Shown: positions 1-64,000 of the stretch, in pieces
Layout: every line of letters starts with the position of its first letter
How positions within the stretch are numbered: the first letter of the stretch is position 1
Source: a virus
Taxonomy: Duplodnaviria > Caudoviricetes
IMG/VR virus record: IMGVR_UViG_3300042997_000909
Location: 32,001-96,000 of that record
Length of the DNA stretch: 64,000 nt
Direction: 5' to 3' (one strand)
Notes under the pieces: generated by a model
What the model was told of the DNA's origin: nothing
Seen by the model: only the letters and a program-made list of their open reading frames with translations
Databases searched by the model: none
Program-made: the position numbers and the translations under genes

Positions 1-360
1 ACGTTTAAATTTGCCAAATTTGTTGTTGTTCAACATCATACCATTCATACAAACTTTTACAAGACCACCTAGATTGAATCTAAATGCTAATTGTTTGTTG
101 TATGAATTAGTAAAATTAGCAGATAACTCAATATCTGGATCTGCTTTGTAATTCAATCTTAATGCACCTAAAGCAATTTGCCCATCATTAGTACATCTAT
201 AGTCTTCTCCTGTGATAATAAAACCAGCACTGGTTATTTCACTTCTCACACGATTAATCACACTTGCATGCGAGATAGGTGTGTAAGTATCTGTTTTCTC
301 TGGCAATGCAGTAGATAAGATTTTTGCATAGGCATCCATGCCACTTACTGTTCTTTTCAT
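1..360 (-). CDS. DUF932/DUF945-like protein (3' end runs off the window)
   Basis: Hand-translated from ATG at 360, which overlaps the polymerase stop (ATGA): MKRTVSG...TYTPISH...NSYNKQLAFRFNLGGLVKVCMNGM; the NS..K and VC.NG motifs fit this family. Confidence 0.6.
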   Translation of the reverse strand, partial: MKRTVSGMDAYAKILSTALPEKTDTYTPISHASVINRVRSEITSAGFIITGEDYRCTNDGQIALGALRLNYKADPDIELSANFTNSYNKQLAFRFNLGGLVKVCMNGMMLNNNKFGKFKR

Positions 361-2342
361 AATTCTAATTTTAATTGTTGATATAAGTTTGTTGGAATCA
401 CTTCAGATGTACTTTCAATTTTCTTGATTTCATCATAAATTTTGGTCAAGTAATACTTCTCATCTATATGATAATCTTCCCAAGAACGCATTTCTGCCTT
501 GTTGAATATTGTCTGTAGTATGGGGCCACTTTCTAATTGTATCTGTCTTCCATCAGGATTACACTTAACAATCTTTGTACCTTTCTTAGATACAAAATAT
601 CTGACAAGTTTTTGAAGTTTACGCTCATAATATTCACCAGCGTCTATTCCTTTTTCAATAAAATACCAGTCTCCTTTTATTTTGGAGCCAGTGCAATAGT
701 CAAATATGTTTCTGTTGCTTTGAAGATATTCTTTTGGATCAGTACCATTTACAAAATACTCATACCACGCTTTTGGTACTACAAGATTAGACTTGTTCTT
801 ATGTAAAGGAAGTTCTTCAAATTCAAACCTACCTTTACATTTTGTTTTACCATCTGCGTAAACAGCAATATAATTGTTCACGTCACCAATAATCATCTTC
901 TGATATTCAACAGACTCAAGTTGCAGTTGTGTTAAGTCTTCCCATTCTTTGCATATCTGAAAGAACAACTCTTCATCTTTTTCATCTATGTCAAATTCCA
1001 AACCATCTGTATTTTGCATCAGTGGTTTAGCATTTGGAATACGCGTTGTTATCATCTCATACAGCATGGATAAAAGCAACTGGCCATTTACAGTGATTCT
1101 GAAAGTTAATTCAGGATCATACAGAAATGAATACTTGCTCTTACTTAAACCATAAGTAGAATTCAACACAATCTTGAAAAGATAATTTAAAGGATTTGAC
1201 TTTGGATACTTCTTTCTTTCTTCAAAAAACCATTCATATAACTCACAGAAATCATCTTTTGGTATTTGTGCAGGAGACCATCTGTTTTTAATAGCTAAGT
1301 TAGGATAGTAACTAGTTACATCCACACTCAGAATCTTCCTACCAGGCCCTGGAACATATATACCAGAAGCAGTGCAACCATGGATACCACCTAAAGCATA
1401 ATCAGTAGGTACACCCTTGTGCATCATCCTGTACTTTGGTCCTTTCTTTTTAAGTTCTTCCTCACTACCATCAAGTATTGTTGTATCCACTACTAGGTTC
1501 TTAAACCAGTTATGTACACCAATAAATTCAGGAGTTTCAAACTTTACACAAGGTAGGATTATATCACGTATCACGACATTTTTGCGATAAGTTCGCATGT
1601 CTTTGATAAGCTTCTTGTTCATACCCAACTTGTCAGAAAGAAAGTGAAGAAATATCTCTTTTGAAATCTTAGGTTCACTTGCAGAATACAGATTTACATT
1701 ATAAGTTTCACTCAGCTTAGCACGCAAATTTATTTGCGATACCATCACCTTTGTACCCTTAGAATCTTTCATGTTAAAAATTGCCTTGGTTGACTTAACA
1801 TCATTGATACAATAGTTTACTATCATATCAAGCGTTTCATCGTCAAGCACTCTCTCATAATGAGGGTGAGGCATTTCTTCAACATTATGCCAATCCAATC
1901 CAAACTGAGTCCACTTCAAGGATGTACGCTTAGCGTTACTATCCCAGTGATTTAGTTTGAATATATCAACACATTTTACTGAAAGTTTGAATTCTGGGTA
2001 ATCAAGAAACTCTTTTCTGTCAGATTTACCAATAACATACTGTGCATATTCATACAACCTGTACGCCAAAGCTTCTGCGTCTGCTCGTGAACTGCTGAAC
2101 TCTTCTTCATTTGCTAATATGAACTCAGTAATCTGAGCATCAAATGCAAGATTGTTGTAGCCAAAATGCCAATCACCAGCTTTCTTAGACTCAATGAGAA
2201 ACTTAACAAATTCTGCAGCATCATTTCGCTCTCTGTTTATAACAAAAACCTTTCTCTCTTCAGAGTCATAACTTTCATATACAGCAACAAAACAATTGAC
2301 AATGGTCTCGTAGTCCATTACCCAGAATTCTCTACCTCTCAT
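357..2342 (-). CDS. polB: Family B DNA polymerase with 3'-5' exonuclease
   Basis: ExoI DYET, ExoII GYNNLAFD, ExoIII YCINDV, motif A DVTSYYP, motif B KIVLNSTYG, motif C NTDG. Confidence 0.95.
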   Translation of the reverse strand: MRGREFWVMDYETIVNCFVAVYESYDSEERKVFVINRERNDAAEFVKFLIESKKAGDWHFGYNNLAFDAQITEFILANEEEFSSSRADAEALAYRLYEYAQYVIGKSDRKEFLDYPEFKLSVKCVDIFKLNHWDSNAKRTSLKWTQFGLDWHNVEEMPHPHYERVLDDETLDMIVNYCINDVKSTKAIFNMKDSKGTKVMVSQINLRAKLSETYNVNLYSASEPKISKEIFLHFLSDKLGMNKKLIKDMRTYRKNVVIRDIILPCVKFETPEFIGVHNWFKNLVVDTTILDGSEEELKKKGPKYRMMHKGVPTDYALGGIHGCTASGIYVPGPGRKILSVDVTSYYPNLAIKNRWSPAQIPKDDFCELYEWFFEERKKYPKSNPLNYLFKIVLNSTYGLSKSKYSFLYDPELTFRITVNGQLLLSMLYEMITTRIPNAKPLMQNTDGLEFDIDEKDEELFFQICKEWEDLTQLQLESVEYQKMIIGDVNNYIAVYADGKTKCKGRFEFEELPLHKNKSNLVVPKAWYEYFVNGTDPKEYLQSNRNIFDYCTGSKIKGDWYFIEKGIDAGEYYERKLQKLVRYFVSKKGTKIVKCNPDGRQIQLESGPILQTIFNKAEMRSWEDYHIDEKYYLTKIYDEIKKIESTSEVIPTNLYQQLKLEL

Positions 2343-2794
2343 TACTTTTTCTCTTTTGCTTTCTTAATATTCTCTTTGATTTCAGTCACTTGCTCTTCAG
2401 TATGTGGATACGTACCCAACTCAAATGCTGAATGAAGTATGTCGCTAAATACTTTTGAATCATGATTAACTGCAAATCTTTGGACAAAAGCAACAATGTC
2501 ATTGATGTCTTCAAGGTAGTACTCATAATACGCAGGAATAACCACACGTTGTTCTTGCCATCCTTGGTTTCCATCAGCACGTTTTGTAGGAATAATATCA
2601 CCTTTGTCAGAAAGACGAGGCATCATCATTGGTTTATCCTTACTATCTTTTGAAATAACAGCAAGAATCTTTTGTTCTGGATCAAAGATTGCCTCATTGT
2701 AAGGACAGTCTTTGTGAATTGACATCATGCGAAATGAAGGTTTCTCATTCCATTTAGCAGCGTACACTGCCATGTTAGCTAAACTAGTGTTCAT
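2342..2794 (-). CDS. Hypothetical protein in replication module
   Basis: 150 aa ORF abutting the polB start. Confidence 0.75.
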   Translation of the reverse strand: MNTSLANMAVYAAKWNEKPSFRMMSIHKDCPYNEAIFDPEQKILAVISKDSKDKPMMMPRLSDKGDIIPTKRADGNQGWQEQRVVIPAYYEYYLEDINDIVAFVQRFAVNHDSKVFSDILHSAFELGTYPHTEEQVTEIKENIKKAKEKK

Positions 2795-2811
2795 ATATTT
2801 GTTTTTAAGCG

Positions 2812-3339
2812 TTACAGTTTAAATGTTTCTTTTTCTTTATCATGCTTGTCACAAAGTTCACCAACTTCTTGGAGCATTTGAACATCCACAAGAAGTATCT
2901 CAGCATATTGCTTGAAATACTTTTTAGGAAAAATAAAAGATTCAATATATACCCACTCAGGTGTGTGGATACCATAATAGTCAGATAAGTGCCTTTTGGC
3001 ATTCTGTGAGAATTTTGAATATTTACCTTGTAAAAACAGGTCATAATCATTTCCTACAGGATTCATGTCAAATATGTATGCTACTTTACCATCGCAAAGT
3101 GGCACAACATAATCAAACATTGTGTGTGTCATCAGTTTGTTTTTCTCAAAATTCAACCACTGATCTGTATCTTCTTTTTGGTAAATACAAACTAATTTCC
3201 TTTCAGAGTTTGGAAACTCCTCTGGCCAATGCAGATAAACTTGCACTGGCCTAGGGTCTTTTGTTCGCTTGAAACCAAGCAAAGGATACAAAAAGGTATA
3301 AGATTTTTGAAAGTAATGTTTATACATTTCTTTTATCAT
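2812..3339 (-). CDS. Hypothetical protein
   Basis: 175 aa ORF, start overlaps the upstream stop. Confidence 0.75.
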   Translation of the reverse strand: MIKEMYKHYFQKSYTFLYPLLGFKRTKDPRPVQVYLHWPEEFPNSERKLVCIYQKEDTDQWLNFEKNKLMTHTMFDYVVPLCDGKVAYIFDMNPVGNDYDLFLQGKYSKFSQNAKRHLSDYYGIHTPEWVYIESFIFPKKYFKQYAEILLVDVQMLQEVGELCDKHDKEKETFKL

Positions 3340-4379
3340 AGTACCAATTCATTATTGTTAGCGATAAACTTGTAAGGTAATTCAAAGTTCTTTGTCTCAA
3401 AGTGATACTTAGCCTCATCAAGCATCTTGTCAGTTTCTTCTTCCCACTTGGAAAGTGTTTCATCAGAAATTCTGATAGGAGCAATCTGCATAAATGGATC
3501 CACAACTAAGAATCTAAATACAATCTTGTATCCAAAATACTTAGGTTGAGATGTATACACATGCTCTACTAATTTCTTGTAAATTGCAGCCTGCATCCAG
3601 TACTTAAAGTACTCAATGCTCTCAGGAAATTGTGAAATGCTTTTACCTGTTTTCTTGAGGTCATTTACACGAATCTCTTTTGTAGCATGATCAATTACAA
3701 GATTGTCAACAATACCACGCAAACCAAAATGTGGATTGTCTGCGAATTTAACCAGCTGAATCTCATTGTGTTTTTCAACAGGTGAGAAAGAATCTGCAAA
3801 GAATCCCATTACATCCATAACTGGAACAGTTGATGTAATCTTTTCTACTACAGATTTACAGAAGTCATATACGTCTTGGTCAATAACCACACGTCCTTCT
3901 GCTTTCTTCAAATAATCCCAGTATGCAACATGCTTTGGGATAATCATTTTCTCTACTCTTTGTCCATCTGTTTTAAGAGACTGATAGAGATTGATATCTT
4001 TCAGAACATCAAGGATTGCTCCTGAAAATTCTTCAAGACTTTCACGCGTGTCACCATCTTTTTTTAATTCTTTATAATGATTAAAAATTGTGTGTAACAC
4101 ATTGCGTGGATTGTCACTTGGTAAGTCATCAACGCTTACAACAAATTGATTATCAAAGTCTTCTGGCTTTAATAATAAACAGTGAATGAGAGAACCCTCA
4201 ATCATGTTTTTGTCCATAACGTCTTCTTTTTGTCCTAATACATAGTGTTTATAAAATGCTGCTGGACTGAATGCTAGTTTGCTTAAACCAGAGTAAGACA
4301 TTAAAAAGTCTTTGTCAAAAAATTCTTGTTCCTTCTGAATACGCTCAGAAAGAGTTACTTGTGCTACAAATTTTCCCAT
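3336..4379 (-). CDS. PD-(D/E)XK exonuclease (RecE/ExoVIII-like)
   Basis: SYSGLS, GSLIHCLLL, LRGIVD...NDLKKT, YWMQAAIY motifs. Confidence 0.8.
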   Translation of the reverse strand: MGKFVAQVTLSERIQKEQEFFDKDFLMSYSGLSKLAFSPAAFYKHYVLGQKEDVMDKNMIEGSLIHCLLLKPEDFDNQFVVSVDDLPSDNPRNVLHTIFNHYKELKKDGDTRESLEEFSGAILDVLKDINLYQSLKTDGQRVEKMIIPKHVAYWDYLKKAEGRVVIDQDVYDFCKSVVEKITSTVPVMDVMGFFADSFSPVEKHNEIQLVKFADNPHFGLRGIVDNLVIDHATKEIRVNDLKKTGKSISQFPESIEYFKYWMQAAIYKKLVEHVYTSQPKYFGYKIVFRFLVVDPFMQIAPIRISDETLSKWEEETDKMLDEAKYHFETKNFELPYKFIANNNELVL

Positions 4380-4384
4380 AATTT

Positions 4385-4849
4385 CTATTGATTACAATTT
4401 TCCATATCTGATGGAAAGTACTTGCCCATGATGTTACCATTGTAACTGTTAGCAGTTAAAACATCATTCTTCATCTGGTGTGACACTTCACAATATCCTA
4501 GATACTTTTTGGAACAACATACTTCCAAAATCTCACGTTTGAAATAACTTGGTCCTGCAACTTCTAATTCAAATAGAAGCTCATCACATGAACCATAGTA
4601 AGATTTCCAGTTTGATTCTTTTACTACACGCTTAAAAGTTTTTCTAGTCTTTGTCTGCGTTTTCTCTCTATTAGAGATCTTTGTCTTTCTCTCACTGTAT
4701 AGACTTTTTTTACCTATGTAAAATCTTCCAGTAACTGTGTTGGTTATTTTGTAAACAAATCCAACAGCTTCCTCGTAATGTGGCAAGTCTTCTATAGATA
4801 GAATCTCCTTACCTAAACCACCTTGTGGCTTGTAAATCCAATTGTTCAT
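4385..4849 (-). CDS. GIY-YIG endonuclease (free-standing, Seg-like)
   Basis: GFVYKITN..TGRFYIGKK, YYGS, REILE, YNGNI; start moved to the ATG at 4849. Confidence 0.85.
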   Translation of the reverse strand: MNNWIYKPQGGLGKEILSIEDLPHYEEAVGFVYKITNTVTGRFYIGKKSLYSERKTKISNREKTQTKTRKTFKRVVKESNWKSYYGSCDELLFELEVAGPSYFKREILEVCCSKKYLGYCEVSHQMKNDVLTANSYNGNIMGKYFPSDMENCNQ

Positions 4850-4872
4850 AAAGTTGATGCTTAGACGCAAAC

Positions 4873-5877
4873 TTAAGGATTTTTTTTGACATATTTTTCT
4901 ATTGCGTTCTGCAGTTTTGGATAAAAATCATACAGTGCAACTTGTTTACCGTGATGTTTTACAATATCACTTATGTCTTTTTCTCTTGGCAAATATATGA
5001 AAGGCAGATTATGTTCTTCCTCATACTTTTTCATAGATTTTATACCAGCTTCATCGCTATCCATACATGTAATAACATACTTGTAGGCTTCTTTGAATCC
5101 TTCAATCTGTGACAGATTTAATTTAGTGCTCTCACTGTTTGGTGCTACACAATCTATTGTCAAACCTAGACTCTTAATAGTCATCACATCTTTCAATGAT
5201 GACGCCACTACCAATGTATCATGGCCTTCTAGTTGATTAATACCCTGAGTGTAGTTTCCATCTTGTAAAAAGAACTTGAAACGTTTTGCTTTTGGATTAT
5301 ATACCTTGTATAACTTATCCTCATTGAAATAACCATAGATATTGTCACCAAAGTTCTCAATCACATTTGATACTTCACTTGTTTCTGTATTTACTTGCGC
5401 AATCTTGTAATGCTCAAGTGGAACCACTCCATACTTGTTGAGTAAGCTGCTACCAATATTATATTGTAACCAGAATTTTGCATCATACTCATACCAGTTA
5501 CGTACTTTAAAGTCAATTACTGACCATCTTGTATTAACTGCAGTTATTTCTAATGCAATGTATTTACCTGTTTTACAAAATTCATAATAATCGTTGACAA
5601 TTTTCTCACAAGCTTTTTGAAATGAAAGACCATACAGTTCTTCTACAAGCTTAGCACCATCTCCTGATTTACCAGTTGAGTGGCACTTGTATACAATCTT
5701 ATTTGTGACTTGATTATAATACACAAACATTGAAGGAGTTTTGTCATTAACATTGAAAATGCTTTTGACTCTTAGCGATCTGCCAGTGAAATCATGCGGT
5801 AGACCAAGGTAATACTTAAAAATCCATGCATCTGGTACATCTTCTATTGACTTAAAATACTTTCTGCTTGAAAACAT
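4873..5877 (-). CDS. dnaG: DNA primase (TOPRIM)
   Basis: Degenerate Zn-finger (DKTPSM..YKCHSTG), SSLKDVM, APNSE, DSDEAG, KDISD. Confidence 0.85.
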   Translation of the reverse strand: MFSSRKYFKSIEDVPDAWIFKYYLGLPHDFTGRSLRVKSIFNVNDKTPSMFVYYNQVTNKIVYKCHSTGKSGDGAKLVEELYGLSFQKACEKIVNDYYEFCKTGKYIALEITAVNTRWSVIDFKVRNWYEYDAKFWLQYNIGSSLLNKYGVVPLEHYKIAQVNTETSEVSNVIENFGDNIYGYFNEDKLYKVYNPKAKRFKFFLQDGNYTQGINQLEGHDTLVVASSLKDVMTIKSLGLTIDCVAPNSESTKLNLSQIEGFKEAYKYVITCMDSDEAGIKSMKKYEEEHNLPFIYLPREKDISDIVKHHGKQVALYDFYPKLQNAIEKYVKKNP

Positions 5878-5945
5878 ACTACAAATCTATAAAAAGAAAA
5901 AAGGGTAAGCATTACACTCACCCTCTTAACTTTTGAAATTATTAC

Positions 5946-6719
5946 TTAGCTACCAAATGGTAACTCAATATCACTTATTGGTGTGTCACCTGGATTAGGA
6001 AAATCATTCATAATTGACTCATCTTGAGATGGCTGTGCAACAGTTGGTTCAAAAGACTGAACTTCTTTTTTCTCTTCTGTTTCTGGCTTATCTTTTGAAG
6101 GAACAATGTGTGCTTCATGATCATACGCGATCAAGTTCAATGATTTTCTGTCATCATCTTCTAATGCAGAGAAAGGATATAGATTCTTGCGAGCTTCTAC
6201 TTTAGGGAAGAACAATCTATAATTTGGTGTACTGTATCCTTCATTGAAATACTCAGCACCTCCAACTGTAAAGTAACCCCACAATTCTGGATCAATAAGA
6301 TACTTGCGTACTTCCATTACATATTCCTCAATAGTATCACCTTCTACACCTTTTTCATTCATTTTCTGAAGAATTCCCATCTGTTTTGCAACATTGTTCA
6401 TCCAGTTGTATATCTGATTGTCTCTTTGGATAACACGTCCCTCATAAGTATACGTGCTAAAAGGATAACGTGCAGATTTCACATTACCAATCTGACCTCT
6501 GTACTTGCCAAGACTTGGATTGTTTTTATCAACATCCAAACCTTCAAACTCATCACCTCTATCAACACCTTCTAATTTGAGGACAACAAAGTAAGCTTCT
6601 TTGTCATATGCAGGTGCATCAAGATAAACATCTGTTATTCTACAATAATGCGTTCCTGGTTGTAAAATTTTAGGAACACCACCGCTTACTTTTTCCTTAA
6701 AATCGCTAGACTTAAACAT
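5946..6719 (-). CDS. Putative single-stranded DNA-binding protein
   Basis: Lies between the AAA ATPase and primase; acidic tail ending DIELPFGS. Confidence 0.55.
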   Translation of the reverse strand: MFKSSDFKEKVSGGVPKILQPGTHYCRITDVYLDAPAYDKEAYFVVLKLEGVDRGDEFEGLDVDKNNPSLGKYRGQIGNVKSARYPFSTYTYEGRVIQRDNQIYNWMNNVAKQMGILQKMNEKGVEGDTIEEYVMEVRKYLIDPELWGYFTVGGAEYFNEGYSTPNYRLFFPKVEARKNLYPFSALEDDDRKSLNLIAYDHEAHIVPSKDKPETEEKKEVQSFEPTVAQPSQDESIMNDFPNPGDTPISDIELPFGS

Positions 6720-6738
6720 AATTTTTCTTTTTTAAATG

Positions 6739-7521
6739 TTAATCAATATAAACTTTATCCCAGTTTGTCACAATCTTGCCATCTGCGTCTGGTTCAGAGA
6801 TGACAATTTCTTGATTTCTCAAGTGCTCAGGGCGTGCGCCACAAGCGATTTCGTCAGTTGTCAAAAAGCTAAGAACGTTCTTTTTACCTTTTCTGTAAAT
6901 GTATCCAATAGCATCTGAGTTGGATGTAGTGATACGCTTTAACTTACCTGTCAAATCAAGATCAAGTGAGTTAAACTCTGCACCATTCTTCTCTAGTAGA
7001 GTATCTTTGATGTGACCAACAAAAATAACATGAGGTGCTAAGGTTTTGACATAATTAAGAACTTTCTCAAAAGCTTGACGTAACCAAGGGTATCCCGCAC
7101 CATTTGGCATATTCAAGATATTGCCATACTGTGCTTTGTGTTTGGTAAACCATTCTTTACCCATAAGAGTTTTTGAATACAATTCTTCTGCATAAGGAAC
7201 ACATAATGTTTCCAACGCAGTAATAGTATCCAACGCAATGTACTTATAAGGTTTACCTGCATCAGTTATCATGTTACCAATAGTAACAATATCTGCTATA
7301 GATTTTGCTTTAAGTTTCATTGCCTCAACATAATCAGTACCATCTTCCAAGTCAATGATAAGACAGTTGTCAAGTTGTGACAACAAAGTTGTTTTACCAA
7401 CTTTAGGTTTACTAAAGATTACAAGATTCTTTGGACTCTTTACTTCAGCTTTTGTTCTATTCATTGGAAGAACAAAACCTGCTGGCTTTGCTTCTGGATG
7501 TTGTTCTTTACTTGTTGACAT
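6739..7521 (-). CDS. AAA_24 / Sak4-like ATPase (recombinase)
   Basis: Walker A SKPKVGKTT, IDLEDG, ALDTIT, VGH, DAIGY. Confidence 0.8.
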   Translation of the reverse strand: MSTSKEQHPEAKPAGFVLPMNRTKAEVKSPKNLVIFSKPKVGKTTLLSQLDNCLIIDLEDGTDYVEAMKLKAKSIADIVTIGNMITDAGKPYKYIALDTITALETLCVPYAEELYSKTLMGKEWFTKHKAQYGNILNMPNGAGYPWLRQAFEKVLNYVKTLAPHVIFVGHIKDTLLEKNGAEFNSLDLDLTGKLKRITTSNSDAIGYIYRKGKKNVLSFLTTDEIACGARPEHLRNQEIVISEPDADGKIVTNWDKVYID

Positions 7522-8143
7522 ACGCTTTGCTTTGTTTGATTAACTCATTTAACCACGTCTTGTTAGACAATGGAATATTGTGCTTGATACAGTAATAGTC
7601 ACGCATAGTCATTGCGCTGTAGTGGGTATCTTCTTTCTCAGAATACATTCCACCAGGAAATAAATCTTCTTCAGTCTCCATCATTACTGCTGGAGCTGGA
7701 ACTTTTACTACCTCTGCATAAGCAGCAGTTACAGATGTACTGTTAACAAGCTCCAAGTCAGTCAACCTAATCGCATAAGTTGTAGACGTTTTACCATCGC
7801 TAGATGTTTCTACTCCTACATACTTTTTAGGATTAAGTGCCCAGTTTGGATTGTTAACCAATCTGTACAATTTTCTAGTACTACGGTCATAGTGCTCTTT
7901 ATCCCAGTCAAACAACTCCACATAGAAGTCTTGACCACAAGATAATTCACTTGTCCAAAAACGTACACATTCTACTCTTTCATCTCCAAACTCTTTTCCC
8001 ATGTAGCAGAGCTTAGCACCAAACTTTGGACTGGAGATGCCCATGTTGGTGAATAAGGTTTGCCAGAAAGGTGCATACTCTGCAGTAATTTCCTTAATGT
8101 GCTTTTCCTTTTTTGGCTCTGATACAGCTTTAAAACTACTCAT
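7508..8143 (-). CDS. Hypothetical protein
   Basis: 211 aa ORF with C-terminal MTMRDYY motif. Confidence 0.7.
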   Translation of the reverse strand: MSSFKAVSEPKKEKHIKEITAEYAPFWQTLFTNMGISSPKFGAKLCYMGKEFGDERVECVRFWTSELSCGQDFYVELFDWDKEHYDRSTRKLYRLVNNPNWALNPKKYVGVETSSDGKTSTTYAIRLTDLELVNSTSVTAAYAEVVKVPAPAVMMETEEDLFPGGMYSEKEDTHYSAMTMRDYYCIKHNIPLSNKTWLNELIKQSKAYVNK

Positions 8144-8163
8144 TTGCTAAAATTTAATTATTA

Positions 8164-9183
8164 CTACTTCGCTTTAAATGGTTCCTTATCAGGTTCATCC
8201 ACTTCAACAATTTCCATTCTTGCATAGTCTGCCTTATACCATTGAATACTTGTCTCTCCAAACCTGTTTTTGAGAACATGCATCGCTAGTAAAAACCTGT
8301 CACTTGCGCCTATGATGTACTTTTGAGGGCCATACCTACTTATGTTATACTTGGCTGGCCTGTTATATGCAACCATGACGTCTGCACATTGTAAGAGATA
8401 GTCGCTTCCAAAGACATCTGCCTCAGTTGGAAAATTCTCCAACTTACCTGGCTTTTGTCTTTCAGCATTGTCAATTTCTCTATTTAACTGAGTAAGAATT
8501 ATGAATGTCACAGGTAGTGAATTCTTCATCTCAGTCAACATTGTGGCAAGATTCTGCAATGTAATTTGTTTACTTGTTTCTGAAGCTGATTGGCGAACCA
8601 ACAGTGTGTGGTCAAGCGTTACCACAAAAGGTTTTTTATGTTCCTCATAAAATTTCACAAGCCAGTGTCTCATTTCTGACACAGTCATTGATCTATCTAT
8701 GACATACTCTTTACGTGTTTTTTGTTTACCAAGATATTCCACTAGTTTTGCGTGATCGCCTTTGGAAAAAGCAGGCATTCCATCATCTTCTGCAGACTGT
8801 AGATATCTAATATCCATGTTGTTTGCTGAAGACAATTCTCTAATACCCATGTTTCTTCCTAGCATTTCAAATTGAAAATGCAAAACCATGAAGTCTTGGT
8901 CAGTATTTAATTCTTGTAACTTTCTGGTTAATGTTGCTGCGACAAGTGTCTTACCAACACCAGGTCTTGCTGCAAGAATATACAATGATTGCCATTCTAT
9001 ACCATTTAAACCTATGGTATTAAATCCTTCCCAAGAAGTTTTGAGGGACTTTATTTCTTTTCTTGCACGTTTCTCAATGTACGCAAGGCTTTCTTCTAGT
9101 ATATCGCTATATTTTCGCCATGGTTTTTGATGAGGCATAGGTGCAGGAGAACCTGGAGAACCAGTCTCAAATTTGTTATACAT
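8164..9183 (-). CDS. dnaB: DnaB-like replicative helicase (C-terminal domain only)
   Basis: AARPGVGKT, FEM, LDH, LTQLNR, KNRFGE; ATG at 9183 lies downstream of a TATATTTG promoter box. Confidence 0.9.
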   Translation of the reverse strand: MYNKFETGSPGSPAPMPHQKPWRKYSDILEESLAYIEKRARKEIKSLKTSWEGFNTIGLNGIEWQSLYILAARPGVGKTLVAATLTRKLQELNTDQDFMVLHFQFEMLGRNMGIRELSSANNMDIRYLQSAEDDGMPAFSKGDHAKLVEYLGKQKTRKEYVIDRSMTVSEMRHWLVKFYEEHKKPFVVTLDHTLLVRQSASETSKQITLQNLATMLTEMKNSLPVTFIILTQLNREIDNAERQKPGKLENFPTEADVFGSDYLLQCADVMVAYNRPAKYNISRYGPQKYIIGASDRFLLAMHVLKNRFGETSIQWYKADYARMEIVEVDEPDKEPFKAK

Positions 9184-9225
9184 AAAGTGAATTTTGATAA
9201 ACAAATATACTAAAAATATTCTGCA

Positions 9226-9969
9226 CTACCATAAAATTTTGGTAGAACCTAGGCCATCAAGTTCAGAATTTATCTTGTTGAATATATCATTGCAGTCCCA
9301 CATTTTCTCACGTGCATATGCAGCTGAGGCAGGGTGACTTGCTCTTAAGATAATTTGAGAATCATCTAAAAGATCCTCTAATTCTTGTGCTTTCTTGCCT
9401 AAAAATGCCCAGACAATGGGTTTTTCTGCGTTTATAGACCTTGAATTTAACATGTCTATAAGATACTTCACAAATGGATCCCATATTGCAAAGTGCTTTC
9501 CAATTTTACCTACCTCTGTGGTAAGCGATGTGTTTAGCATAAGAACACCCTGACGACTCCACTCAACTAAGTCTACATTTAAGTCTTTTGTGTTGTCATT
9601 GTCATAAACTGTCTTTGCTATTGCGCGATGAATATAACGTAATGATGCTTCAGGTTTGCCTGTGTTACCACAACTAAATGCGATACCATCTGCAACACCT
9701 AACTGAGGGTAAGGATCTTGACCAACCACAATTACCTTGAGTTTATCAAGAGGACATTCAGAAAAAGCTCTGAATATCATTCTGAGTGGTGGCGTAAACC
9801 TTATGTCCTCATTTACAAGACCTTCAAGAGTCTTTATTATTGTCACAAAATCTTCAGATACTAAAAATCCTTTTAGCAAGTCATGCCATCCTGAGTCACT
9901 TGACTTTAGCATTTTGTACATCTTATCTGCAACATCTGCAGCGTCAAGTTTGATTGTTTGTTTTTCCAT
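9226..9969 (-). CDS. ung: Uracil-DNA glycosylase, family 1
   Basis: GQDPY, GIAFS, QGVLMLN, SHPAS; start set at MEKQ (9969). Confidence 0.92.
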   Translation of the reverse strand: MEKQTIKLDAADVADKMYKMLKSSDSGWHDLLKGFLVSEDFVTIIKTLEGLVNEDIRFTPPLRMIFRAFSECPLDKLKVIVVGQDPYPQLGVADGIAFSCGNTGKPEASLRYIHRAIAKTVYDNDNTKDLNVDLVEWSRQGVLMLNTSLTTEVGKIGKHFAIWDPFVKYLIDMLNSRSINAEKPIVWAFLGKKAQELEDLLDDSQIILRASHPASAAYAREKMWDCNDIFNKINSELDGLGSTKILW

Positions 9970-10003
9970 AACTTTTAGTAACTTTGAATAAAATAATAAT
10001 ATT

Positions 10004-10372
10004 ATGTCAGAAGAAGTAGTAAACTCGTTGTTACCATCTGGTGCAGATGACCAAGTGGTAGAAGTAATTAAAGAAGATGCTATTGTAAGTATCAAAATGA
10101 GTACAGGTTACTATAAAAGAATTCAAAACGTTATTGCGTTTCTTTTAGAAGGTAAACCAGTTTCTCAAATACAAGCATCTCACCAAGCTATTGCTGCGCG
10201 CAATATAACAGAACCTTGGATTGTTCAATATGAAACCTTGTTGATTCTCTGTAGAGAATTTGAAAAGGCAGCTAAAGAAGGTGACTTTCTTGAAAAGATG
10301 ACTATTGCTGAACTTCGCGATGCTATGGAAAAAGCAGAAGCAAGAGCAGAAGCTGAGTCAAAAGATCAATAA
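10004..10372 (+). CDS. Hypothetical protein (only plus-strand gene in the replication block)
   Basis: 122 aa ORF with its own TAACTTTG box at 9979-9986 and an A-rich leader. Confidence 0.75.
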   Translation: MSEEVVNSLLPSGADDQVVEVIKEDAIVSIKMSTGYYKRIQNVIAFLLEGKPVSQIQASHQAIAARNITEPWIVQYETLLILCREFEKAAKEGDFLEKMTIAELRDAMEKAEARAEAESKDQ

Positions 10373-10755
10373 AGATAAATACCAAGGTCATGTCCTAGTG
10401 CAATACAAACTTCTATTGCTTTTGACATTTCTTGTTTAGAACAATCTGCAAAACTTTTAAAAGTCGCTGAAGAAGAGCTGGTCGCTGGAATATAGAGACC
10501 AGCTTTTTCTTTTACTATCAGTTTTATTTCCTCAATGGAATGACCTGTTGAGTTTGCAATCTCACGTATAAGAGCGTGAGCCTTAGCAAGTTGCCCTGCT
10601 GTTTTTTCGTCATTTTCAAGAACAGTAATGTATGCTTCTAATTCTTGTCCTTTTTTGACACCCATGTTGAATAGTTTGAGTTTACCTGCATCTTCTGGAG
10701 ACGCAGGCAATATCTCAGTGCCACTAATAATTACTTTGATTGTTGTATTATGCAT
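10366..10755 (-). CDS. NinB/Orf-like recombination accessory protein
   Basis: Q..KAH..IREIA..TG....EIK and SFADCSKQEMSKAIE pattern. Confidence 0.5.
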   Translation of the reverse strand: MHNTTIKVIISGTEILPASPEDAGKLKLFNMGVKKGQELEAYITVLENDEKTAGQLAKAHALIREIANSTGHSIEEIKLIVKEKAGLYIPATSSSSATFKSFADCSKQEMSKAIEVCIALGHDLGIYLY

Positions 10756-11851
10756 ATGGTTCTGTATAAACAATTTTCTCAGAGTCTATGTCTTTCAATG
10801 CTTCAGAAACCCAGTCCATATCTACAGTATTCTTGTAAGCAAGAATATGAATTGTAGCTTTGTCTTCAGGATTTAGTCTTAGCAAACGACCTATGCGCTG
10901 ATTACTCTGGCGTTCATTACTATATGAGTGCAGGATTATACCAGCTTTTAAGTTTGGTATATTCACACCCTCATTGAGCTGCTGAACACATGACAATTTA
11001 GTTATTTTGCCATCTTTGAAATCAATCAGATTTTCAGGACTATCTGAATTCTTACTATGATAACTATGCTCACAAATCCAATCTGCTTGCTCAGTTGTAT
11101 TACAAAATACAATGCACTTGTCATGCATCATTTCCAACAACTGTTTTGCATATCGTTCCTTTGTAGGGAATGTCATCATTGCTTTCATCCTCATAATACG
11201 TTTTATCTGAGTTTCTTTTGGTGACATAATCTTTCTTAGCTGATCAGTCCAATATGCATATGCTTTTTGCTCACTGTTTAGGAAGAAAGTACCATCTTTC
11301 TTTTTAACTTTCATAGTACGTTCAGCACTAAGTGGCAGCATGTGCACCATTATTTTGTAATCATTAAGAATTGCGTCATCAACAGCATCATCTGTTATGT
11401 ACGTGTACTCTATTGGACAGTATAAACCAACCATTTTACCCTTCTCAGAAACCTTGTATCTTGGAGGCGTACCTGTAAGACCTAAGATTTTACCTGGAAA
11501 TGTGGCAAGCCAGTGATCATGTGTGTATTTCAAACTATGACACTCATCAAGTATAACAACATCATATAAGCTGCTATCTACTTTTTTTAATGATAAGTAT
11601 GTTGAAAATTCTAAATGTGGTAGTAAATGTGACATTGAATGCTTGATACACTCACTTTGCCAGCTATCCCACACACTTAATTTAGGACCAACTATCAAAT
11701 AACGTTTGAACATACAAGTTGGATGCAGTGATTCAAGGTACTTCAACCCAATAAGTGTCTTACCAACACCCATTGATATGCCTAGACCTGCTTTACGCTT
11801 CCCCTGTATCGCCTTTAAAGCTTCTTCTTGGATTATTTCGCGGTTTTTCAT
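10748..11851 (-). CDS. Superfamily 2 DExH helicase
   Basis: MGVGKT, DECH, LTGTP, LNEGVNIP, QRIGRLLR. Confidence 0.9.
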   Translation of the reverse strand: MKNREIIQEEALKAIQGKRKAGLGISMGVGKTLIGLKYLESLHPTCMFKRYLIVGPKLSVWDSWQSECIKHSMSHLLPHLEFSTYLSLKKVDSSLYDVVILDECHSLKYTHDHWLATFPGKILGLTGTPPRYKVSEKGKMVGLYCPIEYTYITDDAVDDAILNDYKIMVHMLPLSAERTMKVKKKDGTFFLNSEQKAYAYWTDQLRKIMSPKETQIKRIMRMKAMMTFPTKERYAKQLLEMMHDKCIVFCNTTEQADWICEHSYHSKNSDSPENLIDFKDGKITKLSCVQQLNEGVNIPNLKAGIILHSYSNERQSNQRIGRLLRLNPEDKATIHILAYKNTVDMDWVSEALKDIDSEKIVYTEPYA

Positions 11852-12092
11852 ACTTGTTATCTCTTTTTGGAGCAACCTTATACATTTGCGTATTGTTATC
11901 TCTTGTGTTTCTTACTCCTTTTTCTTCAAGAACTTTTGTCTTGTCAATCCACTGAATGTTTAAGAGAATCTTGTTAAAGAATCTTACTATTGCATTTGGT
12001 TTCTTTGTTGACCATAACAGTAATCCTCTTTCATCTACTGCATCTTGTTTTGTTGTGGCTCCTATTATAAAATAGCCAATAAACTTTTTCAT
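11793..12092 (-). CDS. Hypothetical protein
   Basis: 99 aa ORF in operon context. Confidence 0.6.
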   Translation of the reverse strand: MKKFIGYFIIGATTKQDAVDERGLLLWSTKKPNAIVRFFNKILLNIQWIDKTKVLEEKGVRNTRDNNTQMYKVAPKRDNKYEKPRNNPRRSFKGDTGEA

Positions 12093-12093
12093 T

Positions 12094-12510
12094 TTAAGTT
12101 AATTTAGATTGTGACAAATTCATTTCTCTTGCTTCTTTTGGATGAGTTTCCACCCATTCATGGCAAGATAAACATAAAGGTATCCAGGTTTTCTTATCAA
12201 GATAATATAACCCTCTACCTTTAGTATGGTGCACTGTCAGATTCTCCTTGAATTGACCCATGCACCCAGGCAACTTTGCTCTACATGTAGAGTTTGAAGG
12301 TTCACTTAAGAACTCTTTACGCATCTTGCTGTATAAAACATCAAGCACGTCTTTTTTATCAGATTTTGGTTTGATTGGGCGTGAGTTTGATGGTAATTTC
12401 ACGACTTCTTGAGAGTACCAGCAATCTTTGCAGTACTTTTTACCCTGGCTGTTCTTCCAGATTACTTTGTCTAGCTCGCAGCTAGAACATTTTTTAAGTT
12501 TTACTTGCAT
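12094..12510 (-). CDS. Zn-binding HNH-like nuclease
   Basis: CxxC...CxxC N-terminus, VHHTKGR, LCLSCHEWV. Confidence 0.65.
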   Translation of the reverse strand: MQVKLKKCSSCELDKVIWKNSQGKKYCKDCWYSQEVVKLPSNSRPIKPKSDKKDVLDVLYSKMRKEFLSEPSNSTCRAKLPGCMGQFKENLTVHHTKGRGLYYLDKKTWIPLCLSCHEWVETHPKEAREMNLSQSKLT

Positions 12511-12528
12511 ACAATTTATCTAGCAAGC

Positions 12529-12819
12529 TTAGATTTCAATGTTATCAATGTCAATGAAATCACTGTCAGTTAGTTTATCTATGCTATCAATGTCTGTCAA
12601 ATCAGGTTCATGTTCTGTGATATAGTAATCATCTTCTACATCATTTTTTGTTGATGGACCATAATACAAGACACTTATAGCAAAAGGATCATTTACTTCT
12701 TCTCCCCAATTAGCAGCCTCAAGTTCTTTTAGCATTCTGTCCCATTCTATATCAGACATTCCAGCATATTGCTCTACTTTCAGTTCAATACATTTACCAT
12801 TTGGAAGTTGGTATAACAT
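12529..12819 (-). CDS. Hypothetical acidic protein
   Basis: 96 aa ORF; TAATTTTG box at 12826-12833. Confidence 0.7.
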   Translation of the reverse strand: MLYQLPNGKCIELKVEQYAGMSDIEWDRMLKELEAANWGEEVNDPFAISVLYYGPSTKNDVEDDYYITEHEPDLTDIDSIDKLTDSDFIDIDNIEI

Positions 12820-12912
12820 ATTTCACAAAATTAAGATACTAAGGTATGAATTTAACTGACTAAAGCTTCTCACAAAGTTAATAAAAATAAAATATTTTGT
12901 ACTATATAGCTA

Positions 12913-13284
12913 TCAAAATTCTGCTGTTTTATAAAAATTTTGTATAAAGTCTTCAATACTCATTTTTACATTATCAACACCAGAACCATAGCTGCTAATC
13001 TCTATAGTCTGTTTGACTGTGTCAATTGTGATCAAAAGATTTATGTCCACGTATAGTTGTGTACCAATGCCAAATCCATTCTCATCATTGGCTTCATTAC
13101 TTGGAACCATAGTGCAGAAAATCATTCTTGATAAATAGTCAGGATCATCCCATCTAACTTTTCTAGAAAGAACTTCATGTACAAGACTTACTAGTTGTTT
13201 TGCATACTCATGAGTGTATAAATAAACTCTTCCAAATGGCCCAACTATCTCTACTTGGCCACTATTCATGTTGATTTGTTCCAT
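12913..13284 (-). CDS. Hypothetical protein
   Basis: 123 aa ORF (VYLYTH..RWDDPDYLSR). Confidence 0.7.
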   Translation of the reverse strand: MEQINMNSGQVEIVGPFGRVYLYTHEYAKQLVSLVHEVLSRKVRWDDPDYLSRMIFCTMVPSNEANDENGFGIGTQLYVDINLLITIDTVKQTIEISSYGSGVDNVKMSIEDFIQNFYKTAEF

Positions 13285-13287
13285 GGT

Positions 13288-13440
13288 TTACTTTTTAATG
13301 ATTAAAATACAGCATTCTAGCCAAGTAAACTGTAAGGTTAGCTTATACTTGTAGGAATATACCATAGGCATCTTTTCAAGGTAGATACCTAAACCAAATT
13401 TCTTAGCGTAGAATAATATTTTAACAAAGATATTTTTCAT
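13288..13440 (-). CDS. Small hypothetical protein (50 aa)
   Basis: Hand-translated MKNIFVKILF..., ATGA-coupled to the dUTPase stop. Confidence 0.5.
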   Translation of the reverse strand: MKNIFVKILFYAKKFGLGIYLEKMPMVYSYKYKLTLQFTWLECCILIIKK

Positions 13441-13868
13441 TTTCCTGTGCTGCCAAAGCCACCTTCACCTCTTTCAGATGATGATAACTCAGCTACTTCT
13501 GTAATTTCTACAAATGGTAATTTCATTATGACAAGTTGTGCCACTCTATCTCCTACATCATAAACATCACCTTCTTCAAGGTATCTAAATTTAAGCATGA
13601 GAGAGCCTCTATAACCTGAATCAATTACACCAACAGAATTCGCCAAATTCAAAGTTGTTTTACTTACTGAACTTCTAGGAAATAAAAGACCAACATAACC
13701 TTCAGGAATCTCTAAAGACAATCCTGTGTCATATGTTACCATTGTGTTGTCTTTATTCCACTCTTCACTGATTGCTACTAGGTCCATACCTGCATCACCA
13801 GCCTTGGCGTAGCAAGGTATTACTGCTTCTGGATGCAGCTTTTTTATTTTTAATTCTACTTTACTCAT
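13437..13868 (-). CDS. dut: Trimeric dUTPase
   Basis: AGMDL, PRSS, GVIDSGYRG, RVAQL, RGEGGFGSTG. Confidence 0.97.
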   Translation of the reverse strand: MSKVELKIKKLHPEAVIPCYAKAGDAGMDLVAISEEWNKDNTMVTYDTGLSLEIPEGYVGLLFPRSSVSKTTLNLANSVGVIDSGYRGSLMLKFRYLEEGDVYDVGDRVAQLVIMKLPFVEITEVAELSSSERGEGGFGSTGK

Positions 13869-13984
13869 ATAACAAAGTTAAAAAAAGTTACTTAAACTAT
13901 CTAATCTTCAATATTTCACTTATATTTGCACAGACAGCTTTGATTCTGTTTGTTCATAATGTGAATTATTTTGATGGTTAAAGA

Positions 13985-14011
13985 AAGGGGGACGCAAATC
14001 CCCCTTTTTTT
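13985..14011. terminator. Probably bidirectional intrinsic terminator
   Basis: AAGGGGGA-CGCAAA-TCCCCCTT followed by a T run on +, with an A-rich flank on the other side. Confidence 0.8.
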
Positions 14012-14012
14012 G

Positions 14013-14282
14013 TTAGTCAAACACGTAAGATACAGTGTTTTGAAATGGATCAAACTCCATTTGATTTGTCTTGCTATAAGTTCCTGGTTCTAAGACCATT
14101 TTACCATGCTCATCATGTGTGATAGTAGCACTGTTTTTGACAATCAGGTTTATTGATTGTTCTGTTTTGGTTTTGTATCCAAATGGTTTATCTGAATGCA
14201 TAATGTGCTTTTCAGGTGCACCACCTGGCGTCAATTGCAACTTTGTTGTTGACTCCCATCCATCTGTGTGATTATCAATCAT
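14013..14282 (-). CDS. Small THxEH-motif protein (usual partner of DUF6745-like proteins)
   Basis: ITHDEHGKMVLEPGTY..QMEFDP..VFD. Confidence 0.65.
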   Translation of the reverse strand: MIDNHTDGWESTTKLQLTPGGAPEKHIMHSDKPFGYKTKTEQSINLIVKNSATITHDEHGKMVLEPGTYSKTNQMEFDPFQNTVSYVFD

Positions 14283-14986
14283 GATTCTGCTTTTAAAAGT
14301 TTAATATAATCCTTTGCCTCTAAGTGATAAGGCCTGCATTCTCTACTTGATGCAGAATGCTTTGTTAAAATAACATCACCTTGTCTGTAAATATACTCAG
14401 GTTCTGTGATATTTAACTGCACAGTCCAAGCAATTGCTTCAAGTGCATCACCTTTTTGTCCAATGTTTCTAGGTACATAAATCCAATACTCACGACCTGT
14501 TGTGCTACACCAGCATCTTACTGCATATACAGTGGCATTTGCAGCACGCCATTCTTGCTTTTCTTCTGGAAAAAGTTTCTTACCTTCAATTTCATACAAC
14601 TCATACTCATCACGCATTGTTGTAGATATTTCAGTACCATTCTCTAACCATGTGATGCCTTCTTTTTCAAGAACTTTTTTGTCAACTAATTTTGGTTTTA
14701 ACTCTTTAAACATTTCAGCAACACCAATTGCTTTGAAATATAAACGTCTTACCTCAATATTCTTTTCTGCAAATGCTTCATTTACATTTGCAAATGGAAT
14801 GCTTTCCCATTCTGTTTCCATTTTATCAGCAAATGCCTGAATTTCAGGATGTGCGTTACCACCAATAATGGCGTTATAAAAGTCATTATACTCCTTATAG
14901 AGTGTTTTCCAATACTTTTTCGCTGTGTCTTCTTCTACTTTCATGTTTTCCACATAGTAGAAGCTTTTTGTTTCTGTTGTAATCAT
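14279..14986 (-). CDS. DUF6745-like protein
   Basis: NIEVRR, VRCWCSTTGREYWIYVP, ALEAIAWT, YRQGDV. Confidence 0.65.
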   Translation of the reverse strand: MITTETKSFYYVENMKVEEDTAKKYWKTLYKEYNDFYNAIIGGNAHPEIQAFADKMETEWESIPFANVNEAFAEKNIEVRRLYFKAIGVAEMFKELKPKLVDKKVLEKEGITWLENGTEISTTMRDEYELYEIEGKKLFPEEKQEWRAANATVYAVRCWCSTTGREYWIYVPRNIGQKGDALEAIAWTVQLNITEPEYIYRQGDVILTKHSASSRECRPYHLEAKDYIKLLKAES

Positions 14987-15681
14987 AACTCACTATCATT
15001 TAACATTTCTGCATACTCATTTAAGTCTAACAAGATACCACGAGGATCTTCGTTATAACCTTGATACTCAAGTCTAGCAATCTTGAACACATAGTTCTCA
15101 GGATCTTCTGCTGATGCTTCATTAAAATCATCAATAGTAGACCATTCTTCTGTCTGCCAACCTGAATACTCACAAGATGTTTTATTTTCAAGAATTTCTC
15201 TTGCTTTAGCTCTAATAATCTCTTCTTGACTCTCACAAAGAGCAATAAGTTCTTGATTTAGTATTCCATTTCTAACTCTAGGAACAATGTTAACATCTCC
15301 ACCATCAATCACATTTTCAAGTTCAATACTTAAACTTTCAAAGAAATACTTCTTAGGTATTCTTACTTCAATGATATCAGCATCTTTTAACTCCAACTCT
15401 TCTGTTGTGTCTTCACAATAGACATCTTCGCCTTCAAACATTTTTGTCACAGGATCATATACAGCTCTACCATTAGCATTGAACTCACCAGCCCAAGAAC
15501 CATAATCAAGAATATCACACATTTTGTCAACTAACCAGTCTGATTCTTGAGAACTTGTGTTATCTCCATCCACTTCTATATATACCCAGCCAGAGTCTCC
15601 TCCACCTTCCCAGCATATTGCTACTTCTTTGCCATCTTGTGATTGTTCATCACACCATTTAATTACATCTTCTATTTTCAT
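14983..15681 (-). CDS. DUF6878-like acidic protein
   Basis: WEGGGDSG motif, GSWAGEFNANG. Confidence 0.55.
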   Translation of the reverse strand: MKIEDVIKWCDEQSQDGKEVAICWEGGGDSGWVYIEVDGDNTSSQESDWLVDKMCDILDYGSWAGEFNANGRAVYDPVTKMFEGEDVYCEDTTEELELKDADIIEVRIPKKYFFESLSIELENVIDGGDVNIVPRVRNGILNQELIALCESQEEIIRAKAREILENKTSCEYSGWQTEEWSTIDDFNEASAEDPENYVFKIARLEYQGYNEDPRGILLDLNEYAEMLNDSEL

Positions 15682-16076
15682 GGTAATTCTGTTTTTGATT
15701 GTTCAACGTAATCTGATTTATCTTTTGCGATTTCTCTGAGAACTTTTCTCCCTTCGCCAGGCTTGTACATCCATCCTACGATGTTCATGTTGTCAAGGTA
15801 ATCTTTGATTGTAGGAATCCATCCAATGTCTTCTATACAATGTTGTTCGCCAAGTGCTCTAACAGGTACTTTCTTACCAGCAGAGTTTACTATGTATACG
15901 CCAAACTCTTTCTCACACCAGAAGATGCCTTCTGCATGATGGCGCAATGCTCTATGACGCATATCTGGATAATGCATCTTTGTTTCGTCAAACCAATTAT
16001 GAATTGGTAAATAATCTTCTGCCTCACCTCCCCATTTTTTTGCAGAGGAAATGCTGTGATGTAAAGGATGTGACAT
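15678..16076 (-). CDS. DUF6915-like His-rich protein
   Basis: MSHPLHHSISSAKKWGG..HNWFDETK..RHRALRHHAEGIF..EQHCIED; start set at 16076. Confidence 0.75.
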   Translation of the reverse strand: MSHPLHHSISSAKKWGGEAEDYLPIHNWFDETKMHYPDMRHRALRHHAEGIFWCEKEFGVYIVNSAGKKVPVRALGEQHCIEDIGWIPTIKDYLDNMNIVGWMYKPGEGRKVLREIAKDKSDYVEQSKTELP

Positions 16077-16077
16077 A

Positions 16078-16248
16078 CTATACAATTTTAATATTGACTT
16101 CTGAGACAACAATCCATGTGCAATCATTATTGATTACATATATGCCATCTTCAGTAGTGTAATCTTCTGGACACTCCCATACATTCTCATCATAAGGGTA
16201 AACAGTAACTGTTTCACACGAATGGTCTATCACTATCAGCTTCTTCAT
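16078..16248 (-). CDS. Small hypothetical protein
   Basis: MKKLIVIDH... ORF filling the operon gap. Confidence 0.55.
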   Translation of the reverse strand: MKKLIVIDHSCETVTVYPYDENVWECPEDYTTEDGIYVINNDCTWIVVSEVNIKIV

Positions 16249-16531
16249 CTGTGACTTCTTTTTTTGATGGATCAAGTAATGATTTTTGCTTGTTGTTCTT
16301 GCGCTCTATCTCATCAATTTTCATTTCAATGACAGGACGCGAGTAAGGTTTGACAACTCCATTGTCATTGTAATACCTGATTCTTTCTATCTTATGTAAA
16401 AGACCTTGCTCCACAGGCATATAGTCTGAAAAAAAGTAATCTATGTTTCTTACTTTTTTCCAGTCCATATGTGTCCAGTCTGTTGTTAATACACTTAACT
16501 GATTTCTGAGATACTTTTCATTATTTGTCAT
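16214..16531 (-). CDS. Hypothetical protein
   Basis: 105 aa ORF in tightly packed array. Confidence 0.6.
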   Translation of the reverse strand: MTNNEKYLRNQLSVLTTDWTHMDWKKVRNIDYFFSDYMPVEQGLLHKIERIRYYNDNGVVKPYSRPVIEMKIDEIERKNNKQKSLLDPSKKEVTDEEADSDRPFV

Positions 16532-16835
16532 CAGATGTAGTTTCTGGAAAAGGAACTTCTTCTAAGTCTTTAGGACTTTTGATTTCCAATTTCAGTTCTT
16601 TGATACCAAATTCTACAGCCATGTAAGCAAGTTTTGCAACTGCTGCCCACATTCCAAAATCTGCTGGCATACGAGATGTGAAATAAAAAGCATCCATGTT
16701 GTCACCAGGTTTTACTTCAAACTTCTTTTGTGACTCATCCACAATTAACTTTACTTTAGCTGTTTCTACTTTACCATCTTTGTTTACATACTCTTCTGAA
16801 AGAATATAATTTCTGCTTGATACTGTAATGTCCAT
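16521..16835 (-). CDS. Hypothetical protein
   Basis: 104 aa ORF. Confidence 0.7.
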   Translation of the reverse strand: MDITVSSRNYILSEEYVNKDGKVETAKVKLIVDESQKKFEVKPGDNMDAFYFTSRMPADFGMWAAVAKLAYMAVEFGIKELKLEIKSPKDLEEVPFPETTSDDK

Positions 16836-16841
16836 GATGTT

Positions 16842-17396
16842 TTAATTTTGATTTTTGTTAATACTCTCTACAATCTCTCTGTAGAATTTGTCATAATTTT
16901 CTTTCAACAGATTGGAGAATGTTCCTTCTGTATTTGATTTGTCAATAGAGTCACTGCTTGTTTTGTCATCATACTCTAAAGAAATATCACCAGTTGTGTG
17001 GCGAATAATGTCATAGATGTGCATTCCTGCGCTTTTGTAGGTTTCAACTTGGACCATAACAACTTCTTCTCTATCAGGTTGCTCTGAAGGTCTTATGTTA
17101 CGGTCAATTTCTGAACCAACTGGTCTTTTTACAATCCACGCTTCTGTTAAAAGAGCTACTGCTACAGGTTTAATTGTAGTTATGGCAGCTTTGACAGCAG
17201 CAATGAAGTAATGTTTATCTTGTGCGTGCATTGGTCCTAAATCTGGGGCAAGTACATGTATAAACTCATTTTTGTCATTTTGTGCAAGAAATATGACTAC
17301 CATTGGTAATTCTTCATTTTCCTGCATGTACCTTGTTGCAAAAGTTTTACATTCCTTTTGGAATTTGGCAATTGCTTTGTCTAGTTCTATATTCAT
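16842..17396 (-). CDS. Hypothetical protein
   Basis: 184 aa ORF (TEAW..RPSEQPDREE). Confidence 0.75.
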   Translation of the reverse strand: MNIELDKAIAKFQKECKTFATRYMQENEELPMVVIFLAQNDKNEFIHVLAPDLGPMHAQDKHYFIAAVKAAITTIKPVAVALLTEAWIVKRPVGSEIDRNIRPSEQPDREEVVMVQVETYKSAGMHIYDIIRHTTGDISLEYDDKTSSDSIDKSNTEGTFSNLLKENYDKFYREIVESINKNQN

Positions 17397-17644
17397 TACA
17401 TTAAATCAAAGAAGTTTTCACGTATTTCATCTTCAGCTACGTCTTTTGCTGGTGGTTCATCGTCAGTCCATGTGATGTTTGATATCTCAACTGTTTGTGT
17501 TTCAAGTTCTGATTCCACTTCAACAATAAAATCAAAATCTCTAATCATTGCCTCATCATCTGTGTCTGATACATCAGTTGTGTACTTTCCATAATAAGAT
17601 TCTACTCTTAGAAATGGTTTTCTAGTAATTTTCAATTTCGCCAT
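17396..17644 (-). CDS. Hypothetical protein
   Basis: 82 aa acidic ORF. Confidence 0.65.
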   Translation of the reverse strand: MAKLKITRKPFLRVESYYGKYTTDVSDTDDEAMIRDFDFIVEVESELETQTVEISNITWTDDEPPAKDVAEDEIRENFFDLM

Positions 17645-18092
17645 TGTCTTTTACTCTAAATTTGTTTTCAAATCTATACTGCAACTCACGTGCAAGTAGT
17701 TTTAAATGCCATGCTACACCACCATATTCAAGTGTGTTTGCGATATGTCCATCACTCATTTTTGAAATAGGAACATACTGCAATGGATCTTTACCTAAAA
17801 GACCTCTTGTGCCTCTTGTTGCATAATTTCTCACAACTTCAAAATCATCATCAGCATATACAACAGTTTCACTTACAAGTCTTTCATTTAATGCAGTATA
17901 CGCTGGAAATGATAATCCACCAAATACAACAAGTTTGTTAGAGCATTTGCATTTCTCTGTCCAGTCTTTTGTATATGTGATGCAAGATGTTAGACAGCTA
18001 CCACATGTAGCTCTTACAAAAACAGGTTGACGTGAATGTTCAATGTCAAACTGTTTTGCAATTAAAAATTTGTAAGCATCTTTTTCTGTCAT
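17622..18092 (-). CDS. Hypothetical protein with CxxC/CxC
   Basis: CGSC..CKC, GTRG, ISKMSDGHIAN. Confidence 0.7.
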   Translation of the reverse strand: MTEKDAYKFLIAKQFDIEHSRQPVFVRATCGSCLTSCITYTKDWTEKCKCSNKLVVFGGLSFPAYTALNERLVSETVVYADDDFEVVRNYATRGTRGLLGKDPLQYVPISKMSDGHIANTLEYGGVAWHLKLLARELQYRFENKFRVKDNGEIENY

Positions 18093-18097
18093 ACTTT

Positions 18098-18349
18098 TTA
18101 CTTAAAAAAGTTCTCAAAAATCTCATGAGCAGTACGTTCTGCCCACGCAATTATGTTGTCTTCATCTGAATCCCAACATCCATTAAACAAAACGCCAGCA
18201 GTATGCATAGATTGAGCCATGACGTATCCCATTATCTTATAATCAGGACCATCACACTTTGTAAAATCTAATACAACTACTGGTTTGTCTTTTGTATGGG
18301 TTGATTCAGGGTTACTAACAACTACAAAGTCATTAAATACCCATTCCAT
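18098..18349 (-). CDS. Hypothetical protein
   Basis: 83 aa ORF. Confidence 0.6.
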   Translation of the reverse strand: MEWVFNDFVVVSNPESTHTKDKPVVVLDFTKCDGPDYKIMGYVMAQSMHTAGVLFNGCWDSDEDNIIAWAERTAHEIFENFFK

Positions 18350-18350
18350 A

Positions 18351-18542
18351 CTATTTCCATTTCATGTTTGGGTTTGTTTGATAGTTGATGTATGCTTGTG
18401 CAGCTCTCTTACTACCAAAATACCTAATTGCATTTGAATTGGTTTCTTTTACATATAGCCATCTTGTAAAAAAGATGAATACAGTAGTTGAGTATAACAC
18501 TGTATACTTGTTATTCTCAACTTGCTCTAATTTATATTCCAT
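18351..18542 (-). CDS. Hypothetical protein
   Basis: 63 aa ORF. Confidence 0.55.
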   Translation of the reverse strand: MEYKLEQVENNKYTVLYSTTVFIFFTRWLYVKETNSNAIRYFGSKRAAQAYINYQTNPNMKWK

Positions 18543-18579
18543 AACAATAAATTTATGATGTTTACATTTATCAAAGTTA

Positions 18580-18894
18580 CTACAAACTTTTTGATTTAAA
18601 CTTAGGTGAACATCCTAAATGAATTGACACGCTGAATGAACGTTTGTCATACTCTGATAACTTCAATGCTTTATCATTCATGTACTTCTGTACAATTTCT
18701 TCAAATTTGGCTTCTTCCAGCTCATAATCCATAAAAGGAATCACTAACTGTCCAAATTCATTCTTGTCAGCTTCAGCCATCATTGCATCAAAATCTCCTT
18801 TTGGAGTACTGTTAGCAAAGAGTTCTCTGTAACAGTCAAGCATTGCATTTTCTATACGCTTAGCTTTTGATATTCTTTTTTCAGTGGTTGCCAT
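18580..18894 (-). CDS. Hypothetical protein
   Basis: 104 aa ORF (CYRELFANSTP..LGCSP). Confidence 0.7.
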   Translation of the reverse strand: MATTEKRISKAKRIENAMLDCYRELFANSTPKGDFDAMMAEADKNEFGQLVIPFMDYELEEAKFEEIVQKYMNDKALKLSEYDKRSFSVSIHLGCSPKFKSKSL

Positions 18895-18898
18895 AGTG

Positions 18899-19123
18899 TT
18901 ATATTGTTACGTTCATTAAATGCTCTGAGATTGCAGTAATCTCTCTCATTGCTGTCTCGTCATCAACAGTTTGCAAACTTACAATAGTTTGAAACATTAT
19001 CAAACATCCACCAATAAACGCTTTACGCATTTCAGTGTATTGTAAGTCATCTTTTGGTAATGCACCAACACCAAGTGCTTGCATCATTTTGTCAAATTCT
19101 TGATCTACATTGAATGTTGTCAT
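18899..19123 (-). CDS. Hypothetical protein
   Basis: 74 aa ORF (QYTEMRKAFIGG). Confidence 0.65.
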   Translation of the reverse strand: MTTFNVDQEFDKMMQALGVGALPKDDLQYTEMRKAFIGGCLIMFQTIVSLQTVDDETAMREITAISEHLMNVTI

Positions 19124-19311
19124 AATACTTTTTTGTTTAAATGTTCAATTACTTTTTCCCAATAACTTTTTGCAAGCATTCTTCCATCTCTAAATGGTGC
19201 TAGTGCATGAGTTGCTTTTGCTGATTTCAAGGATTCTTCCTTTGCTTTGTCAAGACCATGCAGTTTTGCAGCATATTTATACATTTCTTCTGCCTTTTCT
19301 TTTTCTGTCAT
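19120..19311 (-). CDS. Hypothetical protein
   Basis: 63 aa ORF (MTEKEKAEE..YWEKV). Confidence 0.65.
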   Translation of the reverse strand: MTEKEKAEEMYKYAAKLHGLDKAKEESLKSAKATHALAPFRDGRMLAKSYWEKVIEHLNKKVL

Positions 19312-19402
19312 AATCTTAAAATTACTAAATAATTTGCATAGGCATCTTCATAGGTCTTTGCCCATATTCTGTAGCCATCAATGACAAATAGTTGTTTTTC
19401 CA

Positions 19403-19639
19403 TCAGTCTTCTGTTATTAGTGTTAGACCATCATCTTGTGCAGCCATGTCTATAGCAAACCATATTTGCTCCATAGTTGCTTCATTTGTCAGAGCATTGT
19501 TCAACAACGCATGTGCTTGTTCATCATCGTCACAGTTGTAACGATACTGGATGTCATCAATGTGCCATAGATTGTCAACAAAATATCCTTCTCTGCGAAG
19601 GATTTCTTTAGCTTTTGCTACTTGTTCTTCCTGTGTCAT
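19403..19639 (-). CDS. Hypothetical protein
   Basis: 78 aa ORF (GYFVDNLWHIDDI). Confidence 0.65.
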   Translation of the reverse strand: MTQEEQVAKAKEILRREGYFVDNLWHIDDIQYRYNCDDDEQAHALLNNALTNEATMEQIWFAIDMAAQDDGLTLITED

Positions 19640-19790
19640 TTTGTTCTAAATATTGAATAACATACTTGGCGTAAGATGTAAGTACCTCATGCCCTTGAAA
19701 CTCAAAGGATTCTTTTTCATCCTTGACACTCTTCTCATAAAGAGATTTAAACTCTTCAAAGAGTTCATCAGTAAACTCAAACGTACTCAT
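19608..19790 (-). CDS. Hypothetical protein
   Basis: 60 aa ORF (FEFQGHEVLTSYAKY). Confidence 0.6.
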   Translation of the reverse strand: MSTFEFTDELFEEFKSLYEKSVKDEKESFEFQGHEVLTSYAKYVIQYLEQNDTGRTSSKS

Positions 19791-19791
19791 C

Positions 19792-20253
19792 TTATTGAAG
19801 CTGTACAGTTACTGAAATAATAGTTCCCTCTTCATCATAATGAGCATACACAGGATACATTCCATCTCCAAATGCAGTACTAAATGCTAAACCAGCACCC
19901 GTGTGACCCATTTTGAATCTTAGTTCACCATGTCCTTCTTCTGACAAAGTTGCTTGTGCACATGCATTGTAGCTAAATCCACTTTTTGATTTAGGTCTAT
20001 CTGTCACTTCCCAGTCATGCTCTGATATTAGAACATTCATGGTTTTACCATATTCTGGTAACACCTCTTCATAGTTTGCAAAATCCTTTCCATAAGTTAA
20101 GGTTCTACCAGTGTGTTTGTTTTTGTAGACTCTAATGTCTTCAAAATCTTCATTTTCCCATTGAGAATCAATGTAGCATGGATCACAGATCATTAACTGA
20201 CCTGAATCCACAGCAACATGTCCTATGAGAACTTCTGTTACAGTTTCTGCCAT
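19792..20253 (-). CDS. DUF4241-like protein
   Basis: GHVAVDSGQLMICDPCY and STAFGDGMYPVY motifs. Confidence 0.65.
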   Translation of the reverse strand: MAETVTEVLIGHVAVDSGQLMICDPCYIDSQWENEDFEDIRVYKNKHTGRTLTYGKDFANYEEVLPEYGKTMNVLISEHDWEVTDRPKSKSGFSYNACAQATLSEEGHGELRFKMGHTGAGLAFSTAFGDGMYPVYAHYDEEGTIISVTVQLQ

Positions 20254-20279
20254 AGCATTTGTTTTTAGTTAATAAAAAA

Positions 20280-20635
20280 GTTAGTGTCTAGTCTTTCCCA
20301 GTGTCAACAGATCTATTCCCTGCAGGCAACCTGTAGCACGGTTTTTAGTTACTCATCGTTTTAGCACCCTCAGATGTAGGGTCAAGCTGAGAACTCATTC
20401 GCATTGTGTTTGGTCTAAATGACCACCAGCTTTCTCAAGGCTGCAATACGTCCAGCATTACTGCTGATATTTTGTTTATACTCCTCAATGTTTTGGAGTC
20501 CAATCTGTTCTTGGTAGTCAACAGATATGCTTTTAACCACTTGATTGCTTGTACTTCATGTCACATAGTTCTATACAAGTATAAAAGATGTGACCTGATT
20601 GACGTGAATACTCTGGTTTGGCGTCTGATTATCTT
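20280..20635 (-). ncRNA. Putative ~360 nt structured non-coding RNA
   Basis: No credible ORF; at least eight hairpins, including CAGCA-GUAA-UGCUG and a UGAGA T-loop on the minus strand. Confidence 0.6.
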
Positions 20636-21043
20636 TAATTAGTTAAATCCTTTTCCACAATGCATCATAGCATTGATCTTCTCTCTTTCTAGCCAAGCTA
20701 GATATCTAAATAGTCTCTTCATTTTCCAAAAGTTTTTTAATGGCTTGATTTGCTAAGTACTTGCTACATTTAAACTTCCACACAAGATACTGTTGAATTA
20801 TCTTTTTTGGCATAACCATGTACTCATTGTTGTTAGCTTTAACATCATCAACCATTGCGTTAATTTTAATACTCATATTATTCTGATTTAGTTGATGACT
20901 TTTTACCTGCTGGTTTAGATTTCTCTAAACATTGATTGCAAATCCATACACCAATTTCTTGCATTTCAGATTTGATTTTGTCTAAATGACAAGAGTAACA
21001 TGTCTTTTTTACTTCATTCATCTTAAGAATTTTTGGTATTAGA

Positions 21044-21289
21044 TTACATGCCTGATTTATCTATCAGAACATAAGGAGGAATAATGGTTACTTTAGATCC
21101 ATCACTATTAAAGTAATATATGGTATCACCATTAAAATTAATTGTGTCTGTAAGCCATATAGCATCATGCATTGGATGCAATCCTGATGTTGGTATATAG
21201 ACTTTACCATGTATCTCATACCTGTATTCTTTTGTAATACAAGAAGATATGATAATTATTGTCAAAAGTGCTATTAATACTTGTTTCAT
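21044..21289 (-). CDS. Putative small lipoprotein
   Basis: MKQVLIALLTIIIISS-C signal peptide and lipobox. Confidence 0.55.
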   Translation of the reverse strand: MKQVLIALLTIIIISSCITKEYRYEIHGKVYIPTSGLHPMHDAIWLTDTINFNGDTIYYFNSDGSKVTIIPPYVLIDKSGM

Positions 21290-21440
21290 TGTTCTCAGTT
21301 TTTGTTCTTCCACTCTTTCCAAGTGTCAAAGTCTTGTAACTTTTCTAACATCCATTTAGCACCTGCAATCCAATTGTCTGTCTTGTCTACATTTGGGTCA
21401 GCTAAATTAGCAGCAGCTTCTTTGATTTCTTCTTCCATAA

Positions 21441-21737
21441 CTACTTCTTTTTAAATTTTTCAAACCATTCTTTAAATGTAAAGTGTAAAGGTTGTAAATC
21501 TGACATATCTCCACCCATAGGTAATACTATATGTACATCTACTACACCATCTAAAGAGTTAAACTCTCTTGCAGAATCAAAAGCATTTTTCATATCTTCC
21601 TCACTATACATCTGTTCTTGTTGCCATTTAGCACCATCAACAAATCCATGATAAAAATCATCCTGTGCAGTTTCATATACAGAATTTGTTTTTGAAATTC
21701 TTTCAGCAGCTTCTTCTAATGTTTCTTTTTTTTCCAT
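21441..21737 (-). CDS. Hypothetical protein (ETLEEAA..GAKWQ type)
   Basis: 98 aa; a related short ORF (EIKEAA..AGAKW) follows at ~21296-21439. Confidence 0.7.
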   Translation of the reverse strand: MEKKETLEEAAERISKTNSVYETAQDDFYHGFVDGAKWQQEQMYSEEDMKNAFDSAREFNSLDGVVDVHIVLPMGGDMSDLQPLHFTFKEWFEKFKKK

Positions 21738-21738
21738 T

Positions 21739-22170
21739 CTATTCTGATTTAGAAGTTAATGAATCTTTGACAACTTTGCCTCTAAAAGGCTTGATGATTT
21801 TGAATATCTCATAAGCTTCTTCTTCTGCCCATGTGATTATCTCTTCTTCTCTGTCCATATTGTAATCATGTATAAAGAATGACTGATGCATAAGCTCATG
21901 CATGATTAAACCCATTGTAGATACATCATTTTTGCATCTTGTAAGATTGATAAACACATAGCGTTTGTCATCTTTACCATACTCGCCAGATTCTTTTGGT
22001 GCAAAATTACACCATCCTGCAATATATGCACTATCAACTGTGTTGTGTGACGCAGTACAATCTACTATTGATAGACCGTGCATTGCATCAACGTTGTAGT
22101 AATCAAATATATCACAAGGATTATAACTCAGTAAGAGTACATATGTTCCTCTAAATATTGTTATCATCAT
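21739..22170 (-). CDS. HExxH-motif protein (possible metallopeptidase)
   Basis: IMHELMH...EEIITWAEE. Confidence 0.55.
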   Translation of the reverse strand: MMITIFRGTYVLLLSYNPCDIFDYYNVDAMHGLSIVDCTASHNTVDSAYIAGWCNFAPKESGEYGKDDKRYVFINLTRCKNDVSTMGLIMHELMHQSFFIHDYNMDREEEIITWAEEEAYEIFKIIKPFRGKVVKDSLTSKSE

Positions 22171-22364
22171 TTTTTTTCTTTTTTTTCTTCAACGTAACTA
22201 ATAATAAATCCAATAGCAACAAGTGCATTCATGCCAAATGATGCTATGATTTCGTAAATATCCTCATAGACATTTACTGATAGGTGCACATGACCTACCA
22301 TCCAAAATGGTATAGATAAGTTTTGGCTTATCCACACCACTAAGTATTTTAGAAAATGTATCAT
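22167..22364 (-). CDS. Small membrane protein
   Basis: Two hydrophobic segments. Confidence 0.6.
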   Translation of the reverse strand: MIHFLKYLVVWISQNLSIPFWMVGHVHLSVNVYEDIYEIIASFGMNALVAIGFIISYVEEKKEKK

Positions 22365-22657
22365 AACTTTCTGTACCTTCTTCTTCTTCTGATTCTTTTT
22401 ATGTATGCAAACATACAGTCAAAAATGAAATAGTTTACAAAAGCTAATACTACAAGCATTAACCAACTCCAAAGACATGGATAACAAGCTGGCAAATACA
22501 TTATCACATATCCAGTTGTGCCTAACACTGCAAAAATGTGTACTATAACCATATAATACAACATCCATGTTCTAGTCTCCTTCTTCATTGTTGGTTTTTT
22601 TAGTAGATTGTTTATTACTTTTCTTTTCAATCTTTTTCTTGACTGAAGATTTGTCAT
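22361..22657 (-). CDS. Small membrane protein
   Basis: Two hydrophobic segments and a basic tail; start uncertain. Confidence 0.5.
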   Translation of the reverse strand: MTNLQSRKRLKRKVINNLLKKPTMKKETRTWMLYYMVIVHIFAVLGTTGYVIMYLPACYPCLWSWLMLVVLAFVNYFIFDCMFAYIKRIRRRRRYRKL

Positions 22658-22696
22658 TTGGCTTTTTTCTTTTTGGAGTAGCCACAGTATCTCCTC

Positions 22697-23593
22697 TTAA
22701 AATATGTACCTCGTCTTGTTCCATGGTATAATTTCGTTTTTAAGTTCTTCAAATTCCAATATTCTTTCAGCTTTGTAACCTGATTTGTAGCGCAATGCTG
22801 CTCCACCATACTGAGAAACTTTATCCTCTTGTATATCTGGACGCCACAAAAGCTCCTCACCAGGCAGGTTATGCTGCAGATTATGCTGATGCTTGTCTCT
22901 ACTATGTGTAAGAAAAATTACCTCTGACTTGACGAGATGTTTGTATTTTCTATCTACAAGTCCATCTACACCTTCAAATAAGATTCTATACTCTTCTAAC
23001 CACCCATCTGTAACCACTACAGGGGAAAAGTTTATGTGCACATCGTAACCAGCTTCTATAAAATCATTGATAGCTCTAATTCTGTCAATAATCTTACTTG
23101 TATTTGGCTCCAAAACATCTGCATACTTCTGCGGCATCAAACTAAACCTGATTCTAACCTTGCTTTTAGGGTTAAACTCTAAAAGTTTAGTGTTTACAAA
23201 TTTAGTAGCAAAAGAACCCATAGCAATGTCATGATCTCTAAAAAACTTAAAAATTCTTTCCCAGTCATGATATTTTGCATGAAGCGCAAAGTCCTCATTA
23301 CAGGATATGTCATACGTAATAAACTTCTCATGTGTTTGATTTGGCTTTTCAGTTGTGTCAAACCATGCGTGTGAGTTTATTTCAGTAAGAATATCTGCAA
23401 CACTCTTTGCATCAGCAACTGTTAATCCTTCTGGCTTATGACGTTTCATATAGCAGTAACTGCAATTGTACAAGCAGCCATGACCAAAACTTGGTGAAAT
23501 AAAATCTGTAGATCTACCACTAGGTCTAATGACCATGCTCTTTCTTTCTACGCTCTCTACGAGTTGGTGTTGGGAGCTTTGCTTTTGTTTCAT
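22697..23593 (-). CDS. Spore photoproduct lyase-like radical SAM protein
   Basis: GCLYNCSYCY (CxxxCxxC), YDISCNED, FATK, RIRFSLMP, NFSPV. Confidence 0.8.
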   Translation of the reverse strand: MKQKQSSQHQLVESVERKSMVIRPSGRSTDFISPSFGHGCLYNCSYCYMKRHKPEGLTVADAKSVADILTEINSHAWFDTTEKPNQTHEKFITYDISCNEDFALHAKYHDWERIFKFFRDHDIAMGSFATKFVNTKLLEFNPKSKVRIRFSLMPQKYADVLEPNTSKIIDRIRAINDFIEAGYDVHINFSPVVVTDGWLEEYRILFEGVDGLVDRKYKHLVKSEVIFLTHSRDKHQHNLQHNLPGEELLWRPDIQEDKVSQYGGAALRYKSGYKAERILEFEELKNEIIPWNKTRYIF

Positions 23594-24086
23594 AGTTTGG
23601 ATATTCTTCTTCTGTAAAAAACACTTTTTCTGGAGTAATCTTTAACATCTCTTTCTTAATAGAATGAGCTATATTTACAAGTAAATGATGCATCTCAGTT
23701 GCTTCTGTGCGTATATTTCCAAGTTTTGAACTCTGCTCTGAAGACATGTTTGCAATAGCACTGATACTTGAATAACCAAAATGCAAATTAACCAGCTTTG
23801 AATGAAGAGTAACAACTGCATCAATAAGATGCATTTCTTTTGTTTTGACTTTATCACTCAACTCAGACTTATAAGGATACGCTATCATTGACTTTCTCAT
23901 AAACATATCAAATGCATCCATAATTGCAGGAACCTGATGCATTGTATGAGATTTAAAAATGTCAAAATACTGATTATCATATATTCTAAAGAACATAACC
24001 ATAAACCTCATTACTTCTGGTGGATTAGTCAGCTTAGAAACATCATCAATGTCATACATGTTTACTTCACTTTGTGTATCTTCCAT
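23526..24086 (-). CDS. Hypothetical protein
   Basis: 186 aa ORF overlapping the SPL-like start. Confidence 0.65.
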   Translation of the reverse strand: MEDTQSEVNMYDIDDVSKLTNPPEVMRFMVMFFRIYDNQYFDIFKSHTMHQVPAIMDAFDMFMRKSMIAYPYKSELSDKVKTKEMHLIDAVVTLHSKLVNLHFGYSSISAIANMSSEQSSKLGNIRTEATEMHHLLVNIAHSIKKEMLKITPEKVFFTEEEYPNYETKAKLPTPTRRERRKKEHGH

Positions 24087-24152
24087 AAATTTAAACTTTT
24101 AAAAGTTAAAGATATAAAATGTAGCTCTTAGTTTTACCCAAGAGCTACAATT

Positions 24153-26021
24153 TTACAATGTGACTCTTTCTCTAATCAACTTGTCTACTTTACGCGACAT
24201 GTATCCTACCATTTCTCTTGGTAGATTTTTGATATCTGTCATCTTGATAAAGTAGTCAAACATTTGAGCTGAAGGAACTGACTCCTCTATTGCAATCTGA
24301 ATGACTTGAAACCCAAGATTTTGTGCTTTAGTCACTTTTGCACGAGTATCATTAATGGCTTCTTTACCATTGTAGTCATGTGCAGAAGGCTGACCATCAG
24401 AAAGAACAAACAAAATACCTGGGTTTTCTGTCTGTTTTCTAATACGTTTGGCAGTAGCAAGAATTGCATCACCATCACGGTTATTACTTCTTGCTTCTAC
24501 TGAACCTAATGCATATGTATCTGTATGAGAACCTGGTTCACGATAAACTCTTATTTGAGTTGACCCATAACCTCTCTCATCAGCAGTATGACCATAGATA
24601 TACAGTTTGACATCGCGCATTCCTTTGAATACTTCATTGATAAACACTGCAGCTTCACGCGCTTTGTCTATCTTAGTACCACTCATAGAACCTGACTCAT
24701 CAATAAGAACACCTACACAAATGTCATCAGTCTTTACTTGACCATAACGTTCATATACAGTTGGTACTCTTTGCGCTGCCTCAGCAATCTTGTTGGTATC
24801 TAATCTACCAGAACGCATAGACTTCATAGAAAACTGATAATCTTTGCTTTTGCGTTGAAATAACTTGCGAAGTACAGTAGCTTTTGTTGTATCAATCCTC
24901 TTTAAACAAGACTGATATCTTGCTTTGTTAGAATCAGACTTAATGAAAGTAACACTTCCATCACTAGCAGAACCTTCTTCACTATAATCCATATTAGGCT
25001 TAGTGTTTGTTGGCTCATTAGTCATTTCATCTACAAAGTCATTAAAAGCTGACATTTCTTCTGAGTCACTTTCACTTGATTCATCCTCACCAAAAGTGGC
25101 TTTCATCATTTCTTTGGCAAGTTCATTTATCTCAGACTTATCCATCGTTGAATCGCCAGGAGAACTTCCAGAACCTGAAGGAGATTCACCTTCATTCTCA
25201 TCATCACCATCATCATCACCATCACTTCCTCCACTGCCTGGTGGCTCTTCCTCTTCTTCAACGTACTTGTATACGATATTAGCAAGACTAGAAGCCATAG
25301 AAGAACAGTCGTCTGATGTTTCTGGAATACCACCATGCTTTTTGAGTAATCTCTCAATTTGCTTTAATGGTTTAGCAAACTCATCAAGTTCTTCTTCAGT
25401 CACATTTGCAGGATATCTTAACATCCTTGTGACAAGATCAAGTAATCTTTTCTGAGCTTTCTCTTCTGGACCCACTGGTTCATAGTTCTTGTCATACAAG
25501 TGATCCTTATACTTTTGAACAAACTTTAAGTATCCAGGCAATCTATTAGCCAACTTCTTGTCAATACGCTCAGTATTTAAAATACTAAACATATAATCCT
25601 TCAAAGAAAAGCCAGTTCTACCTGTATTTCTACATGTGACAGATTTACCATACTCACTTGTTGTTTGCATAGAAGCAAGCGCAGCATTTTGAATTGCAGC
25701 ACCATAAAATGCATCTAATATTTCTGGATCTGGATCGCGAAACTTTCCATCCTCATCTTTTAACATGTGGATAGGAATTTGCAAATCTGTATTCTTCTTA
25801 GGTTCAGAAGCTTTATAGTCAAATGTTTTGGGAACTCCAATAACTCTAAACATAGATCCAATCATCTTTGCAGATGTTTGAAGACTATCGCTAGACTTTG
25901 TAAAATAAGAAGAATAACTGCTTCTTCCACTATCCCAATTGAAGAATCTGTTTCTGTTGTCTGTGTATGTATAGGCTTCTTCTTTTCTCCTACCAAACCA
26001 GTCTTTAGCAAATTTGCTCAT
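24153..26021 (-). CDS. vWA (MIDAS) domain protein, CobT/NorD-like MoxR partner
   Basis: SGRLD, LIDESGSM, NRDGDAI, LSDGQP; acidic Gly/Ser/Asp linker. Confidence 0.88.
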   Translation of the reverse strand: MSKFAKDWFGRRKEEAYTYTDNRNRFFNWDSGRSSYSSYFTKSSDSLQTSAKMIGSMFRVIGVPKTFDYKASEPKKNTDLQIPIHMLKDEDGKFRDPDPEILDAFYGAAIQNAALASMQTTSEYGKSVTCRNTGRTGFSLKDYMFSILNTERIDKKLANRLPGYLKFVQKYKDHLYDKNYEPVGPEEKAQKRLLDLVTRMLRYPANVTEEELDEFAKPLKQIERLLKKHGGIPETSDDCSSMASSLANIVYKYVEEEEEPPGSGGSDGDDDGDDENEGESPSGSGSSPGDSTMDKSEINELAKEMMKATFGEDESSESDSEEMSAFNDFVDEMTNEPTNTKPNMDYSEEGSASDGSVTFIKSDSNKARYQSCLKRIDTTKATVLRKLFQRKSKDYQFSMKSMRSGRLDTNKIAEAAQRVPTVYERYGQVKTDDICVGVLIDESGSMSGTKIDKAREAAVFINEVFKGMRDVKLYIYGHTADERGYGSTQIRVYREPGSHTDTYALGSVEARSNNRDGDAILATAKRIRKQTENPGILFVLSDGQPSAHDYNGKEAINDTRAKVTKAQNLGFQVIQIAIEESVPSAQMFDYFIKMTDIKNLPREMVGYMSRKVDKLIRERVTL

Positions 26022-26046
26022 ATGTTCTAAATTAAATTAATAGAAA

Positions 26047-26076
26047 AGAGAAAGGGACACGAATGTCCCTCTCTCA
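26047..26076 (-). terminator. Intrinsic terminator-like hairpin between MoxR and vWA genes
   Basis: GAGAGAGGGACA-UUCG-UGUCCCUUUCUC followed by Us on the minus strand. Confidence 0.65.
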
Positions 26077-26112
26077 TGTTTTCTACATTGCTGATCCTAC
26101 TACAGCATGTTT

Positions 26113-27399
26113 TTAGAACGCAGATACTATGGAAAGTACCTTACTACGCTCAGACACGCCTATACCATCCTCAAACAATGGCATAATAGTAGAAAGCAAT
26201 GCTTTGTCTACCTCAAACCCATCAGACACCAAACTAGCTGCCTGAAGTGTGTGACGAACTGAAATCGCAGAAGATAATTCCTGCTCTTTGTACTGTTTAC
26301 GTATCTCATTGGATACTTTAACGATTGCTGTTGCAGCCTTTTCCTCAACGCCAGTACGTAACATCAAGATTTTAACCTCATCCTCAAGTCTTGGATAATC
26401 AAGCTCAATAGGAAAGAAGCGGTCTAATAACGCTCTATCTATTGCTTGAGTACCAGAATACTCAGAACCAAGGTTAGCGGTTGCAAAAAATACTGTTCCA
26501 TCAGATACAGGAATAGTTCTTTCACAGTCATCGCAAGCGATGTCAACTGGCAAATAACGTCTGCTATCCAAACAAGGAAACAAAATGTTATTTGCAGCAA
26601 GTGGTGAACGATTCAACTCATCTAAAAGAATAATACCTCCAGACTGAATGTGTCCAACAAAAGGAGCATAGTCAAATGCTGAATGCCCTTCTTTGTTGAT
26701 GCGGTGAACACCTAACAATGCAGACTGAGCATCTTGAACTGTACCCATATCTTGAGTATGTAGTTCTTTACCCATAGCTTTTGCTAAGTGCTTAAGAATC
26801 TCTGTTTTACCAGAACCTGTAGGTCCTACTAACAAAGTATTCTCTCCACGTAATACATTACGTACCATCAAGAACCAAATGTCTGGATCAATGTGGAATC
26901 CACAATCCTCACGTTTTGGAACTGGATAGTGAGTGGCAATGGTACGTTTAATGTTTGTACCACTTGGAATCTCTCCTTCCTCAATAGGTTTAACAGCAGT
27001 TTTCTCATCCCAGTCAAATTTGTAACCATACGCTGCAAATTGGTCAGCAATATGTCTTACATCATCAATATTATGTGTACCACTATCCAACATATAGTCA
27101 ATAGCAAAGTCACAAATCTCTTGAATTTTCTCTTCTCCCAATACTGATATAGGAAAAACAGATTTCTCAAAGAATAATGCGTGAACATGTTCTTTCATGA
27201 TATGTAAGTGATCATCTTCTGGGAAGTCATACTCATCTGCCACAAACACTGTTCCTAGTGGAAACTTAGCAAATTCAGCAATAGGACCTGTAATTTTCAA
27301 GTCTTCAATGCTTCTTGTAAGTTTTTTCTCAAACTTTTGTCCAGGAAGTGTTTTCAATTGGTAGCTTGTACCTTCAATAATTGTTTGCAATAGGATCAT
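26113..27399 (-). CDS. MoxR/CbbQ/CobS-type AAA+ ATPase
   Basis: GPTGSGKT, LLDELNR, ATAN, DRALLDRF, SVR. Confidence 0.9.
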   Translation of the reverse strand: MILLQTIIEGTSYQLKTLPGQKFEKKLTRSIEDLKITGPIAEFAKFPLGTVFVADEYDFPEDDHLHIMKEHVHALFFEKSVFPISVLGEEKIQEICDFAIDYMLDSGTHNIDDVRHIADQFAAYGYKFDWDEKTAVKPIEEGEIPSGTNIKRTIATHYPVPKREDCGFHIDPDIWFLMVRNVLRGENTLLVGPTGSGKTEILKHLAKAMGKELHTQDMGTVQDAQSALLGVHRINKEGHSAFDYAPFVGHIQSGGIILLDELNRSPLAANNILFPCLDSRRYLPVDIACDDCERTIPVSDGTVFFATANLGSEYSGTQAIDRALLDRFFPIELDYPRLEDEVKILMLRTGVEEKAATAIVKVSNEIRKQYKEQELSSAISVRHTLQAASLVSDGFEVDKALLSTIMPLFEDGIGVSERSKVLSIVSAF

Positions 27400-27487
27400 T
27401 GTGTCTTATTTAAAAGATTAATAAAAAAATTCATAGCAGTACTTAACTGCAACTTGTCAAAATACTCAATTTGAGTTAGTAAGATTG

Positions 27488-28012
27488 TCAGAAACTTCCT
27501 TTAAAGTCGTTTATGTCAAAACCTGTAGAGTCGTCATTTCCTCTGTTTTTATTTTTGCGCTCAACAAACTCACGCATTTCAGCTATAATAGCTTTTAATG
27601 TTTTCTCATCGTTTGCTAATAACGCTGCAATCGCACGTTTTTGTGAGTCTACAAAAAACGCTTTGTCCTTTTCACTAAGAGAATCCATTGCATGCTTCAT
27701 CATTGCTTTGAAATCATTCTCATCAGGAATATCATCACCAGAATGATCATGCTTTTGCGTGTTCATGTTAGCTTTTTCGTAATTGCTAAGTTCTTCTAAA
27801 ACTTGCTCACGTGCCTCAGAAAGCTTTTCATGAAGTATGTCAATCACACCTAGTGCAAGAATGGGTGAACATTTCATTTTCACAACCGCACCTATTGGTG
27901 TACCATCTTCACTTACTTCTAAAGCTACCAACATGTGGGAAAAATAATCCTTTCCCACTGAATCTACTTCAAGCAACTTATGAAGGTCTACTAATATTGA
28001 GTCTTTGCTCAT
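27488..28012 (-). CDS. Hypothetical protein
   Basis: 174 aa ORF. Confidence 0.7.
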   Translation of the reverse strand: MSKDSILVDLHKLLEVDSVGKDYFSHMLVALEVSEDGTPIGAVVKMKCSPILALGVIDILHEKLSEAREQVLEELSNYEKANMNTQKHDHSGDDIPDENDFKAMMKHAMDSLSEKDKAFFVDSQKRAIAALLANDEKTLKAIIAEMREFVERKNKNRGNDDSTGFDINDFKGSF

Positions 28013-28030
28013 AGTTAATGTTTTTGATGG

Positions 28031-28342
28031 TTATTTTACTTCTTGCGCTAACTCTTTCATTGTTGCATCACATTCTTCAATGAGTTCTACAATTGGCTTT
28101 AGCTTAGCCACTATGGAGTTTATCAGTTCATAGTACTGAGATTCTTTGAACTGTTGAACATGCTCTTCTGGTACTGAAATCATAGCGATTCCATTACCAA
28201 AAGGCGTGTCTACATTCTTACTGATCATGTTCTTATCAAGATTTTTATTTAAACCTGTTAAATACTTCTCAAAGCGATAGTAAACCATAATCAATTCTTC
28301 ATTTGTTAAGCCTTTGAAGGAGGCATTAGTGTTTTCACTCAT
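28031..28342 (-). CDS. Hypothetical protein
   Basis: 103 aa ORF. Confidence 0.7.
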   Translation of the reverse strand: MSENTNASFKGLTNEELIMVYYRFEKYLTGLNKNLDKNMISKNVDTPFGNGIAMISVPEEHVQQFKESQYYELINSIVAKLKPIVELIEECDATMKELAQEVK

Positions 28343-28896
28343 GGTAGTTGAATTTGTGTGTCTAATTCATAAAAATTCTTTGGCAACAACTTGCGTCTGA
28401 CAAACTCGTCAATGACTTCGCGTGTTGTGATTCCTAAGTTACGCAAAGTTGCAGTTTTAGGCAAATCTAAAAACCAATCAAAATCTTTCTCACCTATTGT
28501 TACATGAGGAAAAAGAGCATTGATGATCATAGTTTCAGGTCCAAATAGCTTTTTTGCTTTAAGAATGTGCAAGAACTGCTTAGCTTTCTTGTAGTCAGCA
28601 ACAATTCTACTGAGTGTGCTTGGAGAGAAACTCGCAACTTGTTCAGGCGTGTATTCTTTAAGACCATACATTAGTCTACGATACATGTTACGCTGAACCA
28701 TGTTGAGATGAATCTTCTCAATTTCCTCTTGAGTTACTTTAACTCTGTTGGAACGTGTGTTTTTGTTTTGCACAAGTTTGTCATACTTGAACATTTTTGC
28801 TTGTCCATTAGGATCATAAGCAACATATCCTTGTGCTGTGGCTGTAATTGATGCAAATTTCTGCATTGTAAAAAAGATTAAATTGTTAATAATCAA
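28339..28896 (-). CDS. Hypothetical protein
   Basis: 185 aa ORF (LLPKNFYEL C-terminus). Confidence 0.7.
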   Translation of the reverse strand: MIINNLIFFTMQKFASITATAQGYVAYDPNGQAKMFKYDKLVQNKNTRSNRVKVTQEEIEKIHLNMVQRNMYRRLMYGLKEYTPEQVASFSPSTLSRIVADYKKAKQFLHILKAKKLFGPETMIINALFPHVTIGEKDFDWFLDLPKTATLRNLGITTREVIDEFVRRKLLPKNFYELDTQIQLP

Positions 28897-29120
28897 CGCT
28901 GTGCGCTATTTTTGTCATTATCTCTAGACCATAAGATATAGTCAAGAGGTATCATGTGTGATAATATCTTTATGAAAAAGATATTCACTACTGTAATTGG
29001 GCTAAGAACAATGTGTGCGAGGTCAATAACCTCAAACTTTCCATTTTCTTTAACGTAGCCAAGAATAACTGTTGTGTTAAAAGCATAACATAACAGAGTA
29101 AGAAGATATAATGCGATCAT
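28893..29120 (-). CDS. Small membrane protein
   Basis: Hydrophobic 75 aa ORF. Confidence 0.6.
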   Translation of the reverse strand: MIALYLLTLLCYAFNTTVILGYVKENGKFEVIDLAHIVLSPITVVNIFFIKILSHMIPLDYILWSRDNDKNSAQR

Positions 29121-29123
29121 AGT

Positions 29124-29342
29124 TTATGGTAATGGATCCTCAAAATCGTGCGCAGCACACGGTGGAATTTTCTTGTTGACTGGCAACTCTGCTTGTCTAT
29201 TCATTTCTTCACGTAACTCTTTCTCATAGAGTTCTTGATATTTGGCTTGATCCTGCCAATAAGCGTCATCTACTCCATCATATGGATCTTCTTCTTGTTC
29301 TTTTTCACGCATTTGCATGAATAACTCTTTCATTCTACCCAT
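29124..29342 (-). CDS. Hypothetical protein
   Basis: 72 aa ORF (MGRMKELFM). Confidence 0.65.
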   Translation of the reverse strand: MGRMKELFMQMREKEQEEDPYDGVDDAYWQDQAKYQELYEKELREEMNRQAELPVNKKIPPCAAHDFEDPLP

Positions 29343-29343
29343 C

Positions 29344-29586
29344 TTAGTAATTTTTAGATTGATAATCTCTGATTTTGTTTAGCAAATCCTGATTGAAATT
29401 GGTAAAAAACCTTTTGTAAGCTCCTGAAATGCCAATTTGTGCTTGTTCAGTGCCATTGTAAGGAACATACCTACAACCTTTGCATATTGAAACTTCTTTA
29501 CCTTCCTCATTGGTATAAGTTATGTTGACATCCAAATTAAATCCTATTACAGAAGTAATAATGTCTTTCTTATATGATAGTGCCAT
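29344..29586 (-). CDS. Hypothetical protein
   Basis: 80 aa ORF. Confidence 0.6.
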   Translation of the reverse strand: MALSYKKDIITSVIGFNLDVNITYTNEEGKEVSICKGCRYVPYNGTEQAQIGISGAYKRFFTNFNQDLLNKIRDYQSKNY

Positions 29587-29588
29587 TG

Positions 29589-29855
29589 TCAGTTCAGTTT
29601 TAGAAAGTTATACACTAATATTCCAGAAACTATTACAATAAACCCAATCAACATCCAAAACAAAGGTCTCATCATCTTTTGTTCTCTTTCAAGATCATCA
29701 ATGACATCTTCAATCATAGCAACTTGTGCTTCAATTTCATATCTGCGTTGCTTATACCATCTTTCAGCTGGCTCAGAAATATGCAAATCTTCCAATTCAT
29801 TAAGGTAGTTGAGTTTCTTTTCTTCAAGTACCTTGAGTCTTTTACTTATACTCAT
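29589..29855 (-). CDS. Coiled-coil protein with C-terminal membrane anchor
   Basis: Start at MSISKR; hydrophobic tail. Confidence 0.6.
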   Translation of the reverse strand: MSISKRLKVLEEKKLNYLNELEDLHISEPAERWYKQRRYEIEAQVAMIEDVIDDLEREQKMMRPLFWMLIGFIVIVSGILVYNFLKLN

Positions 29856-29880
29856 TGTTTTTAGATTTAGGAGGTAAATA

Positions 29881-30057
29881 CTACGTTGTTTTTCTTGAAT
29901 TTGCAACCATGGCAAGAGTACCACATACACCTGATAGCAAAAATGCTATTGTGCAATACATTAAGTCATCACTATTACTAGTCATAAACATACATGCAAA
30001 CGATGCTAACATGCATCCTAGCATGATATACATTACAATTGTGTCAAATCTTTTCAT
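29881..30057 (-). CDS. Small membrane protein (58 aa)
   Basis: Hand-translated MKRFDTIVMYIMLGCMLAS... Confidence 0.5.
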   Translation of the reverse strand: MKRFDTIVMYIMLGCMLASFACMFMTSNSDDLMYCTIAFLLSGVCGTLAMVANSRKTT

Positions 30058-30155
30058 ACACTTTTCTGTTTTTAATTAATAATTCCAAAAAAAGTGGGTG
30101 TATACGCCATTGTACACACCCACCTTCATGGTCTTTTACAACCACTGCAAAATAT

Positions 30156-30545
30156 CTACTGTTTCTTCTCCTCTTTCTCCTCTTTGAAAAACTTGTGCTC
30201 TAACATGCGAGGTAACAAATCAAGATTGTAATCAATATCAGCATATGTAACTGAACCTGTGACATCAAATCCCATTTTGAACGCATACTTCAAACGCTGA
30301 ATGTTGCTTTTTACAAATTGAAAAATTTCATCATTCTTTTTGTACTCTTGGTCTAAAAGATTCAAGTAGTGTTCTTCTCCATTTCTTGCTGATGCAGTAG
30401 CTTCTTTCCAATATTCAATCTCTTTAAGTTGATTGTTTATTGTTTCTAACGCTAAATCAAAATCAGCTCTTGTTAGTTTTGTCTCTTCAGACTTTGTACC
30501 ATTTTTTTTAAGGTTGATGGTTCCTTTTTCTTTTTTTTCTGCCAT
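30156..30545 (-). CDS. Hypothetical protein
   Basis: 129 aa ORF followed by a hairpin at ~30094-30124. Confidence 0.7.
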   Translation of the reverse strand: MAEKKEKGTINLKKNGTKSEETKLTRADFDLALETINNQLKEIEYWKEATASARNGEEHYLNLLDQEYKKNDEIFQFVKSNIQRLKYAFKMGFDVTGSVTYADIDYNLDLLPRMLEHKFFKEEKEEKKQ

Positions 30546-30669
30546 GATCTGTGTGGTTTTGATCCATTAAAAGTTCCTTCAAGGACAACTCTGTCCTCTC
30601 TTAATCCATCTACGCATATTGCGCAGACAATTGCTGTGTCTGATATACAGCGTTTACAAATGCTCTCCA

Positions 30670-30948
30670 TTAATCTGATTCTTTTCCTAAATGTGTCCAA
30701 TCTCCATCTTCCAAAATCCATACGTCATCAACATAACCTGATGGGTTAAGAACATACATGGTTGATGGGAATTCAAGTACTATATGGCTATCCTTACGTT
30801 TTACAACACTAATAACCTTTTCTTTTTCATACTTGAGAACGCAATTTACGAATTTTTTCTCATCTTTTGTTAAGCGTTTTGAGTAGGTCTTTTGTGCATC
30901 AGCACTGGTCACACCTAATAGGACCATAATAAACATCACTATTTTCAT
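30670..30948 (-). CDS. Hypothetical protein with signal peptide
   Basis: MKIVMFIMVLLGVTSADA. Confidence 0.6.
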   Translation of the reverse strand: MKIVMFIMVLLGVTSADAQKTYSKRLTKDEKKFVNCVLKYEKEKVISVVKRKDSHIVLEFPSTMYVLNPSGYVDDVWILEDGDWTHLGKESD

Positions 30949-31199
30949 ATCTTTACTTTTTTGATACTTGTAATATGAAACATGTCTTTTGTCAAAAAAC
31001 CATCAACAATGTGTCCATGTTTTATTAATTCTTTTGGTATTTCGCTGAGGTTACATATCTTATGAGTTGTAGAAGTTATTCTGCTTCCCACATCAATGTT
31101 GTCATCTGCAAGGTTATACATCTGTTTGATTACGACCCAATCATCCTTGCTCTTTTGTAGTACATTGCTCATTGTAACTACTTTGTCTTTGTTATTCAT
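30945..31199 (-). CDS. Hypothetical protein
   Basis: ORF starting MNNKDK. Confidence 0.55.
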   Translation of the reverse strand: MNNKDKVVTMSNVLQKSKDDWVVIKQMYNLADDNIDVGSRITSTTHKICNLSEIPKELIKHGHIVDGFLTKDMFHITSIKKVKI

Positions 31200-31306
31200 G
31201 TTTGTATTATTACAAAGGCATTTAACCACAAAAGAGTCATTCCTTGTAAGCCAAAGAATAACTCTAATGCAGTTGGAGAGTGAGCTACTTTAGCTCAGGA
31301 CATATC

Positions 31307-31567
31307 TTACAGATTATCACTTGTGATAAGACTGTCAAGATCAGAATACTTACCAGAATAAACTTTCTTGGACTGCACGCCTTCAACCCATATTGAGTCT
31401 TCAGACACTTCCAAGTAGTATTCAATGTCAATGTTGCCACCAACATCAGTATAATCTCCTTTTGGAGAAGTTTCAACTGGATTTGCACATGCTAATCCTA
31501 TACAAAATCCTGCTACTAATGTACATAGCGCAATGATTGATACTAAAAGTGTTTGTCTTCCTGACAT
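31307..31567 (-). CDS. Membrane-anchored small protein
   Basis: N-terminal hydrophobic helix; C-terminal SLITSDNL. Confidence 0.6.
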   Translation of the reverse strand: MSGRQTLLVSIIALCTLVAGFCIGLACANPVETSPKGDYTDVGGNIDIEYYLEVSEDSIWVEGVQSKKVYSGKYSDLDSLITSDNL

Positions 31568-31657
31568 ATATTTTGAATTTATGAAACAAAAAAAAATGGA
31601 GCCTCATGGTTATCCAAGCTCCAGCCAACCTTTTTAGTAGGATTTTCTCACATAGAA

Positions 31658-31867
31658 TTACTTCAAGCTCGCCTTGTACTTAGCCTTAGCAATCTTCAGC
31701 TCTAACTTCTCGCTTGGAGTTTTAGCAAATACACTTTTATCAATAGTCACTCTGTGCTTATTGATTTGTATACTTAACTCCTCACGCAAGTTGTTAGCAG
31801 CGTTAGATGCATCAGACTTTGGTACAAGTTTCACATTAACTCTTGTGGCAAAGTGTAACTTCTGCAT
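31658..31867 (-). CDS. Small basic protein
   Basis: MQKLHF...; TACCTTTG box at 31902-31909. Confidence 0.6.
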   Translation of the reverse strand: MQKLHFATRVNVKLVPKSDASNAANNLREELSIQINKHRVTIDKSVFAKTPSEKLELKIAKAKYKASLK

Positions 31868-31962
31868 TTGTTTGTATATAAAAACGTTAATAAATTTCTG
31901 ACAAAGGTAAAAAAAGGAGGAATGCATTACACACTCCTCCTCGTTGCTTTAACTTCCCACGG

Positions 31963-32391
31963 TTATTGCATTGTATCTTCAGTAGACTCATGAGCGATTC
32001 TTATACAAGAAACCTCTTGAGCAAGAGCTAGTCTGTCTTCTGACAGACCATTCTTCAGTTCTTCAAGCGTTACGTTGATCCATGTCTCTTCAATCCATTC
32101 CTGACCATCATATTCTCCAACAGAATACTCACAACCATCAGGAATATGAACTAATACAAGTTCTGCATGATTTCCAGAGACAAACTCACTGCCTTTCTCT
32201 TCAAACAAGTCAATAAGAATTGGATCTTCTCTGTTTAAATCAATGTAGTGCTTTTCACCATCCATTTCTACAACAAGATTATAACTGTCATCAATAACAG
32301 TAAAAACTTTGTTGCTTCTTTTAAGCCATTCAAGACCTGCTTGAACAGAAGTTCCATAACCACCATAACATTTGTTCACTAATACTTTCAT
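31963..32391 (-). CDS. Hypothetical phage protein (NKCYGG..EYDGQE type)
   Basis: Recognisable recurring phage motif pattern. Confidence 0.75.
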   Translation of the reverse strand: MKVLVNKCYGGYGTSVQAGLEWLKRSNKVFTVIDDSYNLVVEMDGEKHYIDLNREDPILIDLFEEKGSEFVSGNHAELVLVHIPDGCEYSVGEYDGQEWIEETWINVTLEELKNGLSEDRLALAQEVSCIRIAHESTEDTMQ

Positions 32392-32419
32392 ATTCTTTAA
32401 ATTTACATTGTTTAAACAT

Positions 32420-33540
32420 CAAAAAACTAATGATATGTTCAATGCCATACTACTATACTTCATATGGCATTAGGAAATCACTCCTATAGGGTTCGCACGA
32501 CTGGCGTATACCCTACAAACTTCATGCAGTGCACCTGTATTACTACAACGCTTTGAGCCTAAGCAACTATTTATACTCGCTCAAACGAGTTTGAAAGGCT
32601 GAGTGTTGACCTTTCATATCGTGATTCTGACAACTTTCGTCATCTTACACACACTTGCGGTTAAGCAAGTACACGACATACTCAACAGAATAGGTTTCTG
32701 TCTGACCACTACGTACTGGCTCATAGGTTCCTTTTCCTACCAACTTCCCTGCAAAGGATTTACAAGATGCCTCCTGTTAGTTAGATAGTAATCATTTCCC
32801 TTGTCATCTGTCTTGCGAACGTCAAACATCTGCATATTACAGCAGAATAAGAGTATTATCACCAATACGTGCTTGGACACTTTTGCTTTTCTCTTTAAGT
32901 TATAAAGTTTTAAGCGGTCCAGGAATTGTGAAAGAAGTGGCCCAAGCGCACAGCATCATGCTACCTTTTGAGTAGTTTAGATACGACTTCTTTCTGTTTT
33001 CACCTGCCAAGGATACTCACTGTTCATTGTAATTGCCCACGGTATTTCTACCAACAGACTACAAAAAACTAACAAACGCTTCAGAGTTGGCGACTCCTAC
33101 TACAATTTGCTTACTACACTCTTCTATTGAGATTTCTCTCTCAAACTCCTGCCTGTCAGAAGTTCTGTAATACTGTGCATCAACCGTTAGGCCACAAGCA
33201 CACCATACTACAGGGAATATAGTACCTTTCAGAAGACAGAGATTACTCTCTGCGCAATGTGCTACCAACACATCACTTTATACCATCACTGGTTTATCCT
33301 ATGGTCACGAAGGCTGACCTGTTGTTTCAGTAACTCCACAAGGGAGCTTAACGCATACGCCATGAGTATTTCAACTCTGAGGGCAACAACAATGTATACT
33401 TATGGTCAGGTTCTCACCCTGACCGTATCCCCCATTCTGCTATGTTTCAAGACAGACCCAGGGATTCTCACTTGTCTGTTATGGTGAGCCAACGCCAGCA
33501 ACTTACTGGATAGACGCCTGGTTAAAGGAAAGACGCCAAT
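32420..33540 (-). ncRNA. Putative giant (~1.1 kb) structured non-coding RNA, GOLLD/ROOL-like class
   Basis: ORF-poor; multiple GNRA and T-loop hairpins that read correctly only on the minus strand; long-range complementarities. Confidence 0.7.
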
Positions 33541-33548
33541 ACTTTATC

Positions 33549-33917
33549 TTAATAGGTAATTTCAGGGATATACTGCTTGATATTAGCAAGTACTTCCTCA
33601 ATAGTCCTATAATCCACTTTGACATAACACTGAGAGTCAATGTCAATATCTCCTTCCCATCCTACATTCTTCACACAAGAGAAATAGAAATACTGATGCT
33701 TATCAAGTACAAAGGTATACATAGTACACCTATAATCAAGTTCGCGGAAATCTATCTTGTGCTTTTCTTTAAAAGACTCAGAAGCAAAAACATCAGGGTT
33801 AAGAGAACACAATGTACCTAATGCTATATTGTATTCATTACTACTAATAAAAGAACTACTATCTAATGTATGTTCTCTATCAAGTTCTAAGTATGCAATC
33901 ATACGTGCTCTTTCCAT
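33549..33917 (-). CDS. Hypothetical protein
   Basis: 122 aa ORF. Confidence 0.6.
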   Translation of the reverse strand: MERARMIAYLELDREHTLDSSSFISSNEYNIALGTLCSLNPDVFASESFKEKHKIDFRELDYRCTMYTFVLDKHQYFYFSCVKNVGWEGDIDIDSQCYVKVDYRTIEEVLANIKQYIPEITY

Positions 33918-34013
33918 GGGTAAAAAAGTTTTGAAGGTTTGTACTGAAGGTGTGAATAGCTATATAGTGTCACAATACTATGCGTTAATCACACAAAAAC
34001 TCAAGAGTAAAGA

Positions 34014-34052
34014 AAGGTGTAGTGAGGGATTTCTCCCTCACACTCACCTCCT
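34014..34052 (-). terminator. Intrinsic terminator
   Basis: GUGAGGGA-GAAA-UCCCUCAC extended stem followed by UUUCUUU on the minus strand. Confidence 0.65.
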
Positions 34053-34071
34053 CTAATGCAAGTGGATACTA

Positions 34072-34569
34072 TTATTCTCCACCAGGCAACATGCCTTTGC
34101 CACTGTTAAGTGTCTTAGACGCGCTAACCTCTGCCTGATTATCGTGAACCACGTTCACATCATGCATTTGATCAGCGGTATCCCACTTAACAAAGCGTAA
34201 AATACGCTCTCCACCAGCAGTCAACGCAGGACCATCAGCACCAGCACGCTTGATATAACTATCAATTGCTTCCTCATAGGCCACGTCATCACGTAGGAAC
34301 TCCTTCGCGATATCTGCAGGTACTTGAGATTCTAGGTACTCAAGTGCAACCAATTTACCTGGTACTTGCAAACCTTTACAAGAGGTCACGAATGCCTCAA
34401 GCGTAGCGGTTTTACCACGTAAAAGACAAGTGCGCTTAACTTCGCGTACCCATCCAGCGGTCATTACAATAGCACTTTGCTCTAATTGTACATAACCAAA
34501 ATCAGCGTTTGTGTCGTACGCTGTCACGATTGTGCCCTTCTTTCCAGGGACGATTCTAACATTACTCAT
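34072..34569 (-). CDS. Putative early protein, paralog of 35411-35902
   Basis: FGYVQLE..GWVRE.KRTCLLRG..KRAG.DG motifs shared with the paralog. Confidence 0.85.
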   Translation of the reverse strand: MSNVRIVPGKKGTIVTAYDTNADFGYVQLEQSAIVMTAGWVREVKRTCLLRGKTATLEAFVTSCKGLQVPGKLVALEYLESQVPADIAKEFLRDDVAYEEAIDSYIKRAGADGPALTAGGERILRFVKWDTADQMHDVNVVHDNQAEVSASKTLNSGKGMLPGGE

Positions 34570-34592
34570 ACATCAAGAGTTTTAAATTAATA

Positions 34593-34617
34593 CTGAATTC
34601 ATTGGGGGTTGTGGTGT
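34593..34617 (-). promoter_or_regulatory. 25-bp early-region motif, copy 1 (candidate phage RNAP promoter)
   Basis: CTGAATTCATTGGGGGTTGTGGTGT (+). Confidence 0.55.
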
Positions 34618-34978
34618 TGGACAAATCAGCGTGTCATACACCTTTCCTCAAGGGTGGCTTAGAACCTATCCTCACCTTGGGGAAAAAACTGCTGCGTATC
34701 GTATGCCTACCTGTGCACTCCCCTTCCCCCAAGTTGGGGACAAAAAACTGCACAACTTGACGCAATGTGTGATAGAGTGTACTCCATCCACTATGCATAC
34801 TGTGTGCAGCTTGTCCCCAAGGGTTGATTTTATTTTGAGAGCATTGGCATCAACATGCACGCCCAGAATACGCACATGAATCCAACAGCAGGTAGAATGT
34901 GTGTGCCCCTTGACATCAACACTCCACTAAATACACCCAGGCAGACCACTGCCCAGATGTATAACATCACTTGCTTTT

Positions 34979-35323
34979 TCATGCTGATAAAGAGTAATCA
35001 CGTTTGCGATAGTTCTTCACTCTTGTGCAAGTGTAGGAAGACTTAACACTCTGGCGTCTATTTGCATAAGGCGCCCAAGTGATAAGCATGTACTCGCCAG
35101 GGAAATTCTTGTGGCGCTTGTTAGCAACTAAAGTCACTTGCAAGTCGCCACATAATCCTGGCACAGTACTGGCCATCATGATTCCATATCCACAAGGAGA
35201 TATTGCGAATCTGATACCTTCAACCTCTTCAACGTGAAATGTTAACACGTTATTCTTTTTCATCCAGCTGTGAAGAGGTGTTGAATCAAGCCACTGGAAA
35301 TTGTAATTTGATGCTTTCATGGG
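34979..35323 (-). CDS. Hypothetical early protein
   Basis: MKASNYNF... with A-rich leader. Confidence 0.55.
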   Translation of the reverse strand, partial: PMKASNYNFQWLDSTPLHSWMKKNNVLTFHVEEVEGIRFAISPCGYGIMMASTVPGLCGDLQVTLVANKRHKNFPGEYMLITWAPYANRRQSVKSSYTCTRVKNYRKRDYSLSA

Positions 35324-35367
35324 AATTGTTTTTAAAGCATTAATAAAAGTCACGCACTTAATTTAAA

Positions 35368-35400
35368 GAGAGACACGCCTGCGTGATAGACGTGCCTCTC
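35368..35400 (-). terminator. Intrinsic terminator-like hairpin
   Basis: GAGAGGCACGUC...GGCGUGUCUCUC followed by UUU. Confidence 0.55.
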
Positions 35401-35410
35401 ATAGGACTGT

Positions 35411-35902
35411 TTAGAATGGTGCGTCCTCTGATTTAGCACCCTCTGCTTTGGAAGCAGCCACCTCAGCGATGTTATCGTGAGAGATGATGATGTCTTGGGT
35501 AATACCCGCTCCATCATACTCTGTGAATCTCACGATACGCTTTCCACCTTTGGTAAGGTGAACGCCATCTTGACCTGCGCGTTTCAAGTAAGGCTCAAGA
35601 GCTTCCTCAAGACTGATGTCATCGCGCAGGTTAGACTTTGCGACATCAGCAGGAATTTCATCCTCAAGATACTCGCGCACTGCTATGCGTCCTGGAAGTG
35701 TTTTGGTAGCAGCGACCAAATCTTCTAAGCGTGCAACAGTACCTCTCATAAGGCATGTGCGCTTAGAATCACGTATCCAACCCTTCTCAAAAGAGGTTGC
35801 AACGGTTTCCAGGACAATGTATCCAAACTCTTTGTTTGTTGAATACACGTTTACTAATACTCCTTTAGCATTAGCTTTGATAGTTACAGCGTTTGTTGCC
35901 AT
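35411..35902 (-). CDS. Putative early protein, paralog of 34072-34569 (possibly SSB-like)
   Basis: Start at MATNAV; acidic-aromatic tail EDAPF. Confidence 0.85.
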   Translation of the reverse strand: MATNAVTIKANAKGVLVNVYSTNKEFGYIVLETVATSFEKGWIRDSKRTCLMRGTVARLEDLVAATKTLPGRIAVREYLEDEIPADVAKSNLRDDISLEEALEPYLKRAGQDGVHLTKGGKRIVRFTEYDGAGITQDIIISHDNIAEVAASKAEGAKSEDAPF

Positions 35903-35985
35903 AATCGTGGGAATGGTTGACCTAAGCACCAAAAGGTTCAAATATAAAATGTGTACTATAATTCTAAAGGCCATAGTACTGATGC

Positions 35986-36010
35986 CTGAATATCTTGGGA
36001 GTTGTGGTGT
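35986..36010 (-). promoter_or_regulatory. 25-bp early-region motif, copy 2
   Basis: CTGAATATCTTGGGAGTTGTGGTGT (+). Confidence 0.55.
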
Positions 36011-36234
36011 ACAACGTGCAAGGCAATGTGTGTTGGACAACAGGTTAATAGAAACACAGAGCATCATGTATGACACTCTGTGGTTCGTCCTGCGCAGGCA
36101 CGTGGCATCCCACCACGTCTTTGAAATCACTTGCAATTATCTCTGTAGTAAGCGTATGCTTCTGACAAAGACAATGCAATGATTTGTACTCCTGCAATGT
36201 AGTATGTTTTGTACATTGTATGGATTTTGTTGTC

Positions 36235-36259
36235 CTGGATGTCATGGGGGGTGTGGTGT
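36235..36259 (-). promoter_or_regulatory. 25-bp early-region motif, copy 3
   Basis: CTGGATGTCATGGGGGGTGTGGTGT (+). Confidence 0.55.
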
Positions 36260-36444
36260 AGCTGGGTGATGGCGGGGGTTGATTCAATAGACAGTACTCA
36301 TATTCTCTTCCTCAGAGAGATTTCAATACTCAAAAAAATTTTATAGATTTGTGAGTGCATACCAATTTGCACCATAGAGTTTTCTATAGAAATAATTTAC
36401 TCTAGAAAGATGAAAGGGGGGTAGTTGCTGATGCTACCTCTTTT

Positions 36445-36939
36445 TTATGACCAGTGGTTATTAGGTTTCTCCCAATAGAATTCTAGTTCGCGGTCTGACT
36501 CTTTGTAGTATCTTCCTACTATGTCTGATTTGTATATGCTATCCATGTTTTCAAACAATGCTGCTGTGTGATATGTGATGCCTGCAACATCTAAGCATTC
36601 TGTGATCCATGTGTAGTTCTTACCAGTAATCACGCCTGCTTCTACGAGAATCACGTTATCATAGTGCTGGAATTTGCGAATACCCATTGCGTTTGTCTGA
36701 TCTAATAGCTGTCTTATATATGATACCTTATCCTCATCTGGGTATGGTACGTCCACAAAGGTCATATCTAGCATCTCGCCATCTTTGCTCAAGTGATGAG
36801 CCACATGCATTCCAACTGTTGCACTATAATCTGGACTAACCACCACGACTAATGTCTTACTTGGGTGTGTATCCAGACTTTCTAACTTTCTACAAAGTTC
36901 TTTGAGCACTGTCCATTCTAAATCACGTGATACATACAT
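36445..36939 (-). CDS. Divergent phosphoribosyltransferase-fold protein
   Basis: VILVEAGVITGKN resembles the PRPP loop; C-terminal FYWE. Confidence 0.6.
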   Translation of the reverse strand: MYVSRDLEWTVLKELCRKLESLDTHPSKTLVVVVSPDYSATVGMHVAHHLSKDGEMLDMTFVDVPYPDEDKVSYIRQLLDQTNAMGIRKFQHYDNVILVEAGVITGKNYTWITECLDVAGITYHTAALFENMDSIYKSDIVGRYYKESDRELEFYWEKPNNHWS

Positions 36940-36953
36940 AATAAAAGTTTTGA

Positions 36954-36999
36954 CAAATGTAATATAAATTTGTTGAGTTTAAACTTTTGAGTATATTTG
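36954..36999. promoter_or_regulatory. Divergent Bacteroidota sigma-type promoters
   Basis: TACATTTG on - (36954-36961); TATATTTG on + (36992-36999) with TTTG 19 bp upstream. Confidence 0.7.
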
Positions 37000-37021
37000 T
37001 CAAAACTTAAATAATATATTT

Positions 37022-37258
37022 ATGACAGAAGAAAAAGAAGAAGTATCACGCGAAGATGTCTTGGCATGGTACAAAGATCAGATCGAGTTAGCTACAGTAC
37101 GTGCAGACTTAGCAGAGCAGCAGGCACGCGCAGTACGCTTTGAGTCTGAGAGATTACAACACGTGGTTATGATTGCAAACATCAAGACTGCAGGTACTAA
37201 TATCATTGATGGTGAAGATGATAAAGAAGAAGAAAAATCACCAGAAACTAAATCTTAA
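37022..37258 (+). CDS. Hypothetical coiled-coil protein
   Basis: First gene of the right arm. Confidence 0.75.
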   Translation: MTEEKEEVSREDVLAWYKDQIELATVRADLAEQQARAVRFESERLQHVVMIANIKTAGTNIIDGEDDKEEEKSPETKS

Positions 37259-37269
37259 AAGTTTAAATT

Positions 37270-37545
37270 ATGAAGTTAATAGGAAGACGTGTTTTAATTA
37301 ACATACCAAAAAGACCAGAGTCAGTAATTGAGTTGACTCCAGAAACAGAACGTGAACTTGAAATGAAAATGATTGACAAGTGGATAGCACTTGAAGTCTT
37401 TGCAACAGGGGCTGATGTAGATTCAGTGAGTGTGGGGGATAAGGTTTATGTACCTTCTTCTGCTTTACAGAACGCAGAACGTATACCAGTGGATGGTGAT
37501 ACAAAAATGATGATTGGAGAATTTGATATTGCCATTGTATGGTAA
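37270..37545 (+). CDS. GroES-like co-chaperonin
   Basis: KLIGRRVLI, EVFATG.DV.SVSVGDKV, EFDIAIV. Confidence 0.7.
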   Translation: MKLIGRRVLINIPKRPESVIELTPETERELEMKMIDKWIALEVFATGADVDSVSVGDKVYVPSSALQNAERIPVDGDTKMMIGEFDIAIVW

Positions 37546-37573
37546 GGTTGACAATTTTTAAAAACCAAATAAT

Positions 37574-37891
37574 ATGAGTACAGAAAAAGAAAAACCAGAA
37601 TTAACAGAACCAACAATTGTCAATGAGGAGTTAATTGACATGAATAACATTTCCACTGAGAGTCGTGGAGAGCAGTTGGTAGGTATTGCATTTAACCCAT
37701 CTAGAGATAGTGAGGTTGATACAGTCAAACGCGCATGTGCATACTTGATTGATGTTATTGAAAAGCATCGTGAAGACAGCAGTGTTAATGGAACTCTTAC
37801 AGCAAACAGAGAGTTCTTAATGAATCATGCTCTTGGTGAAATCATCAATGCCCAAATGAATGTTGTCAAAGTTATTACATTCCAAAAGTAA
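37574..37891 (+). CDS. Acb2/Tad1-like helical protein (candidate cyclic-nucleotide sponge)
   Basis: GEQLVGIAFNPS..V..VK..A.LID...A..EI..AQM.VVK.IT pattern. Confidence 0.5.
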   Translation: MSTEKEKPELTEPTIVNEELIDMNNISTESRGEQLVGIAFNPSRDSEVDTVKRACAYLIDVIEKHREDSSVNGTLTANREFLMNHALGEIINAQMNVVKVITFQK

Positions 37892-37895
37892 GACT

Positions 37896-38246
37896 ATGGA
37901 TAAAAACTTTGAGTGTGTAGCAAAACCTAGTAATCCTTTATTAGTGAATATGCAGCAAACGTTTGACAATTGTTACACTGTTGCTAAAGCTAAAAACAAT
38001 GATTATGGTGGCACTAACAAAGACCCATTTGCCAATTTCAGAAATAGCACCATTGCAGGTGTGACTGTTGAGAAAGGTATTTTGGTGAGATTGATGGACA
38101 AGATGTCCAGAATATCTACCCTACTTGACAAAGAAGCTATGGTAAAAGATGAATCTATTATTGACACAATACAAGATGCTATCAACTACCTGGCTATCAT
38201 GAAAGCATTTATTGAACTAAAAGAAAAAAGAGATGAGCGTTGCTAA
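37896..38246 (+). CDS. DUF1599-like nucleotide-modification-associated protein
   Basis: KNNDYG..DPFANF..VRLMDKMSR..DESIIDTIQDAINY. Confidence 0.75.
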   Translation: MDKNFECVAKPSNPLLVNMQQTFDNCYTVAKAKNNDYGGTNKDPFANFRNSTIAGVTVEKGILVRLMDKMSRISTLLDKEAMVKDESIIDTIQDAINYLAIMKAFIELKEKRDERC

Positions 38247-38475
38247 ATATACCAAAAAACCTGTGACCATTGAAGCATTACAATGGACAGGTGACAATAG
38301 AAAAGAGTTATTTGATTTCTGTGATCAATCTTACATGAACGGAGATGAGTTAAGAATTCAAACGCTTGAAGGCTCAATGATTGCATCTATTGGTGATTAC
38401 ATCATCAAGGGTGTAAAAGGTGAGTTCTATCCTTGCAAGCCAGACATCTTTGATCTTACGTATACTAAACTTTAA
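38233..38475 (+). CDS. KKPVxIEA / PGDYG-type small protein (candidate Acb4-like sponge)
   Basis: KKPVTIEALQW..TLEGSM.A..GDYIIKGVKGEFYPCKPDIF..TY. Confidence 0.6.
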   Translation: MSVAKYTKKPVTIEALQWTGDNRKELFDFCDQSYMNGDELRIQTLEGSMIASIGDYIIKGVKGEFYPCKPDIFDLTYTKL

Positions 38476-38480
38476 AAAAA

Positions 38481-38867
38481 ATGGAAGAAAAATCACTACA
38501 CAACACCACAGCCAACGGTGCTAAAAAGAATGTTAGAGACATTCAATTTTGGGGAGATGGCGATACATTCAGACTTATCAGCAAAGCATCAAGCCAGGCT
38601 GAAGGTTGGATGAAATCAACCAAAGCAATGCCTGCAGGTAAGTCTGTAGTGGTACAGGTTACTACTCAGCAAAGAAACCCTGATGGAAGTTATTCCATTG
38701 CAGAAGCGTTGACAACAGTTCCTAATGCAATTATTGCTGAATTTTTAGACAATGATGATGTAGTAAAATACAGAGCAATCATTGAACGCGATATCAGACA
38801 TTCTGGTTTAGTAACTGTTATTGAAAAAAATGTTGAAGTAGAACTTGCTGAAGATGGAAGTAACTAA
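38481..38867 (+). CDS. Hypothetical protein (EGWMKSTKAM..VQVTTQQ)
   Basis: Strongly patterned small phage protein. Confidence 0.75.
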   Translation: MEEKSLHNTTANGAKKNVRDIQFWGDGDTFRLISKASSQAEGWMKSTKAMPAGKSVVVQVTTQQRNPDGSYSIAEALTTVPNAIIAEFLDNDDVVKYRAIIERDIRHSGLVTVIEKNVEVELAEDGSN

Positions 38868-39249
38868 AGTTGAAAAAAAGTACAGATTGACTCATTATGA
38901 CCTGGTTAAGTATCAGGTCATAACTGAGTTTGTGTTCTTTAAGAAAGAGAATCTTATTGACACTGATTTAGAACTGCTTACGCTTTTGGCCATTGAGGGG
39001 CCAGTAGATTTGACAAAGTTTTGTAACTTAACTGTCAAAAATACGTATCCTGATGTTAGTCCAGAGGAGTTTGGTGTAAAGTCTCAGAATGTGCGAAACA
39101 AACTAACAAAACTAGAAAAGCGTGGTCTGATAAAAAAGTCAGATACCTTCAAGAAAACTATAGAGATAGCAATGTCTGTACCTGTATTAAGTTCTGGTAA
39201 CGTGATGTTAGATTATAAATTTTTAGCTCTTGAGACCAATAAAGCGTAA
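38854..39249 (+). CDS. Putative winged-helix DNA-binding protein
   Basis: SQNVRNKLTKLEKRGLIKK. Confidence 0.6.
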   Translation: MEVTKVEKKYRLTHYDLVKYQVITEFVFFKKENLIDTDLELLTLLAIEGPVDLTKFCNLTVKNTYPDVSPEEFGVKSQNVRNKLTKLEKRGLIKKSDTFKKTIEIAMSVPVLSSGNVMLDYKFLALETNKA

Positions 39250-39619
39250 AGAGATTTCTGAGAAAGTTGCAGAAAGATTAAATTTGTCTTCAGAAACAGT
39301 TGACGAAATAGTATCTTGTTATTACAACATGATTCAGAGAAAACTTAGTCAGTTAGAGTTTCCAAGTATTACAGTAGATAACTTAGGTACGTTTTTCGTC
39401 AAGCGTCCAAAGTTAGAAGAAAAATTAATGATATACAGGAAGTCTCTAGAAAAGTATGAAAGTATAAAGCAACCAGACATGGCTCAATTCAAGTCAATCA
39501 TGGAACTTAAAGCTGACATACAGAAATTTGAAAACATTCTTGCAGAACTTGACAAGTTAGATGTTAAGAAGCAAGAGAAACAACAAGAAAAAATAACCTA
39601 TAAAAATAACAAATCATGA
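39230..39619 (+). CDS. HU/IHF-like DNA-binding protein
   Basis: EISEKVAE.LNL...V..IV, ITVDNLGTF. Confidence 0.65.
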   Translation: MRPIKRKEISEKVAERLNLSSETVDEIVSCYYNMIQRKLSQLEFPSITVDNLGTFFVKRPKLEEKLMIYRKSLEKYESIKQPDMAQFKSIMELKADIQKFENILAELDKLDVKKQEKQQEKITYKNNKS

Positions 39620-39921
39620 ACTTAATAAAAATCTGGAAAGAGAAAGGAAAGATTTTAGAGGGTGTAAAGAACAGTATGTTCAAGCAGGAGCATATTGAAG
39701 AAATTGCAGCATCTAGAATGGCAATCTGCGAGGATTGCTTTTTTATTGATAAAGAGGGTTCTAAGTGCTACATGAAAGGAACTCAACCTTGCTGTGGAGA
39801 ATGTGGCTGTAAGCTTTCATTTAAGACACGTTCTTTGTCATCGTCATGTCCTAAGAACAAATGGGAATCAATCACGTCTGAAGAGGAGGAAGACGCCATT
39901 ATTAACAGTATAAAAGACTAA
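39616..39921 (+). CDS. Cys-rich Zn-binding protein
   Basis: R..IC..C, CCGECGC.L..K.R...CP..KW. Confidence 0.7.
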   Translation: MNLIKIWKEKGKILEGVKNSMFKQEHIEEIAASRMAICEDCFFIDKEGSKCYMKGTQPCCGECGCKLSFKTRSLSSSCPKNKWESITSEEEEDAIINSIKD

Positions 39922-39923
39922 GC

Positions 39924-40769
39924 ATGTTATCATTTGAACCAGAACATCACAAGTACGTATCACTTGATCCAAACGACCAAACAGATTGGATTAGTGTGAC
40001 AACCTTAATATCATATTTTAAACAACCATTTGATGCTAAGGCTATATCTAAGAAGAGTTCCAAATCAAGTAAGAAGTGGAAAGGATTAACACCTGACACA
40101 ATCCAAGAAATTTGGAAAGCTGAGGCAAAACGTGCAACTGACTTAGGAACCTGGTATCATGATCAACGTGAACAAGACATAGTATCATGTGATACTATTA
40201 ATCGCCATGATGCTACACTTGCAGTAATTAAACCAATTGTTAATGAAAAAGGATATAAAGTAGCGTCATCACAAAAAATACTTTCTGGCATATATCCAGA
40301 ACATCTTGTATTCTTGCGTTCTATAGGCGTGTGTGGACAATCAGATTTGGTAGAGATTGCACATGGCCTGATACACATTACAGATTACAAAACAAACAAA
40401 GAAATTAAGACATCATCTTACGTGAACTGGGAAGGACTTTCTCAGAAAATGAATCACCCAGTTTCACATTTAGATGACTGCAATTATTATCATTACGCGC
40501 TACAACTTTCAGCGTACATGTACATGATTCAGAAACATAACCCTACACTGCAACCTGGAAGTCTTGTCTTACATCACATTATATTTGAAGTAGAAGGTGA
40601 AGATGATTATGGTTATCCAATTGTCAGTCGTACTGAACAGGGAGATCCAATTGTAAAAGATGTTGTTCAATATAATTTACCATACTTGAAAGAAGAGGTA
40701 ATGGCAATTTTTCAGTATCTTAAAGACAACAAAACTGAGATAATTAACTTCTCAAAAAACAAAAAATAA
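39924..40769 (+). CDS. PD-(D/E)XK nuclease
   Basis: SVTT, GT.YH, GQSDLV, DYKTNK, YALQLSAY. Confidence 0.85.
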   Translation: MLSFEPEHHKYVSLDPNDQTDWISVTTLISYFKQPFDAKAISKKSSKSSKKWKGLTPDTIQEIWKAEAKRATDLGTWYHDQREQDIVSCDTINRHDATLAVIKPIVNEKGYKVASSQKILSGIYPEHLVFLRSIGVCGQSDLVEIAHGLIHITDYKTNKEIKTSSYVNWEGLSQKMNHPVSHLDDCNYYHYALQLSAYMYMIQKHNPTLQPGSLVLHHIIFEVEGEDDYGYPIVSRTEQGDPIVKDVVQYNLPYLKEEVMAIFQYLKDNKTEIINFSKNKK

Positions 40770-41284
40770 TGGTAAAGTTATTTGACATACAAAATGGTGT
40801 AATAGTACCAACAGAACACTGTTACGCCTTGAAAGCATTAAAAGACATTATGGATAACTATCCTAATGACTTTTTAAAGATATACCAATATATCTTTTAT
40901 ATGTCTTGCCCTAATCCAGATATTAACCCTTTCTTTGATGTACGCGAACATGAAAAAGAAGAACTTATACTTGCACAACTTCAAGCAGAATTTTCTACTG
41001 AAGATGAAGATATTTTTATTGCTTTGGAATTCTGTAAAAAGATGTATGAAACACCTTCGTACAGGGCTTACATGGGTATTAAATCTATGTTGGATCGCCT
41101 TGCTACATATATGGAACATACCCCAATACACCATGGTCGTGATGGTAATATCACACCGCTGGTCAACGCTGCAGCAAAGTTTGAGCAAATACGTGGCTCA
41201 TATAAAGGCGCGTACAAAGACCTTATGGAAGAACAAAAAAGCCATGTTAGGGGAGGTCAAAATCTTGCGTATGACCAATTCTAA
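40769..41284 (+). CDS. Crassvirus-type protein upstream of terminase (possible small terminase)
   Basis: Position; C-terminal VRGG. Confidence 0.6.
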   Translation: MVKLFDIQNGVIVPTEHCYALKALKDIMDNYPNDFLKIYQYIFYMSCPNPDINPFFDVREHEKEELILAQLQAEFSTEDEDIFIALEFCKKMYETPSYRAYMGIKSMLDRLATYMEHTPIHHGRDGNITPLVNAAAKFEQIRGSYKGAYKDLMEEQKSHVRGGQNLAYDQF

Positions 41285-41483
41285 AGATACACAACAGTTT
41301 ATGTTCTTTGTTAAAGTAGAGCATATTACAGATGGACCTTTGATACAAAGAGATTTACCATGTGTACCATCAAAAGGTGATTGGATAGAACTTGGTAAAG
41401 AAAACTTTGTAGTAAAAAATGTTTCTTGGAACTTTTCTGATAGAAGAACAGTAACTTTATTAGTTGATACACCAAAATTTTAA
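41271..41483 (+). CDS. Small hypothetical protein
   Basis: PCVPSKGDWI..FVVKNVSW; ATG at 41271. Confidence 0.55.
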   Translation: MTNSKDTQQFMFFVKVEHITDGPLIQRDLPCVPSKGDWIELGKENFVVKNVSWNFSDRRTVTLLVDTPKF

Positions 41484-41484
41484 G

Positions 41485-43689
41485 ATGTACAGAGAAATAC
41501 CAACATACAATTACGAGACTGACGAATGGAGTTATACTGTGTTTGACACACGAGAAGAGTTAGCAGATTTTGTAGAAAGCATATTTAAAGAACCAGGTCA
41601 ATATGAGTTTGATGAGTGTTCAGAAAAGTTTAATGCTGAAGGTAGAAAGTTTAATAAAAACAGGGTATACTGCCTTGCACCTGAGCGTTCAAAAGATTTT
41701 GTAAACTACTGGAATACAGAAAAAGACAAATGCAGAAATGGTGTAATCTACAAGAACAATGGTAAGAGTTGGTATTTGCCACGCGATTACTACATGTGGT
41801 TAAATTTTTTACCTATCTATAATAAGGAAGTAAACAGATTTACATTTGCTGATGTGCGTGATGCTCAGTATCATATGGCACTTTATGAAGAGTTGGCTCA
41901 ATTAAAAAATAAACATGCAGCTATTCTTAAGAAACGTCAGATTGCATCTTCATATTATCACTCAGGAAAGATTGCAAACTTATTTTATTTTGAGGAAGGT
42001 TCTGTTGCAAAGATGGCAGGATCACTTAAAGACTATATAAATGAAAAAGGTACATGGCGTTTTCTTGAAGAGTATCGTAACTTCTTAAATAAACACACAG
42101 CATGGTATCGTCCATGTAATCCAGACAAGGTTCTTAACTGGGAGCAGAAGACTGAAGTAACCCAAGGTGGTAGAAAAGTGGACATTGGTCTCAAGTCTGT
42201 TATCATGGGTGTGGTTCTTGAGAAAGATCCAACCAATGGTGTAGGGGGTCCTTGTACTTTATTCTTCCACGAGGAGGCAGGAATTGCTCCTAAGATGAAC
42301 ATTACACTTGAGTACTTATTACCTGCCATGAAATCAGGTATGGTTTATACAGGTATGTTTGTTGTTGCTGGTTCTGTGGGTGACTTGGATCAGTGTGAAC
42401 CTCTAAAAGAGTTAATACTTAATCCAGATTCCAAGGACGTTTTAGCAGTGCAAACAGATTTATTAGATGACAAAGGCACTAAAGGTCTTTGTGGTTTATT
42501 CATTCCAGAACAATGGTCAATGCTTCCATGTATAGATCAGTATGGGAACTCTGAAGTGGAAAAAGCATTAGAGATGATTCTTATTGAGCGTGAAGACTGG
42601 AAGAAAAAACTTAAACCAGAGGATTATAGACTACGTATTTCTCAGAAACCTATTAACATAAAAGAGGCTTTTGATTATAGAAAAGAAGCTAGATTTCCAG
42701 AGCACTTGGTATCACAACAAATTAGACGTATAGAAGAAAAGGAGTATCCTACTGAGTATGTGGATTTGGTGTGGGAAGATGACAAAATAGTTCAAAAGTC
42801 TACACGCAAGATACCTATCATGGAGTTCCCAATATCTCCAAAGACAGAAAGCAAAGAAGGTGTCATCATTATTTATGAGAAACCAATTGAGAATCCAAAG
42901 TTTGGAACATATTACGCATCCATTGACCCTGTTTCTGAAGGTAAAACCACTACATCTGAGTCATTATGTTCTATATTTGTGTACAAAACAATACAGGAAG
43001 TCAAAGTGAATAAGAAAGATGGTACAGTTGAAACACGCGTAGAGGGCGACAAGATTGTTGCAGCTTGGTGTGGACGCTTTGATGACTTAAAGAAAACACA
43101 TGAACGTCTTGAAATACTTATTGAATACTACAACGCATGGACAATTGTAGAGAACAATGTTCACTTGTTTATTCAGTACATGATTTCTAGACGTAAACAA
43201 AAATATCTTGTACCTAAAAACCAAATTATGTTCCTCAAAGAACTTGGTAGTAATAACAACGTCTTTCAGGAGTATGGTTGGAAAAATACAGGTACATTGT
43301 TTAAAGCAAACCTGGTGTCTTATGCTATTCAGTTTCTTGAAGAAGAGATTGATGTAGAGACAAAACCAGATGGAACCATAACCAAAGTGACATATGGTGT
43401 AGAAAGAATTCCTGATATCATGCTTTTGAAAGAAATGCAAGCATACAGAGATGGACTTAACGTTGACCGCTTGGTTGCGTTTTGTGCGTTGGTTGCATTT
43501 GCTAAAGTGCAAGAATCAAATAGAGGATTCTCAAAACGCACTGAGCATGAAAACACTGAACATTTGGAAAATAAAAATAAAAATAGTAACTTATTTATGA
43601 GTCCATTTCGTCATATTGGTAATACTGCATCTAATGCAGAATCAACAGCAATGAAGAAACCTAGGAATCCATTTAAAAACATGAGGTAA
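41485..43689 (+). CDS. terL: Terminase large subunit
   Basis: LKKRQIASSY (Walker A), FFHEEAG (Walker B), ASIDP and NVDRL nuclease motifs. Confidence 0.93.
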   Translation: MYREIPTYNYETDEWSYTVFDTREELADFVESIFKEPGQYEFDECSEKFNAEGRKFNKNRVYCLAPERSKDFVNYWNTEKDKCRNGVIYKNNGKSWYLPRDYYMWLNFLPIYNKEVNRFTFADVRDAQYHMALYEELAQLKNKHAAILKKRQIASSYYHSGKIANLFYFEEGSVAKMAGSLKDYINEKGTWRFLEEYRNFLNKHTAWYRPCNPDKVLNWEQKTEVTQGGRKVDIGLKSVIMGVVLEKDPTNGVGGPCTLFFHEEAGIAPKMNITLEYLLPAMKSGMVYTGMFVVAGSVGDLDQCEPLKELILNPDSKDVLAVQTDLLDDKGTKGLCGLFIPEQWSMLPCIDQYGNSEVEKALEMILIEREDWKKKLKPEDYRLRISQKPINIKEAFDYRKEARFPEHLVSQQIRRIEEKEYPTEYVDLVWEDDKIVQKSTRKIPIMEFPISPKTESKEGVIIIYEKPIENPKFGTYYASIDPVSEGKTTTSESLCSIFVYKTIQEVKVNKKDGTVETRVEGDKIVAAWCGRFDDLKKTHERLEILIEYYNAWTIVENNVHLFIQYMISRRKQKYLVPKNQIMFLKELGSNNNVFQEYGWKNTGTLFKANLVSYAIQFLEEEIDVETKPDGTITKVTYGVERIPDIMLLKEMQAYRDGLNVDRLVAFCALVAFAKVQESNRGFSKRTEHENTEHLENKNKNSNLFMSPFRHIGNTASNAESTAMKKPRNPFKNMR

Positions 43690-43690
43690 T

Positions 43691-46420
43691 ATGCAAGTAT
43701 TTAACGCACTACAAATTAAGAATGGCGCCAAAGTTGATGCTAACAGAATGGGTACTTTTACTCAACCTGTACAATTTTTAAGAGTAAAGGATAAAGATGA
43801 AGCATGGGGTGCTTGGAATATGGACTGGTATGAAATGCAAGGTCTTAAACAAATACGCAGGAATGCTAGAAGATTGCTAAAGAACTACAAGTTAGCAACA
43901 GGTATCATAGACAAGACAGACTACATTGTTGAAGAAGACAATGATATGGCTGAGTTGGTTGATATTCTCACAAAAGAGGATGCTTCTGCCTTTGAGTTAA
44001 AGTTCTTTCCCATTATACCAAACGTAATCAACGTAATGGTTGGTGAATTTGCCAAGCGTAACGATAAGATTATGTATAGGTCTGTGGATGATACTTCCTA
44101 CAATGAAATGCTTGAGCAAAAAAGAGCAATGTTGGAGGAAACATTGTTATCAGATGCTGAAATGAAAATGAAAGCTAAGGTTGATAGCATGGGTCTTGAC
44201 ATGAATAATGAAGAGCAAGCACAACAAGCTCAGCAAATGATGTCTCCAGAGGCTATTAAAACCTTACCTGAAATAGAAGAATTCTTTAAAAAGAATTACA
44301 AGTCGCTCATTGAAGAGTGGGCAGGACACCAGCATAATGTAGATGAAGAACGTTTCAATTTGAAAGAACTTGAAACTTTAGCATTCAGAGATAGTCTTAT
44401 AGCAGACAGAGAATTTTGGCACTTTAACATGTTGGAAGATGATTATGAACTTGAGGTTTGGAATCCTGTAATTACATTCTATCACAAATCTCCAGGTGCA
44501 AGATACATATCTCAGTCAAACTGGGCTGGTAAGATTGACCTAATGACACCTTCTGATGTGATTGATAAGTATGGTTATCAGATGACAGGTGATCAGTTAA
44601 AAAGTCTGGAAGCAATTTACCCTGTTAAATCTGCAGGATATATTCTACCAGGTGTACAAAATGATGGTTCTTTCTATGATGCTACGCGCTCGCACGAGTG
44701 GAATGTTGATGGTCCTTCTTTAGGAATGCGTCAGTTTACATCATACAGAGATACTGTAAATGGTGCTGGTGATGACATTATTCTAAAAATTCTTGCAGAG
44801 TCTGAAGACCTTATGGACTTTGATAATACTGGATTACTACGCGTAACTACAGGTTATTGGAAGTCTCAGAGAATGGTTGGCCACTTGACAAGAATTGATG
44901 AGATGGGAATGCTTGTTGACATGATTGTTGATGAGACTTACAAAGTCACTGAGAAGCCAGTTTATGACACAAAAGTATTAAGAACAAAATCACGTGAGAC
45001 TCTTGTATTTGGAGAACATATTGATTGGATATGGATTAACCAAACATGGGGTGGTGTTAAGATTGGTCCTAATAGACCAACATTCTATGGTAACAGTGAC
45101 AATCTAAATTTCTCTCCTATATACTTAAACGTAGCACCAGTAAAATTTCAATTCAAAGGTGACTTTACATTATATGGTTGCAAGTTACCAGTAGAAGGAG
45201 CAGTATTCTCTGATAGAAATACCAAATCGCGTTCTCTTGTAGATAAGATGAAACCCTACCAAATTGGCTACAATCTAGTTAATAACCAAATAGCTGATAT
45301 CCTAATTGATGAGTTAGGTACTGTAATCTTGTTAGATCAGAATGCATTACCACGCCACTCTGCAGGTGAAGACTGGGGACATGGTAATTTTGGAAAAGCA
45401 TACGTTGCCATGAAGAACTTTGGTATTTTACCATTAGATACTTCAATTACAAATACAGAAAACGCTCTTAACTTCCAACACTATCAAGTGTTGAATCTTG
45501 AACAGACTCAACGTTTGATGTCAAGGATACAATTAGCAAACCATTTTAAACAACAATGTTTTGACACAATTGGTATATCACCTCAGCGTCTAGGTGCAGT
45601 AAACGCACAAGAAACAGCGCAAGGTATAGAGCAAGCAATAAACCAAAGTTATTCTCAGACTGAAATGTACTTTGTACAACACTCAGAATACTTAATGCCA
45701 CGCGTACATCAAATGCGTACAGACTTAGCTCAGTACTATCATTCTAATAAGCCAAGCTTAAGACTTCAATATATGACCACTTTAGACGAAAAAGTGAACT
45801 TTGAGATGAATGGTACAGAACTTTTGGCAAGAGAATTAAACATCTTTATTTCTACCAAAGTAAATCAAAGACAGATAATGGAGCAGATTAGACAACTTGC
45901 TCTTAATAACAATACATCTGGTGCTTCTATATATGACTTAGGTAACTTGATTAAAGCAGATTCACTTGCTGAAATCACACATACTCTTAAAGCTGTTGAA
46001 GAGAAAGTACAAGCTCAGCAACAACAACAAATGCAATCACAAACTGAAGCAGAACAAGCGCGTCAGGATGGTGAGAACAAACGTCAAGAGGCTGAACTTA
46101 AGTTTAAAGCAGAACAAGCACAACTTGATAGAGATGTGGAAATCCAAGTTGCTGAGATTCGCTCTGCAGGATTTACTGGTATGAAAGATCAGAACATGAA
46201 TCAGCAAACTGATTACATTGATACACTTGAATATCTTGACAAACGTAGAGAAAAAGATCGTGACCAATCTATCTCAGAAGCGCGTGAAACAAACAGGATG
46301 ATTGAGAATCAAACTAAGAATGATTTACAACGTCAAGAGTTACAAACACGTAATGCAATTGCAGACAAACAAGTACAAATCGCTCTTGTCAACAAAAATA
46401 AATATGACAAGAAAAAATAG
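43691..46420 (+). CDS. Portal protein
   Basis: 909 aa directly after terL; FPIIPNVINVMVGE, SLVDKMKPYQ, GISPQRLG; long helical Gln-rich C-terminus. Confidence 0.9.
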   Translation: MQVFNALQIKNGAKVDANRMGTFTQPVQFLRVKDKDEAWGAWNMDWYEMQGLKQIRRNARRLLKNYKLATGIIDKTDYIVEEDNDMAELVDILTKEDASAFELKFFPIIPNVINVMVGEFAKRNDKIMYRSVDDTSYNEMLEQKRAMLEETLLSDAEMKMKAKVDSMGLDMNNEEQAQQAQQMMSPEAIKTLPEIEEFFKKNYKSLIEEWAGHQHNVDEERFNLKELETLAFRDSLIADREFWHFNMLEDDYELEVWNPVITFYHKSPGARYISQSNWAGKIDLMTPSDVIDKYGYQMTGDQLKSLEAIYPVKSAGYILPGVQNDGSFYDATRSHEWNVDGPSLGMRQFTSYRDTVNGAGDDIILKILAESEDLMDFDNTGLLRVTTGYWKSQRMVGHLTRIDEMGMLVDMIVDETYKVTEKPVYDTKVLRTKSRETLVFGEHIDWIWINQTWGGVKIGPNRPTFYGNSDNLNFSPIYLNVAPVKFQFKGDFTLYGCKLPVEGAVFSDRNTKSRSLVDKMKPYQIGYNLVNNQIADILIDELGTVILLDQNALPRHSAGEDWGHGNFGKAYVAMKNFGILPLDTSITNTENALNFQHYQVLNLEQTQRLMSRIQLANHFKQQCFDTIGISPQRLGAVNAQETAQGIEQAINQSYSQTEMYFVQHSEYLMPRVHQMRTDLAQYYHSNKPSLRLQYMTTLDEKVNFEMNGTELLARELNIFISTKVNQRQIMEQIRQLALNNNTSGASIYDLGNLIKADSLAEITHTLKAVEEKVQAQQQQQMQSQTEAEQARQDGENKRQEAELKFKAEQAQLDRDVEIQVAEIRSAGFTGMKDQNMNQQTDYIDTLEYLDKRREKDRDQSISEARETNRMIENQTKNDLQRQELQTRNAIADKQVQIALVNKNKYDKKK

Positions 46421-46422
46421 TT

Positions 46423-46438
46423 TAGCTATATAGTGTCA
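46423..46438 (+). promoter_or_regulatory. TAGCTATATAGTGTCA motif
   Basis: Exact 16-bp copy at 33957-33972; 12-bp core at 12901-12912 (-). Confidence 0.5.
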
Positions 46439-46533
46439 AAAACTTTATAACAAGTGTATTGCTAGTTTAAATTTTTGAAGTTTATTTGCTAACTTAATAT
46501 TGAAGAAAGAAGAAGAACCACAAAAACAGAAGT

Positions 46534-47760
46534 ATGGAAGATTTGAATAAAACAACAACTGAAACTCAAGACGTGAGTTCAGTAACACTTGAAAACATTG
46601 ATGACTTTTTGCCACTTCCTGGTGCAGACAGTGTAGTAACATCTGATGAAGAAGAAACTAAAACAGTTTTCTCAAAACCTGATGGAGCAACTGACTTAAG
46701 TTTTATTGACAATGCTGACGATAAAACACCAACAGCAAGTAAAGAAGATGTAGAAAATGCATTATCTGAATTAGATGCTGATATTGCAGATGATGCAGAT
46801 GACACTTCTAAAGCTGGTCGCAAGAAGATTGATAAAAGTGGAATGGTAGAAACATTCTCAAAACTTATTGATGAGGGTGTCCTCATGGGTTTTGAAGATG
46901 ACAAACCAATGGATGAATACTCTATGAAGGATTGGAAAGAATTAATCCAAGCCAACTTAGATGAAAAGGAGCGAGCATTACGTGAGCAAACTCCAAAAGA
47001 GTTCTTTGAAGCATTACCTGAAGAGTTGCAGTATGCAGCTGAGTATGTAGCAAAAGGTGGTAAAGATATGAAAGGATTGTTCAGAGCATTAGCTCAAGTA
47101 GAAGAACAACGTTCATTAGATCCTTCAAATGATGAACACCAAGAGATGATTGTTCGTCAGTACCTTTATGCAACTAATTTTGGAAGTGGTGATCAAGCAT
47201 TGATTGAAGATCAAATTGAAGAGTGGGTTAATAGTGGAACAATCTCTAAACGCGCAAATCAATTCAAACCAAAATTAGATGACATGCAAGCGCAAGTGTT
47301 ACAATCTAAACTAGCACAACAAGAGCAGTTTAAATTGCAACAGCAACACCAAAAAGAGCAGTATATGGAAAACATATACAATACTCTAAAACCAGGAGAT
47401 TTGAATGGTGTAAAGGTTGATAACAAACGTCAAAAGTTCTTATGGGAAGAATTGACAACTTTAAAGTATCAAAGCTTACAAGGAAAACCAACAAATCTTT
47501 TAGGAAGATTACTTGAAGATTATCAGTTCAGTCAAAGTCCTAGATATGACCTTATTGCAGAAACACTGTGGTTATTGTCAGATCCAGATGACTACAAAGA
47601 ACAGATAAGAAGACAAGGAAGAAACGAGGCAACTCAGGACACTGTGAAAAAATTAAAAACTGAAGAGGCAAGAAGGCTGTCTTCTACAGTAACAGAAGAA
47701 AAAGAACCACAGAATGCAAGACCTTCATTGAAGAAACCACGTAACATTTTTGCAAGATAA
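46534..47760 (+). CDS. Putative scaffolding protein
   Basis: Acidic N-terminus, helical body, immediately upstream of the capsid gene. Confidence 0.7.
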   Translation: MEDLNKTTTETQDVSSVTLENIDDFLPLPGADSVVTSDEEETKTVFSKPDGATDLSFIDNADDKTPTASKEDVENALSELDADIADDADDTSKAGRKKIDKSGMVETFSKLIDEGVLMGFEDDKPMDEYSMKDWKELIQANLDEKERALREQTPKEFFEALPEELQYAAEYVAKGGKDMKGLFRALAQVEEQRSLDPSNDEHQEMIVRQYLYATNFGSGDQALIEDQIEEWVNSGTISKRANQFKPKLDDMQAQVLQSKLAQQEQFKLQQQHQKEQYMENIYNTLKPGDLNGVKVDNKRQKFLWEELTTLKYQSLQGKPTNLLGRLLEDYQFSQSPRYDLIAETLWLLSDPDDYKEQIRRQGRNEATQDTVKKLKTEEARRLSSTVTEEKEPQNARPSLKKPRNIFAR

Positions 47761-47789
47761 CAAATTTATTAACTCTAATACAATAACAA

Positions 47790-49418
47790 ATGGCAACACC
47801 AGTTTTAAACAACGGTCTGTTTCTGAGAGACACGAGCTACAAAGTTTCGTCTCACTTAGATTCATACCACCTAGTTAACATGCTGAAGTCTGCAGAACCA
47901 ATGGATTTGGGTCCTGTTGATCTTTGGGCAATGTCTCAGAAAGTAGAAATGCCTCTTTACCAAATGTCTTCATTTGGAGGTAAGAATACAATTTTGGTAG
48001 ATACACCACGTGGCGAGTACAAGTGGCAAACTCCAATTGTGCAAGACCTTCCATATGTAACTGAGGATATTGAGCCAACAGCTGCTATTCTTGGACAAGA
48101 TGGTACTACTTTCAAACTTAAGTTAAACAGACGTGTATTTGGACATGGTGATATTATCACTTATGACAAGTATCGTGGGTTGGAATTATACATCACTGCT
48201 GATGATATTCTTCCTTCTGCAGATGGTTACATCTACACTGTTCAACTTGTGAACAACAACAACAATGCATCTTTGGATCACAAATATTTGAAACCAGGAA
48301 CTAAATTCTTTAGAAAAGGTTCTGCTCGTGGAGAGTATGGAGAAAGATTCTCTGACATTGGTGAATTGACAAATGGATACCGTGAGTACTACAACTTTGT
48401 TGGTGGTGCTGAAGCTCACGTTCACTATTCAGTATCTTCTCGTGCAGAAATGATGATGAAAGGTGGTCTTAATGCAGATGGTTCAGTTCCTGTAACTGAA
48501 ATCTGGAGAACATTTGACAAAAACTTGGATCCTTCTATTGCGAACATTGACCAAATGTTAGCAGTAATGGGTAAAGAGTATATCAAAAAAGCATATGACA
48601 ATGGTTCATTGACACGTTCTTTCTTGACGAAAATGGAAGCTGCTCACTTGACTAAGATTGCTACTGACATTGAGACTTACTTAATGTGGGGACAAGGTGG
48701 TCGCATCAAGCAAGATGGTCCAGATGATATGAGATTATCTGTTGGACTTTGGGCACAGTTAGATAACTCTTACAAGAGAATCTACAACAAATCAGGATTT
48801 ACTCTTGACTTGTTCCGCTCTGAGATCTTCAACTTCTACAATGGTAAAGTTGAGTTCAAAGGACCAGACCCACAACGTAACTTGATTGTACAAACAGGTA
48901 TGGCAGGTATGAAAATGATCAACCAACAAATCAAGAAAGAGGCGTTTGGTACAGGTCTTACTGTCAACATGGATCAATCAGGTGTTGGTGCAATCTCTGG
49001 AAACAACGCAATGGATTTGAACTTTGGATTCGCATTCACAAGCTACACAATTCCTTTCTTGGCAAATGTGAAGTTTGTATTGAACCCAGCGTTTGACAAC
49101 GTACATACAAATGATATTGAAAACCCAATCATTGATGGTTATCCATTATCTTCTTACAACTTTATTATCTTTGATATCACTGATAACACAAATGACAACA
49201 TCTTCTTGTTGAAATTGAAGTGGGATAGTGAGTTGAAGTGGTTCTACCAAAATGGTACTATGGACTACATGGGACGTTCACAAGGATTCCAGTCTTCTGG
49301 AAACTTCAATGGATACCGTGTCATGATGTCTCAAACAATGCCATCTATTTGGGTTAAAGATCCAACTAAAGTGTTGAAGATAGTTATGAGAAATCCAGTG
49401 ACTGGAGGATCATTCTAA
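47790..49418 (+). CDS. Major capsid protein
   Basis: 542 aa after the scaffold; ends IWVKDPTKVLKIVMRNP; strongly biased codon use. Confidence 0.88.
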   Translation: MATPVLNNGLFLRDTSYKVSSHLDSYHLVNMLKSAEPMDLGPVDLWAMSQKVEMPLYQMSSFGGKNTILVDTPRGEYKWQTPIVQDLPYVTEDIEPTAAILGQDGTTFKLKLNRRVFGHGDIITYDKYRGLELYITADDILPSADGYIYTVQLVNNNNNASLDHKYLKPGTKFFRKGSARGEYGERFSDIGELTNGYREYYNFVGGAEAHVHYSVSSRAEMMMKGGLNADGSVPVTEIWRTFDKNLDPSIANIDQMLAVMGKEYIKKAYDNGSLTRSFLTKMEAAHLTKIATDIETYLMWGQGGRIKQDGPDDMRLSVGLWAQLDNSYKRIYNKSGFTLDLFRSEIFNFYNGKVEFKGPDPQRNLIVQTGMAGMKMINQQIKKEAFGTGLTVNMDQSGVGAISGNNAMDLNFGFAFTSYTIPFLANVKFVLNPAFDNVHTNDIENPIIDGYPLSSYNFIIFDITDNTNDNIFLLKLKWDSELKWFYQNGTMDYMGRSQGFQSSGNFNGYRVMMSQTMPSIWVKDPTKVLKIVMRNPVTGGSF

Positions 49419-49429
49419 GGACGCTCCAC

Positions 49430-49530
49430 CTCCTCAATATCAGATGTGAATCTGATGGAAGCAACGCTAAGAGGGATTAATTCCCTCTTGGTACTCTCAA
49501 AAGTAACAGCCTTGACGTGGCTTGAGAGCT
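49430..49530 (+). ncRNA. Structured RNA element after the capsid gene
   Basis: Three consecutive stems, one GNRA-capped, with no U-tract. Confidence 0.5.
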
Positions 49531-49601
49531 AAGTAGCAGAAATGCAAAACCAATGTTACACAGAAGAAAAGAAGAAAAACCCAAAACAAAAAAAAAGAAA
49601 G

Positions 49602-50618
49602 ATGGAAAACATGACTGTAGTTGAAAAAGACAGAGGACTGAAGCGAACAAGTTCAGTCTCAATTAAGCCTTTTGTAAATGGTTCAGTGTCAAATATGGGA
49701 CTGGAGAAATATGAGATGGCTGTATTTGAAGGAGTTGTTCATGAAGAAGTTGTTGCATGCTTGGAATTCAATGGAATTAAAAGATATGTGACAGGTTTGA
49801 ATGAGTTTGCTCCTGAGATAAAAAGTTTACCAACAGATGAGCGTGAGGCTGCTGTTAAAGAAATCAGAACAGTAGTTGCTCAATTAGAAAAAGAATTAGC
49901 ATCAAACTACATTGATCCAAAGGATGAGAACTTTTGGAACAAGGTTACATTGCTAAGACCTGACAACTCTGAGTTCTGGGAAAAAATTGTATTGAGAATG
50001 GGTAATGACCCAATTTTTTTAGATCCAACACTTGATCCATATGACCTTATTAAATTAAGAGCAATTCAAGCAGGTGGATTTTCATTAGTAGCAAAATCAT
50101 TTGACCATGCTAGAACAAGTCCAACACACAAGTTCTACTTGGATAAATTTGAAGAAACTGTTACTATCAAGACTGAGGTTAAAAAATTACGCAACAAAGC
50201 GTTGGCAGAACTTCAAAAACTTTATGACAAGAATGCTAACAAGTTATTCTTGATTGCTAAGATTATTGATTCTAACTCTACTCAGTACAAAAAGTCAACA
50301 CCAAATGATGTACTTTATGACAATATGGACAAATACATCAATGGAGAAACTGTTGATAAGGATAAAAAGAAAACTGCAGCAAGATTCTTAGAGGTTAGTA
50401 ATTATGATATGGAAACATTGAAATTACGTTCTCTAGTGAAAGATGGCAATTATTATAAAGTTATTGCAACGCGTGGTGATGGTAATATTTACCATATGTC
50501 AAGTGGTGCATTACTTGGCAAAACTCCAGCTGATGTAGCTGAGTACTTGAAGAATCCTCTAAACGAAGAGATTCTTATGGATATCACAAGAAATGTTGAA
50601 CAACACTGGAATAGCTAA
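49602..50618 (+). CDS. Crassvirus capsid-module protein (gene after MCP)
   Basis: Position; start set at MENM (49602). Confidence 0.75.
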   Translation: MENMTVVEKDRGLKRTSSVSIKPFVNGSVSNMGLEKYEMAVFEGVVHEEVVACLEFNGIKRYVTGLNEFAPEIKSLPTDEREAAVKEIRTVVAQLEKELASNYIDPKDENFWNKVTLLRPDNSEFWEKIVLRMGNDPIFLDPTLDPYDLIKLRAIQAGGFSLVAKSFDHARTSPTHKFYLDKFEETVTIKTEVKKLRNKALAELQKLYDKNANKLFLIAKIIDSNSTQYKKSTPNDVLYDNMDKYINGETVDKDKKKTAARFLEVSNYDMETLKLRSLVKDGNYYKVIATRGDGNIYHMSSGALLGKTPADVAEYLKNPLNEEILMDITRNVEQHWNS

Positions 50619-51319
50619 TGGATAATAATCTTCTCAGAATTAAGATATATGAGCGTTTGAATAAACTCGCTTCATTTGACTATGACAATATTGAATGCTG
50701 GCAGATATCTGAAGCATTTAATAAGGCACAGATTGAATGGATACGTAGACAGATACATATTAGTCCTAATCATACAGATTCTGATGAGTCATCCAAAATG
50801 CAAATTGATGATATTCAAAATATTCTTTTAACAGATGATATTGCTATTAACAAGCAAGATTTGTTTTATGAAACAGAGTTAATACCAACAGACTACTTGT
50901 ATTTTAAACGTGTGTCGATAAAAGGTGTAAAAGATTGTTGTCCTCCAAGAGCACTTACAGTATATCTTGATGAAGCAGCAGATGTTGACAACCTTTTGTC
51001 TGATGAGTTTAAAAGACCAAGTTGGGAGTGGGGTGAAACATTTTGTACTATGCAAAGTAATAAAATTCGCATATACACAAACAATGAGTTTGAAATAGTA
51101 GAACCAACTCTTACATACTATAGAAAACCAAGACTTGTTGAATTTGCAGGATGCATAAATCCTTCAACAGGAATTGCATCAGTGGCAGATGTAATATGTG
51201 AGTTTAAAGATGATGTTGTAGAAGTTATGATTGATAATGCAGTTTCTATTATTGCAGGAGATATTGAATCTTTCAACCAAATGTCTCGTAACCAGCAGAA
51301 TGCATCAATAAATGACTAA
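50618..51319 (+). CDS. Putative ring/head-tail connector protein
   Basis: LNKL.S....I...FNKAQ, LTYYRKP; position in the module. Confidence 0.65.
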   Translation: MDNNLLRIKIYERLNKLASFDYDNIECWQISEAFNKAQIEWIRRQIHISPNHTDSDESSKMQIDDIQNILLTDDIAINKQDLFYETELIPTDYLYFKRVSIKGVKDCCPPRALTVYLDEAADVDNLLSDEFKRPSWEWGETFCTMQSNKIRIYTNNEFEIVEPTLTYYRKPRLVEFAGCINPSTGIASVADVICEFKDDVVEVMIDNAVSIIAGDIESFNQMSRNQQNASIND

Positions 51320-51331
51320 AACAAATAAATA

Positions 51332-51811
51332 ATGGAAGATTTTGCAGGATCATATATGTTAAAAAGAAGACCTCTAAAAGGCGCACTAGGTGACTCAGAA
51401 GGTTATCACAACTCTGAGTATCCTCTTGACCAAGAAGTGGCAGAATTAGGATATGAACTTATGACAGCAGCAACATGCTTTCACAAGTTGCATCTAAAAG
51501 TAAAAGATCTTGGTTCTTTTGCAGCTCATTTAGCTTTAAAAGAGTTGTATGAAGCACTATCAGATCATGCAGATACTTTGATAGAAAGCTATCAAGGAGC
51601 TGTAGAAAGAATAATAGAATGTTCTCACGAGGAAGAAAAATCAAAAAAAGTTTGCAATTCTGTAGAAGATGCATTATCTTATATACGAGAGCTTACTGGT
51701 GAGATCACAGAACTACAAGCTATGATACCATATAGTGAAATAGTAAATGACCTTGACACTGTCAAATCAACTTTGAACTCTGCCAAGTATAAACTTAAAT
51801 TTTTGAAGTAA
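51332..51811 (+). CDS. Ferritin/Dps-like four-helix protein (DUF5856-like)
   Basis: HKLHL...SFAAHLAL.ELYE..D.LIESYQG, KYKLKFL. Confidence 0.75.
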   Translation: MEDFAGSYMLKRRPLKGALGDSEGYHNSEYPLDQEVAELGYELMTAATCFHKLHLKVKDLGSFAAHLALKELYEALSDHADTLIESYQGAVERIIECSHEEEKSKKVCNSVEDALSYIRELTGEITELQAMIPYSEIVNDLDTVKSTLNSAKYKLKFLK

Positions 51812-51848
51812 TAGTTTTTTTTTGTTTAATTTTTAAATTGTAAATGTT

Positions 51849-53390
51849 ATGAGTTATTTTCCACACGCGTTTCAGAAAATGTTAGTTGGGACGCACCCAG
51901 CAGGAGCAGCAACACCTGTTCCATTTCCAAGTCCAGCACCAGCTACTACAGTAGCTATTCCAGCTGGTCAAATTGGTATTGTCAATGCTTTGACAAATGT
52001 TCCAATTGACCCTGCAGTAGCTCCAGGTTTTGGTACTGGCGTTAACCAATATACGCAAGTATATTTGGCACAAGGTAGTTTCCACCTAAATGACAAGATT
52101 GGTCCTTTCCATGGAGGTTATAAGGAAACTGTAAAGTCAAAAGGTATTAATGCTAAACTTGTTAGTTCTTTTTACAGAACTGACCCTGCTCAACCAGTTA
52201 ATGAGGTGGTTGAGGTATGTCAAACAAACTGCGGTCTTGATTGTGATACAATGTATGACTTACGTATTGACATCAAAGGTTCACCAGCATTACGCTTTTT
52301 GAATCACAATTTGTACCAAACCCTTAGTGCATACTCTGGATGTTGTACATTTTCAGGTGGTTCTACAACTCCTGATAAAGTTGATCCAACTGTAGTTTTA
52401 CTACAATGGGCTAACCAAATCAATGGATTGTTTGACGCAAATGGTTTACCAGTAGTTGGTGGTAACAGTTCTATTCCATTCTTAAATCAGTTTGTAAATG
52501 CTGTAGTATGGGTTAAAACTGCATTAAACACAACTGCAACTGGTGTGGCTGGTGCTTCAACAATCACTGTAGTTTCTGCTGGTTCAGGTGCTACTGCAAT
52601 CCAAGCTGGTAATAAAGTAAAAGTAGCTGGTTACAGTGCTTATGTAGGCCCAACTTATACTACTGGAACATCAATTCCATTGGTAAATGCAGATGGTACT
52701 CCATTCATTATTCCAGTTCCAGGAATCCCTGCATTGTCAGCGGTTAAATTCTACAGAACTACAACTAGTGCAGCATATACTCCTGCAACAGGAGCAGCTG
52801 CTGTAACAGTTGATTCTTGTATGGACATCGTTGGTGCTTACATGGACACAGTATTTGGTGATTGTTCATTCAATCCTAATGACCATTTTGAAACAGAACC
52901 AATTTTGATTTATGCTTCTGTTGCATCTTACGCAAACAACTCAAATGACATTAATCCTGGAAACGGTGATTCATGTGTTGTGTCTTGTTTTGTGATCAAT
53001 GAGATTCAGCAAGCTAAACAAGGAAAAGGATTTGGTGAAACTTTAGTTCGTGAGTTAATCCTTGCTAAGCGTTACCAACAAGAACCTTGGTATCAAGATC
53101 CACGTATGCGTGAAGTAATGCAAGATACAACTCTTGGAACTAGCAATGCTGGTGGACCAGAGATTGTTCGTGGTAACAAGTATAGTGTTTATTACTTGCT
53201 ACATAGCATTCCACGTAAGAGCAACCCAACAGGTGTTTATGACAATGATCAATATTTAATTAAAATTGTTGTTCCTTCATATTTAACTGCAGCAGGTGCT
53301 ACTTTGACAAGTTTGAATAACTTCCAAACTTGGTGGAATACTTGGTTAGCAGCAGCTCAAGCTGGTGTAACTTTACAGGTTGTTGCGTAA
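51849..53390 (+). CDS. Structural protein (possible auxiliary capsid protein)
   Basis: 513 aa Ala/Thr/Pro-rich; followed by a terminator. Confidence 0.65.
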   Translation: MSYFPHAFQKMLVGTHPAGAATPVPFPSPAPATTVAIPAGQIGIVNALTNVPIDPAVAPGFGTGVNQYTQVYLAQGSFHLNDKIGPFHGGYKETVKSKGINAKLVSSFYRTDPAQPVNEVVEVCQTNCGLDCDTMYDLRIDIKGSPALRFLNHNLYQTLSAYSGCCTFSGGSTTPDKVDPTVVLLQWANQINGLFDANGLPVVGGNSSIPFLNQFVNAVVWVKTALNTTATGVAGASTITVVSAGSGATAIQAGNKVKVAGYSAYVGPTYTTGTSIPLVNADGTPFIIPVPGIPALSAVKFYRTTTSAAYTPATGAAAVTVDSCMDIVGAYMDTVFGDCSFNPNDHFETEPILIYASVASYANNSNDINPGNGDSCVVSCFVINEIQQAKQGKGFGETLVRELILAKRYQQEPWYQDPRMREVMQDTTLGTSNAGGPEIVRGNKYSVYYLLHSIPRKSNPTGVYDNDQYLIKIVVPSYLTAAGATLTSLNNFQTWWNTWLAAAQAGVTLQVVA

Positions 53391-53414
53391 TTGCAAATCT
53401 GGCTACTATAGACA

Positions 53415-53457
53415 AAGAGGAAAAGAAGGGCATCACGCTCTTCTTTTTCTTTTTTTT
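53415..53457 (+). terminator. Intrinsic terminator
   Basis: AAAAGAAGGGC-ATCAC-GCTCTTCTTTT followed by a long T run. Confidence 0.75.
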
Positions 53458-53518
53458 GTTGTATCTTTAAGGAAATTTTCTTAAATTTTATTGAAGGGTA
53501 TTATTAAAACCTCAAACT

Positions 53519-54076
53519 ATGGCAATAAAACATATTTTACAGTTGGATGTACCTGAAACAGCTTGTGAGAACATTCTCAGAGTTGTGGATACATCTATAT
53601 ATGCTGATCCAAATTTGCTACCAATTGAATGTCAACAACTTGATATTACTCTACCTGGTACAAACCAACCAATATATATAACCGCTGGGCTTACACCAAA
53701 TTTCTGTGAAGTGTTTGATGCAACAGATTTAGGTATAGCATGCCCTCCAGGATCACCACTACATGATGGTGTATATACTATTAGATACAGCATTTCTCCA
53801 AATGACGTGACACATATCACGTACTACCATCTAAGAACAACATCTACACTGAATAGATATTTTGGAGAAATTTGCAAATTACACTTAGAAGAGTGTGAAC
53901 CTGCTTCAGAAGAAAGACAAAAACTTAATGACCTGCGATATATCAAAATGCTAATTGATGCAGCAAAAGCTAAAGTTGAATACTGTCATGCACCAACACA
54001 AGGTGTAGACATGCTTGCTTATGCAAACAGATTACTTGATAACTATATTATGGGTTGTTGTATAACATGTAGATAA
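53519..54076 (+). CDS. Putative tail hub protein
   Basis: LHDGVYTIRYSISP; position. Confidence 0.55.
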   Translation: MAIKHILQLDVPETACENILRVVDTSIYADPNLLPIECQQLDITLPGTNQPIYITAGLTPNFCEVFDATDLGIACPPGSPLHDGVYTIRYSISPNDVTHITYYHLRTTSTLNRYFGEICKLHLEECEPASEERQKLNDLRYIKMLIDAAKAKVEYCHAPTQGVDMLAYANRLLDNYIMGCCITCR

Positions 54077-54087
54077 AACAGAAGATT

Positions 54088-54267
54088 ATGAAATGCCAAA
54101 ATTGTGGAAACAAATTAACGTGTGGTTGCCAACAAAAGATTGCAAGTAATGGCAAATCTGTATGTGCAAATTGTATTGCAGCGTATGAAAGTTCTTTAAG
54201 ACCAAACATTACGCCACAGAATCAACCATATATATGGGACATACCAAAAAATTATTATCCTAAATAA
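54088..54267 (+). CDS. Small Zn-finger protein (59 aa, below the ORF-track cutoff)
   Basis: MKCQNCGNKLTCGCQQKIASNGKSVCANC. Confidence 0.7.
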   Translation: MKCQNCGNKLTCGCQQKIASNGKSVCANCIAAYESSLRPNITPQNQPYIWDIPKNYYPK

Positions 54268-54268
54268 C

Positions 54269-54493
54269 ATGAGCGCACTGACATACATAAATGAACTTTT
54301 TGCTGATTCTTTATACCAAGAGTTTAACAAAGATCGTTATGGATTGAAAGGTTGTAAAAAACGCCTTGATCCAGATTATGCGTATGAAATGAAGGCTCTG
54401 TATGAAAGAGGATTAGAACGCAAAAACTGCAATTTAACAAGTAATTGTTGTTGTACTTTTGAAGCAATAGAAGAACAAATTAATACATTGTAG
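54269..54493 (+). CDS. Small structural/hypothetical protein
   Basis: 74 aa, Cys-containing. Confidence 0.65.
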   Translation: MSALTYINELFADSLYQEFNKDRYGLKGCKKRLDPDYAYEMKALYERGLERKNCNLTSNCCCTFEAIEEQINTL

Positions 54494-56080
54494 ATGAAAC
54501 CAGTATCTTCAAACATAGACAAGTACAGAAAAGGTGGCTGCATGCCAATCTCTGCATCTTGCGTTACATGGGATGGCCCTGATATTTCTTGCATAAACTT
54601 ATGCAAAGGGGATACAATTGATGTTGTTATATACGAGTTAGCTAAAATATTATGTGATATTACTGAAAATGTTTTGGATGTTACAACACTTGATTTTGAG
54701 TGTTTAGTTGAAAATGGACAATGTCCACCAGAAACACTTTTAGAAACATTGCAATTATTGATAACAAATGCTTGTACAACACCAACACCTCCAGATCCTC
54801 CTGGACCAACTCCTTTACCAAACGTTGATTTACCAGAGTGTCTTTGGTATGTAGATGGTGAAGGTGATACTGTAACAGCGTTACCTCTTGATGAATATGT
54901 TGAATACTTGGCATCTCAAATTTGTCAGATTTTAACTGATATAGGTAGTATTAATGCAGTAATTACATCTCTCAATACAAGGGTAACTATTCTTGAAGCT
55001 GCTATTGGTGGAGGTGGAGGTAGTTCACCAGTAATTAATATTACTACAAAATGTTTAAGTGGTAGTGCACCTGGACAGGTTCTACCAATAACTACTGCGT
55101 TCTCAAACTTAGAACAAAAACTTTGTGAATATCTGGCATTACTTGGCACATTAACAGAGTGGCAAACAATGTTTGATAATATCTGTATTGATAATACTAC
55201 AACATTGCCTTGTGGTACTGGAACTTATGGTGATATAGCTGGTTGGATAACTGATCCACAAACTGTCGCTGGTTCAATAAATAATCTATGGCTGGTTGTT
55301 TGCAAGATAAATGATTGCATATCAGGATCATCTGAATTACCATGTGTTATAGTTCCACCTGTATCAGCATCATTATCCAATTTGACTACTACAAGTTGTA
55401 GAGTAAATTGGGTTCCTCCATCTACACCAACATCGCAAGCTCCTATTTCTTATAAGATTGAAGTTTTCAACTTGTCAGGAACAATACCACCATTAATTAG
55501 TGTAATTGTAGGCACTACACCAAATTATTACAATATAGTTGATCCTGCAATTGTTGCTGGTACTCAATACATTGTAAAAGTGGCTGCTATTTTTGATTGT
55601 GGAAATTCTTCTACTGTACAAACACAAGGGGTATTAAAAGATAATCCATATGTTGCAAAATTGTTTTACGCAAAAACAGTTGAATCAAGTACTGCAAAAA
55701 TATGTACTAACCCAGTATCTGGTATAGCTACTCCTTATACAGAAAGAATTGACAGAATTACAATGTCACTTAAAGATGGATCTGGCAATCCTGTATTAAA
55801 TTCAGGTTCTCAGATTGACACAGTAATCACTCTAAAAAGAGATGCATGTACTGGTCCAGATATATATATTAATTTGACAATTTCAATACCAACAGGATTT
55901 AGTACAGGATTTGCTACGTTTGTTGCATTTCAAGATGTATATTGTGTTGGACTTAGTACAACTTGTCAATTACAAACTACTACAGTTTCTTGTTGGGATG
56001 GTTCTACTTATACAGGTGGAGCACCACTGCCAACAACAATAGGAATAGACACATCATTATCAGGATTAGGCACATGTTAA
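54494..56080 (+). CDS. Cys-rich fibre/structural protein with FN3-like domain
   Basis: N-terminal CV.W.GPDI.C..LCKGDT module; TTTSCRVNWVPP..YKIEV..GTQYIVKV. Confidence 0.7.
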   Translation: MKPVSSNIDKYRKGGCMPISASCVTWDGPDISCINLCKGDTIDVVIYELAKILCDITENVLDVTTLDFECLVENGQCPPETLLETLQLLITNACTTPTPPDPPGPTPLPNVDLPECLWYVDGEGDTVTALPLDEYVEYLASQICQILTDIGSINAVITSLNTRVTILEAAIGGGGGSSPVINITTKCLSGSAPGQVLPITTAFSNLEQKLCEYLALLGTLTEWQTMFDNICIDNTTTLPCGTGTYGDIAGWITDPQTVAGSINNLWLVVCKINDCISGSSELPCVIVPPVSASLSNLTTTSCRVNWVPPSTPTSQAPISYKIEVFNLSGTIPPLISVIVGTTPNYYNIVDPAIVAGTQYIVKVAAIFDCGNSSTVQTQGVLKDNPYVAKLFYAKTVESSTAKICTNPVSGIATPYTERIDRITMSLKDGSGNPVLNSGSQIDTVITLKRDACTGPDIYINLTISIPTGFSTGFATFVAFQDVYCVGLSTTCQLQTTTVSCWDGSTYTGGAPLPTTIGIDTSLSGLGTC

Positions 56081-56096
56081 AAAAAAAATATGAATT

Positions 56097-56846
56097 ATGT
56101 ATAGTAAAGATGGATGTATGAAAACTTCTTCAAACTGTGTAATCTGGGAAGGTCCAGATATACCATGTTTGAAGTTATGCAAAGGTGACACAATCACTGA
56201 AGTGCTTTTCAAACTTGCAACAAAGTTTTGTGACACGCTTGTTATGCTTGATCCAAGCACATATGATATTTCATGTTTTAATTATATTGGGTGTCCACCT
56301 GAAGATTTTGCTGAGCTGTTTCAAATTGTAATAGATCAGATATGTACCATACAACTCCTACCTGGCCCTCCAGGAACAAAAGGTGCAGATGGTGCAGATG
56401 GCAAAAGTGGTAACTATGTAAAAGTTGAAGAGGTATTGATTGGTAGTCCATTTTGTCCATGTGGTGGTGTAGAAATACAACTATACAATGGCATATCAAA
56501 TACAATCATCAATAGATACTATGCTTGTACTGGATGTAATGGTACAGCTGGCACAACAGGTCCTCAGGGTCCTCAAGGAGCTGATGGTTCTCAGGGTCCA
56601 AGAGGTGCAACTGGTCCACAAGGTCCAGCAGGGCCAGCAGGGCCAAGTATATATACAGGTCCAGATCTTATTTGTCAAGGTGAAACAATATTGTTATCAG
56701 GAATGCAATTCTCGCAAGCATTGATTAATATTGTTACATATGTGCAAAAGATAAATAATATTGATTGTAACCAAACGCCATGTACAAATGGGTATGTAGC
56801 AATAACTGATTATGTTTTAGAAGAATGGGCAAAAGTACCTGCATAA
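56097..56846 (+). CDS. Cys-rich collagen-like fibre protein
   Basis: Same N-terminal module; G-X-Y repeats (GPQGPQGADGSQGPRG). Confidence 0.75.
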   Translation: MYSKDGCMKTSSNCVIWEGPDIPCLKLCKGDTITEVLFKLATKFCDTLVMLDPSTYDISCFNYIGCPPEDFAELFQIVIDQICTIQLLPGPPGTKGADGADGKSGNYVKVEEVLIGSPFCPCGGVEIQLYNGISNTIINRYYACTGCNGTAGTTGPQGPQGADGSQGPRGATGPQGPAGPAGPSIYTGPDLICQGETILLSGMQFSQALINIVTYVQKINNIDCNQTPCTNGYVAITDYVLEEWAKVPA

Positions 56847-56873
56847 AATGTTTATTAAAAAATAGAAAATACT

Positions 56874-57554
56874 ATGATTACTGATACAGCTGCCATAGCA
56901 CCTCGTCCTGATTCTCCATTTTGGATACTGTACGATATACTTGATACAGGACAAAACTATCCAACTGGAAGTCCAAATGTATGTTGTCCTTCATGTGGAC
57001 CTTACATTATAAGTTCAGTAGAAACTTTTTTAAAGTATGCAGAGGCTGTGGGTTATCCACAAAATTGTTGTGCATGTTGCTTAAATGCCTATGCAGCTCC
57101 AGAAGTAATAGCTGTACTTGAAAAGGCACTTAGTCGTCAACCAATACCTAAGCCAGCATTAGCAAAAGCTGCAATAGCAGAACCTGTTCCTACTAATGAG
57201 TTTTATCTAGGGTGCACAAATCATTTTACAGAAGAAGTGGAAAGTTTAAAGTTATTACTTACGCCAACAGAACAGTTAGATTTTGCTGACATAGGCATTG
57301 TGGAATATGGAAGTTTAAATGCTGATTTAACATCAAATGTATCTGACTTAAAAGCAATGCTTGTTGCGTTTTTTACAGCGCCTGGTAACTTGTTGACATA
57401 TGGTGCAATGCTAGAAAACTTATTGAGTATAGGTTTCGTTCTATGGTGTGCAAATGGTAGAACATATCTATCATCAGTAGAAAACTATTTGAAATGGGCT
57501 GAGGCAGTGGGAGTAGCAAAAGGAAGAGAAGCAACATATGCAAAAGAAATATAA
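56874..57554 (+). CDS. Structural/hypothetical protein with internal repeat
   Basis: SSVE..LK.AEAVG occurs twice. Confidence 0.7.
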   Translation: MITDTAAIAPRPDSPFWILYDILDTGQNYPTGSPNVCCPSCGPYIISSVETFLKYAEAVGYPQNCCACCLNAYAAPEVIAVLEKALSRQPIPKPALAKAAIAEPVPTNEFYLGCTNHFTEEVESLKLLLTPTEQLDFADIGIVEYGSLNADLTSNVSDLKAMLVAFFTAPGNLLTYGAMLENLLSIGFVLWCANGRTYLSSVENYLKWAEAVGVAKGREATYAKEI

Positions 57555-57578
57555 ATTATAAATTTAAAATAAACAGAA

Positions 57579-59258
57579 ATGGCAACAAATGATAATTGTG
57601 AAGGTTGTGGATGTGGACCATCAATACCAGAACCATGTATTACTCCACCACCAGTATGTCCTGATCCACAGCCATGTACTGAAATAACTGATGCCCAGTG
57701 TGTTAAGTACACAGGACCTGCATTAACATGTAATGATGTACCAATTATTCCAACAAACACATCGCTTGCTGATGCACTTGCAGCACTTGTTGATTTGACA
57801 TGTGAAGACGCATGTTGTACAATACCAGCTGTAACAAGTATAGAAGATCCTGATTACATTATGCTTTGTGTAGATGATACTGCATTTTGTCCTTATGATG
57901 GGTTACTCTATAACTGGTTTGCAATTAACATTGCAACTGCTGGCAATGGTCGTGTAGCTGGAGGTATTGTCAATATAAATGCTGTTGATAATCCAATTAA
58001 TACGTGGAGAGTTCCAAACAACAATGACTGGCAAGCATTGGTAACAGCAATTAATCCAACTGCAACATTTGCACCATGGAATAATATTGCAGCAGGTCCA
58101 ATGAAATCATTGACATGTTGGAGTATACCAAACAGTGCAGCTAATAATTCAACAACATTAGCAGTAATGCCATCTGTGTATCGTCTTGATACTGGTGTGT
58201 TTACACTAAACAATGGTCAAATTGGTACATACTGGGGTTGGGATAGTGTAGCTACTGCAACAGGATATATGTATTCACTTGAGTTTGATGATGATACATT
58301 GTTTAGAACAGTAGTAGATAAAAACCAAGGTTTGCGTTTAAGACTTGTAAGACCTGCTGAATGTAATGAGGATCCAGGAGATGCAATTCCAAATGCATAT
58401 AAAGACAATTCTGGCAACTTGTATAACGGTATTGTTATTGGAAGTCTTGTCTGGTTAACTGCAGATCTTAAGGATTTAAAATACAATAATGGAAATGTTA
58501 TACCTGTAGAAACAGTTAATGCTACATGGGCAGGTTTAACTACAGGCGCATTGTGTTACCCATTAAATGACACTACCTATGAGATAGAGTATGTTATTGG
58601 ATGTAAACAAGTAAAAATATCTTTTGAGAACTTTGTTGAGAACTTACCATCAGGACCTGGTACAAAAATTGTAACTGTTACAGGTGGTTATGGTATTACT
58701 GTTACTGAGCGCATTATTAGTCCAACAAAAACTGATTACTTGATAGATGCAGATTGTTGCGAAGACTTATCTAAAGAGATTCAGGAAATTACAAAAATTA
58801 CTGAGACTTTAATTGGTGATATAAATACACTAGAAGAATGTTGTGCTACAAATACTGAGCAGATTGCAAATTTAAACAGAAGACCACAATATGAAGGTTA
58901 TTTTGCAGCTGGTGAGGTTTTTGTAACAAATCCTGCATGGCATGTTCAAAGTAATCCATACAATACATTGGAGTTTACTGCAACTGAAACGCGTCAGCAT
59001 CTTGTAACAATAACAGTAAATACTAGTGAAGAAGATCCTAATTCAAGAATGGGAATGGGTTTTGGCATAAATGGTAGTAATCCAGTTGGGAATGTAAACA
59101 CAAACCCTTTTGTAATAAAATATGTTATTGGTGCAGATGGTACTACTACACACACATACATACTTGATTTAACTGCTGGTGATGACGTTGTTTTAATGTT
59201 TCAAGCAATTACAGGTGTTGTTGTGATGGATCCACTTTGGATGGTTGTTCAGTACTAA
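57579..59258 (+). CDS. Fibre protein with FISUMP (Fib_succ_major) domain
   Basis: GLLYNW, WRVP...DW, GLRLRLV, KDNSGNLY..IG..VW. Confidence 0.75.
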   Translation: MATNDNCEGCGCGPSIPEPCITPPPVCPDPQPCTEITDAQCVKYTGPALTCNDVPIIPTNTSLADALAALVDLTCEDACCTIPAVTSIEDPDYIMLCVDDTAFCPYDGLLYNWFAINIATAGNGRVAGGIVNINAVDNPINTWRVPNNNDWQALVTAINPTATFAPWNNIAAGPMKSLTCWSIPNSAANNSTTLAVMPSVYRLDTGVFTLNNGQIGTYWGWDSVATATGYMYSLEFDDDTLFRTVVDKNQGLRLRLVRPAECNEDPGDAIPNAYKDNSGNLYNGIVIGSLVWLTADLKDLKYNNGNVIPVETVNATWAGLTTGALCYPLNDTTYEIEYVIGCKQVKISFENFVENLPSGPGTKIVTVTGGYGITVTERIISPTKTDYLIDADCCEDLSKEIQEITKITETLIGDINTLEECCATNTEQIANLNRRPQYEGYFAAGEVFVTNPAWHVQSNPYNTLEFTATETRQHLVTITVNTSEEDPNSRMGMGFGINGSNPVGNVNTNPFVIKYVIGADGTTTHTYILDLTAGDDVVLMFQAITGVVVMDPLWMVVQY

Positions 59259-59279
59259 GATTATACTCTTGTAATAGCG

Positions 59280-59308
59280 AACCCTCATTCTTTGAGGGTT
59301 TTGTTTTT
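59280..59308 (+). terminator. Intrinsic terminator, followed by a TATATTTG promoter box (59314-59321)
   Basis: AACCCTCA-TTCTT-TGAGGGTT followed by a T-rich run. Confidence 0.7.
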
Positions 59309-59364
59309 ATGCTTATATTTGCTTAACTCATTTATTTTGCCTATATTTTTATTGAGGAACAAGT

Positions 59365-59943
59365 ATGAAAAACTTTGCACCAGATATTAAAGGACCAAGA
59401 TTCAGAAAGCCAACAAAAAAAACTGTTGTGGCATCACTGATTAATGACATTCAGTCTCAAGTCTTTGCTGCAAAATACTTGTCAGAAGAACAAATTAAAA
59501 AAGTATTACTTGAGTTCAACAAAGAAGTTTATGTGACTGCTATTGACAAAAGAGATGGTGTAGAAATACCAAGTCAGATTGGTCACTTGTTCATTGGAAC
59601 ATGTCCACGTACAAAAAATAAAAACGTTGACTACAAGAAAACTGCTGAAGTGGGTAAAGCTGTTCAGTATAACAACTGGGAAACAGACAGTCACTTAGCA
59701 AAGATATTTTTTACAACATTTGCAAGCAGATACAAGTTTAAGAATAATGAATTATGGGGATTCTCAGGTGTACGCAACTTTAAAAGAAGTGTTTCTAAGG
59801 AGTATCCAAAGAAGTGGAATACATACATACAAGTTGATCCACATAAGAAAATCAGTACACTTTTCAGAAGTAGACTTTATAAAATTGAACGCACTGAAAA
59901 TGATACTGAGAATTTGAAAATGTATAACGAATTTGAGTTTTAA
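59365..59943 (+). CDS. IHF/HU-like protein of the crassvirus tail module
   Basis: RDGVEIP.QIGHLFI, F...R.FKR.V.K. Confidence 0.65.
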   Translation: MKNFAPDIKGPRFRKPTKKTVVASLINDIQSQVFAAKYLSEEQIKKVLLEFNKEVYVTAIDKRDGVEIPSQIGHLFIGTCPRTKNKNVDYKKTAEVGKAVQYNNWETDSHLAKIFFTTFASRYKFKNNELWGFSGVRNFKRSVSKEYPKKWNTYIQVDPHKKISTLFRSRLYKIERTENDTENLKMYNEFEF

Positions 59944-59944
59944 C

Positions 59945-60613
59945 ATGACAGTTGGAGAAGCAATATCAAGAGTACGTAACCAAGTAAAGGCTGTTAAGCA
60001 GGATGCTAACATAACCAATAGGTTTTTGTACTCAGTGATTATGAAACATGCGCGATTCTTTATGCATCGCCAAGATAATCTTAATCGCATAATGAAATAC
60101 AACAGTGTATTTCAAACTTTAAATTTTGTTGAGCTTATCACTGTAGATGTTGCAGAAGCGCAATGTTATGGTGTAGATACTGGTTGCTACTTTAAAAGAA
60201 CAAAAAAGAAACTTCCTAGAATGATTGAAGGTTATTATGGACCATTACTTAGGTCAGTAACATCTTTAGATTTATCTCAACAAGCTATTCCAACATTTCC
60301 AATTACATTTCAACAAATCTCAAGACAAAGCACATTCAAGTATAATAGCAAAAAGTATTACTGGTATCTAAATGGATACTTATATTTTCCAAATCTTGAA
60401 TGGGAAGCTATAAGATTAGAAGGTGTTTTTGAAGAAGATATATCAAGCATGAACTGTGATACAACAGATGACTGTTTGTTTGTCACTGACCAGAAAATAA
60501 ATGTGCCAGAATTCTTATTCTCAGAAATTGAACAACTTGTGATGCGTGATCTTGGTGTGATGATTCAAATTCCTTCAGATCCTGGTCAAAATGCATCAAG
60601 TGTAACATCATAA
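59945..60613 (+). CDS. Tail ring/tubular protein
   Basis: YYWYLNGYLYFP..IRLEGVFE; position. Confidence 0.65.
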   Translation: MTVGEAISRVRNQVKAVKQDANITNRFLYSVIMKHARFFMHRQDNLNRIMKYNSVFQTLNFVELITVDVAEAQCYGVDTGCYFKRTKKKLPRMIEGYYGPLLRSVTSLDLSQQAIPTFPITFQQISRQSTFKYNSKKYYWYLNGYLYFPNLEWEAIRLEGVFEEDISSMNCDTTDDCLFVTDQKINVPEFLFSEIEQLVMRDLGVMIQIPSDPGQNASSVTS

Positions 60614-60616
60614 CAA

Positions 60617-61786
60617 ATGAAAGCAGAACTAAAATATAGAACATTTGATGAACTTCTTGACAGTGTTAAGATAGACATAAGAACGTTTGATCTTGAGGGA
60701 ATGATAGATGATCAAACTTTAATCAAGGTTGTTCAACGTGTAAATTATGATTTGGGTTTAAAGATAAATCCTAATCGCACAAAGATGCTTGAAGTCTCAA
60801 ACTATCGCGCAAAACTCCCTTCAGACTTTGCTGTTTTAAACCATGCACTTTTGTGCACTGGTTCTATTGATACGCACATGCCACCACTATGGTCATATAA
60901 AACATATAATCAGGGGGTGGCTGATGGAATATACCAAGCTGAATTTGAAATCTATAGAAAAATGGTAGAACAATATACGCAAATAGTAAACATTGTACCT
61001 GGTATAAATACTATTACACATAACCTAGGTACAAACTATGTGATTGTCCAAGCATTAGCAATGGATCATTCACTGCTTACGCTAGATGTTATCATTATTG
61101 ATGATGATACAATACAACTTGTGTCTGAATATCCAGGTGCATACAATGGTGTAATTGTTACAATAATGGGTTCTAAAGCAAGTAATGGTGAACATTGTCC
61201 ACCAGATCCATGTCCTATTCCACCAAACCCATGTGTGCAAGATCCAAAGCCATGTCATAATACGTCCATTACACATGAAAATGGGCATCCTGTTGTAATA
61301 GACAGATGTAATGGAAGAACGCGAAAGTTCAAAAACATGTTTAGACTTGAGATTGTAAAGAACAACTCAATGTCTGCTGATTGTGTAGATGTAAATTCAC
61401 GCAACTACTATTCAGTGTTTTTGAAAAATGGATTTCTTGAAACAAACTTTAAGGAAGGTGAAGTACTTGTGATGTATGATAGTGTAATGGAAACAGACAA
61501 AGGAGAGTTAATGGTTCTTAGTCATCCATATGCTGATGAGTATTATGAGTATGCACTTAAGGAACGTATTTATGAGAACCTTGCTCAGGCAGGTGAGAAC
61601 ACAGTTCAGTTAATGCAACTTATGTCTGGTAAATTACGCGAAGCAAGAAACAAAGCACTTGGCTTTATAAATACTCCTGACTTTGGTGAATTGAAACAAA
61701 TGTGGGAGACAAATAGAAAAGCACAGTATTCGCGATTCTATGACATGTTTAAAAATCATATGCCGTATCATCCATATTACACATAA
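60617..61786 (+). CDS. Tail tubular/ring protein with inserted domain
   Basis: YRTFDELL..V, YRAKLPSDF, NGFLETNF.EG, EYYEYALK. Confidence 0.65.
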   Translation: MKAELKYRTFDELLDSVKIDIRTFDLEGMIDDQTLIKVVQRVNYDLGLKINPNRTKMLEVSNYRAKLPSDFAVLNHALLCTGSIDTHMPPLWSYKTYNQGVADGIYQAEFEIYRKMVEQYTQIVNIVPGINTITHNLGTNYVIVQALAMDHSLLTLDVIIIDDDTIQLVSEYPGAYNGVIVTIMGSKASNGEHCPPDPCPIPPNPCVQDPKPCHNTSITHENGHPVVIDRCNGRTRKFKNMFRLEIVKNNSMSADCVDVNSRNYYSVFLKNGFLETNFKEGEVLVMYDSVMETDKGELMVLSHPYADEYYEYALKERIYENLAQAGENTVQLMQLMSGKLREARNKALGFINTPDFGELKQMWETNRKAQYSRFYDMFKNHMPYHPYYT

Positions 61787-61789
61787 CAG

Positions 61790-64000
61790 ATGGCTGACAA
61801 TACACAAAACACAACAGGTGTCAAAACCAATTCTTTTAACAAGGGAATGGTTAAAGACAACACAGACATTTTTATGTCTGAAGGTCTTTGGTATAACGCT
61901 ATTAATGCAATAAACAATTCGCATTATGGTGAAACAGGTTCTATAGGAAATGAACCTTCAAACAAGTTTTGTGCTCAGGCTCCATATACTATTATTGGCT
62001 ATGCATTTATACGTGAAACAGAATGGTTAGTGTTTTCAACAAATAATATTGATTCTGAAATAGGTATTTTTGATGAGTCAAAATGTAGTTACACAAAACT
62101 TATCAATGACACATGCCTTAATTTTAAGACAACAAATCTTATTACAGCGTTTGTAAAAGAAAATTATGATTGTACTTTTTCTGGATACTGGCAAGATAAC
62201 TTGAATCCAGATAGAGTTATGAATCTAAATAATATTCCATACATATGTGTTCCTGCAAGTGAAGATCCTTGTGATGGCGATATTTGTACTGATAGATTGG
62301 ATTGTAACAAAATTCGTTTACATCCACTAGTAAAACAACCTTGTGTAAATATTAGAAAAGCAATTGGTTCAGGTCAAATTATTAATGGTAGCTACATGGC
62401 TGCTATTGCTTATTCTGAAAATGGAATACGTTTGACAGAATACTCAATGCCAAGTGTACCACAAGGTCTTTGGAAAGATAGTGGATTTGGAGGAAGTCTT
62501 GAAATAAATCTTGATGACCTTGATCCACAGTTTGAAGAATATGAATTAGTAATCATATCTGTCAATACGCAAAACGCGATTGCAAAAAAGATAGGATACT
62601 ACAACATAAATCAAAAAATTGTAATCATTGATGTTATTCAAGGAGCACTTGAAACAATTCCATTGTCTTATATACCATTAAGAAATGTGGTGTATGATAA
62701 GAGTGAGAAAATGGCTGTTGTTAATGGATATCTTATCAGAAGTGGTGTAAGTACACAACCATACATTAACTATCAAATACAAGCTAACAAAATACAAACA
62801 AATTGGGTTGCTGTTGAATATGATACAAATTATTACTGGAATGGTGGTAATGTTATGGGATACATGCGTGATGAAGTTTATTCATACTTTATCAGATGGA
62901 TATATAACACAGGAAATCGTACAGCATCTTATCATATACCAGGACGTGCAGCAATACCTTCTGATTTACTTCCAGTTAGTGGCGATGATATTGTTGATCC
63001 TACTGAACAATTTGCTTGGCAAGTATATGACACTTCTACAAAAGTACCTGCGTCAGGTTCAGAAAAAGATGGAGGGATTGTTATTGCAAGAGGAAATATG
63101 GGTTATTGGGAATCAATTGAAAGATATCCTGTAAACCCTGAAGTATGGGGTGACTTATGTTACAAGCCTATACGCCATCACAAGATGCCTTCAAATGAAA
63201 CTATTCATATCCATAATCAAGGAGGTAGTAGAATTATTGTACTTGGTGTAGAATTTAGTAATATAGAACCACCAGTAGATTTAGATGGTAATCCTATTTC
63301 TGAGATTGTTGGTTATGAAATACTACGTGGTTCAAGAGAAGGGAACAAGTCAATTGTTGCAAAAGGAATTTTTGCTAATATGTTGGAATTCAACATAAAT
63401 GGTCAAACAAGTAAAAAAGGTTTGATGCAAAACTATCCATACAATGATGTACGTCCTGATCCATTCTTGTCTGATGACTATACAATTCTTGATAACAATG
63501 AAAATGAAGACCCATGGGAAAATGCTTCTAAATTAAACAAGTATAAAAAGAATTATTTATCTTTTCACTCTGTAGAAACAAACTTTGAAAGACCAGCATT
63601 TGGTACAAACTATATCAAGGTTTATACAGAAGAAAAGGGTACTGCTACAGGTCAGTTTGAATTACCATACAAGCATCCTAGATTTAAGTTACTTACTGAT
63701 AATGCATTTACATTGTCTGTTGCAGTAGGTTTAGGGATTGCACTGATTGAAGCTTTAGGGAAATCAACAGTAAAGGGAGGAAACTTTCCATTGGTTGCAG
63801 CTACTGGTGCACCTTATGCTGATGCTGCTAGAGAATCTGGATCAGCTACAACAATTTCAGATTTAATTACTGGTGGTATTCTTTCAGGACTTTCTACTGG
63901 CGGTCAAGCTAACGTAGTGGGAACAGTAGCTGGTATTGTACAATTTGCAATAAGCTTAGGGTTTTGGATACCACGTGGAATGAGTGTTGTTCTTGATTTG
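61790..64000 (+). CDS. Tail stabilisation / muzzle protein (3' end runs off the window; missing from the ORF track)
   Basis: Hand-translated MADNTQNTTGVKTNSFNKGMVKD..NAIN..GSIGNEPSN; GYMRDEVYSYFIRW..SYHIPGR, IRHHKMP. Confidence 0.8.
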   Translation, partial: MADNTQNTTGVKTNSFNKGMVKDNTDIFMSEGLWYNAINAINNSHYGETGSIGNEPSNKFCAQAPYTIIGYAFIRETEWLVFSTNNIDSEIGIFDESKCSYTKLINDTCLNFKTTNLITAFVKENYDCTFSGYWQDNLNPDRVMNLNNIPYICVPASEDPCDGDICTDRLDCNKIRLHPLVKQPCVNIRKAIGSGQIINGSYMAAIAYSENGIRLTEYSMPSVPQGLWKDSGFGGSLEINLDDLDPQFEEYELVIISVNTQNAIAKKIGYYNINQKIVIIDVIQGALETIPLSYIPLRNVVYDKSEKMAVVNGYLIRSGVSTQPYINYQIQANKIQTNWVAVEYDTNYYWNGGNVMGYMRDEVYSYFIRWIYNTGNRTASYHIPGRAAIPSDLLPVSGDDIVDPTEQFAWQVYDTSTKVPASGSEKDGGIVIARGNMGYWESIERYPVNPEVWGDLCYKPIRHHKMPSNETIHIHNQGGSRIIVLGVEFSNIEPPVDLDGNPISEIVGYEILRGSREGNKSIVAKGIFANMLEFNINGQTSKKGLMQNYPYNDVRPDPFLSDDYTILDNNENEDPWENASKLNKYKKNYLSFHSVETNFERPAFGTNYIKVYTEEKGTATGQFELPYKHPRFKLLTDNAFTLSVAVGLGIALIEALGKSTVKGGNFPLVAATGAPYADAARESGSATTISDLITGGILSGLSTGGQANVVGTVAGIVQFAISLGFWIPRGMSVVLDL

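Follow-up and report, generated by a model that had tools for sequence, protein, structure and literature searches.

A modular structured RNA from phages: a pseudoknotted core framed by three related hairpins

A conserved, ORF-free segment on the minus strand of a phage genome almost certainly encodes a real structured RNA whose family is not represented in Rfam 15. The RNA is modular: a 145-nt core is combined with three related flanking hairpins and an optional 5' module. It occupies positions 20288-20640 of the window, by which we mean the whole 64,000-nt stretch analyzed; it spans bases 32001-96000 of a phage record that is complete at 123,450 bp and carries direct terminal repeats. The locus lies within a 452-nt gap (20254-20705) amid a run of small minus-strand ORFs, and this gap is flanked by a 56-aa ORF upstream and by a 153-aa protein with a DUF4241 assignment (Pfam E 3.4e-10) downstream. 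An earlier note, made from the letters of the window, had described the region as lacking a sense ORF and as ending about 30 nt before the DUF4241-like gene. Both observations hold: the gap contains no credible sense ORF, and the RNA ends 34 nt before the start codon, from which it is separated by an A/U-rich spacer without a Shine-Dalgarno sequence. Nor did we find a small protein gene among 12 relatives: no reading frame is kept across them, their longest stop-free runs over the RNA span 12-68 aa in frames that shift from one relative to another, and their length changes fall at hairpin tips.

Relatives were collected in two ways. With the DUF4241 protein as a lead, we obtained 24 related phage loci, in several of which the non-coding sequence ahead of the gene shares 71-88% identity with the window. 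Scanning for invariant blocks as patterns returned 20 IMG/VR and 14 metagenome loci, yielding 21 distinct core sequences. Two alignments were used to evaluate the fold, A3 with 12 full-length sequences and A4 with 18 core sequences, and pairs were counted on a hand-corrected structure that includes the pseudoknot. RNAalifold predicts 52 pairs, 20 of them with compensatory changes. In A3, 98.3% of the cells pair, against 25-45% when partners are slid, and changes on both sides are seen in 20 pairs, against 1-4 with slid partners; none of 500 shuffles reaches the observed value. In A4, 99.2% of the cells are paired and both-side changes occur in 16 pairs, against 0-5 in the slid controls. Covarying homologs of the proposed RNA thus exist in both alignments, and in both of them stems vary and loops and junctions stay fixed.

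Two further properties bear on the nature of the element: G-U pairs are tolerated on the minus (RNA) strand only, and insertions of about 30 to more than 100 nt fall at the tips of P5b and P6. The stability of the minimum-free-energy fold of the gap is unremarkable (z = -1.38), so that the case for structure must rest on comparison. An unexceptional energy is what one might expect of a DNA-level element, such as an origin or a set of protein sites, or of a decaying sequence with chance hairpins, but we find either explanation barely conceivable: it is contradicted by the compensatory changes in 16-20 pairs, by the strand-specific tolerance of G-U, by the failure of slid and shuffled controls and by loop insertions placed exactly at hairpin tips.

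Table 1. Features of the RNA and its upstream flank (window positions).
Feature	Position	Strand	Evidence or variation
Weak promoter-like site, tentative: TAGAAA, 16 nt, TG-n-TATGAT (extended -10)	20664..20691	-	Consensus scan; site count not above shuffles
Optional 5' module, with a long irregular hairpin at 20560-20594	20527..20640	-	Conserved in closer relatives only
H1, hairpin copy 1: UUGAC-UA-CCAA-GAACAGA-UUGG	20500..20521	-	Stem covaries: CCAA/UUGG, GCAA/UUGC, CUUA/UAAG
Conserved core (model R1): H2, H3, P5/P5a/P5b three-way junction, pseudoknot, P6	20359..20502	-	Covariation in A4
H2: CUCC-AAAACAUUGA-GGAG, 10-nt loop	20481..20498	-	Outer pair C-G in 13, U-A in 4
H3: 6-bp hairpin, GNRA tetraloop GUAA	20452..20467	-	Both-side changes in 4/6 pairs
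P5 with enclosed P5a and P5b	20400..20450	-	Three-way junction
P5: CGUAUUG/CAAUGCG	20444-20450 with 20400-20406	-	Both-side changes in 4/7 pairs; 100% of cells pair
P5a	20427-20443	-	Both-side changes in 3/4 pairs
P5b	20412-20424	-	Length and sequence variable in relatives
Pseudoknot: UGAGAA (20432-20437, P5a loop) with UUCUCA (20388-20393)	20388..20437	-	6 pairs, 100% paired, n=18
P6: GC-UUG-ACCCU-loop-AGGGU-GC, then conserved UAAAA	20364..20387	-	Covariation and loop insertions
P7 mini-hairpin: CC-GUGCUACA-GG	20330..20341	-	Inner pair C-G in 9, U-A in 3; weak, 2 pairs
P8, hairpin copy 2: UUGCC-UG-CAGG-GAAUAGA-UCUG	20308..20329	-	Stem covaries
P9, hairpin copy 3: UUGACA-CUGG-GAAAGA-CUAG	20288..20307	-	Invariant within the family

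Several individual elements of the core (Table 1) had been picked out in the earlier note, and comparison bears most of them out. The CAGCA-GUAA-UGCUG hairpin, now H3, is real, with compensatory changes in relatives and a loop that reads GUAA, GCAA or, in L201, GAAA. The CAGC-CUUGAGAAA-GCUG hairpin, which corresponds to P5a, and the ACCCU/AGGGU stem of P6 are likewise kept by compensatory changes; P6 takes the form ACCUU/AAGGU in L201. The UGGUC/GACCA stem of P5b forms in the window, within a stretch that is variable in length and sequence among relatives. P5 itself has distant versions, CAUGCAG/CUGCGUG in L351 and UGUGUUAU/AUAACACA in L201. The pseudoknot that had been proposed between UGAGAA and UUCUCA can form in every one of the 18 sequences, and its fifth pair covaries, being A-U in 14 sequences and C-G in 4, with never a single-sided change; the C-G state spans two sub-lineages that differ in P5. 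The loop of H2 is unchanged in 17 of the 18 sequences of A4, and P6 tolerates loop insertions of about 30, 85 and more than 100 nt in L088, L095 and L135, respectively. The combination of a GNRA tetraloop and a covarying pseudoknot is typical of compact tertiary folds.

Around this core stand three hairpins of common design, one on the 5' side (H1) and two on the 3' side (P8 and P9). In each, one or two bases separate a UGAC-like flank from a 4-bp stem, which is capped by a GAA(N)AGR loop; the middle base of this loop is U, C, G or absent. P9 forms the 3' border of the RNA; here the earlier note had recorded a 3' CUGGGAAAGACUAG element (20288-20301), which proves to be the hairpin CUGG-GAAAGA-CUAG. 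Copies with a GAC flank in the phage's own genome are limited to H1 and P9 of the RNA, the flank of P8 being GCC. Variation in P8 is informative: pair 329-341 is U-A in 5 sequences, A-U in 4 and C-G in 3, pair 330-340 is A-U in 8 and G-C in 4, and one relative carries the hexaloop GAAAGG. The mini-hairpin P7 contains a GUGCUA that is repeated from the 3' side of P6.

Two earlier proposals for the same part of the RNA did not survive comparison. The CUACAGG/CCUGCAG hairpin (20320-20336) cannot be formed by relatives, and the covarying CAGG-GAAUAGA-UCUG (20308-20322) is found there instead. Two copies of AUCUGUUGAC had been thought to compete for the same AACAGAU partner; the second copy is peculiar to the phage itself and one relative, so that this competition finds no comparative support, and the alternative-pairing part of the earlier interpretation is likewise unsupported. 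RNAalifold also proposes a long-range helix, P1 (GUUGACU with AGUAAC), which rests on little variation and is tentative. Its single variable G-U pair displays one-sided changes only (G-C in 3, A-U in 1); moreover, UGAC is a general hairpin flank even where it has no partner, and the 3' strand is missing in a locus that is split by a gene (see below).

Upstream of H1, the optional 5' module contains the blocks AAAGAUAAUCAG, AGUAUUCAACG and GCAAGYAAUCA, conserved in about 8 of 12 loci (alignment A2). By eye, its stem differs in several relatives yet remains self-complementary (GUCACA/UGUGAC, AUUACAC/GUGUAAU, GUAUC/GAUAC). The module is absent or different in L057, L059, L081 and L095, and it may include the transcript start or lie just downstream of it.

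The core is known from only about 20-25 phage loci. We built from A4 a covariance model of the core, R1, with 153 positions. Among about 200 loci fetched for other reasons, R1 matches solely family members, in about 20 loci and at 56-181 bits, and on the phage's own genome it gives a single match, consistent with one copy. Most long contigs with the core measure about 120 kb, similar to the phage's own genome; the family is therefore rare and for the most part restricted to a single group of phages, mainly from fresh water. Whole collections were scanned by exact patterns, and more distant members have therefore probably been missed. A BLAST comparison of the RNA region with 50,697 cultured phage records returned no match except for an 18-mer region within P9, found in the cultured phages Rheinheimera Barba, Vibrio pVco-5 and MS02, and Shewanella 3/49. 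No description of the RNA or of the hairpin was found in the literature, whether we searched with sequence words or by topic.

Distant members reveal how the RNA is assembled. L351, L201 and L135, which score 56-87 bits with an HMM or covariance model, retain H2, H3, P5/P5a, the pseudoknot strand and P6 and show new compensatory changes in them; they are devoid of H1, P8 and P9. In one contig (L245:1910-2191 and L070:1-777), a 1.1-kb opposite-strand metallophosphoesterase-like gene is lodged between P6 and P8-P9. From the three hairpin-less cores and this gene-split contig we conclude that core and hairpins are separable modules. The same metallophosphoesterase-like gene is found divergent just upstream of the RNA in six other loci, and it is absent from the neighborhood of the window; its placement suggests rearrangement at the borders of the RNA.

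The ORF that follows the RNA differs by locus and may encode DUF4241, a glucosaminidase/endolysin-like protein or unrelated small proteins. Only about 10 nt separate the end of the L135 core from a phage tmRNA gene (L135:6336-6671(-), tag GKSNLTVGFSSYRTARVAMAA), after which come three tRNAs (tRNA-Arg, tRNA-Ser and tRNA-Leu). We observed no conserved partner gene, and the neighbors shared between loci are small unknown proteins. This context bears directly on the possibility that the core is a riboswitch, that is, a metabolite or ion aptamer gating the downstream gene, which we consider extremely improbable. Its size and complexity are comparable with those of large aptamers, its junctions are invariant and it stands directly upstream of an ORF; however, the downstream gene families are unrelated, one member precedes a tmRNA, no riboswitch family matches and there is no conserved expression platform, the alignment containing neither a conserved terminator nor a conserved start-codon-masking alternative fold. 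A group I intron was also rejected: the downstream genes vary, each with a start codon of its own 15-45 nt beyond P9, six loci have a divergent upstream gene, and RF00028 does not match.

Known RNA families offer no identity for the locus. The earlier note had seen no hallmarks of tmRNA or RNase P, and indeed cmscan against Rfam 15 places nothing on the RNA, whether tmRNA, RNase P, ribozyme or riboswitch classes, 6S, GOLLD, ROOL, HEARO, raiA, or group I/II introns. When the search was extended to E up to 10 over positions 19700-21300, only chance-level matches were obtained (at most 23 bits, to snoRNA/miRNA models), none of them on the RNA. ARAGORN detects no tRNA or tmRNA in the window. At gathering threshold, the sole Rfam match in the 64-kb window is a Pistol ribozyme (32529-32590, minus strand, 56.5 bits for a gathering score of 34.5), inside a 1.1-kb ORF-poor segment.

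Could the core itself be a new self-processing ribozyme, which cleaves or joins the transcript at a border of the core? Among orphan structured RNAs of such size, most are not known to be ribozymes, and we regard this reading as quite improbable. It would be in keeping with the compact pseudoknotted fold, the invariant junction nucleotides, the placement of the RNA at unit borders and the presence of the Pistol ribozyme in the same genome, and phages do use ribozymes beside tRNAs, as a report on theta (HDV-like) ribozymes indicates (PMC10879173). Against it, no ribozyme family matches even at E up to 10, and nothing marks a cleavage site.

We also considered mimicry of 23S rRNA (helices 73-76). 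Five shared words of at least 8 nt cluster at positions 2056-2108 of the E. coli 23S rRNA (P ~0.003 against shuffles), and the invariant blocks GGAAAGAC, UUGACACUG, AGCUUGAC and AACAUUGAG of the RNA are also present in this segment. These blocks are not kept in the 23S rRNA of the Bacteroidota Chryseobacterium or Maribacter, and the resemblance is therefore best seen as a coincidence of UUGA-rich sequence; invariance of the hairpin across phages of many phyla likewise led us to reject mimicry.

The hairpin at the 3' border has a much wider distribution than the core. The 18-mer GACACUGGGAAAGACUAG of P9 has exact copies in 84 IMG/VR contigs of very different content. A wider scan, in which the two middle stem pairs were left free, retrieved 125 distinct contexts. 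All nine pairing-compatible stem combinations are represented (67, 17, 10, 9, 9, 7, 3, 2 and 1 contexts), and not one context falls in the seven incompatible combinations. As only compatible combinations occur, with G-U allowed, the element is an RNA hairpin on this strand. P9 belongs to this class by its UGAC flank, covarying stem and GAAAGA loop and, like other copies, lies at a unit border, here just before the start of the DUF4241 gene. The hairpin is almost always found outside long ORFs. In tRNA arrays (including L030, L045, L064 and L072) it precedes tRNA 5' ends by 3-6 nt. Elsewhere it precedes start codons by 8-60 nt, those of SNF2-type helicase and capsid genes among them, or follows T4-type TATAAATA late promoters at a distance of about 60 nt, and it is also present in unannotated gaps of Rheinheimera, Vibrio and Shewanella phages. 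Rfam has no family overlapping the hairpin in 51 other loci. The hairpin and a closely similar spacer are found together in a Flavobacteriaceae contig, a hint that our phage may have a Bacteroidota host. Within the window, a three-mismatch look-alike of the 18-mer, GACACUUGGAAAGAGUGG, is present at 21310-21327 (minus strand) inside a small ORF and is probably due to chance (two matches in 2 of 100 shuffles).

Outside phages, a genome-wide scan of bacteria produced 62 hairpin matches, about the number expected by chance according to our estimate, and many of these are in coding sequence. The real non-coding matches are in Patescibacteria rRNA spacers and in apparent Bacteroidota prophages. In Patescibacteria (L289:215-254, L291:168-207 and L316:4922-4962(-)), the hairpin, frequently present twice in tandem, separates the 16S rRNA from the spacer tRNA; it follows the 16S 3' end by about 100 nt in L289 and L316, the L291 locus being without a 16S end. 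In two different picorna-like RNA viruses (L036:1028-1045 and L031:8096-8113(-)), the 5' UTR also has an exact copy of the 18-mer at its 3' end, 20 and 51 nt before the ORF start. The 1612-aa polyprotein of L036 contains RNA helicase, 3C protease and RdRP_1 domains, and the ORF of L031 measures 1649 aa.

Several phage contexts of the hairpin have a recurrent organization of their own. About 20 contigs (L026, L032-L034, L038, L044, L054, L060, L068, L075, L080 and others) share a conserved, structured-looking leader of about 150 nt with the 18-mer at its end; next come a long hairpin and an ORF of 515-532 aa, a SNF2-family helicase where scanned (L032 and L034). We propose this SNF2-associated leader as a candidate separate RNA family. 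A second group (L114, L117, L124, L126:4759-4960, L150, L159, L164, L165, L168 and L176) has an TATAAATA box, the T4-type late-promoter consensus, with the hairpin about 60 nt further on, then a variable hairpin and a conserved UUACAAGYGAUUGAC; in L126 the resulting leader is about 190 nt long and precedes a small ORF that has a strong Shine-Dalgarno sequence. In a third group, formed by tRNA arrays (L047, L050, L061, L077, L079, L141, L178 and L179), the hairpin is preceded by tRNA-like 3' ends (...GCAUUGG) and followed by a recurrent unit GAUGUGGG-hairpin-CCCACAUUUUAUAAUCAU. An abiF RNA motif (RF03085) was identified at L029:1421-1457 and L128:1078-1114(-), inside hairpin-bearing phage arrays of tRNAs or RNA modules.

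Signals of transcription around the RNA are sparse. No intrinsic terminator is present on the sense strand, and Bacteroidota-type TAnnTTTG promoter boxes are not conserved upstream. Two UUGAC boxes were considered as sigma-70 promoters and discarded: no -10 box is found at the right spacing, and the bases that follow them lie in covarying stems. The consensus scan retained the weak site of Table 1. Since the upstream gene is divergent in six relatives, their promoter must lie within about 190 nt of the core, and this is all the space left in these loci for a promoter, the 5' module and H1. The genes upstream of the RNA in the window share its orientation and are closely packed.

The earlier note had suggested either a stand-alone ncRNA or a cis-regulatory leader. 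With covarying homologs and no Rfam family, these remain the two leading readings, and the variety of downstream genes, together with the distant member that abuts a tmRNA gene, leans toward a unit independent of the gene that follows. We favor, at about an even chance and on the strength of sequence comparison, a stand-alone, stable ncRNA whose invariant loops would bind a partner and whose flanking hairpins would mark its ends. That 98-99% of pair cells hold, with 16-20 compensatory pairs as opposed to at most 5 when partners are slid, speaks for an RNA of this type, as do its single copy per genome and the lack of an intrinsic terminator on the sense strand. Hairpins of the P9 type, furthermore, adjoin tRNA 5' ends and follow the 16S rRNA in Patescibacteria, where RNAs are cut apart. 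Such an RNA would be made early, either from its own weak promoter or within the transcript of the small-gene cluster. To judge from their position alone, the flanking hairpins might mark and protect the ends where this transcript is cut, as they seemingly do in phage tRNA arrays. In the core, the invariant loops and junctions may constitute the working surface, which most likely would hold a host or phage protein or another RNA, rather than sense a metabolite or control the next gene.

Other facts fit the stand-alone ncRNA less well and could equally suit a leader: in full-length members P9 always lies 15-45 nt before a same-strand start codon, the RNA heads the transcription unit in six loci, and no partner protein gene is found among the neighbors shared between loci. 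We may thus also envisage, as a possible though somewhat unlikely alternative, a gene-independent cis-acting leader, in which the RNA would act on the transcript that carries it, by rendering the polymerase resistant to terminators, by shielding the 5' end from decay or by handing over ribosomes in a host without Shine-Dalgarno pairing. The RNA is always on the same strand as the next ORF, an extended -10 promoter-like site is seen just upstream in the window, and no Shine-Dalgarno sequence precedes the DUF4241 start, the spacer being A/U-rich; P9-type hairpins are also found 8-60 nt before start codons of other phages and 20-51 nt before the two picorna-like polyprotein starts. However, one member precedes a tmRNA gene and not an mRNA, the hairpin is also found against tRNAs and within rRNA spacers, settings in which translation plays no part, neither a terminator nor an alternative fold that would sequester the start codon is conserved, and the close packing of co-oriented genes upstream makes a transcript start in the window less than obvious.

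A bolder proposal combines both parts of the RNA: the core would represent a new functional RNA class, acting as a ribozyme or binding a conserved host machine with high affinity, and the GAA(N)AGR hairpins would serve as a universal 'punctuation mark' in RNA, recognized by a factor or fold that bacteria and eukaryotes share. We hold this to be doubtful. If true, the punctuation mark would account for the occurrence of an identical 18-mer in DNA phages of many phyla, Patescibacteria rRNA spacers and picorna-like 5' UTRs.

Many folded RNAs of phages lack known roles, and the present one offers a clean, covariation-backed small new family with a defined secondary structure, in which one core is framed by three copies of a hairpin common to hundreds of unrelated phages, some bacteria and RNA viruses. 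The reader of this hairpin, once found, could explain how phages cut, protect or express arrays of ncRNAs, and the core could point to a novel mode of action of early phage RNAs on their hosts. Relative to the cosmopolitan UGAC-stem-GAAAGA hairpin, P9 is an exact copy, and in the variants H1 and P8 the loop is longer by one base (GAAYAGR). Here three copies bracket a rare and separate 145-nt core, which also exists without the hairpin.

Phage antitermination signals provide a first comparison. The boxB element of lambda nut sites has a short stem and a purine-rich, GNRA-like loop of five bases, next to boxA. The flanking hairpins similarly have a short stem and a purine-rich GAA-type loop, possibly GNRA-like with extruded bases, and boxB is, like them, a sense-strand, RNA-level signal of early phage transcripts. 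A lambda nut site was nevertheless rejected, for the flank is UGAC(A) and not boxA and the loop has six or seven bases instead of five; unlike boxB, moreover, the hairpin is present in RNA viruses and rRNA spacers. The fact that phages with hosts in many phyla carry it unchanged points to a partner from the host, or one of RNA alone, and away from a phage-specific N protein. The put RNA of HK022, about 70 nt with two stem-loops, makes the polymerase resistant to terminators. Along with other processive antitermination RNAs, it resembles our RNA as a folded element of an early phage transcript that would act whatever the downstream genes; the likeness is one of general description.

Large ornate RNAs such as GOLLD, ROOL, raiA and HEARO are, like this RNA, ORF-free, supported by covariation and often close to phage tRNA or RNA genes. 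Unlike them, it has another architecture and matches none of their covariance models, and it is much smaller than GOLLD or ROOL. Theta (HDV-like) ribozymes (PMC10879173) adopt a double pseudoknot fold with the cleavage site against a tRNA, and are, like the hairpin, small RNA elements at the borders of phage tRNAs. The hairpin differs from them in measuring 14 nt plus flank, in lying 5' of tRNAs and in having no HDV-like match. What is new here, beyond the hairpin itself, is the specific RNA core within its frame.

Follow-up and report, generated by a model that had tools for sequence, protein, structure and literature searches.

A divergent GOLLD-family RNA followed by a pistol self-cleaving ribozyme in a tRNA-less, distantly crAss-like phage

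What is specified by 1.1 kb of phage DNA that holds no conserved open reading frame and is densely folded on one strand? The question arises in a stretch of 64,000 nt (the window), bases 32001-96000 of IMG/VR virus record IMGVR_UViG_3300042997_000909. The record is complete (123,450 bp) and has terminal repeats; it encodes a terminase, a portal, and a major head protein with matches to phage families. The phage is termed distantly crAss-like here because its terminase is closest to the Crassvirales, yet at only 25-27% identity. The initial annotation proposed that the gap encodes a single giant noncoding RNA from a crassvirus, either of the GOLLD or ROOL class or of a new one. The crassvirus origin survives in the looser form just given; the class and the size of the RNA are taken up below.

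The gap itself, poor in ORFs and structured on the minus strand, is real. Its G+C fraction is 0.40-0.46, versus 0.31-0.36 in the flanks and 0.354 genome-wide. Measured against dinucleotide shuffles, as the initial annotation had suggested, the sense strand is the more stable: minus-strand folding gives z = -2.69 for positions 33548-32995 (none of 100 shuffles as stable) and z = -2.55 for the GOLLD core defined below (none of 20), and the antisense strand gives z = -1.61. The reported absence of tRNA genes holds for the 64-kb window and extends to the whole 123-kb genome. Pfam returned nothing for the four flanking ORFs, and PHROGs matched one of them only, ORF142, to a family of unknown function. 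No match came from a blastn comparison of the region with 50,697 deposited phage genomes, and GOLLD is absent from the four deposited phages closest by terminase. Near the RNA, neither the sigma-70 promoter scan nor the intrinsic-terminator scan rose above shuffles; upstream of it, no convincing TAnnTTTG box of the Bacteroidota type was seen; and the Rfam, promoter, and terminator scans located no element that defines the RNA 5' end. The minus strand of the gap is probably one noncoding transcription unit, made together with the neighboring genes.

Four parts, not one giant RNA, make up the 1.1 kb: a leader, a GOLLD-family core, a pistol ribozyme, and a hairpin tail (Table 1). The proposal of one RNA larger than GOLLD does not hold up, since the core is of the usual GOLLD size (about 808 nt, versus 833 nt in env-38; PMC12286853) and the other three parts account for the remainder. 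The parts suggest a joint reading, to which we assign a probability of roughly 0.75: a divergent GOLLD of about 808 nt is followed 5 nt on by a pistol ribozyme, which would free GOLLD from the downstream message and so replace an abutting tRNA.

Table 1. Features of the gap, in window coordinates.
Feature	Positions	Strand	Length or content	Basis or context
Gap without conserved ORF	32392-33548		1157 nt	Between minus-strand ORFs 33549-33917 (ORF122, ending at 33549) and 31963-32391 (ORF142, starting at 32391)
Structured 5' leader	33404-33548	-	Five hairpins	Begins right behind the stop codon of ORF122 (122 aa)
GOLLD-family two-domain core	33403-32596	-	808 nt	
GOLLD 5' domain (variable cap domain)	32995-33403	-	Begins AUAAGUAUACA	Two conserved motifs and covariation
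GOLLD 3' domain (conserved ring domain)	32596-32994	-	P14-P27, published numbering	Rfam RF02032
Spacer, GOLLD to ribozyme	32591-32595	-	UUCAA, 5 nt	Read from sequence
Pistol self-cleaving ribozyme	32529-32590	-		Rfam RF02679
Tail after the predicted cut	32405-32528	-	Three hairpins, then a U6 run	Before ORF142 start at 32391

GOLLD RNA reportedly goes back to Weinberg et al. in 2009. It is among the largest structured RNAs of bacteria and phages, and is now known to build cages made of RNA only. Cryo-EM of the env-38 and S. agalactiae GOLLD RNAs revealed closed, RNA-only multimers, a 12-mer or 14-mer cage (PMC12286853, PMC12990946). The conserved 3' domain, residues 421-833 in env-38 (PMC12286853), is the only part that the Rfam GOLLD model spans. 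This model aligned over its full length (positions 1-416 of 416) to 32994-32596 of the window, with 116.9 bits and E 1.6e-31, in a permissive Rfam scan of 31800-34200 (E <= 10) in which nothing but GOLLD and the pistol ribozyme did better than E = 1. The score lies below the gathering score of 150, and a scan of the whole window at Rfam gathering thresholds gives one match only, the pistol ribozyme at 32590-32529. An Rfam comparison of the kind first suggested thus yields one family above its threshold and one, matched in full, below it.

By architecture, the 3' domain is that of GOLLD. It contains, in model order, the P14 hairpin with its UCAAAAG loop; the AAAGCAAAAGU block; a 10-bp long-range helix, which the model draws as a pseudoknot; the CGCAAG hairpin; and the terminal L27 hairpin. 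All 10 pairs of the long-range helix form in each of three sequence versions: ACGUAUUGGU with GCCAGUACGU, ACGUAUUGGU with GCCAAUAUGU, and ACACAGUAAU with AUUGCUGUGU. Two blocks that the initial annotation had likened to this class, 32961-32975 and 32875-32890, indeed correspond in the Rfam alignment to the P14 loop and the AAAGCAAAAGU block. Several peripheral helices are short or mismatched in the model alignment.

Because the Rfam threshold is missed while the architectural features are present, the RNA is classed as divergent. Judged from its sequence, it is a sub-threshold GOLLD subclass that scores about half as high as canonical members. Its relatives score 83-123 bits, versus 198-332 bits for uncut canonical viral GOLLDs. 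Among 31 canonical loci scanned in viral contigs the range is 184-332 bits, the value of 184 coming from a locus cut by a contig end and all uncut loci reaching at least 212. Between the classes first offered for the gap, then, GOLLD is retained and a new class is set aside, as is ROOL, which is ruled out by the lack of any match even at E <= 10 in 31800-34200. The sub-threshold score and the short or mismatched helices mean that cage formation and subunit number are not to be assumed for this RNA.

The RNA is common to thirteen related loci, which represent about nine distinct sequences. The terminal 19-mer of the 3' domain (GAAAGGUCAACACUCAGCC; P27/L27) is unchanged in all members of the subclass. 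Besides the closely related locus L044, it retrieved four viral contigs and eight true metagenome contigs. (L240, from the metagenome scan, was a chance 19-mer match and was left out. An initial GOLLD pattern scan gave mostly chance matches, about 20 of 111 loci being real, and an HMM built from the loci of that scan was of no use.) The 19-mer occurs in none of 185,579 prokaryotic species genomes, which therefore offer no host or prophage lead. RNA identity to the window is 94-98% in L044, L233, L237, L239, L241, L243, and L244, and in L232, whose contig carries the 3' domain only; it is 89% in L238 and 75% in L235. L234 is too diverged for BLAST and still scores 83 bits in Rfam GOLLD. The RNA is more alike than its surroundings: relative to L044 the RNA block is 97.6% identical and the genes around it 70-80%, and in L044, L233, L237, L241, and L244 the RNA is 94-98% identical versus 54-61% for the adjoining protein ORF122 and 84-85% for ORF165.

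Covariation in these homologs, another check that the initial annotation named, supports the fold. RNAalifold predicted 209 pairs from an 11-sequence alignment (A3). Compensatory changes occur in 62 of the 209, versus 13 +/- 3 (maximum 24) in 300 column permutations; the count falls to 9-20 when the pairing partner is slid by 1-3 columns. These counts draw on few independent lineages, chiefly L235 and L234, and on a structure predicted from the same alignment. Both domains contribute: 30 predicted pairs of the 5' domain have compensatory changes, versus a mean of 6 (maximum 12) in 300 column permutations, and 32 pairs of the 3' domain, versus a mean of 7 (maximum 13). The helices are maintained at 75% identity, in L235. 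That distant members keep their helices by compensatory change, with the 19-mer unchanged, is the signature of selection on structure.

The 5' domain lies outside the Rfam model. Its motifs were derived from an alignment of the 5' halves of 13 canonical GOLLDs in viral contigs: motif A, AUAAAC-hairpin-UAAAGUG, and motif B, UUGAG-hairpin(GAAA)-AAUAG. Both are present in the domain, 153 nt apart versus 160-172 nt in canonical members. On both strands of the 64-kb window, motif A occurs this once, and motif B has one more copy, inside the GOLLD 3' domain. Searched with an nhmmer profile built from the variant 5' domain, canonical 5' halves showed no linear similarity to it. This is expected, because the 5' domain is variable; homology of this domain therefore rests on the two structured motifs.

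All hairpins that the initial annotation listed were found, on the minus strand and where it placed them, and the new division of the gap assigns them to parts. Those at 33237-33252, 33129-33140, and 33041-33052 belong to the GOLLD 5' domain and that at 32631-32642 to the 3' domain. Neither of the two long-range pairings found support. Segments 33372-33380 and 33081-33089 are perfect 9-bp complements here, but in relatives covariation ties the 3' partner to a local hairpin (GGAGU/ACUCU, GGGGU/ACCUU, GAUCU/AGAUC). The pairing said to join the two ends, 33492-33498 with 32501-32507, would connect a leader hairpin to sequence beyond the predicted cut, and L044-type relatives carry a different leader.

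The leader ends in the hairpin GGUCAGG-GUGAGAA-CCUGACC (33404-33424), which the initial annotation had also singled out. At 75% identity, L235 has the same run of hairpins, altered by compensatory changes from GGCGUCU/AGGCGUC to GGCACUC/GAGUGUC and from GGUCAGG/CCUGACC to GGUUACG/CGUAACC. In L234, the hairpin CCAG-UAAGUUG-CUGG reads CCGG-UAAGUUC-CCGG. L044-type relatives have another leader in place of this one. The leader matches no Rfam family at E <= 10, its folding taken alone is weak (z = -1.43), and ARAGORN found no tRNA-like elements in the leaders of relatives.

The pistol class was described by Harris et al. in 2015, and its association with phages is published (PMC4604425). The ribozyme in the gap aligns to the full model (positions 1-68 of 68) with 56.5 bits, the gathering score being 34.5; relatives score 52-55 bits. 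The model alignment contains every element of the motif: P1, P2, and P3; the pseudoknot; and the conserved nucleotides, including G40, G42, and the G-U site. P3 is UGUA-GUAA-UACA, a hairpin (32536-32547) that the initial annotation saw correctly and took for one more GNRA hairpin of a giant RNA. The pseudoknot, which joins the P1 loop to the P2-P3 junction, comprises 7 bp, UUUGAGC with GCUCAAA. G40-C41-G42 is present, with G40 at 32551, as are the conserved blocks AUAAAUA and GCGU, and the scissile G-U is in place. P2 forms three of its four pairs, with a single U.C mismatch where L232 pairs G with C (four of four). Position 32 is G in the window and A in L044; an A32G pistol mutant cleaves about as well (PMC6154101). 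The env25 pistol cleaves at G53-U54, 5 nt before its own 3' end (PMC6154101), and by analogy the cut here is predicted between G32534 and U32533.

The distance from GOLLD to pistol, counted from the last Rfam GOLLD position to the first pistol position, varies in the subclass: 5 nt in the window, 166 in L232, 204 in L244, and 279 in L044, L233, L241, and L243. At the site of the spacer, relatives carry an inserted RNA module, 166-279 nt long and closed by a stem. The closing helix shows covariation, CAGUUGUA with UACAACUG versus CAGUUUAUA with UAUAAACUG in L235.

Beyond the predicted cut, the tail hairpins are UAGGGU...ACCCUA, UAGGA-GUGAUU-UCCUA, and a 9-bp stem (32471-32441). This stem, the terminal one of the initial annotation, shows a compensatory change from U-A to C-G in L231, L232, and L233. 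The tail is 92-95% identical in L044, L233, and L232 and folds with z = -2.53; it does not fit the terminator consensus of the terminator scan.

The arrangement recurs. The pistol lies 3' of GOLLD in the window, L044, L233, L232, L241, L243, and L244, which is to say in every 94-98% member whose contig is long enough. In L233 another gene lies downstream, and the pistol and tail are still behind GOLLD. L235 and L234, of the same GOLLD subclass, have no pistol; the ribozyme is therefore dispensable. A survey of 124 pistol matches from viral contigs revealed two other phage contigs without tRNAs, L127 and L221, in which a pistol (69 and 68 bits) lies directly 5' of an above-threshold GOLLD (198 and 212 bits). 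There it occupies the interval from an ORF stop to the beginning of the GOLLD 5' domain, which opens with GAUAAGUAYA in these canonical members, and the predicted cut would leave GOLLD with a nearly clean 5' end. The gene swap in L233 and the pairs in L127 and L221 suggest that the pistol is tied to GOLLD, not to a particular gene.

What often lies beside GOLLD is a tRNA. The env-38 GOLLD sits downstream of tRNA-Met (PMC12286853), and tRNAs that abut GOLLD or are embedded in it are attributed to Morgado et al. 2020 in a later paper (PMC12990946). A same-strand tRNA begins 7-17 nt past the GOLLD 3' end in 16 of 58 canonical loci. The 31 canonical loci scanned are set among tRNAs and tmRNAs, and none of the 31 has a known self-cleaving ribozyme. 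Conversely, the three near-complete genomes with a pistol beside GOLLD (G000, G001, and G002) contain no tRNA gene; a variant genome without the pistol (G004) has three tRNAs. These observations, small in number, suggest that the pistol may replace the tRNA/RNase P punctuation of GOLLD: the pistol genomes lack tRNAs; the pistol occupies the same slot as the tRNAs of the 16 loci; and L127 and L221 provide further pairs of pistol and GOLLD.

How might the locus work? By analogy with canonical members, the GOLLD part would fold alone and join copies of itself into an RNA-only cage, with a ring formed from 3' domains and caps from 5' domains as in the env-38 and S. agalactiae cryo-EM structures. 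The pistol, if it acts as its class does, would cut the nascent transcript at G32534/U32533 and release GOLLD from the downstream message. On the 5' side of the cut, GOLLD would keep about 57 nt of ribozyme and terminate in a 2',3'-cyclic phosphate; the RNA on the 3' side would begin at U32533 with a 5'-OH. Comparative context suggests that the ribozyme would thereby do the job of the abutting, RNase P-cut tRNA at the 3' ends of many other phage GOLLDs.

The position of the cut also admits a rather unlikely alternative, in which the pistol serves the message instead: the mRNA of ORF142 and the following genes would gain a 5'-OH end and protective hairpins, the cut would uncouple its fate from that of a very stable upstream RNA, and GOLLD would be merely an upstream neighbor. 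With a cut only 5 nt from the pistol 3' end (PMC6154101), hardly any ribozyme sequence would go with the downstream RNA, which is therefore the clean product, whereas GOLLD would retain 57 extra nt; a role for the downstream message fits this position at least as well. The tail past the cut is moreover conserved and structured (z = -2.53, with one compensatory pair), and the gene that comes after the RNA is an ORF142 homologue in L044, L232, L243, and L235, as it is ORF142 in the window. However, L233 keeps pistol and tail behind GOLLD despite its different next gene, L235 retains the ORF142 homologue without a pistol, and in L127 and L221, where the pistol is upstream, the clean 3' product would be GOLLD itself. 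The two roles are mutually compatible.

Recent horizontal exchange of a cassette of GOLLD and pistol, with or without ORF142, could explain the near-identity of the RNA in place of purifying selection, and the cassette may even be a passenger of little use. This is improbable, although the boundaries are suggestive: the sharply delimited block 33410-31987 is 94-98% identical to L044 and 70-80% identical on either side, it takes in protein-coding ORF142 (93.7% identity), and the leader and the module between GOLLD and pistol have been swapped among relatives. Against a mere passenger, L238 (89%), L235 (75%), and L234 keep the helices by compensatory changes with the 19-mer unchanged; exchange and selection are compatible with each other. 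It is very improbable that the RNA represents a new giant class, or a ROOL-type one, that resembles GOLLD in a few short blocks. The score under the gathering threshold and the silence of nhmmer on the 5' domain would be natural in that case, but the whole 416-position model is matched at E 1.6e-31 with helices in order, the long-range helix included, both 5' motifs are present at the right spacing, and ROOL is silent at E <= 10. Hardly credible at all is an array of small coding ORFs or a decaying pseudogene region. ORFs of 30-76 aa can be called mechanically on both strands of the gap, but stops and a frameshift interrupt the longest one of the sense strand (70 aa; 33271-33059) in L235 and L234, no ORF is common to the members of the RNA set, the helix substitutions are compensatory, and two covariance models match.

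The reading of a divergent GOLLD with a pistol in the place of a tRNA builds on published ground: GOLLD cages, their domain organization, and their association with tRNAs have all been described (PMC12286853, PMC12990946, PMC5737381). Full-text literature searches found no paper that connects GOLLD with the pistol or any other self-cleaving ribozyme, and none on GOLLD in crAss-like phages. New here is the joining of a sub-threshold GOLLD subclass to a pistol in a tRNA-less phage, both families being already known. Family membership at the level of domain and motifs, a conserved structure that covaries, a complete pistol motif, and a recurring arrangement are borne out in the analysis. The claim is a modest one, as both parts come from known families and the readings of their function derive from sequence comparison.

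Even so, the locus widens GOLLD to a subclass that the Rfam threshold misses, in a distantly crAss-like lineage without tRNAs. If a ribozyme can stand in for an abutting tRNA, this argues that the precise formation of GOLLD ends is itself selected. The predicted cuts supply natural transcript boundaries for constructs, at 32534/32533 here and just before the 5' domain in L127 and L221, and the module that relatives may carry between GOLLD and the ribozyme is a candidate for tethered cargo. A broader proposal is possible and, on balance, doubtful: that pistols are dedicated GOLLD punctuation in tRNA-less phages, a protein-free stand-in for tRNA and RNase P; that the slot of the 166-279-nt module, empty in the window, is a docking place for RNA cargo tethered covalently to a cage subunit; and that GOLLD loci at large are operons of several RNAs, separated by processing, with ends that bear on the assembly of the cage.

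Comparison with known systems places the RNA close to GOLLD. It shares with that family its phage origin, a core of about 800 nt, and the division into a variable 5' domain and a conserved 3' domain of about 400 nt each; it also shares the P14 with its UCAAAAG loop, the AAAGCAAAAGU block, the 10-bp helix, the CGCAAG and L27 hairpins, and both 5' motifs. Unlike canonical GOLLD, it scores 117 bits (versus 198-332, with a threshold of 150), has several shortened helices, and carries an extra leader of about 135 nt and a ribozyme at its 3' end. L27 here is GGUCAACACUCAGCC, and in canonical GOLLD it is GGUGUAAUCUCAGCC. GOLLD has been described near tRNA islands, a tendency and not a requirement, whereas the genome of the window has no tRNA. 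ROOL is likewise a large, ornate, cage-forming phage RNA, but the RNA in the window has no match to it at E <= 10.

The ribozyme is a pistol in its full motif, its G-U cleavage dinucleotide, and its association with phages; it departs from the consensus in one P2 mismatch. The pistol papers cited here link the class only to phage genes and to other ribozymes, whereas this one lies directly behind a giant structured RNA, or before it in L127 and L221. The locus resembles the tRNA-punctuated GOLLD loci: taken together, they have a self-contained processing signal on the same strand, 5-17 nt from the GOLLD 3' end. In the tRNA-punctuated loci host RNase P or RNase Z cuts the signal, a tRNA, whereas the window has a ribozyme that is predicted to act independently of protein, and that would remain on GOLLD and leave it with a cyclic-phosphate end.

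The position of the pistol ribozyme relative to GOLLD is not constant. Two other viral contigs with GOLLD above the Rfam gathering score, L127 and L221, share a single order on the minus strand: the stop codon of an ORF, the pistol ribozyme, and the GOLLD 5' domain, each directly adjoining the next. Neither of these GOLLD-pistol loci contains a tRNA, and none was found in the complete 92-kb genome of L221.

Among canonical GOLLD loci (for example, L030, L043, L068, L249, L254, and L260), 16 of 58 have a same-strand tRNA that begins 7-17 nt past the GOLLD 3' end. This distance is often exactly 17 nt, and the GOLLD-tRNA junction looks fixed. In one canonical locus, L053, matches to a group I intron (90 bits) and to the end of a tmRNA overlap on one strand (L053:7035-7258 and 7231-7637). 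ARAGORN identified no tRNA or tmRNA genes across the complete 123,450-bp phage genome that includes the window (G000). The pistol-less relative that carries the same GOLLD subclass, the 125-kb genome G004, has three tRNA matches and one tmRNA.

Features of the GOLLD neighborhoods
Feature	Coordinates	Strand	Remark
165-aa protein	window 34072-34569	minus	upstream of GOLLD
241-aa protein	window 35411-36136	minus	upstream of GOLLD
25-nt motif	window 34593-34617, 35986-36010, 36235-36259	minus	
Stem-closed RNA module	L044:4326-4604; L232:437-602; L244:3371-3574; L235:6000-6173 (minus strand)		
Pistol; GOLLD	L127:837-912; 94-475	minus	GOLLD above threshold
Pistol; GOLLD	L221:2550-2616; 1867-2241	minus	GOLLD above threshold

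Relatives carry an additional stem-closed RNA module of 166-279 nt in the GOLLD-pistol interval; the module matches no Rfam family and is absent from the window. Its closing helix, in which CAGUUGUA pairs with UACAACUG, covaries. The module also contains a hairpin, CCUGA-UUCCCAAGG-UCAGG, whose counterpart in L235 (RNA 75% identical to that of the window) is CUCAC...GUGAG.

The two proteins encoded upstream of the window's GOLLD appear to be paralogues: in relatives, either query retrieves the two loci together, with identities of 45-54%. No Pfam or PHROG family matches either protein. Three copies of a 25-nt motif, ACACCACAACCCCCAAUGAAUUCAG, differing from one another at six positions or fewer, each lie upstream of minus-strand genes; the window holds no further copy. 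The copy closest to GOLLD is two genes upstream, and GOLLD therefore may be co-transcribed from it. No TTTG/TAnnTTTG-type box was apparent ahead of GOLLD in the window. In canonical loci, the consensus preceding the GOLLD 5' domain, roughly 400-450 nt before the 3' domain, contains TTTG and, after a spacer of some 20 nt, TAnnTTTG, an arrangement that resembles the Bacteroidota promoter consensus.

What the first reader, a model, noticed from the sequence alone, without database searches (positions are those of the whole stretch)
37574..38867. Candidate anti-defence nucleotide-sponge cluster at the start of the right arm
Seen: four small, closely packed genes between the GroES-like gene and the terminase module. 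37574-37891 has the FNPS..VK..A.LID..AQM.VVK helical pattern I associate with the Acb2/Vs.4/Tad1 sponge superfamily. 38233-38475 is a KKPVxIEA..GDYIIKG..FYPCKPDIF protein, a family I recall as matching Acb4-type cGAMP sponges. 37896-38246 is a DUF1599-like protein. Known: sponges that sequester CBASS/Thoeris signals are small and cluster in phage genomes. Inference: this is a multi-sponge cassette; both sponge assignments are unverified recall.
Basis: partly seen in the sequence, partly recalled or inferred. Interest (0 to 1): 0.78.

Follow-up and report, generated by a model that had tools for sequence, protein, structure and literature searches.

The report
Phage immune-signal sponge gene cassette
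A 123-kb environmental crAss-like phage carries four tightly packed small genes: one is a clear member of the Lockin family of proteins that soak up bacterial Thoeris alarm molecules, one is a divergent relative of the Acb2 anti-CBASS sponge, and a third belongs to a very widespread domain of unknown function that related phages fuse directly to Lockin.

Summary
The four ORFs and the quoted motifs are real. The sponge idea holds in outline, but the assignments need correcting.

Residues 1-84 align without gaps to LockinA (PDB 9p8l, E 7e-27) and keep all six 3'cADPR-contact residues.
- **37574-37891** is a divergent Acb2/Tad1-hairpin relative. It misses Pfam PF24729 itself, but its family profile matches threshold-passing members at 98.8% HHalign probability. 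It keeps an aromatic/Lys pair that may correspond to the dinucleotide pocket, but not the Arg/Thr of the trinucleotide pocket.
- **38233-38475** is not Acb4. It has no PF13876 match and a different secondary-structure order. Its SPO1 homologue is gp34.82, whereas Acb4 is gp1.3. It belongs to a huge uncharacterised PGDYG-like family (24,423 clusters) with no solved relative.
- **New here:** this domain is fused to Lockin in 16 of the 120 closest Lockin clusters. It lies within 1.5 kb of Lockin in 21 of 57 related viral loci. The two window genes are therefore a split pair.
- **37896-38246** is DUF1599-like only below threshold.

Earlier scan notes on other genomes had already flagged Lockin fusions and PGDYG-like/Tad2 fusions. 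No binding or defence assay was possible.

The parts
37574..37891 (+). Gene A, 105 aa: divergent member of the Acb2/Tad1-hairpin superfamily (candidate cyclic-oligonucleotide sponge) with a roughly 30-residue low-confidence N-terminal extension
   Evidence: The AF2 model (pLDDT 77) shows a short helix 31-36 plus a hairpin, H46-71 and H77-104. HHalign of its family (A1) against 8 PF24729-passing proteins gives 98.8%, E 1e-16, over residues 27-103. tblastn hits are Aaphi23 ORF38 at 1e-11, EcP1 gp26 at 9e-6 and Pmp11_0039 at 1e-5; the last two pass PF24729. The only PF24729 hit in the genome falls inside this gene, at 12 bits. T4 Vs.4 (7uq2, Z 7.3) and Acb2 (8h2j/8h2x, Z 6.5) appear among many tied helical hairpins.
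37896..38246 (+). Gene B, 116 aa: helical protein, sub-threshold DUF1599-like (Nucleotide modification associated domain 1); function unknown
   Evidence: PF07659 scores 19.8 bits against a cut-off of 25. Six relatives score 15-18 bits over most of the profile. phrog_1485 matches at 2e-17. There is no PDB match by profile. A B homologue lies near Lockin in 7 of 57 related loci.
38233..38475 (+). Gene C, 80 aa: stand-alone PGDYG-like beta-rich domain (SPO1 gp34.82 family); split partner of the Lockin gene downstream
   Evidence: phrog_419 matches at 1e-33. There are 24,423 representative clusters at E<=1e-3. The AF2 model has pLDDT 93. Foldseek against the PDB gave no match at E<=0.001 and the best VIA Z was 3.8. 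BFVD matches are phage 'PGDYG protein' entries. The domain is fused N-terminally to Lockin in 16 of 120 Lockin clusters.
38481..38867 (+). Gene D, 128 aa: Lockin-family anti-Thoeris sponge (core residues 1-84) with a variable C-terminal tail of about 40 residues
   Evidence: phmmer against PDB 9p8l (LockinA) gives E 6.8e-27 with a gapless alignment of residues 1-84. K35, K45, S46, T47, K48 and Q59, the 3'cADPR contacts named in 10.1101/2025.07.12.664507, are identical and invariant in 29 relatives. The 99%-identical cluster representative carries PF26760.1 in the precomputed annotation.

Best explanation
This is an anti-defence cassette aimed at nucleotide-based bacterial immune signalling, and it is probably transcribed as one unit at the start of the right arm.

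Gene D is a Lockin-family protein. By homology it should assemble into a hexamer with six inter-protomer pockets that sequester the TIR-made Thoeris signals (3'cADPR, possibly His-ADPR). The effector would then never be activated.

Gene A is a divergent Acb2/Tad1-hairpin protein. By analogy it would oligomerise and sequester a cyclic oligonucleotide, most likely a CBASS-type dinucleotide. The specificity may be altered, because the Arg/Thr pair of the Acb2 trinucleotide pocket is replaced.

Gene C is not Acb4. It is a PGDYG-like domain of unknown biochemistry that is functionally tied to Lockin, since related phages encode the two as one polypeptide. My best guess is a second ligand-binding or signal-processing module acting in the same pathway.

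Gene B, DUF1599-like, is a weaker and occasional member of the same neighbourhood.

Shown here: the homologies, the conserved contact residues, the fusions and the synteny. Inferred: oligomeric states, ligands and any anti-defence phenotype.
For: **Gene D.** It matches LockinA (9p8l) at E 6.8e-27 over residues 1-84 without gaps. The numbering reproduces the paper's contact residues K35, K45, S46, T47, K48 and Q59 exactly, and all are conserved. The K...GWMKSTK...Q motif is present in 116 of the 120 closest clusters.

**Gene A.**
- Profile-profile comparison with PF24729-passing proteins gives 98.8% probability, E 1e-16, over 72 columns.
- Six A-like proteins found by the A-family HMM next to Lockin genes pass the PF24729 cut-off at 30-44 bits.
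- The model is a short helix plus a long hairpin, the build described for Acb2, and Vs.4 and Acb2 structures are among the top matches.
- F40 sits at the profile position of Vs.4 Y8.
- An invariant Lys, K52, follows 12 residues later.

**Linkage.** I examined 57 non-redundant Lockin loci with at least 1.5 kb on both sides.
- An A/Acb2-like gene lies within 1.5 kb on the same strand in 20, and within 400 nt in 14.
- A C-like domain lies within 1.5 kb in 21, and in the same open frame in 6.
- Gene order varies: B-C-A-D, A-C-D, C-A-D and D-A-C.
- 16 of the 120 closest Lockin clusters are C~Lockin fusions.
- Other C-domain fusion partners include Tad2-like (1) and Lar restriction alleviation (2) among 93 long forms.
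- In SPO1 the C homologue gp34.82 lies 2.1 kb from Tad2 (gp34.65), in the same array of small genes.
Against: - No binding, oligomer or phage-rescue data exist for any of these four proteins.
- A itself fails PF24729 (12 bits against 27). Profile searches of the PDB with the A family found no Acb2 or Tad1 chain. Its structural matches are tied with hundreds of unrelated hairpins (Z 7-8).
- The positions equivalent to Acb2 R67/T74 are F81/G88.
- The spacing from the aromatic residue to the Lys is 12 residues, not 15.
- The related loci come largely from one phage lineage, so synteny partly reflects shared ancestry.
- Most members of the huge C family occur without Lockin. The C-terminal partners of the C domain are extremely diverse: 72 of the 80 extension segments (N- or C-terminal, 35 aa or longer) had no BLAST relative among the others. 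That pattern would also fit a generic adaptor or binding domain.
- D has a tail of about 40 residues that LockinA lacks.
- The host, and whether it has Thoeris or CBASS, is unknown.
Confidence: 0.68

Rival explanations
1. One reading: a multi-sponge cassette in which 37574-37891 is an Acb2/Tad1-type sponge and 38233-38475 is an Acb4-type cGAMP sponge.
For: The Acb2/Tad1 half is supported. C is small, very conserved, lies among anti-defence genes and is fused to sponges in relatives.
Against: - Acb4 is PF13876, a 96-aa protein built as three helices, three strands and two helices, forming a tetramer.
- PF13876 has no match in the genome at E<=10.
- The positive control, SPO1 gp1.3, scores 35.5 bits on PF13876 but has 0.3% HHalign probability against the C profile. 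SPO1 gp34.82 scores 99.8%.
- The C model runs strand, helix, five strands, helix.
Confidence: 0.03
2. Only the Lockin gene is anti-defence. A, B and C are unrelated accessory genes that travel with it because the related contigs share ancestry, and the C~Lockin fusions are neutral gene-fusion accidents.
For: - 30 of the 57 Lockin loci have none of A, B or C nearby.
- The C family is far larger than the Lockin family and mostly occurs without it.
- C's fusion partners are very heterogeneous.
Against: - A is homologous to a known sponge family.
- Gene order is shuffled while linkage is kept.
- The fusions have several different linkers and lengths, 187-220 aa, in 16 clusters.
- Independent fusions of the C domain to Tad2-like and Lar domains exist.
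Confidence: 0.17
3. B and C form a nucleotide-metabolism or nucleotide-modification module (a MazG/DUF1599-type helical pyrophosphohydrolase plus an accessory domain) that merely sits beside the sponge genes.
For: - B gives consistent sub-threshold DUF1599 hits.
- C matches phrog_4159, annotated as nucleotide pyrophosphohydrolase, at 2e-9.
- One BFVD relative is annotated as QueE, and two Curtobacterium phage hits as nicotinate ribosyltransferase.
- B and C overlap by 14 nt.
Against: - No catalytic motif was verified.
- B is present in only 7 of the 57 Lockin loci, whereas C is present in 21.
- No B-like sequence was found among the extension segments of the 149 best C-family representatives.
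- C is fused to Lockin, not to B, in this lineage.
Confidence: 0.1

Closest known systems
Lockin (LockinA, PDB 9p8l; Tal et al., bioRxiv 10.1101/2025.07.12.664507)
   Same: About 60% identity over the 84-residue core. All six 3'cADPR-contact residues are identical. It is a small phage protein sitting in a cluster of small genes.
   Different: D is 128 aa against 97-98 aa, with a variable C-terminal tail. Its phage is crAss-like and environmental, not a Bacillus phage. In this lineage Lockin is often fused to, or preceded by, a PGDYG-like domain. Hexamer formation and binding were not tested.
Acb2 / T4 Vs.4 / Tad1 hairpin domain (Pfam PF24729; PDB 8h2j, 8h2x, 7uq2)
   Same: The build is the same, a short helix plus a long antiparallel hairpin. 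A is homologous to threshold-passing family members (HHalign 98.8%). It has an aromatic residue at the Y8/Y11 profile position, an invariant Lys on helix 2, and the C-terminal A-Q-M-x-V-K motif.
   Different: A itself scores below the Pfam threshold. It has an N-terminal extension of about 30 residues. The R67/T74 trinucleotide-pocket positions are F81/G88. The aromatic-to-Lys spacing is 12 rather than 15. The subfamily also has its own invariant residues (R53, C55, N92, and an S-R-G-E motif with G32/E33 invariant and S30/R31 nearly so).
Acb4 (SPO1 gp1.3; Pfam PF13876; PDB 9E4W)
   Same: Only size and genomic setting are shared: both are small phage proteins among accessory genes.
   Different: There is no sequence or profile similarity, and the order of secondary-structure elements differs. 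SPO1 encodes both proteins as separate, unrelated genes (gp1.3 and gp34.82).
PGDYG protein family (Pfam PF14083) / PHROG 419 / SPO1 gp34.82
   Same: C matches phrog_419 at 1e-33 and SPO1 gp34.82 at 99.8% HHalign probability. BFVD structural matches have TM up to 0.94, and many carry a 'PGDYG protein' name.
   Different: C itself does not hit PF14083. No member of the family has a known function or a solved structure. The link to Lockin comes from this analysis.
DUF1599 / Nucleotide modification associated domain 1 (Pfam PF07659)
   Same: B and six relatives align to most of the 61-position profile.
   Different: All scores (15-19.8 bits) are below the 25-bit cut-off. The function of DUF1599 is itself unknown.

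Membership tests
Lockin | Sequence homology to an experimentally verified Lockin (LockinA) | tested here: met
   phmmer against PDB 9p8l gives E 6.8e-27 and 97 bits, with residues 1-84 aligned without gaps.
Lockin | Conservation of the 3'cADPR-contact residues K35, K45, S46, T47, K48, Q59 (K45 and K48 shown by mutation to be needed) | tested here: met
   All six are identical in D at the same numbering. They are invariant in an alignment of 29 relatives.
Lockin | Pfam family carried by the relatives (PF26760; an earlier scan note, e1-5323884, names it the Lockin family, which I could not check) | tested here: inconclusive
   All 120 listed homologues, including a 99%-identical cluster representative, carry PF26760.1 in the precomputed annotation. 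The model is absent from the local Pfam copy, so D could not be scored directly.
Lockin | Homo-hexamer with six inter-protomer pockets | not testable with these tools
Lockin | Binds 3'cADPR / His-ADPR and cancels Thoeris defence | not testable with these tools
   This needs biochemistry and plaque assays.
Acb2/Tad1 hairpin (PF24729) | Score above the Pfam gathering threshold (27 bits) | tested here: not met
   A scores 12 bits, although this is the only hit in the genome. Five of 32 family members give weak hits, the best at E 1.6e-3.
Acb2/Tad1 hairpin (PF24729) | Homology to threshold-passing members by profile-profile comparison | tested here: met
   HHalign of A1 against 8 proteins scoring 30-44 bits on PF24729 gives 98.8% probability, E 1.1e-16, over 72 columns.
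Acb2/Tad1 hairpin (PF24729) | Fold: short N-terminal helix plus two long antiparallel helices | tested here: inconclusive
   The model has H31-36, H46-71 and H77-104. Vs.4 scores Z 7.3 and Acb2 Z 6.5, but they are tied with many unrelated hairpins.
Acb2/Tad1 hairpin (PF24729) | Dinucleotide-pocket residues (PaMx33 Y11 and K26; T4 Y8 and K23) | tested here: inconclusive
   F40 falls at the profile position of Y8. The invariant K52 lies 12 rather than 15 residues downstream. Equivalence is inferred from alignment ranges only.
Acb2/Tad1 hairpin (PF24729) | Trinucleotide-pocket residues (PaMx33 R67 and T74) | tested here: not met
   The aligned positions are F81 and G88 in A. The EcP1-like and Lockin-adjacent canonical members keep R and T. 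T4 Vs.4 also lacks the Arg and does not bind cA3.
Acb4 (PF13876) | Match to PF13876 | tested here: not met
   C has no hit at E<=0.1. The whole 123-kb genome has none at E<=10. The positive control, SPO1 gp1.3, scores 35.5 bits.
Acb4 (PF13876) | Similarity to the founding member, SPO1 gp1.3 | tested here: not met
   HHalign of the C profile against gp1.3 gives 0.3% probability. The same profile against SPO1 gp34.82 gives 99.8%.
Acb4 (PF13876) | Topology: three N-terminal helices, three antiparallel strands, two C-terminal helices | tested here: not met
   DSSP of the pLDDT-93 model gives strand, helix, five strands, helix, against the description. Absence of 9E4W from the fold-search lists is not used as evidence.
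PGDYG (PF14083) | Match to PF14083 | tested here: inconclusive
   C and the genome give no hit. Five of 93 longer relatives hit weakly, the best at 9e-5. BFVD structural neighbours are named PGDYG protein.
DUF1599 (PF07659) | Score above the gathering threshold (25 bits) | tested here: not met
   B scores 19.8 bits and six relatives 15-18.3 bits. The resemblance is consistent but always below threshold.

The most novel reading that the evidence does not exclude
The PGDYG-like domain of gene C is itself an anti-defence module. It is one of the most widespread small phage domains (24,423 clusters at 50% identity) and has no known function or solved relative. It could be a new signal-binding (sponge) or signal-processing domain that works together with Lockin, and in other phages with Tad2. 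That would explain why it is repeatedly fused or adjacent to sponge genes and why about 24 of its 80 positions are invariant among the 34 closest relatives aligned.
Probability: 0.3. Interest if true: 0.8.

Novelty: new member of a known kind. Interest (0 to 1): 0.5.

Why it matters
This places a Lockin sponge and a divergent Acb2-type protein side by side in a complete crAss-like phage genome. It adds to the picture that phages stack several signal-sequestering proteins in one cassette.

The more useful result is the Rosetta-stone link. A very common phage domain of unknown function is encoded as one polypeptide with Lockin in many relatives and as the adjacent gene here. That gives this family a concrete, testable functional context for the first time.

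The divergent Acb2-like subfamily has lost the trinucleotide-pocket residues. It may therefore have a shifted ligand range worth measuring.

Tried and rejected
- **Acb4 for gene C:** rejected.
- **Fold searches with the C model (pLDDT 93):** Foldseek against the PDB gave nothing at E<=0.001 and the best VIA-wide Z was 3.8. No solved sponge or any other fold could be assigned.
- **PDB searches for A:** the single sequence and the profiles A1 and A3 found only spurious matches, namely a designed TIM barrel and Keap1.
- **HHalign of the A family against T4 Vs.4 alone:** this found only the C-terminal motif, at 2.4% probability.
- **Foldseek with the A model:** nothing below E=1.
- **The Importin_rep_3 hit of A:** discarded as a helical-repeat artefact.
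- **N4 gp49:** an earlier scan note describes its N-terminal domain as attached to many sponge families. I tested whether it is the C domain, and it is not.
- **B profile against the PDB:** nothing.
- **NCBIfam:** nothing for any of the four proteins.
- **Promoter and terminator scan:** no signal above the shuffled expectation.
- **A blastn of C against E. coli genomes:** no match and uninformative.
- **Literature:** no paper in the held library mentions PGDYG, gp34.82 or phrog_419.

Full report
**Setting.** The window is bases 32001-96000 of a 123,450-bp IMG/VR virus record with direct terminal repeats, so it is a complete uncultivated phage genome. Its large terminase is about 26% identical to those of crAss-like phages and of some Flavobacterium phages. 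GC skew changes sign near 36-37 kb, where the coding strand switches.

**Observation.**
- A, 37574-37891, 105 aa
- B, 37896-38246, 116 aa
- C, 38233-38475, 80 aa
- D, 38481-38867, 128 aa

The spacings are 4 nt, a 14-nt overlap and 5 nt. No terminator-like site lies on the + strand among them. The quoted motifs are present. All four have many homologues, so these are real genes.

**Gene D is a Lockin.**
- A search of all PDB chains found one hit: 9p8l, 'Lockin', at E 6.8e-27, with residues 1-84 aligned without a gap.
- The primer sequence in Tal et al. (bioRxiv 10.1101/2025.07.12.664507) identifies that chain as LockinA.
- The paper describes a hexamer that encloses six 3'cADPR molecules. The contacts come from K35, K45, S46, T47, K48 and Q59, and the K45 and K48 mutants lose activity.
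- Counting along the alignment reproduces exactly those residue numbers in LockinA. D has the identical residue at each.
- All six are invariant in 29 relatives. The K...GWMKSTK...Q motif is present in 116 of the 120 closest clusters.
- D's relatives carry PF26760 in the precomputed annotation. That model is missing from the local Pfam copy.
- D differs from LockinA by a variable C-terminal tail of about 40 residues.
- Two cultured Bacillus phages, Flasso and phBC6A51, also encode a Lockin core.

**Gene A is a divergent Acb2/Tad1-hairpin protein.** Direct tests were weak:
- There was no PHROG match and no significant Pfam match (only a sub-threshold Importin_rep_3 hit, discarded as a helical-repeat artefact).
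- Sequence and profile searches of the PDB found nothing real.
- PF24729 scores only 12 bits, though it is the model's only hit in the genome and lies inside A.

The AF2 model (pLDDT 77) is a short helix plus a long hairpin. T4 Vs.4 (Z 7.3) and PaMx33 Acb2 (Z 6.5) appear among the matches, but they are tied with many unrelated hairpins.

The decisive evidence is transitive and then direct:
- tblastn links A to Aaphi23 ORF38 (1e-11), EcP1 gp26 (9e-6) and Pmp11_0039 (1e-5).
- EcP1 gp26 and Pmp11_0039 pass PF24729 at 37.5 and 42.5 bits. T4 Vs.4 scores 71 bits.
- The A-family HMM also finds small proteins next to Lockin genes in related contigs. Six of them pass PF24729 at 30-44 bits.
- HHalign of the 32-sequence A family against these eight threshold-passing proteins gives 98.8% probability, E 1e-16, over residues 27-103.

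Residue mapping against the Acb2 literature gives the following:
- F40 lies at the profile position of Vs.4 Y8 / Acb2 Y11.
- An invariant Lys (K52) follows on helix 2, 12 rather than 15 residues later. The alignment ranges of the structural matches place it at or next to K26/K23. This equivalence is an inference.
- The trinucleotide-pocket residues R67/T74 are kept in the canonical neighbours but are F81/G88 in A.

A is therefore a member of the superfamily, in a distinct subfamily with probably altered ligand range.

**Gene C is not Acb4.**
- Chang et al. define Acb4 as SPO1 gp1.3, Pfam PF13876, a 96-aa protein of three helices, three strands and two helices that forms a tetramer.
- C has no PF13876 hit, and neither does the whole genome.
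- As a control, SPO1 gp1.3 scores 35.5 bits on PF13876 but has 0.3% HHalign probability against the C profile. SPO1 gp34.82 scores 99.8%.
- The C model (pLDDT 93) runs strand, helix, five strands, helix. It has no significant PDB neighbour by Foldseek or VIA, with a best Z of 3.8.
- It matches phage 'PGDYG protein' models in BFVD.
- The family is enormous: 24,423 representative clusters and 1,055 of 50,697 phage records.
- No function has been reported in the held literature.

**New link between C and D.**
- Among the 120 closest Lockin clusters, 16 are proteins of 187-220 aa with a C-like domain at the N-terminus and Lockin at the C-terminus. The linkers differ.
- I fetched 80 IMG/VR loci encoding Lockin relatives and analysed them with HMMs. 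In the 57 non-redundant loci with full flanks:
  - a C-like domain lies within 1.5 kb on the same strand in 21, and in the same frame in 6;
  - an A/Acb2-like gene lies within 1.5 kb in 20, and within 400 nt in 14;
  - B lies within 1.5 kb in 7.
- Gene order varies, which argues for selected linkage. The loci are phylogenetically related, however, so this is not independent evidence.
- More broadly, among the 149 best C-family representatives, 56 are stand-alone, 66 have a highly variable C-terminal extension, 15 are tandem duplications and 12 have N-terminal extensions.
- Pfam recognises few of the partners. Those it does recognise include Tad2-like (1) and Lar restriction alleviation (2).
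- In SPO1, gp34.82 lies 2.1 kb from Tad2 (gp34.65).
- The conserved N-terminal domain of N4 gp49, which an earlier scan note highlighted, is a different domain.

**Gene B.** B and its relatives give consistent but sub-threshold DUF1599 hits. There is no PDB match. Several relatives carry an extra N-terminal domain.

**Verdict.** The interval is best read as an anti-signalling cassette:
- a Lockin sponge (strong);
- a divergent Acb2-type protein (good homology, function inferred);
- a Lockin-linked PGDYG-like domain of unknown biochemistry;
- an uncertain DUF1599-like gene.

The families are known, so the cassette is a new member of a known kind. The C~Lockin Rosetta-stone relation is the lead worth following.

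Noticed in passing
protein P0303, not in the window: A 3,743-aa metagenomic protein carries many tandem copies of the C-like domain: 28 matched stretches in the library search and 14 domains at a regular 129-residue period in my HMM scan. It could be a real repeat protein or an assembly artefact.
   Followed up: partly
L035:2900-3475, L038:891-1394, L052:2711-3280, L085:2458-3024, L032:2837-3391: Relatives of gene B carry an extra conserved N-terminal domain of about 60-80 residues (168-192 aa in total). The window's B lacks it, and it has no Pfam match.
   Followed up: partly
phage records MZ357961.1 (77504-77758) and NC_004820.1 (26252-26506): Two cultured Bacillus cereus phages, Flasso and phBC6A51, encode a Lockin core that is 60% identical to gene D over residues 1-85. 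The Lockin paper reported finding none in INPHARED.
   Followed up: partly
proteins P0237, P0235 and P0297: Other Lockin architectures exist: different N-terminal domains of about 75-95 residues fused to Lockin (P0237, P0235), and a Lockin core interrupted by an insertion of about 25 residues (P0297).
   Followed up: no
window 38845-40769: Directly downstream lie a winged-helix-like small protein (weak MarR/HTH hits), an HU/IHF-type DNA-binding protein (PF00216, 24.2 bits), a Cys-rich 101-aa protein and a PD-(D/E)XK exonuclease (phrog_298, 1.5e-21). These come before the large terminase at 41464-43689.
   Followed up: no
window 34001-36000: GC content rises to 0.445 against about 0.35 elsewhere, just before the strand switch. 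No tRNA genes were found in 32000-37600.
   Followed up: partly
   Followed up: partly
L023:2777-3040 and L023:3666-3911: One related contig carries two different A-like hairpin genes upstream of its Lockin gene, with a C-like gene between them. This suggests duplication and divergence of the Acb2-like gene within the cassette.
   Followed up: no
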